From positions 1 through 26,319 of the forward strand of contig DXJO01000042.1 of the NCBI GenBank assembly GCA_019057475.1: DNA of 26,319 nucleotides, read 5' to 3'. This document shows positions 1 to 26,319 of this stretch, piece by piece. The notes beneath the pieces were generated by a model. The model worked only from the letters and a program-made list of their open reading frames with translations, was not told where the DNA came from and did not search any database. The first letter of the stretch is position 1. The number at the start of each line of letters is the position of its first letter. This stretch comes from Candidatus Thorarchaeota archaeon (lineage in GTDB: Archaea > Asgardarchaeota > Thorarchaeia > Thorarchaeales > Thorarchaeaceae). The translations under genes and the position numbers were made by a program.

Positions 1-2
1 TA

Positions 3-575
3 CTGTACACTCGTGTCGGCATTCCCATGTATGACCTGAACCTTCTGATCAACGACCCTGGAGCACACACATCAAATGCCAATCTCATGCGAAACCCCGA
101 GACCATCGCTAAACTCGTTCATGACCAAGTGATGGAACAGCACACATACCTCTCGATTCCTCCTCATCTTGCGGATGCACACCTGAAGGGCGACATCTAC
201 ATCAAGGACCGCGAGTACTTCTCAACGCGCGATTACTGCGCAACTTGGGACCTCAGACAGATTCTCCTCCTAGGAATTGCACCAGATGGACTCGGTGGAA
301 TGCACTCCAGCGCTGCAGGACCCGCCCAGCACCTTCCTGTGGCCGTCAATCATGCCGCGATATGGCTAGCCGCGGCTCAGAGTTCGTTTGCTGAGCGCCA
401 AGGCCTATTCTACTTCAACACCTTCCTCGCCCCGTATATGAAGGGCCTCCCTTACAAGAAGATCAAGCAGGCCGCACAACAGCTGATATTCACGCTCACC
501 CAGCAGTACGTGGCCCGAGGTGGTCAGGTCATCTTCTCAAGCGTTGACTTCACACCTGGGATTCCTAGGATAATG
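3..575 (+). pseudogene. nrdD: Anaerobic (class III) ribonucleotide reductase, N-terminal fragment, truncated at about 575
   Basis: Frame is open from the window start (LYTRVGIPMYDL) and contains NANL, HLKGDIYIKD, DYC, GPAQHL, AQSSFA..QG, FNTFLAPY and YVARGGQVIFSS, typical of archaeal NrdD. Similarity ends after PGIPRIM and the ORF stops at 677, far short of the glycyl-radical C-terminus. The usual FAGGQ reads FAERQ. Confidence 0.8.
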
Positions 576-634
576 AGTCTTGTTCATTCATATCAACCTC
601 GAAGGCTGAAGATTCACCCCTTGGGAGCGAGAGT

Positions 635-1297
635 GTGCTGGAGAGTCTCGGTGCTGAGTTCACTGTCATTGATCTAAACTGGTCGCCCGAAGAAGAACCA
701 GACTGGTCCCCAGAGGACGAAGAGAAATCTGAAGACGCGGAAGATGAGGACGAAGAGGAAACTAAAGACGCAGAAGATGACGATGAAGAGAGCGAAGATG
801 CAGAAGTCGAAGAAGAAAGCGAGTTGGAAGATGAACGGGAACAAATGGACCCCAATCTGGTTCTCTTGCACACACTCGCAACAATGTCCATGAGTGCAAT
901 CGAGGACTTGGACCACGACGAACCGTACGAGAAAGTTCAATGGGATGAAGACTTGGCGGAGCGATGCCTATGCATTGTCCCAACGCAGATCCACCCTATC
1001 GCCACTGGCTCTGGGATGTACTTGGGCTTCTGGGGCTACCTCTGTGAGTTCGACCCTGAAACAGAGTCGGTCAGCGGCAGGAGGGTGACAATGTCACTCC
1101 CCTCAAAGCTAACGAGATGGATGGGGGCAGACCCTGAGAGCTTCTCGATGAAGGCAGACCCTGTTGATGACGCGGTCGTGTTCATGATCATCACGCAGTA
1201 TTATGGTCGAGAAGAGTTTGAGATAGATGGGCAGATGAGGAGTGCCCACACGTTCGGAACAATAGACCTCATAGAGAGTCGTTGGTCTGAAATATAG
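635..1297 (+). CDS. Highly acidic hypothetical protein (D/E low-complexity tract followed by a beta-rich globular domain), possibly 5'-truncated
   Basis: 220-aa ORF with repeats WSPEE/WSPED and three DAE-(D/E)n units. The frame is open upstream to 569, i.e. right up to the nrdD breakpoint. Confidence 0.7.
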   Translation: MLESLGAEFTVIDLNWSPEEEPDWSPEDEEKSEDAEDEDEEETKDAEDDDEESEDAEVEEESELEDEREQMDPNLVLLHTLATMSMSAIEDLDHDEPYEKVQWDEDLAERCLCIVPTQIHPIATGSGMYLGFWGYLCEFDPETESVSGRRVTMSLPSKLTRWMGADPESFSMKADPVDDAVVFMIITQYYGREEFEIDGQMRSAHTFGTIDLIESRWSEI

Positions 1298-1307
1298 ACA
1301 ACGCAAG

Positions 1308-1370
1308 TGGACGGATAGGCAGCTTTTCCGTCTATACACTCCGGGACCTCTCACAAATCCGCTTCTGTGA
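1308..1370. terminator. Hairpins between convergent genes (possible terminator)
   Basis: GACGGA...TCCGTC flanked by AGTG/CACT, followed by TCACA...TGTGA, in the 74-bp gap between two convergent stop codons. Confidence 0.3.
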
Positions 1371-1371
1371 A

Positions 1372-2595
1372 TCAGTTGAGCTTCGACTGCTTTTTCGCCA
1401 TTCCTTCTGAGTTGATTCCCTGCTCAGGCAGTATATCAGAAACGTGAATCAGTTGAATGTGATATCTGGTGCCTTTCAATGAAGCAAGCATCCTCTTGTT
1501 GAAGCCATTCGCCACAACAACCCCTCTTACCTTGCTCTTTGGTCCGAATTCCTCCTCAGCCCATACCAAGTATCGTTGAATTTGAGCCACGACATCATCA
1601 TCGGCTTCACCTATCTTGAGCTCCACCACAACCTTTGCACCATCTGGGGCCTCCAAGAGCAGGTCAATTCTGCCTGTGTCAGTCGGCACCTGTCTTCCAA
1701 CGCAAGTTAGGCCAACACCCAGCGGTGATGGATTTGCAACAAGAAAGGCCTCGAGTTGTTTCTCGCTTTCAATCTGCATAGACTCAGCGGTAGGCACTTG
1801 AGGCATGGTATGACCGGTGATTTGGATACCAGCTACGCACAAGTACATGTCATAGGTGGCAAGCTTGTCCTTGGTTCGTTCAGCAGTAAGGATCCCTGTC
1901 AATTCGATCACGTTGCCATTCCTTAGGACACCCGCGAGGTCTCCTTCAAGCCTGACCTCCATTGAAAAGGGTATTTCGCCGCGAGGTCTGTCCGTGGGAA
2001 GCTCCTCAATGCAACCCTTTTGGAAATCTACAAAGCGTGACAGTTCCTGAATTAATTGCATTGCAGTCTTCTTCCCGCATACTGGACACAAGGGAGGCTC
2101 AGTGTATCTCCCTTCCTCCTGCGTTTGGGGAATATCCCCACCACAAATTCTGCATCTGAAAACAGCCTCAATCAGCAGTGAGTTCGTTTCCGAGGCTTCC
2201 GCGACAACCCCTGTTGCGGTGATAAGTTTCCCAATGTGTTTGGTCTTGACTGCTCTGAGAGCCACGCGATTTGGGAAGTTGATGATACGTATCCTCAGAA
2301 GACTGGTATCGATTGCATTGACATATTCCGGGTCCTCGACGTGCAAGACACCTACCAGGGCTTTGCTTAACACGTTAAGGAACTGCATCGGGTCCTCCGT
2401 GGCAAGAATCGTGAAGACGCGGTCGAAGCTGACTAGATCTTGGAAGTCTACGGCCAATGATGTTTCGTCGTCTATGGACATCTGTTGAAGACGGGACCAG
2501 TACACGAGTATTCCTTGCTCGTTCTTGTAAGTGCGAAGAAACTCCTCAAATTTCTCTTGAGGACCGTCCTCTGGAAGGGATGTCATAGTTTCCAT
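1372..2595 (-). CDS. MCM N-terminal domain (helical A, Zn-finger B, OB-fold C) fused to a NucS/EndoMS-like PD-(D/E)xK nuclease; no AAA+ domain
   Basis: Residues ~1-262 carry MCM N-terminal motifs (QEKFEEFL, VDFQDL, LRAVKTKHIGKLI..TGVV, CRIC...CPVC, SRFVDFQK..IEELP...GEIP, LEGDLAG...G..IELTGIL). Residues ~275-385 read ESEKQLE...GRQVPTDTGRIDLL...VVVELK...QIQRY, a NucS-like catalytic domain. No Walker A/B motifs. Confidence 0.9.
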   Translation of the reverse strand: METMTSLPEDGPQEKFEEFLRTYKNEQGILVYWSRLQQMSIDDETSLAVDFQDLVSFDRVFTILATEDPMQFLNVLSKALVGVLHVEDPEYVNAIDTSLLRIRIINFPNRVALRAVKTKHIGKLITATGVVAEASETNSLLIEAVFRCRICGGDIPQTQEEGRYTEPPLCPVCGKKTAMQLIQELSRFVDFQKGCIEELPTDRPRGEIPFSMEVRLEGDLAGVLRNGNVIELTGILTAERTKDKLATYDMYLCVAGIQITGHTMPQVPTAESMQIESEKQLEAFLVANPSPLGVGLTCVGRQVPTDTGRIDLLLEAPDGAKVVVELKIGEADDDVVAQIQRYLVWAEEEFGPKSKVRGVVVANGFNKRMLASLKGTRYHIQLIHVSDILPEQGINSEGMAKKQSKLN

Positions 2596-2744
2596 CTCTC
2601 TTCTTTGCTTATCTCATTTTCCAACAGATCGTCGCTAAGGAGTCTGGAGCCATAGAAGGGATGCATCAGGCCGACCTTAAGGCCACCGCCGAGCAGCCGG
2701 TTCAGTTCGGGGATACCTGTATTCATAGTCCGATAGAATGTCAT
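2583..2744 (-). pseudogene. RadA/RecA-paralogue N-terminal fragment (53 aa, not in the ORF track)
   Basis: Manual translation: MTFYRTMNTGIPELNRLLGGGLKVGLMHPFYGSRLLSDDLLENEISKEERWKL*. It has the TG..LD/N.LLGGG motif with a degenerate Walker A. Its stop overlaps the start region of the MCM fusion. Confidence 0.7.
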
Positions 2745-2751
2745 CCCTTAG

Positions 2752-3306
2752 TTGCAGTTTTCAAAACTCGCTCGGTCCACCGTTCTGAAACCAAGTACTG
2801 AAAGGTTTAAGTTATTCCCTGCAGGTTTTTACAGAGGGGAGAAGTTCGAGTTGAAGAGAAGACTTCATTCTAGTCCTAAACGATATGACTGCATTATGAT
2901 TGTCTTCATAATCATGTTAGTGGGAGTTATTGTTCTTGCTTGGTTGATACCCGAACAGGTAGTTATTGATATCGCCTCAAGTATCGTCGAAATCGCTGTC
3001 GTGTTGGGAGTCTTCACCATATTCAAATTCATGTTTCCGAGAGATCGAGCCAATAGACAAAGAGTAAGGGGAGGACCTTATGGATCAGTCTACATTGCTC
3101 GGAATATGTATTGCATAGCATTATCTTCTGCAATTCTTTTCCTTATCTTCTACCATTTTGCATTGCACCCAACAGTTACTGCATGGATTGCGGCATATGT
3201 ATATGAGGCGGGTCATCTTTCTGGAGTCACTATCATAGGCGTCGCAATGTCATTGATCATTATAATGGGTTATCAAGTCTTGAACTCCTTCGAGTATCGA
3301 CTGTAG
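2752..3306 (+). CDS. Integral membrane protein (about 4 TM helices); true start probably TTG 2851 or ATG 2896
   Basis: Four hydrophobic stretches (IMIVFIIMLVGVIVLAWL, IVEIAVVLGVFTIF, IALSSAILFLIFY, VTIIGVAMSLIIIMGY) with a basic loop. Confidence 0.7.
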   Translation: MQFSKLARSTVLKPSTERFKLFPAGFYRGEKFELKRRLHSSPKRYDCIMIVFIIMLVGVIVLAWLIPEQVVIDIASSIVEIAVVLGVFTIFKFMFPRDRANRQRVRGGPYGSVYIARNMYCIALSSAILFLIFYHFALHPTVTAWIAAYVYEAGHLSGVTIIGVAMSLIIIMGYQVLNSFEYRL

Positions 3307-3388
3307 GCGATTTCTTATCCTCTTTGAAGTCATAATTTCTCATTATGTCTTTGGCATAGAGGATGTCGCGATGCAGAGTTACTATCAT

Positions 3389-4780
3389 CTACTTCAATGC
3401 TCTTGAGGCAATCATTCCAATGATTCTTGTGAGCTGATGCTCGAAAGCTCTGCTAAGGTCATCAGCACCGCATATGGCGTGTCCCACTTCGTGGAGCAGC
3501 ACCCCCGCATATCTCTCGAGGCTACTGAGTACATCACGTTTTACGACTATTCTGCCTTCCGTAGGCTCCCACACTCCTTCAACCTCCACGAATGTATCTG
3601 AATCTCTCCTCATAGTTTCTGAGATGGCAATGTGCGCAACAGTCGCAGGTTTGCCCCCGATTAGGTCCAGAACGCTTTCTGTCATATTGAAGACATTGCT
3701 TTCAGAAGGGGTCAGATCCTTCGATTTCACAAACTTGAACTCAAAGCTATCGTTGTATTCTTTTCGCAACTGGCCTAGGTCACGGATTGGTTTTCCAGCT
3801 ATGTCCGTCTTCCCTTCAATCCGCTCTTTCAGGTTCCTTGGAATCGTAATTATTTCAAGGCCGGAAGTGATTGCCTCGTTAACCATCATACTAGAACGCA
3901 TCATCTCCTCCGATGTAAGGAAAACTACGCGGGAAAAAGCATTGAGAGTCCTCACAGCCTGTTCCTGTACATCTATCCAGTTAAGCTCGTCATGAAGCCG
4001 ACCTACTTCATAATTCTTGAGATCGTCGACTAGATGCACAGCAACCTCCTTATTCTGACAGGAGAGAAGCATGGACTTCACTCTTCCCGAGTATGCAGTT
4101 CGTCCCACATTCGTCCGTTCTCTGTTCATGGCCTTCCGTATTGCACTCGTAAGAGAGGTGATGTTGTAGCTGAAAAGGAAGTTCTCCTCTTCGGCAACTC
4201 AGACTCCATTCACGTATATCCTTGCTGCTTCCGCTTTCTTTTCCAATACGTCGCCGTACTTGGTTTTCTCGATAACTCTCTCCCCAGAGAACCTTAGAAA
4301 GAGGTTTTTCGCCTTAAGGATATCATCATCTTTTATTCCCTTTAGGATAAACTCAGTACCTACAAAATCAGTATCCGAAGGAGGTGAAATGTAAGCATGA
4401 AGAGTAATAATGTCTTCGAAGCTATGCTTCTGTGACTTCCCAAGGGTAATCTTGCCATACTTCGATTCTATGAGCACATTCACACGATTCCTATCAAACG
4501 TGGCTAGTGCGTCTTTGAGCCCTATGCCGAATTTGCCTATCATATGCGGATTTCCGAGCTTCTCTTCATTCTCTTTCTGTGTGAGATGTTCATGCCTGAG
4601 GCCTCGACCGTAGTCCCTAATGTGCCAGTGACCCTTGGCATCCTTGAAGATATCGATTTCTTTGGTCCGAGTCAGTATTTGCTCATCTATTGAATTTGCT
4701 ATAACCTCTCTGATAGCATGGCATGTTTCCCAATCCTCTAGGATTTTCTCTATGTTCAAATCGAATTGCTTCCTAGACAC
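3389..4780 (-). pseudogene. GHKL (HATPase_c/MORC-like) ATPase with a C-terminal HExxH zincin motif, interrupted by one in-frame TGA at 4199-4201
   Basis: ORFs 4199..4780 and 3389..4129 are in the same frame and read RIYVNGV*VAEEENFLFSYNITSLTSAIRKAMNRERTN. GHKL motifs REVIANSID, DYGRG and GKFGIGLK are present, plus LLHEVGH near the C-terminus. The joined product would be 463 aa. Confidence 0.85.
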
Positions 4781-5552
4781 TTACATCAACTCCGATTCAA
4801 CCATCAGTAGAGTGAGCACGATACCCTCAAGGACTGTTGACTCTCCAAGCAGACTAAATAGGATTGCCTAGTTGGTCATAAACTGTATGCTTCCAATAAT
4901 CTATCTAGTAGAATAGTTCAGTTTGGCACCACTAATGGCAAGATGTGCTATCTTGATATTCATGTCCAATCATTAGCTGGATATTGCCACAGTCCCTCAC
5001 AATCGTGCAATGATTCACGAACTCGTCCTTTCTTATCATTTGATTGGATATCTAAACACACGCGATAAAGATAAAGATGAGGAACTGTTACAAGACAGGC
5101 TCCCAATCTCCGAGCTGCCAAGGGATGAATTATCTCAGTCTGCAACAAGAAACTGAACGTCCGATTCTTTATGCCAATCCGTATCCTTGACAGAAGGAGC
5201 CAAGGCGCTCCTAGCAACACAGGTTAGAGAGTGTCCATTTGGATTTCCCAAACGGCTTATTGCTAGGGCGATACAAAAAAAGAGTGTTCACAGTTAGAGA
5301 ACTGTCTGATCATAACCTAGGATATGACTTCGACCAAGCAAGACCATCATCATTGGATTTAACAAAGCTAAGCTGTCTCCACACCTGTCGAGATGGCGGC
5401 ATTTTCCAAGAAAGGCCTAGATACACCTATATGCATCGACCAGTAAATCGTTGTTTGGGGGACAACCAGCTACCAAACAGGACCCCATCATGAATTGAGC
5501 TTTCTTGAAGAGCCTGACGATTGCCAAATTATTTCAGGCGGAGGAGGGTACC

Positions 5553-7529
5553 TTGCTAATCCAAAGTATAGATGTGAAGAACTTCCGTTGCATTAGGGAA
5601 GAAACACTGGATTGTGACCGACTCACAGTAATCATTGGAAGGAATGGTGCTGGCAAGTCGACGTTTCTTCAATCTCTCGACAAGTTCTTCGATACAGGTG
5701 CTTCATTCAGCGAAGAAGATTTCTTCAACAGACAGACCGAAGAAATGATTGAGATTAGAATCACATTCGATACTCTTCAGCCTAAGGAAATTGATGAGTT
5801 CAGTCCATATGTGTATGACCAAGAGCTCATAGTCACCAAACGTGTGTCTTTCGAGAATGGGATAATCATTCCTAGGCTCTATGCTTCAAAAAAGCAACTG
5901 CCACAATTCGCAGAGATTAGGTCGATTAGCAGCAAAAACGACCGACGATCTCAATGGAATGAGTTCGTAGAAGCAGGAACAATTCAAGAGCTAGAAAAAG
6001 GAAGAAGTGCAGACCACATCGAACAGATGATGCAGGAGTATGAATCTGCACATCCAGACATGCTTCAGCCGATTGAACAAGAGGTCCAATTCTTCGGTGC
6101 GAAGAACATCGGTGGAGGGAAACTCGACAAGTTCACCAAATACGTACTAGTTCCAGCAGTGCGTGAAGTCACAGATGAAACTGCAGGGAAGAAAGGTGCA
6201 ATTGAGCAACTTCTAAAGATGGTTGTTCTCAGAAGAGTAAATAGTAGAAGTGATATTCAGGCATTCAAGGCCGAATTTGAGCAACAGGCAAGAGAAATTT
6301 ATAGCACAGAGAATCTGAGCGAAATCAAAGAATTGAGCATTGAAATATCTATCATACTGGATAGATTCGCCCCTGGTTCAAAGCTCAATCTCAAATGGGC
6401 TGAATTTGAGCCACCAGACCTAAGCCCTCCAAATGCAGTTGCCACATTAATTGAAGATGAATTTGAGGGCGATATCTCTCATAAGGGACACGGTCTTCAA
6501 AGAGCATTGATATTGACTCTTCTTCAATACCTTGCTGAAACTTCTGTGAAAAATATTGCTAACGAGCTTGAATCCGATGAGCAAGCGACATCTGAAGAAA
6601 CAGCAACTACCATTGAAGGTCCGGATTTGATACTTGCCATTGAAGAACCTGAATTATACCTTCATCCATCTAGATGCCGCCACCTTTCTACTTTACTATA
6701 CTCTCTTTGCCAAGATACAGATGCTGGTCCTAGAACCAAGACTCAAGTCATTTACACATCTCATTCGCCGTATTTCCTGGACTTGCATCGTTTTGATCAA
6801 ATCAGACTGGTTAGAAAAGAAAGACCGGCAACTGGGATACCTCAGACCGAAGTCACATCATACTCCCTTGACACGGCAGCTTCCGAACTAGCGCATATCT
6901 GCGAGAAGTCTCCTGACTGCTTCACTCGCTCGACCTTCAAGGCACATGCGATGTCAGTTATGAATGTCATTGTCAATGAGGGTTTCTTCTCTCGAACAGT
7001 TGTAGTAGTTGAGGGAATTTCCGATGTAGGTATGCTATGGAAGGTACAAGAAGTTCTGGAATTGAAATGGGCCGAAAGGGGAATCGCAATTGTACCGGCA
7101 GGCGGCAAGAATAACATCGATCGCCCAGTAGTGATATTCAGGGGTCTTGGTATCCCTGTTTACTTTGTTTTTGACGCTGATGCACACCATCAAGGACGCA
7201 GTGAGGAGCCGAAAACCAAAGCAAGAAATCTTAGATACCAAAGAATGGCAGGAGTTGTTCCTGTTGATTTTCCGGACACACAAGTTCATGAAACATGGGC
7301 GGTCTTTCGAGAGGACATTGAAACAACCATCGAGAATGAACTTGGGGATGACGTTTTCACAAGAATCCGCGATGAAGTAGCCCATGAGCTAGGCTACGAT
7401 GAGCAAAGTAGAGTAATGAAAACCATTGAAGGTTCTGCAATGTTTGTAGAGCGTGCGTACGAGCTGGGTCACAGATTGCCCACACTGGAGAGCATCACTC
7501 GCATAGTTACACAACTAAGTCCGACATGA
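5553..7529 (+). CDS. OLD-family ATP-dependent endonuclease (ABC ATPase + TOPRIM)
   Basis: KNFRCI, Walker A GRNGAGKST, signature KGHGLQR, Walker B/D-loop IEEPELYLHP, H-loop TSHS, TOPRIM VVEGISD and DAD. GGAGGAGGG lies just upstream of TTG 5553 (the ORF track starts at 5505). Confidence 0.9.
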   Translation: MLIQSIDVKNFRCIREETLDCDRLTVIIGRNGAGKSTFLQSLDKFFDTGASFSEEDFFNRQTEEMIEIRITFDTLQPKEIDEFSPYVYDQELIVTKRVSFENGIIIPRLYASKKQLPQFAEIRSISSKNDRRSQWNEFVEAGTIQELEKGRSADHIEQMMQEYESAHPDMLQPIEQEVQFFGAKNIGGGKLDKFTKYVLVPAVREVTDETAGKKGAIEQLLKMVVLRRVNSRSDIQAFKAEFEQQAREIYSTENLSEIKELSIEISIILDRFAPGSKLNLKWAEFEPPDLSPPNAVATLIEDEFEGDISHKGHGLQRALILTLLQYLAETSVKNIANELESDEQATSEETATTIEGPDLILAIEEPELYLHPSRCRHLSTLLYSLCQDTDAGPRTKTQVIYTSHSPYFLDLHRFDQIRLVRKERPATGIPQTEVTSYSLDTAASELAHICEKSPDCFTRSTFKAHAMSVMNVIVNEGFFSRTVVVVEGISDVGMLWKVQEVLELKWAERGIAIVPAGGKNNIDRPVVIFRGLGIPVYFVFDADAHHQGRSEEPKTKARNLRYQRMAGVVPVDFPDTQVHETWAVFREDIETTIENELGDDVFTRIRDEVAHELGYDEQSRVMKTIEGSAMFVERAYELGHRLPTLESITRIVTQLSPT

Positions 7530-7880
7530 TTCTATCTTTCAGACAACGAAGGGGCGCCGAGCTTCGGGTAGGTCCATTTCAGGGTGCTTCATTGCCGCTG
7601 GGAATGCTATTCCATACCCTCTTGGTCTGCTCCTCATTAGCCCCAATGGCCTTGAGGTCCTTCTTTGCAGCCTTGCCCCGTTTCACGTCCAGAATAAAAA
7701 GGAAGAGCTCGTGGTGCACCTTCAGACTGCTCTCTCTTGCGCTGCTGAGGTCTTCCTGACCTGGGCTCTTCCAACACATACAGCAACAAGTGCCCCCTAC
7801 AAACAGACAAGAACATCTAAGAGCATCTTCCTCATCATTGGAATAATGCAGTGAATGGACTGCATACGGGGTGACAAATC

Positions 7881-10034
7881 GTGGCGAGAGTAGAATCCAT
7901 ACGAATCAAGAACTTCAGGTCGATTGGCCCTGACACTCAGGCGATTGAGCTGGGCACGAAAATCACGATACTCGTGGGGCCCAACAACTCAGGGAAGTCG
8001 AACATCCTCGAAGCACTCCGTCTATCGCTCTCCACCCGCGGGGAGTCCCAGTGTGAGCCTGACGATATCAACCTGTCCGTCAGAAGACAGATTGAGAAAC
8101 ACCCCGACCCGGGAATGATGACTCTCTCTGAGATCCAAATGACTCTCTCTCTGGCAGACGAAGACATGGAGCACGCCCTTTCTGCAGCAAGGTTGAATCT
8201 GGAGTCCCAGACACGGGCCAGTCGTCAGCTTCCACTCGGAGTCAAGGACTGGGAGGAGATTGACAGCATCCTCGAGCAAGTCTGGAACGAGGTCTTCTCT
8301 GATCGATTGTTAGCTGATGTGTCAATATTCCGAAAGCAGGACGGGAGCTTTTCTATCGATTCATCCCTAAACAACTACGGAAGGCTATGGACGGGGGAAC
8401 ACTCAGATGTCGTTCATAAACTTGAAGAGATTCGACAGTCGCATCGTGCTACTGCACAGACTAGTCTCCAAGTACACATCAGTGGCCTTGCGAGCGCTAT
8501 GATTCCAGTTCTGCGAATCATGCCTCGTACTCTCCCAACTGATGTACTACGGGGCTTCATAGGCTATGAAGAGCTCCAGAAACAGACGCTCGATCACAAC
8601 AACCTGCGAAACTTCCTTCTCATGATGAGTGACCCGGTAAAGGCACGACTTGACGAGAGTGTCTATGAAACACTACGGGAGAGCATTCTCGCCGCGTTCG
8701 ATGACATAGATGAGATGGAGCCCACTCTGGAGAGATGGACTGGCAACGTGGAGGTGATGTTTACTAAAAGGGGCCTTCCCTTTGAACTCAGGAGTCAGGG
8801 CGATGGCGTCAAACATATGCTGATGTTCTTTGTACTTCTCCATTTTGCCAAGGGTGGAGTCGTGATAGTTGACGAACCGGAGAACCATCTCCATCCCACC
8901 CTTGAAGAGATACTCGTGGAATTTTTCCTGGAGTTCGGACAGGGCCAGCTGGTCATGGCAACCCACTCTGATACTCTAGTCAGTGCAATCTCTGATGACA
9001 GAATAGATAGCGGTGAAGTTGTTATCTATGGTGTCGGTCTCGATGAGGCCAACAATACGTATGTCACTAGAAGCACCAAAGCTGAAATCGTGGACATACT
9101 CGGGGACCTCGGAGTCACGACATCGAGGTATCAGAAGCACATGGCTGCTCTCCACAACACTCTGGTGCTTGTGGAAGGGAAGAGTGACAAGCAACTGATC
9201 TCGAGTATCTTACAGAAGTTTGACAAGATGGATGAATTCACGAAGTACCGTCCATACTTTCTGCCCTACGGAGGAAAGAGAGTGGCATCTGCCCTGTCCT
9301 CTGAGCTTATCGATTCACTGAGGAAGGCAGAAGACACACTTGAAACTCCACTCTCGCCATACGTAATAGTCAGAGACCGCGATGAAGAGGTAGTTGATGG
9401 TAGCGAACCCGTAGACTCTCACGTGCTGACTCTCTCAGTCAGAGAGATTGAAAATCTTGTTCTTTCCAAGGAGTCCATATTGAAAGCTGCAGGGCAGTTC
9501 TTGGAGGAAATTGGCATTGATGAGGGGGATGATGCTCTGTCAGCCTTTGAGCAACATCTGATGTTGCAAGTGGAAGAGTACTTTCCAAAGTGGATGATGC
9601 TCCGGTTCAGATGGCGAGTGAGCCCCATCTTGAGACCACTATGGCGGCATATTAAGGAGGTAGCTTGGAGTGACACAAAGAACGAGATGAGGTCCATTCT
9701 AGAGGACTTCGAGTCCAGGGTGAAAGGCGAAATTTCGAAACTTGAAAATCTAGACGCTGAGTTGGCTGAGCTCAGTGACACGTGCATGCCGGAAGGCCGG
9801 TTCAACTATCCGTTCATCGCACAGAACTTGCCAGGTAAAGACCTCCAGAGTCTAATTCGCAGAGCTCTGGTGGATACCGCCAGCGACATGAAGCCCAACT
9901 GTGAAATAGAAGAAGTCCAGCGGAAGGCCTCAGACATGACTAAGTTCAAAGTCTTCCTTGAGAACACCCAGATACTACCCCCAGACATCGGGAAACTTCT
10001 CTTATGCATGGAACAGGTTCAACCAGAGAAATAA
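7881..10034 (+). CDS. ABC ATPase (AAA_15-like) fused to a TOPRIM/DUF4435-like nuclease (OLD-like / fused-PARIS-like)
   Basis: KNFRSI, GPNNSGKS, QGDGVK, VDEPENHLHP and ATHS, then VEGKSD, VRDRD, REIEN and a C-terminal PGKDL. Confidence 0.85.
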   Translation: MARVESIRIKNFRSIGPDTQAIELGTKITILVGPNNSGKSNILEALRLSLSTRGESQCEPDDINLSVRRQIEKHPDPGMMTLSEIQMTLSLADEDMEHALSAARLNLESQTRASRQLPLGVKDWEEIDSILEQVWNEVFSDRLLADVSIFRKQDGSFSIDSSLNNYGRLWTGEHSDVVHKLEEIRQSHRATAQTSLQVHISGLASAMIPVLRIMPRTLPTDVLRGFIGYEELQKQTLDHNNLRNFLLMMSDPVKARLDESVYETLRESILAAFDDIDEMEPTLERWTGNVEVMFTKRGLPFELRSQGDGVKHMLMFFVLLHFAKGGVVIVDEPENHLHPTLEEILVEFFLEFGQGQLVMATHSDTLVSAISDDRIDSGEVVIYGVGLDEANNTYVTRSTKAEIVDILGDLGVTTSRYQKHMAALHNTLVLVEGKSDKQLISSILQKFDKMDEFTKYRPYFLPYGGKRVASALSSELIDSLRKAEDTLETPLSPYVIVRDRDEEVVDGSEPVDSHVLTLSVREIENLVLSKESILKAAGQFLEEIGIDEGDDALSAFEQHLMLQVEEYFPKWMMLRFRWRVSPILRPLWRHIKEVAWSDTKNEMRSILEDFESRVKGEISKLENLDAELAELSDTCMPEGRFNYPFIAQNLPGKDLQSLIRRALVDTASDMKPNCEIEEVQRKASDMTKFKVFLENTQILPPDIGKLLLCMEQVQPEK

Positions 10035-10079
10035 CCAATCTCCCATTGTGCTACCAATCTATTAAGTAGGAGACTCACC

Positions 10080-10556
10080 ATGACGAAGAATGATAAGAAA
10101 CAGAAGTCCAAGGTCCATGACCCGACTGGATTAGCTGATGGTAATTTGGAGAGGGCTCGTAAAGAACGTGATTCGGCAAGACATGAACTCAAGAGTTTGA
10201 ACTATGCCATGAGCATTCACTCCTCTCAGACATGCATAGAACTGGCTCTGAAGTCAGTCTACAGGTATTTCGGCAAGAGTTTCGCTTTTGACCACAAACT
10301 AAAGGCAGACGAGTTTGCACAGATCCTCAATCTCATACCTGACGACCTCAAGTTCCATAACTTTCCTCGGCTCTTCGTCCTCTCAAGTTTCTGGTCTCAG
10401 TTCTATAGTCTCTCAAAGTATGGTCACGAATCGCTTGGAGTGGGTCCCGAGAAGATATTCAAAAGGGAGGAGGCTGAACTCGCACTTGGCCACGCTGGGG
10501 AGTGTTACATTGCCGCTAGTGGCATTAGGTATTGGTACCACCATTTGAAGAAGTAG
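10080..10556 (+). CDS. Stand-alone HEPN domain protein
   Basis: LERA...A....NY....SQ..IELALKS....G.....HKL...Y.LSKY...EEAE.AL pattern of archaeal HEPN (MNT-HEPN toxin type). AGGAGA upstream. Confidence 0.8.
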   Translation: MTKNDKKQKSKVHDPTGLADGNLERARKERDSARHELKSLNYAMSIHSSQTCIELALKSVYRYFGKSFAFDHKLKADEFAQILNLIPDDLKFHNFPRLFVLSSFWSQFYSLSKYGHESLGVGPEKIFKREEAELALGHAGECYIAASGIRYWYHHLKK

Positions 10557-10799
10557 GTCCGAGTCCTTTGATGCGCATGTGTCTTGGATTATCGTAAGTG
10601 CCTTCAGGTAGCATGTTCTGCTTTTTAGCCTGAGAGAAGCAGCTAGCCAAGTCTGATATAGCAGTCCTCGAAATCCCAGTGGATACATTGGTGTCAGTTG
10701 CCCATGCGTTCAACCTGTCCTCTCGTTACATCTCGGTAGTTTTTCGTGTTCTCTTTCGTACTCCCTAAGTAAGGCTCTTTCTCTTTGACGACCTAGCAA

Positions 10800-11060
10800 T
10801 CATGGAAATTCGATGCCATGTCGGTGAAGCCGCTTTCTCTCCACATTGATAGTATTTCCGGAGTCGATGATGATGGGGGGGAAGCCAGAGTGCTGAGAAT
10901 GAACGAGAATCCTGTGGAGGATGTCACGAATGTACTTGTCTCCATAGAAGAGGTAAGTGAGTCCCAACTCAAGTCCTCCTTCAAGCAGGGAGTCCAGTGA
11001 GGTTATTCCTGTTGGAAGCACCTTGCGGCCTTCGATCTTGTCTGCAGTCTGGAATGACAT
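10800..11060 (-). pseudogene. RadA/Rad51-paralogue N-terminal fragment (degenerate Walker A), truncated
   Basis: PTGITSLDSLLEGGLELGLTYLFYGDK and IIIDSGNTIN. Only 86 aa, far shorter than a RecA core. Confidence 0.75.
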
Positions 11061-11088
11061 CTCAGACTATGTATGGTCTTCCAATACC

Positions 11089-11094
11089 TATAAA
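11089..11094. promoter_or_regulatory. TATA box probably serving both divergent leaderless genes
   Basis: TATAAA (TTTATA on the minus strand) lies about 25 nt from ATG 11119 and about 28 nt from ATG 11060, matching archaeal TATA spacing. Confidence 0.45.
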
Positions 11095-11118
11095 GTGCTA
11101 CATGGAAACAACTAACTC

Positions 11119-11901
11119 ATGAGGGGTTACAAGTGCTGGGTCTACGTGTTGAGGGTAGTTTCGAACGATTCTTTCTATGTGGGTGTCACCAGTGACCTTG
11201 AGACTAGACTTGATGCTCATCGCAAGGGTCACGGTCACGATGCAACTAGGATAGGACCTCTTGAGCTTGTGGAGGTTGTAGAGTGTGATAGTGAAACAGC
11301 CCGGGAAATAGAGAAGACCAAGACCATCGAATTCATTGAGAAGTATGGAACGGACAGAGTAGTAGGACACAGGTTTTCCGTCAAGAAGAAGCCTACCAAG
11401 AAGAGGTCCGCAGAAGAACGCCAACCTGTTCGAGAGATCCAGTCAATCATCAGCTATGCTGAAGATGATGAGTACTTCAGAGTCTGTGAGGAGTGCATTC
11501 ACTTCGACAATCCTGACCACCATTGTACACTACTTGATGAAACAACTCTGGGTTCATGTACCTGTGTCTTCTGGAGTAGCGGACTGTGGGGTGAGTCTTT
11601 GGAGGAAATAGAGGAGAACGCTACTAAACAGGCTCAAAAATGGTTCACAGCAGAATGTGCAGATATTGTGCGGGAGTTGTTCGGAAGAGGTTGTGTAATG
11701 GAACAGATACGTAACAAGGCGTTTCCGAATCTTGACCAACAGAAACCGTACACTGCGTATGTGACACAGAAGGATCAGGCAAATGATTTCATCCTGAGGT
11801 CTCTTGGGATTCCCAAGGGGAAAGATGAGTGGGATGAGTACAACCGACTTCGGGAGGAGGTCAGAGGTCGAATTGGCGGCAATCGGTGTAATAAAGGCTG
11901 A
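11119..11901 (+). CDS. GIY-YIG nuclease with a basic linker, Cys-rich (Zn-binding) module and helical C-terminus
   Basis: WVYVL...FYVGVTSDLETRLDAH...ARE.E, followed by KKKPTKKR and CEEC.H...HC...CTC..W. Confidence 0.8.
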   Translation: MRGYKCWVYVLRVVSNDSFYVGVTSDLETRLDAHRKGHGHDATRIGPLELVEVVECDSETAREIEKTKTIEFIEKYGTDRVVGHRFSVKKKPTKKRSAEERQPVREIQSIISYAEDDEYFRVCEECIHFDNPDHHCTLLDETTLGSCTCVFWSSGLWGESLEEIEENATKQAQKWFTAECADIVRELFGRGCVMEQIRNKAFPNLDQQKPYTAYVTQKDQANDFILRSLGIPKGKDEWDEYNRLREEVRGRIGGNRCNKG

Positions 11902-11942
11902 ATCATAGAGCTCGTCATTGAGTTGTAATCACGTTGGCATCA

Positions 11943-12623
11943 CTATCCCTGCCATCCGGATTTAAGAACTACAAGATTCGCACAACGGAAGCCTAACCAA
12001 TTGTCTGAAGGCGGGTCTATGGCTCTGACAGTTCCTAGTTTTTGATAATTGCTGAGTAAGGCAATCGCGTTCCGTTCGAGGTACGCTCGCATACTATGTT
12101 TGCTGGCTTCATCATCAACTTTCAACCAGAGAAACGGCATCGAACGAATATAGTGACTTACACGCTGTTCAATGGGATATTCCTTTTCTCTTATTTCCCG
12201 TGGAGCTGAGGAGCCTTGTCCCCAGGTGGGATAAGCATCTTTCAACCCCTCACGATTCAAAATCGCCGTGCCCAGGTGCCGTCGAAATATGGACCCACGA
12301 TGATTCCCCCCATCCTTGTGTGAACCACTTACTCGTCCACGATGTGTCCGCAACCGAGTCCATAACGTGGTTCGAGAGCCTTTAGAAACCGCATGCGTTC
12401 CAACGCGGACTGCTCGTTCATCAATACCGTTATTTCGGGTTTCTCCCTTTTCAAAAAAGAAATACAACCCTCTGCGAGGCCACTTCAACCGACCATCACA
12501 TTGAGAAAGAAGCCGCTTCTTTCCAAGCCTTTTCTCAAGTTCACTGAGTAAGGAATAGAAATGATTCAATGCATCTAATCGATCTAAAGCAGCCACTCCC
12601 ATTGAAAATTTGTTTGCGTTCAC
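11943..12623 (-). CDS. GIY-YIG-like nuclease, possibly truncated at the C-terminus
   Basis: WPRRGLYFFFE...RAVRVGTH...RLRTH...GNHRGSIFR...ERNAIALLSN. It ends SGWQG*, where relatives, as I recall them, continue SGLWN. Confidence 0.7.
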   Translation of the reverse strand: MNANKFSMGVAALDRLDALNHFYSLLSELEKRLGKKRLLSQCDGRLKWPRRGLYFFFEKGETRNNGIDERAVRVGTHAVSKGSRTTLWTRLRTHRGRVSGSHKDGGNHRGSIFRRHLGTAILNREGLKDAYPTWGQGSSAPREIREKEYPIEQRVSHYIRSMPFLWLKVDDEASKHSMRAYLERNAIALLSNYQKLGTVRAIDPPSDNWLGFRCANLVVLKSGWQG

Positions 12624-13088
12624 ATATTTTACATTTAAGGATAGTAGAGGATGAAGAATTAATCACTATATAGGTAGATGTATAGTTCAACTATACCAAG
12701 AGTGATTGGCCAATCCATTACAGATGCCTAGTCGGTTGCTTGTATTGGGCATTACGGAGGGTGTGACATTTGCTTCTCTTGCCCATGGGGCAGATACTCT
12801 GGTCCGAATATCTCACGACCCATGACGATCATTCTTTGCAAAACCTAATAGCCTGCGAAACTCAGACCGGTTGATGTGATGCAATTGAGCACTCCAAAAG
12901 CAAATCCGAAATCATCTCAGAGTATAGTTGACTTGACTAATGTGATAGTTGTTACCAAGTTGGGAAACAGAGCATCTGGCCTGGGTGCGAGCATGGTGGT
13001 AATGAATGAACTGCCTGAACTCAATGCGCATAGACTGTAATCGCGCACCGTACTCAAGAGAAGTACCTGTAAAAAGGGGTCTATCCTA

Positions 13089-13691
13089 GTGAAATTCGGT
13101 AGAAGGCGCATCTGGTTCATCACTGCTACTCTGCTGCTTGCGGTTACACAACTTGCGCTTTGTCAGAACGTAGCTGGTGGAAACTTCATCCAGAGTAATG
13201 AATCCACACCTCCACAGTTCGATGAGGTTGGTCATATGTTTGCTGATTTGATACCGTCCTCTGTACCTGTCGAACTTACACTGAGGATATCTGTGGTTGT
13301 ACGTGATGAGGATGGCATTGATACAGTCATTGGTAGTTACAAGAAAGATAACGACACAATTTGGACAAATACTACGATGTCCTTCTATGCTGAATTGCCA
13401 GAACAAAGATACCTTTATTCAGCAAGTCCACTCAATTTCACATTAGATGCCGACAATAGGATTATGGTCTGGGACGTTGTATACTATGCCAGTGACACCC
13501 TTGGAAACTGGAACAAGTCTGAACAAGGATCGATCTCACATTGTTTCTTTCCAGCTGATGAACCCACAGTTTCACCTTTTGAGAATGTTATATTCGTCAT
13601 GATTGCTATATTCGCCATAGTAGCGGGTGTTGGTGGCATAGTAATAATATTCGCTGTACTACACCAACGCAGAAAGGGCACAAATAAATGA
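13089..13691 (+). CDS. Secreted, C-terminally membrane-anchored beta-sandwich (Ig/Fn3-like) protein
   Basis: Basic-plus-hydrophobic signal peptide, VRDEDGIDTV...YYASDTLGNW, N-x-S/T sequons, and a C-terminal TM helix followed by RRK. Confidence 0.75.
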   Translation: MKFGRRRIWFITATLLLAVTQLALCQNVAGGNFIQSNESTPPQFDEVGHMFADLIPSSVPVELTLRISVVVRDEDGIDTVIGSYKKDNDTIWTNTTMSFYAELPEQRYLYSASPLNFTLDADNRIMVWDVVYYASDTLGNWNKSEQGSISHCFFPADEPTVSPFENVIFVMIAIFAIVAGVGGIVIIFAVLHQRRKGTNK

Positions 13692-13717
13692 GAAGATCCT
13701 GTATGGTATTCGACCCG

Positions 13718-13855
13718 TTTACCCTAACTAAAAACAAGTAATGGTAAAAGAACTGCTGACAACATCCTTGTTAACCTTTTACTAAAATTAGTAAAAGGTA
13801 AATCATTGGCTCAGTGTAGTTTAGAATTTAAGGGTTCAACCATCTTATTCTGAGG
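13718..13855. repeat. Palindrome-rich repeat block A (left)
   Basis: TTTACCCTAACT-AAAAACA-AGTAATGGTAAA (13718-13748); perfect inverted repeat ACCTTTTACTAA-aa-TTAGTAAAAGGT (13774-13799); GGTTCAACCATCTTATTCTGAGG (13833-13855). Confidence 0.75.
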
Positions 13856-14130
13856 TCTAAATAGGCCTAAACGAACGTCCTAGATCCTAGTCATTACTCG
13901 TGGATATTATAGGCTTGAATTATTAGCGGTTTTACCCCGGTTAATTCATTAATAATCTGACCCCATTACCTAGGACGGGTACTATTCACAAATAGATAGT
14001 CATCATAATTAATGGCAAGATAGATAGGACTTTGAAGCCATCTTGTTATGGAGTTAGGAGTCTTTGACTGTTATCTTCTTTATCGATCCATTCAGTATTT
14101 TCGTTCCATGGATTGTCTGGCTTAGTTGAA

Positions 14131-14595
14131 TTATGGATTATTAAGGCTAAGGGGGAGGGAGTAGTTTCTTCTTTTCCCAATCCAGTCACCTATGAATGCT
14201 CCTATGATCCAAGGGGCGATGAGGAAAATTATGGGCCCAAAGTGGGCATTCGGAGGTGGTAATCCAGTAGCCCAAATGATGAGGGCACCTCCGAAGAGGA
14301 CTGCGAGAAACGTCCAGCTTGCTCCACCCACTATATATATCACTCTATTTACTTTAATAGAGGGTCTGACGCGGATATAATATGCGCCTCCCACGCAGAG
14401 AAAAACAAAAACTAATCCGTAAACCACCCTTTCAAGAGGAATGTACAAAAGAAAGATTCCAACAAGTGCGGAAGCTACTATTGATAATAGAATGGCTATC
14501 CACAGAGGCTTCCACCACCAAGGCTTTGACTTATTACTACTAGCATTAGACATTCGATTCTCAAATTGATGTTTCCTGATCTTTTTTCCCACCAT
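14131..14595 (-). CDS. Integral membrane protein (about 4 TM); likely start at MSNASSNK
   Basis: KPWWWKPLW followed by four hydrophobic helices and ending IGDWIGKRRNY. Confidence 0.75.
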   Translation of the reverse strand: MVGKKIRKHQFENRMSNASSNKSKPWWWKPLWIAILLSIVASALVGIFLLYIPLERVVYGLVFVFLCVGGAYYIRVRPSIKVNRVIYIVGGASWTFLAVLFGGALIIWATGLPPPNAHFGPIIFLIAPWIIGAFIGDWIGKRRNYSLPLSLNNP

Positions 14596-14729
14596 GACCA
14601 GAACCGACAGTTAGATCCCCCATTTCCATTCACGATGTGTCGTCGTTTCGACCAGCCAACACCACTTTCTTATAGTCTGGAAAGTATATTAATATTCAGC
14701 AATTGAGAGTATCCACACTGCTACACAAT

Positions 14730-14755
14730 TACCTTGGTACTGTACCTTGGTACTG
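14730..14755. repeat. Perfect 13-bp tandem duplication TACCTTGGTACTG x2
   Basis: Read directly: 14730-14742 and 14743-14755 are identical. Confidence 0.9.
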
Positions 14756-14765
14756 AATGTTAGGG

Positions 14766-14908
14766 GACAACATACAGATTATTACCAATACTAAAAAGTA
14801 GTAATGGTAATGCCCTCAGATCCTAGCTAGACCAAATGATTATGATTATTTAAAACTAGTATTAACTTTCAATACCTAAAAAGTAGGTTCAACCCTTTTA
14901 TTCTAAGG
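14766..14908. repeat. Palindrome-rich repeat block B (right), a degenerate direct copy of block A
   Basis: GACAACAT; ATTACCAATACT-AAAAAGT-AGTAATGGTAAT (14781-14811); ACCTA-AAAAG-TAGGT; GGTTCAACCCTTTTATTCTAAGG (14886-14908, 20/23 identical to 13833-13855). Confidence 0.75.
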
Positions 14909-15429
14909 AATGGTTCGGTTTAATCGAATATCGAAACCTAAACCAACACGCATAGACCATTTCGATTTATTCGGTTTCGCTTTATTTTGTTCGTTTTTCT
15001 TCCGAATGTTGAAAATGACCAGAATGCGCGGATTCGTTCTCTTGGGACGCCGGTAAGCGTTCTTACAATCATCTAATCAAAATGTGTTGTATCTAGCGCG
15101 CGACTTCTAAGTTTGGTGTTCCATAGAAATCAACTCAAGGGTCTACTGAGATGGGTGTCTTTGCACTCGGAGCCTCTTACTTCCAGCGATCGCGTTACCT
15201 AGTAGAATTGTGTTCACAAAGGAACCTAATTGGATAGCCATGGACAGCAATCTTTGTTTGTTCTGTGGAAGTCCTCCCAGGTGAGCCATCCCAGCCTATG
15301 GCTTATCTCACGCCAGTTCGGATTCTTCCTGTGAGGCAGTTCGATAGCTATGGATTCTGGATTCTTCTTGTAATCAGTGAACTTGTATCCGTATAACCTG
15401 CAGGAGGGTTTGATTTTGACTAATATCCG

Positions 15430-15618
15430 TCATTGAGTGAGTGTTTCAGATTCACTAGCAGCGTTGGAATCTCTTCGTATATAGACTATCAGTGCAATGA
15501 TGATAAAGATTGACACGGGAAATACTAGATATGCAAAGATGGTTGGGGTCCCGCTCTCTTCAGTTGGCTTGGGTTCAAGTCCTGCAGACTTGGTCTTCTT
15601 CGAGGTTGCCTTCGCCAT
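15430..15618 (-). CDS. Small single-pass membrane protein
   Basis: 62 aa, one TM helix (TIFAYLVFPVSIFIIIALIVYI). Its ATG directly follows the TAG of the upstream ORF. Confidence 0.6.
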   Translation of the reverse strand: MAKATSKKTKSAGLEPKPTEESGTPTIFAYLVFPVSIFIIIALIVYIRRDSNAASESETLTQ

Positions 15619-15831
15619 CTACGCAGCCACCTTCTCTTTGGCCGTAGAAGTGGCCAGCTCTAAGTTCACAATCACGTCCAGAATCTGAGTTTTGTACTTG
15701 CAAAAAAGAGCGATAAACTCATCCTGGCTCAGGTCTGAATCAAGATTGAGTTCGAGCTCAAGCTCTCGCTTGAATTTGTTGAACTCAGCCTTGGTTTTAG
15801 GTTTCAAATACCATCTTGGTTGTTCAGGCAT
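15619..15831 (-). CDS. Small DNA-binding protein, ribbon-helix-helix-like (70 aa from MPEQ)
   Basis: Strand RWYLK, helix TKAEFNKFKRELE, helix SQDEFIALFC, consistent with RHH/VapB-like regulators (pattern inference). Confidence 0.55.
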   Translation of the reverse strand: MPEQPRWYLKPKTKAEFNKFKRELELELNLDSDLSQDEFIALFCKYKTQILDVIVNLELATSTAKEKVAA

Positions 15832-15839
15832 GATACAAC

Positions 15840-15916
15840 ATCCTGTATTCTGTATTTGGTACTCTTGCGTAGGATACCCCACCTATTAAGCCTATTGTAT
15901 TCTGTATACAGGATAC
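15840..15916. promoter_or_regulatory. Operator-like repeats between divergent regulators
   Basis: 20-bp near-palindrome GTATTCTGTA/TACAGGATAC (15897-15916); TGTATTCTGTAT at 15844 and 15896; AGGATAC at 15871 and 15910; TATTAAG in between. Confidence 0.65.
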
Positions 15917-15960
15917 GATAGGAAACCAATATAGAGCCTTGATGCTATTCTGAGGCCGAA

Positions 15961-16248
15961 ATGACCGCGCTTGAGAAACTGGAATACCCAGGAGCCATGC
16001 AATTGCTTCTTGCACTGGTTGAACGTCAAAGATATGTAACTGAGGTCCTGCGAAAGCGGTCGAATCCTAATGGGTTCATCAGCCAGACGTCACTGGATAA
16101 ATGCAGGGTACACCTAGAGGAGCTAGGTCTGATCAAAGAAGAGATGGAAGAGAGTGCACGTCCAAGGACATACCTGGTCATCACTGACAAGGGGCGACGT
16201 GTGGCGCAGAAGATCAGGGAGATTCAGGAGATCCTCGAGGAGAATTAG
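15961..16248 (+). CDS. Winged-helix (HxlR/MarR-like) transcriptional regulator
   Basis: ISQTSL....HLEELGLIKEE.....PRTYLVITDKGRRVA pattern. Confidence 0.85.
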   Translation: MTALEKLEYPGAMQLLLALVERQRYVTEVLRKRSNPNGFISQTSLDKCRVHLEELGLIKEEMEESARPRTYLVITDKGRRVAQKIREIQEILEEN

Positions 16249-16313
16249 GAGCTTACCTGTGAGAGATGTTAAATAGGATAGTTATCCTACTTCGACCATT
16301 CTAAAGGCAACGA

Positions 16314-17168
16314 GTGGGACATATGGACAATGAGTTCTCTCACCAAAAAGATCTCTATTTCGAAGCGCAAAAGCGGTCAGTCCAGAGAAGAGAGAAGATT
16401 AAGAAAGCAATCCGGACGGAGCTACACAAGTACCTCAGTGAGTTCAAAGACATAGAGATACGAGCGAGCGATATTGGAGAAGACGAACTGGCACTAGTTC
16501 TGTTTCGAGCGCCCATTCTCCTCAAGGCTCTCATCTCAACATGTAACATAGCACAGAGAGCGATCAAGCGTGACCTAGGCTTCGATGTCAAGACGTATGG
16601 CACCACGTTGAAGATGAACAGGGCGACACAACTGGCGAAGTACATCAAGCCATTCCTGCCCAAGACCATAACGCTCGAATCACTCCTGCTGGTTGACCAC
16701 GTATATTTCATTGACAATGAAATGCGTCAGATAAAAGGAAGTGAGTGGGAGAAACGTGTCATTGAAACATTGCGCAGGATTTCTGGGCGTGACTTCAGGA
16801 AAAGGAAATTCAACAGTAACCACTATGAAATAGATGCTGCTCTCGCTTCCCGTGGAATCATTATCGTTGGGGTCGATATCAAGAGAATCGAGTCGCCCCG
16901 TGACATTCATAAGAGGTCTGATGAAATAATTAACAAGGCGGTCCACCTCAAGAGAACCTTTCCAGACGCGAAATTCTTCGCAATGATATATTTCCCATTC
17001 CCGAAGGAACAGGACAAGATCGAGGAAAGGTTTGCGGAATCGCAGGTAGACGGAATAGTCTACGTCAGGGCCTCTGACGTATCAATTAGAAACAGCTGCG
17101 AGGAACTGGTCAAGATCGCCAAAATCAAACGAGGGCCGGTGGATGAATCTCTCGAAGACTACACATGA
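16314..17168 (+). CDS. Putative type II restriction endonuclease (PD-(D/E)xK)
   Basis: WEKRV...YEIDAA...GVDIKRIE nuclease-like motif; overlaps the downstream MTase. Likely start ATG 16323. Confidence 0.75.
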   Translation: MGHMDNEFSHQKDLYFEAQKRSVQRREKIKKAIRTELHKYLSEFKDIEIRASDIGEDELALVLFRAPILLKALISTCNIAQRAIKRDLGFDVKTYGTTLKMNRATQLAKYIKPFLPKTITLESLLLVDHVYFIDNEMRQIKGSEWEKRVIETLRRISGRDFRKRKFNSNHYEIDAALASRGIIIVGVDIKRIESPRDIHKRSDEIINKAVHLKRTFPDAKFFAMIYFPFPKEQDKIEERFAESQVDGIVYVRASDVSIRNSCEELVKIAKIKRGPVDESLEDYT

Positions 17169-17988
17169 GCTCAGACTGGGCGACGCACGTGATCTAGGCT
17201 TTCTTCAGGACGAGAGTATACATCTGGTTTTGACCTCTCCTCCGTATTGGACTCTCAAGGATTACAATGGCTCGGCCTCGTCGGGGCAACTCGGGGCAAT
17301 CGAAGACTATGAGGAGTTCTTGGTGGAACTCAACAAGGTCTGGCGCGAATGCTATCGCGTCTTGGTTCCAAGCGGAAGGCTCGTAGTTGTCGTAGGAGAT
17401 GTCTTACTCTCGCGAAGGAAACACAAACGTCACAGAATGATCCCACTACATTCGGATATTCAAGTCGCAGGACGCGATATTGGCTTCGATAATCTGACTC
17501 CTATCATTTGGTACAAGATCGGAAGTGCGACTTTTGAAGGGAATACCAGGTCGAACATACTTGGACAGCCCTATCAGCCCAATGCAATCGTGAAGAGCGA
17601 TGCTGAGTACATTCTCTTCCTTCGGAAACCTGGCTCATATCGAAAGCCTACAAAGGAACAGAAACAGAAGAGCATGATTCCACGCGATGACTTCATGAAA
17701 TGGTTTACGCAGGTCTGGACCGACATCGGAGGTACCCGTAACCCAGACCATCCAGCACCATTCCCCTTAAAGCTGGCAGAGAGGCTAATCAGGATGTTCT
17801 CGTTCGTTGGTGACACGGTGTTGGATCCGTTTATCGGGACTGGCACAACGATGCTAGCTGCAATTCGGTATGGACGGTCAAGCATTGGTGTCGAGATAGA
17901 TCCAAACTACATCGAGCTAGCCAGATCTCTTATCGAGAAGAACTTGCACTCATTAGAATATGAATTGAATTTTGACTTGATCAAATGA
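17143..17988 (+). CDS. Beta-class N4-cytosine/N6-adenine DNA methyltransferase
   Basis: GDARDL, catalytic TSPPY, HPAPFP, SAM-binding DPFIGTGT and GVEID. SPPY suggests m4C. Confidence 0.93.
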   Translation: MNLSKTTHELRLGDARDLGFLQDESIHLVLTSPPYWTLKDYNGSASSGQLGAIEDYEEFLVELNKVWRECYRVLVPSGRLVVVVGDVLLSRRKHKRHRMIPLHSDIQVAGRDIGFDNLTPIIWYKIGSATFEGNTRSNILGQPYQPNAIVKSDAEYILFLRKPGSYRKPTKEQKQKSMIPRDDFMKWFTQVWTDIGGTRNPDHPAPFPLKLAERLIRMFSFVGDTVLDPFIGTGTTMLAAIRYGRSSIGVEIDPNYIELARSLIEKNLHSLEYELNFDLIK

Positions 17989-18230
17989 AGCAGCAACGTC
18001 AGCGCAAGTACTCGACTCCCAAAGATATAGAATGTCTGGAAACTATCTATGAATAGTGGGACGATCTGACAAGGCAGTGTGCTATACAGGCATTACCTGC
18101 TGTTCTAGAGGACCTTCTGGAAACGATTGGCGGTGCGATATCAAAGATTGGTGGGATCTTTGACTCTAAGTATCAGGAACCGGACCAGAGAAAAGAATAT
18201 CAGGTCGCAGGTAAGTAGCTGCCCAGATCA

Positions 18231-19409
18231 ATGCGTCAAAGCATTACTCCTGTGGTGGAGCGCATGAGAGAACAAACTCAACTTATTCGCGACCTTGAGG
18301 AGCCAGGAGAAGAGGAAGAAGAGGCCTATCCTGAATATCCAAAGGAATTCTGGAAGAAGAAGAACAAAGAAGTAATCACAGTAACCGTGGACTACAGTCT
18401 TTCACATCTAACGAACTTGATCAAGAAGGGACTCATAGACCTCGCGCCGAAGCATCAGCGCAGACATCGTTGGACAGACAAGAGGAAATCGAAGCTCATC
18501 GAATCATTCATAATGAGCATCCCCATCCCACCCGTATTCCTCAACGAGGAGTCTGGTGGGTCGTATTCGGTCATTGATGGGCGACAGCGACTGATTGCAA
18601 TCTCTGAGTTCATGAAGGGGGAGCTCACGTTGTCCGGTCTCGAAGTCTTTGAAAACTTCAACGGAAAGACTATCCGACACTTGCCACAGGATTATGTGGA
18701 CAAGCTCGAGAATCTCTACACCCTTCGTGCACTTATTGTCATACGAGAAACCACCAAGCATGTCATGCTGGAGGTATTCACTAGGGTCAATACAGGTGGA
18801 GTCCAGTTGAACCCTCAGGAGATTCGTAATGCGACTTTTCAGGGCCCCCTGAACGATATGGTAATGGAACTTTCCCAGAGCGAGAGATTCCATTCGCTTC
18901 TTAGAATACGAGAAAAGACTCGATCCTCAATCTGGAACAAGATGAAGGATGCCGAGCTAGTACTCAGGTACATTACATTCAAGGACAAATGGAGCGAATT
19001 TCCTGGCCCACTGAAGACCAACATGGACAATTACATGAAAAAGAACCAATACATTCGAAAGCAAGAGATTGAGAAGATTGAACACGACTTCAATAGGACC
19101 ATCGGAGTTGTGGGCGCGTTCTTTGGGAAATATGCATTTCGGCGATGGAATCCCGAGAGAGGAAGGAGGGGAACTTGGTTTAAGGCGGTTAACTCAGCAA
19201 TCTACGACGCACAGATGTTCTCATGCCAGGATTTCGATTCTGAACAAGCGACGGGAAAGGAAACGGCGATCTTAGAGGGGATGAAATCGCTCTTCGAGGA
19301 TGATAAATTCAATGAATACGTGTCTCGTGGTACAAACACGCCCGAGTTTTTCAGAAATAGAATACAAATGGTAAAAGGAATGGTATTGGCCGCCATAGAA
19401 AGGACGTAG
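18231..19409 (+). CDS. DUF262 (GmrSD N-terminal / ParB-like) domain protein
   Basis: PKHQRRHRW, SKLIES, IPIP, VIDGRQRL and FTRVNTGGVQLNPQEIRNA. Confidence 0.9.
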   Translation: MRQSITPVVERMREQTQLIRDLEEPGEEEEEAYPEYPKEFWKKKNKEVITVTVDYSLSHLTNLIKKGLIDLAPKHQRRHRWTDKRKSKLIESFIMSIPIPPVFLNEESGGSYSVIDGRQRLIAISEFMKGELTLSGLEVFENFNGKTIRHLPQDYVDKLENLYTLRALIVIRETTKHVMLEVFTRVNTGGVQLNPQEIRNATFQGPLNDMVMELSQSERFHSLLRIREKTRSSIWNKMKDAELVLRYITFKDKWSEFPGPLKTNMDNYMKKNQYIRKQEIEKIEHDFNRTIGVVGAFFGKYAFRRWNPERGRRGTWFKAVNSAIYDAQMFSCQDFDSEQATGKETAILEGMKSLFEDDKFNEYVSRGTNTPEFFRNRIQMVKGMVLAAIERT

Positions 19410-19420
19410 GAGGAGGAGAT

Positions 19421-20173
19421 ATGCCAGCTTACGCGGTGTTCCTAGAAAAAATGGAAACTGTGGAATCTTTGATACGTCAGGAACGTCTTTGTGACCCGCG
19501 ACTACCGGCGGAAAGATCACTTGTTCTAGGCCTTCGCGGCGGTGCAGCGGTCCTGATGGTCGCGGCTTTTGAAGGGTTCCTAAAAGATGTTTTCACGGAG
19601 TACATCAGATTTCTGGACAAAGAACCGCCCATTATTTGGACTAGTAACCTAACGGATCGAATGAGGATTTGGAACGTCTATGAGAACTTAAGACTGGCAG
19701 CAAAATCTTATCACGAGAAGAATAATGAACAATTGCTTGCGGATATTCCAAGGATACGAGCTCTTTGTGAGAAGATCTCGATGGACATCATTGCGGCTAA
19801 TGCCTTTTCCAGTGGGACATCCAACCCGATGAAGGGACCTATTCAGGACATGTTCTTTAGAGTGGGCCTCGAGAATGTCTTTCAGAAAATCCACAAGCAG
19901 TTTGAACGCATCCATGGACCCATACTCGAACTCAACTACTTCGACAATGAGCTGGACAGAATCGTCAAAAGGAGACATCATATAGCCCACACAGCTGATG
20001 CCAGAAAGTTTACAGAAAAAGACCTTATGGATGACCTCAAGCTACTGAAGAACTTGGCACAGATTCTTAATCAGAAGCTGAGAAAGCATATCAAAATGCT
20101 TGTGGTAAAGCATAGTAGCCTAGGTGAACCCTCTTATTCAGACTTAAGCTCTCTCCTTAGGGCTAGCGGATGA
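19421..20173 (+). CDS. HEPN RNase (RiboL-PSP / MAE_28990-like)
   Basis: AVLMVAAFEGFLKD N-terminal helix, SNP, and the Rx4H motif RHHIAH. Strong AGGAGGAG RBS, 11 bp after the DUF262 gene. Confidence 0.85.
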   Translation: MPAYAVFLEKMETVESLIRQERLCDPRLPAERSLVLGLRGGAAVLMVAAFEGFLKDVFTEYIRFLDKEPPIIWTSNLTDRMRIWNVYENLRLAAKSYHEKNNEQLLADIPRIRALCEKISMDIIAANAFSSGTSNPMKGPIQDMFFRVGLENVFQKIHKQFERIHGPILELNYFDNELDRIVKRRHHIAHTADARKFTEKDLMDDLKLLKNLAQILNQKLRKHIKMLVVKHSSLGEPSYSDLSSLLRASG

Positions 20174-20378
20174 ACCAGGTGCGAAGGCGCACCTCAGCAG
20201 CCTCGTCCATCTCGACCTCAAGAGCCTTCTTCACTCTTCTGGAGAGAGCTTCGACATCCTTGCCCTCGGACATCGTTCGAATGACGAGCTCATCAATAGC
20301 GCTCAGAGTGTCTATGCGTACTTGATTGGCAATCCGCCGTAGCTCCTCAAAGTCTACGGTCGACCGTTTTGTGCTCAA
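20163..20378 (-). CDS. Small charged helical hypothetical protein
   Basis: 71-aa ORF with amphipathic helical composition; no motif recognised. Confidence 0.45.
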   Translation of the reverse strand: MSTKRSTVDFEELRRIANQVRIDTLSAIDELVIRTMSEGKDVEALSRRVKKALEVEMDEAAEVRLRTWFIR

Positions 20379-20491
20379 CTTAGTTCATCAGTCCGCAGTC
20401 CCTCACCGCGCTATTTAGCCTCATAGTGACAGTTCGGTACGTAGAGACTTCCATTAAATGAGAATTCCCGCTCGTCAGAGGAGATGATCAT

Positions 20492-20815
20492 ATGAGGGGA
20501 CGTAGTATAGGCATTGGAGCTGTTGTTCTTTACCTAATTCTTGTGTATTGGATAGGAACCCGGGGCTTCGAGCCGACGTTCTATCCTGTTGTCAATTTGA
20601 TAATGCCGCTCCTAATCTTTATTGTGTTGCCTGGAGGCGTCTGTCTAGAGATAGTAGCTTTTGCTCGAAGAAGGCAGACTGTAAAGAAGGACTCTTCACC
20701 AGAGTCACCCAGGGAAAAGATTGTCACGGAGAGGGTTCTTGTTATCTGTCCGTACTGTGGAGCAAAGACAGAACAGGGTCTTCTCAAGTGTCAGAACTGC
20801 AGGGCCGATCTGTGA
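20492..20815 (+). CDS. Two-TM membrane protein with a C-terminal zinc ribbon
   Basis: Two hydrophobic helices, then ERVLVICPYCG...KCQNCRADL. GAGGAGA RBS. Confidence 0.85.
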   Translation: MRGRSIGIGAVVLYLILVYWIGTRGFEPTFYPVVNLIMPLLIFIVLPGGVCLEIVAFARRRQTVKKDSSPESPREKIVTERVLVICPYCGAKTEQGLLKCQNCRADL

Positions 20816-20821
20816 ACCTCA

Positions 20822-20841
20822 GACTTTCCACGTGGAAGGTC
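20822..20841. repeat. Left boundary palindrome GACTTTCCACGTGGAAGGTC
   Basis: Near-perfect palindrome; 18/19 identical to 26174-26192. Confidence 0.85.
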
Positions 20842-21047
20842 GCAGTTCGGACTTAGGTGTATTATGTCAGAATGCGGATGGTTTTTCGAATGAAGTTGCT
20901 AGAATTAAAGTTAGTTTAGAGGCAGCATATGAGATTGATCTCGAAAATACTGCATTCTTAGTTAGGGCACAATGTGGGGGGACTGGTATTTGGAAACTTC
21001 TATCAAATAATCAAGCCAAGAAACATAATATTAGCTCTGGTAGCGAA

Positions 21048-21809
21048 TTACGGGGGAAAAAATTTATCCAAGGCCTGTCTAAAGGAGGAATTGCTAATGC
21101 CACTGTTAGTAATTTTACTTCGGTCTGTTTCTCCCATATTCTTGAATTCGTCTGGAAATCCGAGTGCTAGAGCCACATGAATACACTCTTGCACCTTCTT
21201 GAACATCCCATTCCATCTGTGGAATTTTTCCATTTCGTAGGCAGGTGAAACTTTTCCAACCTCTGTTTGGAACTGACCCGCACCACTGTGAATGAATTGT
21301 GATAATTCACTGTATAATTTCGCTATTCTCATTTTGTTACCAAATAGTTCTGGTGCGTCCGGGCATTCTTTTTTGAAATCTTTCACCGTCCTTAATTCTC
21401 TGAAATAATCATGGCCTCTACCCCAAACATCAGCCAATTTGTTATCTTTGAACCACGTGCTACCCTCAGACCACCAGCCATATTCTACTTCATGTTTTGA
21501 AAAATATACCAGCCTTAACGCAGATTCCAGCTGAGAACGTAAGCATGCATGAGCATACTTATAGAGCCCATAACCTGCGAAATGAATCGAAATATAGGAA
21601 TCCATAAAAATCTCGGGTATGAACTTATCTGCACTACTTATGCTCTGCAATTTAGTTGCCCAAATATTAAAAAGCTCTGTCATATTTACAAGCTTTTCAA
21701 CATCCTCTGTATAGTTGGCTAATGTATTGTTCCAGTTTTCAACAACCCATTTTTCTTGGCTTTCATGCATGATTCTTGTTGAATCACCCATTGGTATCTC
21801 GGCCATCAT
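21048..21809 (-). CDS. All-helical HEPN-like (DUF5677-like) protein
   Basis: AHACLRSQLESAL ... LYSELSQFIH pattern. 4-bp overlap with the upstream gene. Confidence 0.6.
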   Translation of the reverse strand: MMAEIPMGDSTRIMHESQEKWVVENWNNTLANYTEDVEKLVNMTELFNIWATKLQSISSADKFIPEIFMDSYISIHFAGYGLYKYAHACLRSQLESALRLVYFSKHEVEYGWWSEGSTWFKDNKLADVWGRGHDYFRELRTVKDFKKECPDAPELFGNKMRIAKLYSELSQFIHSGAGQFQTEVGKVSPAYEMEKFHRWNGMFKKVQECIHVALALGFPDEFKNMGETDRSKITNSGISNSSFRQALDKFFPP

Positions 21810-22543
21810 CCATCAGATCTCCTCAATATGCCAGCAAATGAACATAGGGTATTATCATCACTATTTAGAGGACGAATGATCTTATCATAATTAATCCTAC
21901 TATAGTATTTGAAACAGATTTTTTCGTAGAGTTGTTCAAGACAGCTTATTTTTTCTGACTGATCTTGAATAGTACTAGAAAAGGTAGTATTGTTAATACA
22001 CAATGGTTGTGCAGCGCTTATTGAATGTGATGTATTAATTATCTGAGAAAAGCCTATATCTTTGGAGTTAAGAAGTGTTGTGTATATTAGTACAAATCCA
22101 TCGTTGTCATGGTCTGCTTGTAGCTTGATCGTCATCTCCAAACTCGCAAGTTCCTTTTCTACTCGGCCTAGCTCAAAATTCGGATTTTGGCTGGTAAAAT
22201 CCAGATTTACTATATCAAAAGGGAACCTATCTTTGATTTTAAAATTCTGATGCGTAATCGAATCTTCGTATCGACTCGCTCCTGTAACAGTTGCGGCGCT
22301 CAGTTCAGTTTCTAACCTTATTTGTACGACATACGTTGGAGCCCAGGCTGTGACATGCTTCTTCTCGGTAAGGTTTCTTTCTTCAAGCATTTCTATTTCT
22401 TGGAAGTTCTCAGAGTAAGTCAGTGTAAGTAATTTCATCTTTTTATTACGACGATGAGGATAAAGGGTCTTGCCGCCTTCAATCGCAATGGGTAGCCAGA
22501 GTTTCTCAAGAAGATTCGTTTTCATTTCCGGGGTCATAATCAT
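21806..22543 (-). CDS. Hypothetical protein with a probable Rossmann methyltransferase-like fold
   Basis: MKLLTLT strand and FPFDIVNLDF, resembling MTase motif IV-like (D..NLD) segments. No clear glycine-rich SAM loop. Confidence 0.55.
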   Translation of the reverse strand: MIMTPEMKTNLLEKLWLPIAIEGGKTLYPHRRNKKMKLLTLTYSENFQEIEMLEERNLTEKKHVTAWAPTYVVQIRLETELSAATVTGASRYEDSITHQNFKIKDRFPFDIVNLDFTSQNPNFELGRVEKELASLEMTIKLQADHDNDGFVLIYTTLLNSKDIGFSQIINTSHSISAAQPLCINNTTFSSTIQDQSEKISCLEQLYEKICFKYYSRINYDKIIRPLNSDDNTLCSFAGILRRSDG

Positions 22544-22545
22544 GA

Positions 22546-24255
22546 CTAATCCCCCAAGAAAATCTTCTCTAATAGGAGATTCAATTGCTTCAGAAGCTCC
22601 CTAGAGTCCTTCCTTTTCTGGGCAATTAGTCCGAATCCGAGAGATAGCTTCTTTATTATTTCATCACTAAGCTTGCTCTTAAACAAAGGATGAGACATAT
22701 TGAAGATAACTCTCTTGTCTTGAGAATGGAGTCGGCATATCGAGAAGGGATATTCGTTAGTATCCCACTCATCATAATCTACTTGGTACTCCACCCCCAT
22801 CATGCTCATTTTTTCTTGAAAAGAGGGATGCTCTTCATATATTATAATTGACCTCTCATCAGGTAGAACATCAATTGGAGGTGTGTCTTCGGGCGCTTGG
22901 TTCTTCTTGGTAATGACTTTAAAATCAGTTTTCTTGGAAAGTGCTTTAGCTACCTTTTCAGCAGGCGGGGCAACCAAACCCCTCTTTGTTTTGGAAATGG
23001 GAGACTTTCGAAGCCTTAACCGGCTTTTTGATATTTGAATGACCCCTGCATCCTTCAGCTCCTCTATTATTCTCGGGGATCCCCTAATACCAGCAAGAGC
23101 TTCGTAAATCCCCTTATCTTTTATAGCCATTCTTTCTAGCATATTACTCCATCTTAGGAGTTTCTTGCGGAAAAATTCCTGCAATTCTGCTACTTCTTGG
23201 GTATAGTAGAAACTATCTCTATCTATCATCAATACAGAATCCAGCCCGCTTTGAATGTGGATTTCGCCGCAAATCCAATTGAGTTTTCCAAGAACTTTCC
23301 CTTTTAACTTGATAACGTCGAAGTCAGTTGGGAGTCCAACTGCAACATCTCTCAACCTTACTTGGAAGCCTCTTGCTTCTTCTGGTTGTATTGGTTCTAA
23401 CGGAGTCATAAGAGCGTATTTTGCTGATACCTTGCCGAAAGACTCCTCGCCTTTGTCGATAATTTCCGCGCCTTCAGGAACATTTCGAAAGAGCTCATCT
23501 CCGTCAAGCCAAAGTCTAAGAGGAACTCTTTTGTCGTAGGCAAAAAAGCTCTTCAGGTCCTCTCGGTTCGGTGGAAACTGGATAGGGCTATACTGACTTA
23601 TTGTCCATTTGAACCTCTGACTGCCACTGAATCTATCAATGCTTGATTTCCATTGGGATTCTTTACGTTTCAAGTCATCCGCTATTTGTGGTGCAATTTC
23701 TTTGAGAATGAGAATAGTTTCACCGATTTCCACCCTGAGGTCGCTAGGATATAGTTTGTATGGAACTACCACATCTTCAACCAAAAAGAACTCATCTTTC
23801 CTAAAGAATTCGGCAGTATTAATGGTCAACTCAATATTAGAACTAGTATTCCTTTTTTTTGTAAGAATCTGTAGGGTCTGGCAATATGGAAATACGGACA
23901 GACAACCAATTCCAAATATGCCAATTCGTTTTCGTCCCAATTCATCAGTTTTATCACTTAATGGAGTTGGAAATCCAATTGAAAGAAACCTATCTCTTAG
24001 TTCTTCTAAATCCATTCCTCGGCCATTATCGCGAACTATAATTCGATTGTTTGGCAAATCTAGTTTTATTTTGACTTCGGTTGCGCCAGCATCATATGAA
24101 TTGGAAATCAGTTCTTTTACAGCTCTACCAAAGTTTCTATATAAACCACTGCTAAGGTGACGAACCACATCTTTGCTTACAGTCATTCGAAGCTGCCCTT
24201 CTTCCGTAACTGATGAACTCCCTTCCATTTCATCACCAAAATATTCGCTATTCAA
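22546..24255 (-). CDS. GHKL (MORC/HSP90-like) ATPase with an S5-like domain; likely start ATG 24228
   Basis: LSSGLY...AVKELISNSYDAGAT, DNGRGMD, IGIFGIG, GETI, then GEIH...IDRDSF. GGTGAT RBS before MEGSS. Confidence 0.9.
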   Translation of the reverse strand: MNSEYFGDEMEGSSSVTEEGQLRMTVSKDVVRHLSSGLYRNFGRAVKELISNSYDAGATEVKIKLDLPNNRIIVRDNGRGMDLEELRDRFLSIGFPTPLSDKTDELGRKRIGIFGIGCLSVFPYCQTLQILTKKRNTSSNIELTINTAEFFRKDEFFLVEDVVVPYKLYPSDLRVEIGETILILKEIAPQIADDLKRKESQWKSSIDRFSGSQRFKWTISQYSPIQFPPNREDLKSFFAYDKRVPLRLWLDGDELFRNVPEGAEIIDKGEESFGKVSAKYALMTPLEPIQPEEARGFQVRLRDVAVGLPTDFDVIKLKGKVLGKLNWICGEIHIQSGLDSVLMIDRDSFYYTQEVAELQEFFRKKLLRWSNMLERMAIKDKGIYEALAGIRGSPRIIEELKDAGVIQISKSRLRLRKSPISKTKRGLVAPPAEKVAKALSKKTDFKVITKKNQAPEDTPPIDVLPDERSIIIYEEHPSFQEKMSMMGVEYQVDYDEWDTNEYPFSICRLHSQDKRVIFNMSHPLFKSKLSDEIIKKLSLGFGLIAQKRKDSRELLKQLNLLLEKIFLGD

Positions 24256-24545
24256 TCTAATTCATAAATCTACTTATCAGATTATCTTCAAAGGCATTTT
24301 GATGAATCATTAATAGGTATAGCACAACTCAGCTACTAAGGAAAATAAGCGCTTGATGAAAAACATGTATTTGGACTGGTAACTTATGCAAGATAGCAGG
24401 CAACTGCAAATAAACGGAGGAGAACTAATTGAAAACAATTAATACGAACTTAATATTGATTGTCTTTCAATAACTCGTGACACTTGGAGAGATTTAGATA
24501 TCGGAACTACTTATCTAGATATCTTATGTGAGGTAGTAGAGAATC

Positions 24546-25655
24546 ATGAATACTTTGACAGATCGCCCTCAACAAGAGGTTTTTCTAGACAAATTGTCTT
24601 ATGAAGTACCAACTACTAGATATGTGGGTAGCAAAAGACGCTTTCTTGAGTTTATGCATGCAGTGACAAAAAGTTTGATCTCTAAAGACAGCGTAGTTTT
24701 GGATTTGTTTGGTGGGTCGGGCATTGTCGGCTATCATTTTAAGCGGCAGGGTTTTAGAGTCATATACAATGATTATCTGAAATTCAATTGGTGGATTGGT
24801 AAGGCACTGATTGAAAACACTGAACGCCAATTAGTAGAATCTGATATCAAGTCGCTTCTTGAAGTGAAGAAATCACGAAAGTATCCAACGCTCATCCAAG
24901 ACACTTTCAAAAACTACTACTACACGGATGAAGAAAACAGATGGCTAGATATTGTTAGCACCAATATCCGATATCTAAGGAAAGAATCAAAGAAAGCCGC
25001 AGCATATTATGCACTCTTCCAAGCTTGCCTGACAAAGCGTCCTTGGAGTCTATTCAATAGAGTGAATCTCGCTTTTAGACTTGCAGAACAGGAGCGTAGC
25101 TTTAACAACAAAACTACATGGGACACTTCATTCGAAACTATGTTTCGCAGATTTTGCGATGAGATTAACCAAGTGGTGTTTAACAATCAGCATGATAATA
25201 TTGCAATGAATGAGAGTGCTGAAAATCTATCACTAAAATCTATGGAACTGAAACCAGACATTGTATATATTGATCCTCCAAGTGGGAGGTCGCCATCAGG
25301 ACTACTTGATTACTATCAGTTGTATCATTTTCTTGAAGGATTAACAGATTATCACAGTTGGCATGAACGTATTGATTACCAATCCTATAATCTAAGGTTG
25401 AAGCCTCGGCAGAATTCTTGGAGTAATCCTGTTGAATTGAAGGATGCTTGGAAGAAGTGTATTCAATCCTTTAGAGATTCAATCCTTGTAATCTCATATA
25501 GGTCTCCAGGCTATCCAAAACTGGCATGGATTGAGAAACTCTTGAAAACACAAAAGCAGGATGTTCAAGTGTTTACCCAGAATGGATTATCGAGGATAGT
25601 CACTTCAGTGAATCAAAGGCTCGAGATGAACGAGCACGTTCTTGTGGCAGAGTAG
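24546..25655 (+). CDS. Alpha-class (Dam/M.FokI-like, D12) adenine methyltransferase with a variant catalytic motif DPPS
   Basis: RYVGSK, DLFGGSG, YNDY, YYTDEEN.WLD, LFQACL.KRP..LF.R.NL, N..TWD, YIDPPS and YHFLEGL. Confidence 0.85.
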   Translation: MNTLTDRPQQEVFLDKLSYEVPTTRYVGSKRRFLEFMHAVTKSLISKDSVVLDLFGGSGIVGYHFKRQGFRVIYNDYLKFNWWIGKALIENTERQLVESDIKSLLEVKKSRKYPTLIQDTFKNYYYTDEENRWLDIVSTNIRYLRKESKKAAAYYALFQACLTKRPWSLFNRVNLAFRLAEQERSFNNKTTWDTSFETMFRRFCDEINQVVFNNQHDNIAMNESAENLSLKSMELKPDIVYIDPPSGRSPSGLLDYYQLYHFLEGLTDYHSWHERIDYQSYNLRLKPRQNSWSNPVELKDAWKKCIQSFRDSILVISYRSPGYPKLAWIEKLLKTQKQDVQVFTQNGLSRIVTSVNQRLEMNEHVLVAE

Positions 25656-25898
25656 TGTTTCATTGTTCTTCCTCCTTGGTGAATAGAATATGCAACTCGT
25701 TTCTCTTGGATTCTCCATCTGAATCTGGTACAAGAAATGCAATGATACGGTACTTCGTGCCTTTCACAGTAATGTCGAACAACGTTGAAGTTCTTGTAGA
25801 GTGAGTACATGAAGTTTGCGAGCGCAAACTCGGGGACGTCCCACTCACCAAGGTGTTCATATCAATATGTGTCTATCATTTATGAGAGGTCTTAAAAG

Positions 25899-26117
25899 AT
25901 GATAGTCAGCGACGCACAATGGAAATACTGGAGAAATTGTCTGAAAGCATATCTTCAAGGCAAGAAGACAATGAACTGGATTGTTGGTGTTCTCGACATT
26001 AGCCTCATAAAGCAGTTTGACATGATGATCAAAGAGTTGCTGCCCTATGGACCATATCCTCGGCAAGGAGAAATACGAGAGATTCGAAGAAGAATTTCTG
26101 AACACAGATTTGATTAG
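25899..26117 (+). CDS. Small hypothetical protein
   Basis: 72-aa ORF; no motif recognised. Confidence 0.35.
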   Translation: MIVSDAQWKYWRNCLKAYLQGKKTMNWIVGVLDISLIKQFDMMIKELLPYGPYPRQGEIREIRRRISEHRFD

Positions 26118-26173
26118 AAGACACAGCAAATTGTAAGTTCTCACACAACTACTCTTCCAAAAGACAAGTAGCT

Positions 26174-26191
26174 ACTTTCCACGTGGAAAGT
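26174..26191. repeat. Right boundary perfect 18-bp palindrome ACTTTCCACGTGGAAAGT
   Basis: Self-reverse-complementary; matches 20823-20840. Confidence 0.9.
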
Positions 26192-26319
26192 CAGCCTGGT
26201 TGCTCTGATCCCTCATAACACTTCTTGCATAGGCGGAGCCTGTATCTCTCGCTGTCCTCTTCAGCCTCAGTTGCGTCATCACACTTCGTGCAAACATATC
26301 GGAGGAACAATCTAGTCGA
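26191..26319 (-). CDS. 3' end of a CxxC...CxxC zinc-finger protein (runs off the window; not in the ORF track)
   Basis: Manual translation: STRLFLRYVCTKCDDATEAEEDSERYRLRLCKKCYEGSEQPG*. The stop TGA abuts/overlaps the palindrome. Confidence 0.55.
   Translation of the reverse strand, partial: STRLFLRYVCTKCDDATEAEEDSERYRLRLCKKCYEGSEQPG

Follow-up and report, generated by a model that had tools for sequence, protein, structure and literature searches.

Few proteins of archaea and eukaryotes are as conserved, or as seldom "borrowed", as the parts of the replicative helicase. The N-domains of archaeal MCM (4pof, 2vl6, and MthMCM-N 1ltl) have in common with the protein described here the subdomains A, B, and C, the interface phenylalanine, the Zn ligands, and a basic beta-turn. 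NucS/EndoMS, as seen in the proteins from P. abyssi (2vld) and T. kodakarensis (5gke), shares with its other half a RecB-like fold of the nuclease and all catalytic residues. In P. abyssi NucS, the RecB-type residues are E127, D160, E174, K176, Q187, and Y191, and the PCNA-interacting motif of NucS is of the QLxxLF type (PMC7343888).

In type 1 Shedu (SduA) systems, a C-terminal PD-(D/E)xK domain that is distantly related to NucS is combined with variable N-domains, and the genes reside in defence islands (10.1101/2023.08.10.552793, 10.1101/2023.08.10.552762). The same plan, a single protein with a variable N-domain, a C-terminal nuclease, and a defence-island location, is followed by the protein described here, which is a likeness of design and not of membership; "MCM" does not occur in the full text searched of the Shedu domain survey. 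Nuclease profiles that match it are also found in the PADLOC candidates PDC-S02 and PDC-S11, uncharacterised single-gene systems defined by their location in defence islands. Its nearest nuclease relatives (45-49% identity) are NucS_C proteins with WD40, TPR, coiled-coil, or AlwI N-terminal modules (P0124-P0130 and P0137; G250 and G185 loci), which group with the fusions in a single clade (SH-aLRT 99), with a comparable linker and C-terminal placement of the nuclease. Whereas their N-modules are generic repeat or binding domains, that of the fusion is a copy of a replisome component. Modular single-protein nucleases in defence islands are thus known; a copy of the host helicase ring as the N-module is new, and so far confined to a handful of Thorarchaeota.

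Architecture of the fusion protein

The fusion is encoded on the minus strand, at positions 1372..2595, of a 26,319-nucleotide window from a Candidatus Thorarchaeota archaeon (GCA_019057475.1, DXJO01000042.1:1-26319); throughout, the window denotes the whole stretch of DNA that was analysed. The open reading frame comprises 407 residues with no internal stops, and its second methionine (residue 4) is the start in the orthologues. A first-pass annotation had described it as an MCM N-terminal tier (N-tier), a short linker, and a nuclease, and the same arrangement was recovered with Pfam, NCBIfam, and an AF2 model. Above the curated Pfam cut-offs, MCM_N matches residues 13-104 (E 4.7e-14), MCM_OB residues 113-238 (E 1.1e-24), and NucS_C residues 277-367 (E 1.8e-11). 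In NCBIfam, residues 13-267 correspond to positions 2-262 of the 682-position MCM model, scoring 171 bits against a cut-off of 940, and residues 269-374 correspond to positions 120-225 of the 250-position NucS model, scoring 57.6 bits against an equivalog cut-off of 216.

The N-tier begins with the helical subdomain A (residues 13-104; 2284..2559, minus strand, as for all parts that follow) and continues with the OB fold of subdomain C (residues 105-262; 1810..2283), into which the C4 zinc finger of subdomain B is inserted (C148/C151/C170/C173; 2077..2154). A linker of ~14 residues (263-276; 1768..1809) stands in place of the MCM N-C linker and leads into a NucS_C-type RecB-family PD-(D/E)xK nuclease domain (residues 277-388; 1432..1767). 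The C-terminal tail is modelled with low confidence (residues 389-407 and the stop codon; 1372..1431) and is 7-8 residues shorter in the window protein than in the orthologues. The four Zn cysteines are invariant in all seven aligned homologues, as is the catalytic set E278, D311, E325, K327, Q338, and Y342, which aligns residue by residue with E127, D160, E174, K176, Q187, and Y191 of P. abyssi NucS; the nuclease site, called intact at first pass, is so across the homologues as well. Absence of Walker A and B motifs had also been noted, in agreement with which neither PF00493 nor any other AAA+ family of Pfam or NCBIfam matches the protein, and the chain stops 145 residues past the OB fold.

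The AF2 model of the whole protein (mean pLDDT 90, from a 100-row alignment) predicts two folded bodies with disorder at residues 265-270. As modelled, the N-tier superimposes on PfMCM-N (4pof) and SsoMCM-N (2vl6) with TM scores of 0.87-0.88 and rmsd values of 2.2-2.3 A. For the nuclease domain modelled alone (pLDDT 88), the best predicted structural matches are NucS 2vld and EndoMS 5gke (E 1e-8 to 5e-8, TM 0.70), and other PD-(D/E)xK nucleases are far weaker fold matches, Shedu included (E 0.012).

Compared with the MCM helicase, the fusion is devoid of the AAA+ motor, the lid, and the winged helix. In contrast to NucS/EndoMS, it has no N-terminal dimerisation/mismatch-binding domain, its N-terminal 265 residues being MCM, and no C-terminal PCNA-binding motif; no PIP box or PCNA-interacting motif of the QLxxLF type was found in the C-terminal tails of seven homologues. 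Its distribution is that of an accessory gene and is not lineage-wide. The nuclease domain is not DUF4263/SduA_C, and for the window protein the PADLOC Shedu models gave no match at E<=0.1 and PF14082 none at E<=1. The matches to PDC-S02 and PDC-S11 are confined to the nuclease segments of those profiles (174-290 of 308 and 16-95 of 358, respectively), the remainder being unrelated to MCM. By the defining features of those families, the architecture is neither that of an MCM helicase nor that of NucS, and judged by sequence it is no Shedu.

To what extent the N-tier has remained MCM-like differs between its parts. In 106 Thorarchaeota MCM N-tiers, 119 positions show at least 95% invariance; of these, the window clade retains 20/27 in helical subdomain A and 14/18 in Zn finger B, compared to 10/21 in the first part of the OB fold and 18/53 in its second, AAA+-facing part (28/74 for the OB fold overall). 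Both other fusion lineages follow the same pattern. Determinants of hexamerisation are retained, namely the Zn finger, a phenylalanine at the subunit interface, and a basic beta-turn. Deletion of the Zn finger renders PfMCM-N monomeric. The interface residue F188, which is invariant in 8/8 fusions, aligns with Sso L189, a residue placed similarly to the PfMCM interface residue F179 at the Chaos3-equivalent position (PMC4627082). The beta-turn is still basic (R240, K242, and K244).

Several features of the DNA-binding channel depart from MCM. The first ssDNA-binding arginine of the MSSB, R124 in Pf and K129 in Sso (PMC3970758), corresponds to R137 in the host's own MCM, and is replaced in the fusions by glutamate (E133, window clade), aspartate (P0123), or asparagine (P0021). 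A lysine neighbouring this position is changed to asparagine in the window clade, and the second MSSB arginine is C195 in the window copy and arginine or lysine in the other fusions. The beta-hairpin is 3-4 residues shorter than in MCM, and the ACL, the motor-contacting loop, has been rewritten along with the remodelled OB fold. In net charge, neither the N-tier nor its OB region differs from MCMs, so that this measure is uninformative. Loss of the MSSB arginine together with remodelling of the OB channel and ACL makes a simple MCM-like grip on ssDNA less likely, and with the arginine and the channel altered, MCM-style threading of DNA is not assured. Taken together, the pattern of kept and changed residues speaks for a protein in which the assembly mode of an MCM N-tier and the MCM-like character of the outer and Zn-finger faces persist, with a channel that would be without the canonical hold on ssDNA.

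Distribution, selection, and origin of the MCM half

The domain junction, placed at ~1780-1810 in the first-pass annotation, falls within the linker (1768-1809) and is spanned by independent sequence. A 1.6-kb metagenome contig from run X5 covers positions 1322-2635 at 89% identity and without a gap, and small contigs of run X2 also cover the junction; the probable source of the window assembly is run X1, and the X5 contig is independent. In public protein collections, the three-domain architecture was found in 8 sequence clusters belonging to three diverged lineages, all apparently from Thorarchaeota, with sequences drawn from separate assemblies (ENA, JGI, Logan, and NCBI). Five clusters (P0003-P0007) are 83-88% identical to the window protein, and the diverged lineages P0021 and P0123 are 42-43% and 45% identical to it. 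The reading frame is open in 8/8 clusters. The fusion is neither an assembly artefact nor a singleton.

Within the archaeal family to which the window genome belongs, an MCM N-tier was detected in 81/86 species-level genomes, and a second copy, which is the fusion, in two of the 86, the window genome (G000) and G331. No fusion was found in the six other genomes of the window's genus (completeness 52-92%), giving 1/7 for the genus, and a query with the nuclease returned no further fusions among 400 genomes of the phylum.

With only 8 clusters the protein family is tiny, and statistics drawn from it are weak. Among six close fusion orthologues, dN/dS is 0.26-0.49 over the whole gene (dS 0.13-0.25), 0.33-0.62 for the N-tier (dS 0.10-0.27), and 0.11-0.51 for the nuclease domain (dS 0.07-0.23), compared to 0.06-0.19 for the host MCM N-tier (dS 0.16-0.34). 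Values are well under 1 in every fusion pair, and lineages sharing just 42-45% identity do not differ in their catalytic and Zn residues. As estimated from these substitution rates, the fusion is under purifying but relaxed selection, with a constraint three to five times below that of the host MCM N-tier. A singleton in neutral decay, a possibility raised at first pass, is at odds with the 8 clusters and with these dN/dS values.

The genome encodes a single full-length MCM, whose locus appears to be a normal replication locus with neighbours read as GINS and an RFC small subunit. The fusion N-tier is 60% identical to the N-tier of this protein. Identity to the host MCM is 63-87% over residues 13-104, 80-87% over residues 11-60, and 80-90% in the Zn finger. 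In the N-tier tree, the fusions are nested on very long branches among Thorarchaeota MCMs; the window clade and P0123 adjoin the MCMs of the window's own genus, and P0021 pairs with the MCM encoded in the same genome, G331 (SH-aLRT 99). Sequence and tree position show that the N-tier was copied from the MCM of the host itself.

The maximum-likelihood tree splits the fusions (SH-aLRT 99), yet a single fusion clade is not rejected by the AU test (p 0.153), and the nuclease-domain tree leaves fusion monophyly unresolved. At sites with fixed differences between the host MCMs, both fusions carry the residue of their own host in nine cases and the opposite combination in none; counted singly, own-host versus other-host residues number 15:1 in P0021 and 13:7 in the window protein, in a count that is post hoc because the MCM groups were picked after the tree had been seen. 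Tracts of recent gene conversion between the N-tier and host MCM were not detected, the synonymous sites having diverged along the whole N-tier, including its most conserved segments. The MCM half would either have been recruited repeatedly or have kept pace with the host MCM, and the data fit both. Own-host residues and MCM-like helical and Zn-finger faces suit a role in protein contacts or mimicry, and equally a repeated independent origin. The host-MCM-like A and B faces may have arisen anew from host MCM on two or more occasions in Thorarchaeia.

Nuclease relatives and genomic surroundings

The nuclease domain falls into a large set of NucS_C-like domains, of which an exhaustive search returned 1923 representatives at E<=1e-3; a word-indexed search found just the fusions and one other protein. 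Nearest to the fusions are the C-terminal modules of WD40 propeller and coiled-coil proteins, and slightly more distant domains are fused to TPR, an AlwI N-domain, or Zn ribbons. When 65 of these nuclease domains were sampled, NucS_C matched all 65, YhcG_C 42, and SduA_C three, the last weakly. In PADLOC, the fusion's nuclease domain matches PDC-S02 (6e-17) and PDC-S11 (1.8e-14), and also S18 and S26. By these relationships, the domain belongs to a promiscuous pool in which variable N-domains are combined with a C-terminal nuclease.

The first-pass annotation had set the gene among defence genes, a setting that the window bears out with two OLD-family genes, HEPN, GIY-YIG, GmrSD, HEPN-RiboL-PSP, and GHKL ATPase genes, and two methyltransferases; the upstream flank contains R-M genes, and of its methylases one is N6/N4 and one Dam-like. 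Because the window begins at a contig end, this context covers one flank. At every fusion locus the upstream flank is different and consists largely of defence genes. It contains pAgo, NurA, HerA, Mre11, Rad50, HNH, PLD, and a methylase in L005, giant DUF87 proteins in L007, and a Type ISP enzyme in L047; in L048, a gene with a resolvase- or transposase-type HTH lies downstream. Similarity between fusion loci at the DNA level is limited to a block of ~2.1 kb (window 598-2742) that holds an acidic gene, the fusion, and a 53-aa stub. No partner gene is conserved beside the fusion across loci, and nothing there hints at how self-DNA would be spared. With no operon partner conserved, the fusion acts like a self-contained single-gene unit bordering a variable region that is rich in defence genes.

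The two small neighbours were considered as partners and rejected. The convergent acidic gene (635-1297) belongs to a five-copy family in the window genome; as a specific partner or inhibitor it was discounted, given its five copies, its occurrence in housekeeping contexts and in fusion-free genomes, and its absence from L048. The 53-aa stub (2583..2744, minus strand) overlaps the fusion start and is an N-terminal remnant (~45 residues) of a Walker-A-less RadA paralogue. It is frameshifted in 2/6 orthologous loci, which argues against a coupled small gene and points to a relic or a 5' leader and not a conserved gene. A RadA-paralogue relic or gene adjoins the fusion in two lineages, and an NrdD fragment is repeated at two contig ends.

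Candidate roles of the fusion

Based on these data, we give about an even chance to the fusion being a stand-alone, ring-forming accessory nuclease of Thorarchaeota that acts in genetic conflict, against viruses or plasmids, as opposed to core replication or repair. Pointing towards such an accessory conflict nuclease are a nuclease that is intact and under selection, modular relatives, matches to defence families, a patchy distribution, fast evolution, and variable defence surroundings. That the protein forms rings, cuts DNA, and acts in defence is what we infer, as is the nature of its trigger. The defence role would follow from the island context by guilt by association, and the L005 flank, where NurA, HerA, Mre11, and Rad50 are repair genes, speaks against it, as do the lack of a conserved partner that would hint at protection of self-DNA and the altered MSSB arginine and OB channel.

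A simple model would start from a duplicated host MCM N-tier that became joined to a NucS-type RecB-family domain from the modular pool. The N-tier would build a ring, as isolated MCM N-tiers do, and the ring would put up to six nuclease domains on flexible tethers of ~14 residues at the usual position of the motor. The target, which might be a DNA end, a fork or origin structure, or an MCM-engaging protein, would be picked by the ring or by the host-MCM-like outer and Zn-finger faces, and the nuclease would then cleave DNA. Ring assembly and target choice are probably the contribution of the N-tier. The mechanisms suggested at first pass, a ring that encircles DNA, a subunit that co-assembles with MCM, and a decoy, are all candidate modes of action. 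We consider it unlikely that the fusion is a helicase mimic, loaded or recruited by the replication initiators or MCM-engaging factors of an invader, or docking head-to-head with MCM, so that a nuclease ring would be brought to foreign origins or forks.

Other roles would account for part of the evidence. The catalytic set is identical to that of NucS/EndoMS, NucS is the closest solved fold, and canonical NucS was not found in the fusion's own genome; the fusion could accordingly be pictured as a replisome-coupled repair factor that replaces canonical NucS in this lineage, a NucS-like endonuclease tethered by an MCM-like N-tier instead of a PCNA motif and acting on mismatches, flaps, or stalled forks. 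GINS or MCM could be bound through its MCM-like A and Zn faces, the repair genes of L005 adjoin it, and a RadA-paralogue relic or gene is found beside it in the two lineages mentioned above. However, the fusion occurs in just 2/86 genomes of the family and 1/7 of the genus, and this rarity, a full MutS in the same genome, and the missing PCNA motif weaken the proposal. The mismatch-binding domain at the N terminus of NucS is likewise absent, the fusion's dN/dS exceeds that of the host MCM N-tier three- to fivefold, and the flanks are variable and consist mostly of defence genes, so that a repair role seems improbable to us. The resemblance to host MCM has prompted a further possibility, in which the N-tier joins the host MCM, or docks on it head-to-head through the Zn fingers, as a dominant-negative poison subunit that causes abortive arrest or fork cleavage in a host or viral replisome. 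The helical (63-87%) and Zn-finger (80-90%) regions have stayed close to host MCM although synonymous sites have diverged, own-host residues prevail at the fixed MCM differences (9:0 for both fusions, 15:1 for P0021), and the interface phenylalanine is retained. Independent recent origins from each host's MCM would give the same pattern, however; the AU test leaves a single origin unrejected (p 0.15), and the groups used in the site count were chosen post hoc. A constitutive poison of the sole MCM would also be costly, and no inhibitor gene is conserved alongside, all of which makes a poison subunit quite unlikely.

The patchy distribution, the position of the block amid truncated genes (the RadA-paralogue stub and the NrdD fragment) and a five-copy acidic gene, and the resolvase/transposase-type HTH gene downstream in L048 are what a gene or remnant of a mobile element might leave, serving the element as an origin-nicking or incompatibility factor or by interference with host replication. 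Against this, the ~2.1-kb conserved block contains no integrase, capsid, Rep, or partition genes, the acidic neighbour is found in housekeeping contexts too, and the N-tier nests among chromosomal Thorarchaeota MCMs and tracks them; service to a mobile element is, in our estimate, distinctly improbable. A non-functional chimera drifting towards loss would explain why the gene is rare, why constraint on its N-tier is relaxed, and why pseudogenic debris lies alongside, and the window copy has a cysteine at 195 (arginine or lysine in its relatives) and a shorter C terminus. Selection and conservation across lineages weaken this explanation to the point that we regard it as very improbable: every pair gives a dN/dS far under 1, each of the 8 clusters has an open frame, and lineages with as little as 42-45% identity agree in their catalytic and Zn residues.

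In these Asgard archaea, the half of MCM that forms rings and binds partners has been duplicated, separated from its motor, and attached to a nuclease, and the product has been retained by selection next to defence genes. If the fusion is a defence nuclease, the sensor or scaffold domains of modular nuclease systems, as they are known in bacteria, would be joined by a new class, a host replisome component. Should the fusion engage MCM or the factors that recruit MCM, it would provide a natural tool and set a precedent for immunity that monitors the replication machinery itself. More generally, a motor-less N-tier is a simple natural construct for studying MCM ring assembly and partner binding. 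The first-pass annotation knew of no description of this architecture, and no published fusion of an MCM N-tier to a nuclease was found in the literature searched, which included few subscription journals. The sole name that databases attach to the fusion proteins is "Nop10", a mis-annotation.

Nuclease-domain relatives and the window's own fusion copy

The nearest relatives of the nuclease domain in the MCM–nuclease fusion are WD40/beta-propeller proteins (P0124, P0125, P0127, P0128, and P0129), in which the linker is near-identical to that of the fusion. These metagenomic proteins form a WD40/beta-propeller family with the NucS_C-type nuclease at the C terminus, as in the fusion; no source name is attached to them in the searched protein collections.

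The copy in the window is distinguished by residue 195 (2011–2013, minus strand), which is cysteine here, arginine in the five close orthologues and in the diverged lineage P0123, and lysine in the second diverged lineage, P0021. This residue appears to correspond to the second MSSB position, one of the ssDNA-binding residues of the OB channel. The C terminus of the window's copy is 7–8 residues shorter.

Full-length MCM genes

In one metagenome, sample ERZ25748748 (loci L009 and L075), the fusion contig has a coverage of ~19 versus ~56 for a contig on which a full-length, closely related MCM is encoded, both figures being read from the contig names only. If both contigs share one population, the fusion would be present in just part of it.

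The MCM genes of several genomes in the taxonomic family have open frames of 1214–2403 aa (G331, G332, G334, G337, G317, G319, and G390). In G331, which hosts P0021, MCM similarity ends directly after the Walker A lysine (contig 5, locus L051), the pattern that would be expected of an intein. We infer inteins in the long-frame genes of the six other genomes as well, judging solely by frame length.

Repeated elements around the fusion

The acidic gene that flanks the fusion (635–1297, plus strand) belongs to a multi-copy family, with five copies in the window's own genome (G000; contigs 42, 28, 25, and 20) at 79–85% identity and further members in genomes G349 and G394. The N-terminal half of the protein is long and rich in Asp and Glu; the conserved C-terminal domain of ~130 aa gave no match in Pfam or PADLOC. 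Some copies adjoin the fusion and others lie in housekeeping regions.

The window contig opens with an N-terminal fragment of the anaerobic ribonucleotide reductase NrdD (3–677, plus strand; profile positions 2–169 of 562), which extends into the acidic gene. A second N-terminal fragment lies at the end of G000 contig 32, and contig 40 carries a full NrdD. The repeated pieces probably account for the contig breaks, and they may mark an insertion site.

Stubs of a RadA-paralogue family occur at 2583–2744 and 10917–11021 (both minus strand) and on G000 contigs 20, 36, and 51. Full-length members measure 248–256 aa, and even these have no Walker A motif. In G331, too, the fusion is adjoined by a fragment of a Rad51-family gene (locus L013, 3–359).

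Other genes in the window

A 246-aa protein with a C-terminal HExxH-type motif (HEVGH; 3389–4129) and a 193-aa GHKL-ATPase-like fragment (4199–4780), neither of which has a PADLOC match, are encoded on the minus strand, like the fusion; an opposite-strand membrane-protein gene stands between the fusion and this pair. On the plus strand at 5505–10034, two adjoining OLD-family genes (AAA_15/AAA_21 plus TOPRIM; 674 and 717 aa) precede one HEPN and one GIY-YIG gene, and this region may represent a Gabija- or PARIS-like neighbourhood.

What the first reader, a model, noticed from the sequence alone, without database searches (positions are those of the whole stretch)
21048..25655. Candidate four-gene defence system: GHKL/MORC ATPase + MTase-fold + HEPN-like operon, divergent from a DPPS methylase
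Seen: three tightly coupled minus-strand genes (2-bp gap, 4-bp overlap) and a divergent Dam/FokI-like MTase sharing a ~290-bp AT-rich spacer. All are similarly AT-rich and lie inside one palindrome-bounded cassette. No REase or helicase is recognisable. Established: prokaryotic MORC/GHKL ATPases associate with R-M and antiviral operons, and HEPN domains are often RNase effectors. Inference: a modification-sensing or R-M-guard system with an ATPase sensor, two methylase-fold proteins and a HEPN-like effector. I cannot match it to a named system. The fold calls for the two smaller genes are pattern-level only.
Basis: partly seen in the sequence, partly recalled or inferred. Interest (0 to 1): 0.75.

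Follow-up and report, generated by a model that had tools for sequence, protein, structure and literature searches.

The report
Four-gene GHKL-ATPase methylase defence cassette
Four genes (an Hsp90/MutL-type ATPase, a methyltransferase-shaped protein, a HEPN-like helical protein and a DNA adenine methylase) form one fixed, horizontally mobile unit found in many uncultured archaea and bacteria; it is probably an undescribed, untested restriction-modification-like immune system with no recognisable DNA-cutting enzyme.

Summary
In detail: genes, gaps, AT-richness and flanking palindromes are as described. The ATPase has an intact Bergerat fold. The 245-aa protein is a class I methyltransferase fold without a glycine-rich cofactor motif. 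The 253-aa protein is a HEPN-like helical bundle with a helix-2 E-x3-R and an invariant His where the HEPN catalytic His sits, but no canonical Arg. The 369-aa protein is a D12 adenine methylase with DPPS.

The four genes are one unit. All 8 genome loci with enough sequence carry them. In 51 metagenome loci seeded with the HEPN-like protein, 32 have all four in the same order; the other 19 are cut by contig ends. No fifth gene is conserved. This archaeal genome has a second, diverged copy.

No PADLOC model, NCBIfam or Pfam family, or searchable paper describes the cassette. The general theme is known: GHKL ATPases in R-M operons (2008) and HEPN fused to paraMORC (2013).

My best reading is methylation-gated immunity: the ATPase and methyltransferase-fold partner sense unmarked DNA and trigger the HEPN-like effector. 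Function is inferred, not shown.

This scan found the same cassette before on other DNA (at least four other genomes, plus this genome's second copy).

The parts
22546..24255 (-). GHKL (Bergerat-fold) ATPase, 569 aa from the TTG start; probably 560 aa from the ATG at 24228. The N-terminal ATPase domain spans about residues 15-150. The roughly 420-aa middle and C-terminal region has no recognisable family.
   Evidence: Pfam HATPase_c_3 E 4.5e-20. Invariant E48/N52/D55, D76-N-G-x-G80 and G112-x-F-G-I-G117. PDB profile hits to Hsp90 and MutL cover the N-terminus only. The C-terminal part finds only 122 representative proteins, and the ten full-length ones scanned have no Pfam or NCBIfam family beyond the N-terminal ATPase domain.
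21806..22543 (-). Class I methyltransferase-fold protein, 245 aa. It has no GxGxG cofactor motif and a motif-IV-like N113-L-D115-F116. It is a distant relative of the PP_RS20740 family.
   Evidence: AF2 pLDDT 93.6. Foldseek PDB: 262 hits at E<=1e-3. VIA Z 13.9, 13.2 (Trm1) and 13.1. NCBIfam NF047698 E 4.4e-6, below the cut-off. Atlas points to PF28273. Invariant residues.
21048..21809 (-). HEPN-like all-helical protein, 253 aa, a distant relative of DUF5677. Invariant or nearly invariant residues: E66, D70, R91, S92, E95, R99, H106, E109, S170, H174, Q181.
   Evidence: AF2 pLDDT 90.2. VIA top hits 2hsb Z 8.7, sacsin HEPN 3o10 Z 8.3, 1ufb 7.7, 1wol 7.4. Foldseek found nothing. Weak DUF5677 hits in 23 of 49 members. 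Column counts.
24256..24545 (.). AT-rich divergent spacer between the ATPase operon and the methylase gene
   Evidence: The sigma-70 promoter scan was not informative and the genome is archaeal.
24546..25655 (+). D12-class N6-adenine DNA methyltransferase, 369 aa. Motif I is DLFGGSG. Motif IV is DPPS instead of DPPY.
   Evidence: Pfam PF02086 50.6 bits against a cut-off of 22. PADLOC MTase_II E 1.4e-51. DPPY in 6 of 8 genome orthologues and 32 of 32 metagenome orthologues where the motif could be read; DPPS only here and in L010.
20822..20843 (.). Left flanking palindrome
26171..26192 (.). Right flanking palindrome. It is the start of a roughly 75-bp stretch repeated near the end of contig C43.

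Best explanation
This is a self-contained, horizontally mobile, four-gene restriction-modification-like immune cassette.

Shown: the four families always travel together in a fixed order. The ATPase catalytic motifs are intact. The two small proteins have a methyltransferase fold and a HEPN-like fold.

Inferred:
- The D12 adenine methylase marks the host's own DNA.
- The GHKL ATPase, dimerising around DNA as MutL, MORC and Tiamat-type ATPases do, works with the translationally coupled methyltransferase-fold subunit as a reader of unmethylated target sites.
- ATP-driven closure then switches on the HEPN-like subunit.
- That subunit most likely acts as a nuclease on RNA, by analogy with the proposed PrrC-like role of paraMORC-Ymh HEPN fusions. 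The result would be arrest of the infected cell or of the invader's expression.
- The DPPS methylase of this copy is a lineage-specific variant whose activity is uncertain.
For: - Co-occurrence: all four genes are present in the window, the own-genome paralogue, a related archaeon, and Planctomycetia, Dehalococcoidia, Bathyarchaeota, Gemmatimonadota and Chloroflexia MAGs.
- Metagenome loci seeded with the HEPN-like profile: 32 of 51 have all four genes in the same order, 19 of 51 are cut by contig ends, and there are no exceptions.
- No fifth conserved gene in 26 long loci.
- The pairwise-identity matrices of the four proteins correlate, r 0.40-0.75, Mantel p<=0.002.
- Gaps of a few bp and overlaps between genes.
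- Sporadic distribution: full-length ATPase in 2 of 41 related genomes. Low G+C.
- Defence-island context: an R-M pair and a DUF262 + RiboL-PSP HEPN pair lie directly upstream.
- Intact ATPase motifs.
- Folds.
- HEPN features: helix-2 E95-x3-R99, a large insert between helices 2 and 3, and an invariant His at the end of helix 3, matching the topology described in PMC3710099.
- Precedents: GHKL ATPases in R-M operons (PMC2292703) and HEPN fused to paraMORC in R-M neighbourhoods (PMC3710099).
Against: - No experiment exists for any member.
- The canonical HEPN arginine is absent (S170-x3-H174). Fold Z scores of 7-9 are modest for a helical bundle, and Foldseek found nothing.
- The cluster of invariant acidic residues could indicate a different, metal-dependent chemistry.
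- An RNase effector does not obviously need a DNA methylase.
- The roughly 420-aa ATPase C-terminal region could hide a DNase.
- This copy's methylase lacks the base-stacking aromatic residue (DPPS).
- A DUF5677 ORF tested in E. faecalis was not among the active defence genes (PMC12632615).
Confidence: 0.45

Rival explanations
1. It is a classical DNA-cleaving restriction system. The cassette is an ATP-dependent R-M system whose DNase is cryptic, lying either in the uncharacterised C-terminal region of the ATPase or in the helical protein acting on DNA. Unmethylated DNA is cut, not RNA.
For: The N-terminus of the ATPase is most similar to the BbrUII/HgiDII restriction-enzyme family (NCBIfam E 3.8e-26; PADLOC REase_II E 1.6e-14). 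GHL ATPases with fused nucleases exist: paraMORC3 and Tiamat. A DNA methylase fits DNA restriction best. The C-terminal 420 aa is conserved, with invariant polar residues.
Against: The similarity to BbrUII covers only profile positions 2-130 of 659 (91.8 bits against a cut-off of 550). No nuclease family hit the C-terminal part in any of 32 members, or in the ten related ATPases scanned. The D/E residues of the candidate 'YDEWD...K' stretch are not invariant.
Confidence: 0.25
2. It is a toxin-antitoxin or addiction module. The methyltransferase-fold protein and the HEPN-like protein form a toxin-antitoxin-like pair, as MNT-HEPN pairs do. The ATPase regulates the pair. The cassette mainly stabilises the mobile element that carries it.
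For: There is a 4-bp overlap between the two small genes. They are the fastest-evolving pair, and their distances correlate (r 0.74). HEPN toxins neutralised by a modifying partner are among the structural matches (5yep, 8xdj). The distribution is mobile and sporadic.
Against: The partner has a methyltransferase fold, not a nucleotidyltransferase fold. The pair was never seen without the ATPase and the methylase where sequence allowed. Distant relatives of the helical protein sit in a different operon type, with ParA.
Confidence: 0.12
3. It is a non-defence DNA modification or repair machine. The two methyltransferase-fold proteins and the MutL-like ATPase install or read an epigenetic mark for replication, repair or gene regulation, without restricting foreign DNA.
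For: The ATPase is MutL/Hsp90-like. No nuclease is recognisable. The methylase is the most conserved partner.
Against: The patchy distribution across domains, low G+C, two diverged copies in one genome, one decayed copy (L016) and the defence-island setting are typical of immune cassettes, not housekeeping genes.
Confidence: 0.1
4. The four genes are chance neighbours with no functional link.
For: None beyond the fact that this window alone cannot show linkage.
Against: There are 40 complete loci with the same four families and no exception.
Confidence: 0.01

Closest known systems
MORC/paraMORC GHKL ATPases in predicted restriction-modification operons (Iyer, Abhiman & Aravind 2008, PMC2292703)
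   Same: A GHKL ATPase is linked to a DNA methylase in a mobile, sporadically distributed operon. The proposed role is an ATP-driven DNA clamp or looper in an R-M-like system.
   Different: Those operons usually carry an SFII helicase and/or a recognisable nuclease (RE fold, HNH, Vsr, HKD), and mostly cytosine methylases. Here there is no helicase and no recognisable nuclease. Instead there are an adenine methylase, a second methyltransferase-fold protein and a HEPN-like protein. The S5 domain and MORC motifs were not shown here.
paraMORC-Ymh HEPN fusion proteins in R-M neighbourhoods, proposed analogues of PrrC/RloC (Anantharaman et al. 2013, PMC3710099)
   Same: A GHKL ATPase is combined with a HEPN-type module next to modification genes. 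The idea is an RNase effector coupled to an R-M context.
   Different: Here HEPN-like is a separate gene, not a fusion. It is not the Ymh family (no Pfam hit). It lacks the canonical Arg of Rx4-6H. An extra methyltransferase-fold subunit is obligatory.
Tiamat (TmtA) and Tiamat-like / sacsin GHL ATPases (bioRxiv 10.64898/2026.09.30.754977)
   Same: The ATPase domain gives weak hits to TmtA (PADLOC E 9.4e-9) and to sacsin models (NCBIfam E 4.1e-10; Pfam SACS in 31 of 32 members). Sacsin also pairs such ATPase domains with a HEPN domain. Tiamat genes often neighbour adenine methylases.
   Different: Tiamat is over 1000 aa, with DUF3684 and a PD-(D/E)xK nuclease. [quoted passage not shown] This protein is 569 aa, and its operon has no helicase and no recognisable nuclease.
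BbrUII/HgiDII family restriction enzymes (NCBIfam NF050001)
   Same: This is the best-scoring named family for the ATPase N-terminus (E 3.8e-26).
   Different: Only profile positions 2-130 of 659 match, and the score of 91.8 is far below the cut-off of 550. The rest of the protein is unrelated by sequence.
Methylase-containing multigene defence systems with ATPases (MADS, Hma, Mza, BREX)
   Same: These are multi-gene systems with a methylase for self-marking and an ATPase component.
   Different: No PADLOC model of these systems matched beyond generic ATPase or methylase domains (MzaB E 1.4e-7 on the N-terminus only; mad2 E 4.8e-4). The two small proteins matched nothing.

Membership tests
GHKL (Bergerat-fold) ATPase superfamily | N-box ExxxNxxD, G1 box DxGxG, G2 box GxxGxG | tested here: met
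   E48/N52/D55, D76-N-G-x-G80 and G112-x-F-G-I-G117 are invariant in 32 sequences. Pfam HATPase_c_3 72.5 bits against a cut-off of 25.
MORC / paraMORC ATPases | S5-fold transducer domain after the GHKL domain, and family-specific motifs | not tested
Sequence profiles match only residues 15-150.
MORC / paraMORC ATPases | Operonic link to R-M genes (methylase, nuclease, helicase) | tested here: inconclusive
   A methylase is always present. No helicase or recognisable nuclease is conserved.
Tiamat (TmtA) | Long GHL ATPase with DUF3684 and a C-terminal PD-(D/E)xK nuclease | tested here: not met
   The PADLOC TmtA hit covers only residues 29-133 of a 1302-position profile. The protein is 569 aa, with no Pfam hit after residue 150.
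BbrUII/HgiDII restriction enzyme family (NF050001) | Full-length match above the curated cut-off of 550 bits | tested here: not met
   91.8 bits, profile positions 2-130 of 659.
HEPN superfamily | Four-helix up-down bundle with an insert between helices 2 and 3 | tested here: met
   The AF2 model has helices 60-79, 83-104, 161-174 and 193-217 with a 55-residue insert. VIA ranks 1-4, 7 and 8 are HEPN domains, best 2hsb at Z 8.7, rmsd 3.2 over 120 residues. Caveat: the Z scores are modest for helical bundles, and Foldseek gave no hit.
HEPN superfamily | Rx4-6H motif at the end of helix 3 | tested here: not met
   H174 is invariant at that position, but residues 4-6 before it are not basic (S170 is invariant). 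The R99-x6-H106 pair lies at the end of helix 2, not at the canonical site.
HEPN superfamily | Acidic residue in helix 2, typically E-x3-[KR] | tested here: met
   E95 in 48 of 49 sequences and R99 in 45 of 49. The motif is described in PMC3710099.
Class I SAM-dependent methyltransferases (245-aa protein) | Seven-stranded Rossmann-like methyltransferase fold | tested here: met
   pLDDT 93.6. All top-50 VIA matches are methyltransferases, Z 10.7-13.9. Foldseek E 1e-5.
Class I SAM-dependent methyltransferases (245-aa protein) | Glycine-rich motif I after strand 1, and an acidic residue at the end of strand 2, for SAM binding | tested here: not met
   The loop after strand 1 reads T40-L-T42-x-x-x-N46-F-Q-E49, with no conserved glycine. 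Strand 2 ends in A-W67 with no conserved acid. Cofactor binding itself was not tested.
D12-class N6-adenine DNA methyltransferases (369-aa protein) | Pfam PF02086 above the gathering score, and motif I FxGxG | tested here: met
   50.6 bits against 22. DLFGGSG is conserved.
D12-class N6-adenine DNA methyltransferases (369-aa protein) | Motif IV (D/N/S)PP(Y/F/W) with an aromatic last residue | tested here: not met
   DPPS here and in L010. DPPY in the 38 other orthologues where the motif could be read.
Named defence systems in PADLOC-DB v2 (MADS, Mza, Hma and others) | System-specific protein models matching the partner proteins | tested here: not met
   The 245-aa and 253-aa proteins matched no PADLOC model. 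The ATPase and the methylase gave only generic domain hits.

The most novel reading that the evidence does not exclude
This could be a restriction-modification system whose 'R' is not a DNase. A DNA adenine methylase marks self DNA. A sacsin/Tiamat-like GHKL clamp reads unmethylated foreign DNA through a cofactor-degenerate methyltransferase-fold reader subunit. It then activates a HEPN-like nuclease with a non-canonical S-x3-H site that cuts RNA. DNA-methylation status would thus be coupled directly to abortive infection. The pairing of a sacsin-like ATPase with HEPN would also be a prokaryotic counterpart of the eukaryotic sacsin architecture.
Probability: 0.2. Interest if true: 0.85.

Novelty: new variant of a known kind. 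Interest (0 to 1): 0.6.

Why it matters
If the cassette is an immune system, it would add a compact, widespread module to the methylation-based defences. It would be unusual in having no recognisable DNA nuclease or helicase, and in needing a second, probably non-catalytic methyltransferase-fold subunit and a HEPN-like protein.

It occurs almost only in uncultured archaea and bacteria, including Asgard archaea, Bathyarchaeota and Methanophagales. That explains why it has escaped functional screens done in E. coli and Bacillus.

It gives three unannotated protein families a testable role. It also offers a prokaryotic pairing of a sacsin/Hsp90-like ATPase with HEPN that may bear on the origin of eukaryotic sacsin-type architectures.

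The DPPS methylase lineage and the two diverged copies in one genome are natural experiments on how specificity and self-marking evolve in this cassette.

Tried and rejected
I obtained context through the genome search, the fetch from genomes and the search for related loci instead.
- The single-protein scan of genome contigs found nothing. The alignment-based scan worked.
- There was no match in E. coli genomes. IMG/VR viral contigs gave nothing with the ATPase profile. PLSDB plasmids gave no full-length ATPase, only N-terminal domain hits.
- Foldseek of the 253-aa model against PDB gave nothing below E 0.3.
- Profile searches of both small proteins against PDB sequences gave only chance-level hits.
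- hhalign of the HEPN-like family against the neighbouring RiboL-PSP HEPN protein gave nothing (probability 0.1).
- The BFVD search with the methyltransferase-fold model gave only generic methyltransferases.
- PHROGs had no family for the two small proteins.
- The C-terminal 419 aa of the ATPase, searched alone against 1.84 billion representatives, found only 122 proteins. Those near full length share the same overall architecture. The ten full-length ones scanned have no Pfam or NCBIfam family beyond the N-terminal ATPase domain, so its fold stays unknown.
- PP_RS20740 is known in the literature only as a hypothetical protein from a furfural-tolerance screen.
- A DUF5677 ORF was tested in one preprint and was not among the active defence genes.
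- The sigma-70 promoter and terminator scan was no better than shuffles, and does not apply to an archaeon.
- Rejected: membership in MADS, Mza, Hma, Tiamat or BbrUII; a canonical HEPN active site; chance adjacency.
Full report
**Observation.**
- 21048-21809(-), 253 aa.
- 21806-22543(-), 245 aa, overlapping the first by 4 bp.
- 22546-24255(-), 569 aa, after a 2-bp gap.
- 24546-25655(+), 369 aa, divergent across a 290-bp spacer.

The public cluster representative of the ATPase is 560 aa. The real start is therefore probably the ATG at residue 10, which makes the spacer about 317 bp. G+C is 0.37-0.41 over the cassette against 0.46-0.52 in most of the window. Near-identical palindromes ACTTTCCACGTGGAA(G/A)GT lie at 20822-20843 and 26171-26192. 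The genome is archaeal: a full-length SSU rRNA scores best with the archaeal model.

**The ATPase (569 aa).**
- It matches Pfam HATPase_c_3 at E 4.5e-20.
- The N-box E48/N52/D55, the G1 box D76-N-G-x-G80 and the G2 box G112-x-F-G-I-G117 are invariant in 32 homologues, so it should hydrolyse ATP.
- Named models match only its first ~150 residues: BbrUII/HgiDII restriction enzymes (E 3.8e-26, 91.8 bits against a cut-off of 550), sacsin, MutL, HtpG, MzaB and Tiamat TmtA. Pfam SACS hits 31 of 32 members weakly.
- A family profile against PDB sequences finds only Hsp90 and MutL N-domains.
- Residues 151-569 searched alone against 1.84 billion representatives found 122 proteins. Those near full length are GHKL ATPases of similar length. 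The ten full-length ones scanned have no Pfam or NCBIfam family beyond the N-terminal ATPase domain.
Whether it holds an S5 transducer or a cryptic nuclease is open.

**The 245-aa protein.** It has no Pfam, PADLOC or PHROGs hit. It gives a weak NCBIfam PP_RS20740 match (E 4.4e-6), and the protein atlas points the same way.
- With a 50-sequence alignment AlphaFold gives pLDDT 93.6 and a canonical seven-stranded class I methyltransferase topology.
- Foldseek finds 262 PDB chains at E<=1e-3. By VIA-align all top 50 matches are methyltransferases, Z 10.7-13.9, led by RNA and small-molecule enzymes such as Trm1, RsmD-like and RlmO.
- The usual glycine-rich SAM loop is replaced by T-L-T-x-x-x-N-F-Q-E.
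- After strand 4 there is an invariant N113-L-D115-F116. From my own knowledge this resembles the NLPY/DPF motif IV of amino-methyltransferases.
- So the fold call is right, but catalysis is doubtful.

**The 253-aa protein.** It has no family hit. 23 of 49 family members touch DUF5677 weakly, best E 7.5e-4, in line with the atlas.
- The AF2 model (pLDDT 90.2) is all-helical.
- Foldseek finds nothing.
- An all-against-representatives VIA search puts HEPN domains at ranks 1-4, 7 and 8: 2hsb Z 8.7, sacsin HEPN 3o10 Z 8.3, 1ufb 7.7, 1wol 7.4, 4nqf 7.0 and 5yep 6.9. AbiA, RnlA and LsoA rank lower. These Z values are modest for helical bundles.
- Mapped on the HEPN topology of Anantharaman et al. 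2013, helix 2 carries E95-x3-R99, the known E-x3-[KR] motif. A 55-residue insert separates helices 2 and 3. The end of helix 3 carries an invariant H174 where the catalytic His of Rx4-6H sits.
- The Arg is missing: S170 is invariant instead.
- An R-x6-H pair (R99...H106) lies at the helix 2/insert boundary, not at the canonical site. H106, E109, R91, E66 and D70 are invariant and may form part of an alternative site.
- I rate 'HEPN-like fold' as likely (about 0.75) and RNase activity as unproven.

**The 369-aa protein.** It is a D12-class adenine methylase: PF02086 at 50.6 bits against 22, and PADLOC MTase_II at E 1.4e-51, aligned to the second half of a 643-position tandem-methylase model. 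Motif I is intact. Motif IV is DPPS. Among the 40 orthologues where the motif could be read, only this one and its 62%-identical relative in a related archaeon (L010) have DPPS; the other 38 have DPPY. In both DPPS loci the methylase is on the opposite strand from the other three genes.

**Linkage.**
- A second, diverged copy lies in the same genome (G000:C32:450-4688, ATPase 44% identical, DPPY). A further copy lies in a genome of the same family (L010). Both have all four genes.
- Genome scans add Planctomycetia, Dehalococcoidia, Bathyarchaeota, Gemmatimonadota and Chloroflexia MAGs, all with the four genes. A Cloacimonadales locus is cut by its contig end. The Chloroflexia copy is decayed.
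- As a reciprocal test I seeded a metagenome scan with the HEPN-like profile. Of 51 close relatives, 32 have all four genes in the order ATPase, methyltransferase-fold, HEPN-like, methylase, with the methylase co-directional in 30. The 19 incomplete loci are all cut by a contig end where the missing gene would lie.
- In 26 long loci no fifth family occurs in more than 3. The apparent families present in 5-7 loci are antisense shadows inside the ATPase gene.
- Pairwise-identity matrices of the four proteins correlate, r 0.40-0.75, Mantel p<=0.002. The relatedness of the loci inflates such tests. The two small proteins evolve fastest: mean identity 0.34 and 0.40, against 0.52 and 0.55 for the ATPase and methylase.
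- A full-length ATPase occurs in only 2 of 41 related genomes.
- The gene set upstream is a defence island: a 284-aa ORF with an N6_N4 methylase, and a DUF262/GmrSD_N protein with a RiboL-PSP HEPN protein.

**What is known.**
- PADLOC-DB v2 has no model for the two small proteins and no system-level match.
- Full-text searches found no description of this cassette.
- The theme is known. Iyer et al. 2008 predicted MORC/paraMORC GHKL ATPases as parts of R-M systems, usually with helicases, recognisable nucleases and cytosine methylases.
- Anantharaman et al. 2013 noted Ymh-family HEPN domains fused to paraMORCs in R-M neighbourhoods and proposed a PrrC-like role.
- A 2026 preprint on Tiamat describes sacsin-related GHL ATPases next to helicases, nucleases and adenine methylases. 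[quoted passage not shown]
- I therefore class this cassette as a new variant of a known kind.
- This scan has met the same cassette before on other DNA, and earlier follow-ups reached similar conclusions. My evidence above is independent of those notes.

**Mechanism.** Shown: a fixed four-gene unit, intact ATPase motifs, and the two folds. Inferred: the methylase marks self DNA. The ATPase dimer clamps DNA and, with the tightly coupled methyltransferase-fold subunit as site reader, detects unmarked sites. ATP-driven closure activates the HEPN-like effector, most likely against RNA. Rivals are:
- a cryptic DNase in the ATPase C-terminal region (classical restriction);
- a toxin-antitoxin-like pair under ATPase control;
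- a non-defence modification machine.

The DPPS methylase of this copy remains unexplained.

Noticed in passing
G000:C32:450-4688 (locus L009): This is a second, diverged copy of the whole cassette in the same genome. All four genes are co-directional with overlaps. The ATPase is 44% identical and the methylase 42-43% identical to the window's, and the methylase has a normal DPPY. Two copies probably mean two specificities.
   Followed up: partly
window 16314-20173: A defence island lies directly upstream. It has a 284-aa ORF without a family plus an N6_N4 methylase (17143-17988), a likely type II R-M pair that is also present next to the cassette in the related genome L010 (7971-9711). It also has a GmrSD_N/DUF262 protein (18231-19409) followed by a RiboL-PSP HEPN protein (19421-20173).
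   Followed up: partly
window 26171-26250 and G000:C43:17770-17860 (locus L174): The right-hand palindrome and about 75 bp after it are repeated near the end of contig C43. Both contigs end about 130 bp beyond it. The palindrome may therefore be the edge of a multi-copy element where the assembly breaks. The left-hand copy (20822-20843) shares only the palindrome and sits right after the stop of a 107-aa membrane/zinc-ribbon ORF.
   Followed up: partly
loci L143, L145, L146, L148, L150, L157, L161: Distant relatives of the HEPN-like protein (21-31% identity; one reaches DUF5677 at 25.4 bits, just under the cut-off) lack the ATPase and methylase. They form a different conserved three-gene operon: a ParA/AAA_31 ATPase (in L161 only its 193-aa C-terminal part was found), a 160-177-aa unknown, and the DUF5677-like protein. 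HEPN families in operons with ParA/Soj ATPases are noted in PMC3710099.
   Followed up: partly
locus L016 (Chloroflexia MAG) 17-5471: This is a decayed copy of the cassette. The ATPase is split by a frameshift, and the HEPN-like gene is interrupted by about 1.8 kb of inserted DNA (2331-4105).
   Followed up: no
window 25261-25290; locus L010 1027-2136: DPPS replaces DPPY only in the methylases of this window and of the related archaeon. In both loci the methylase gene is on the opposite strand from the other three genes. The same lineage therefore changed both the catalytic motif and the operon structure.
   Followed up: partly
locus L176 (Clostridium butyricum megaplasmid NZ_CP073278.1) 4004-4714: A very distant relative of the HEPN-like protein (about 21% identity) is annotated as hypothetical. 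It lies directly downstream of a large serine recombinase gene, an arrangement that one preprint (PMC12632615) uses as a marker of defence genes.
   Followed up: no
window 25656-26170: About 515 bp lie between the methylase stop and the right palindrome. They hold only short, low-complexity ORFs (66 and 95 aa) with no family hit, so the stretch is probably non-coding.
   Followed up: partly
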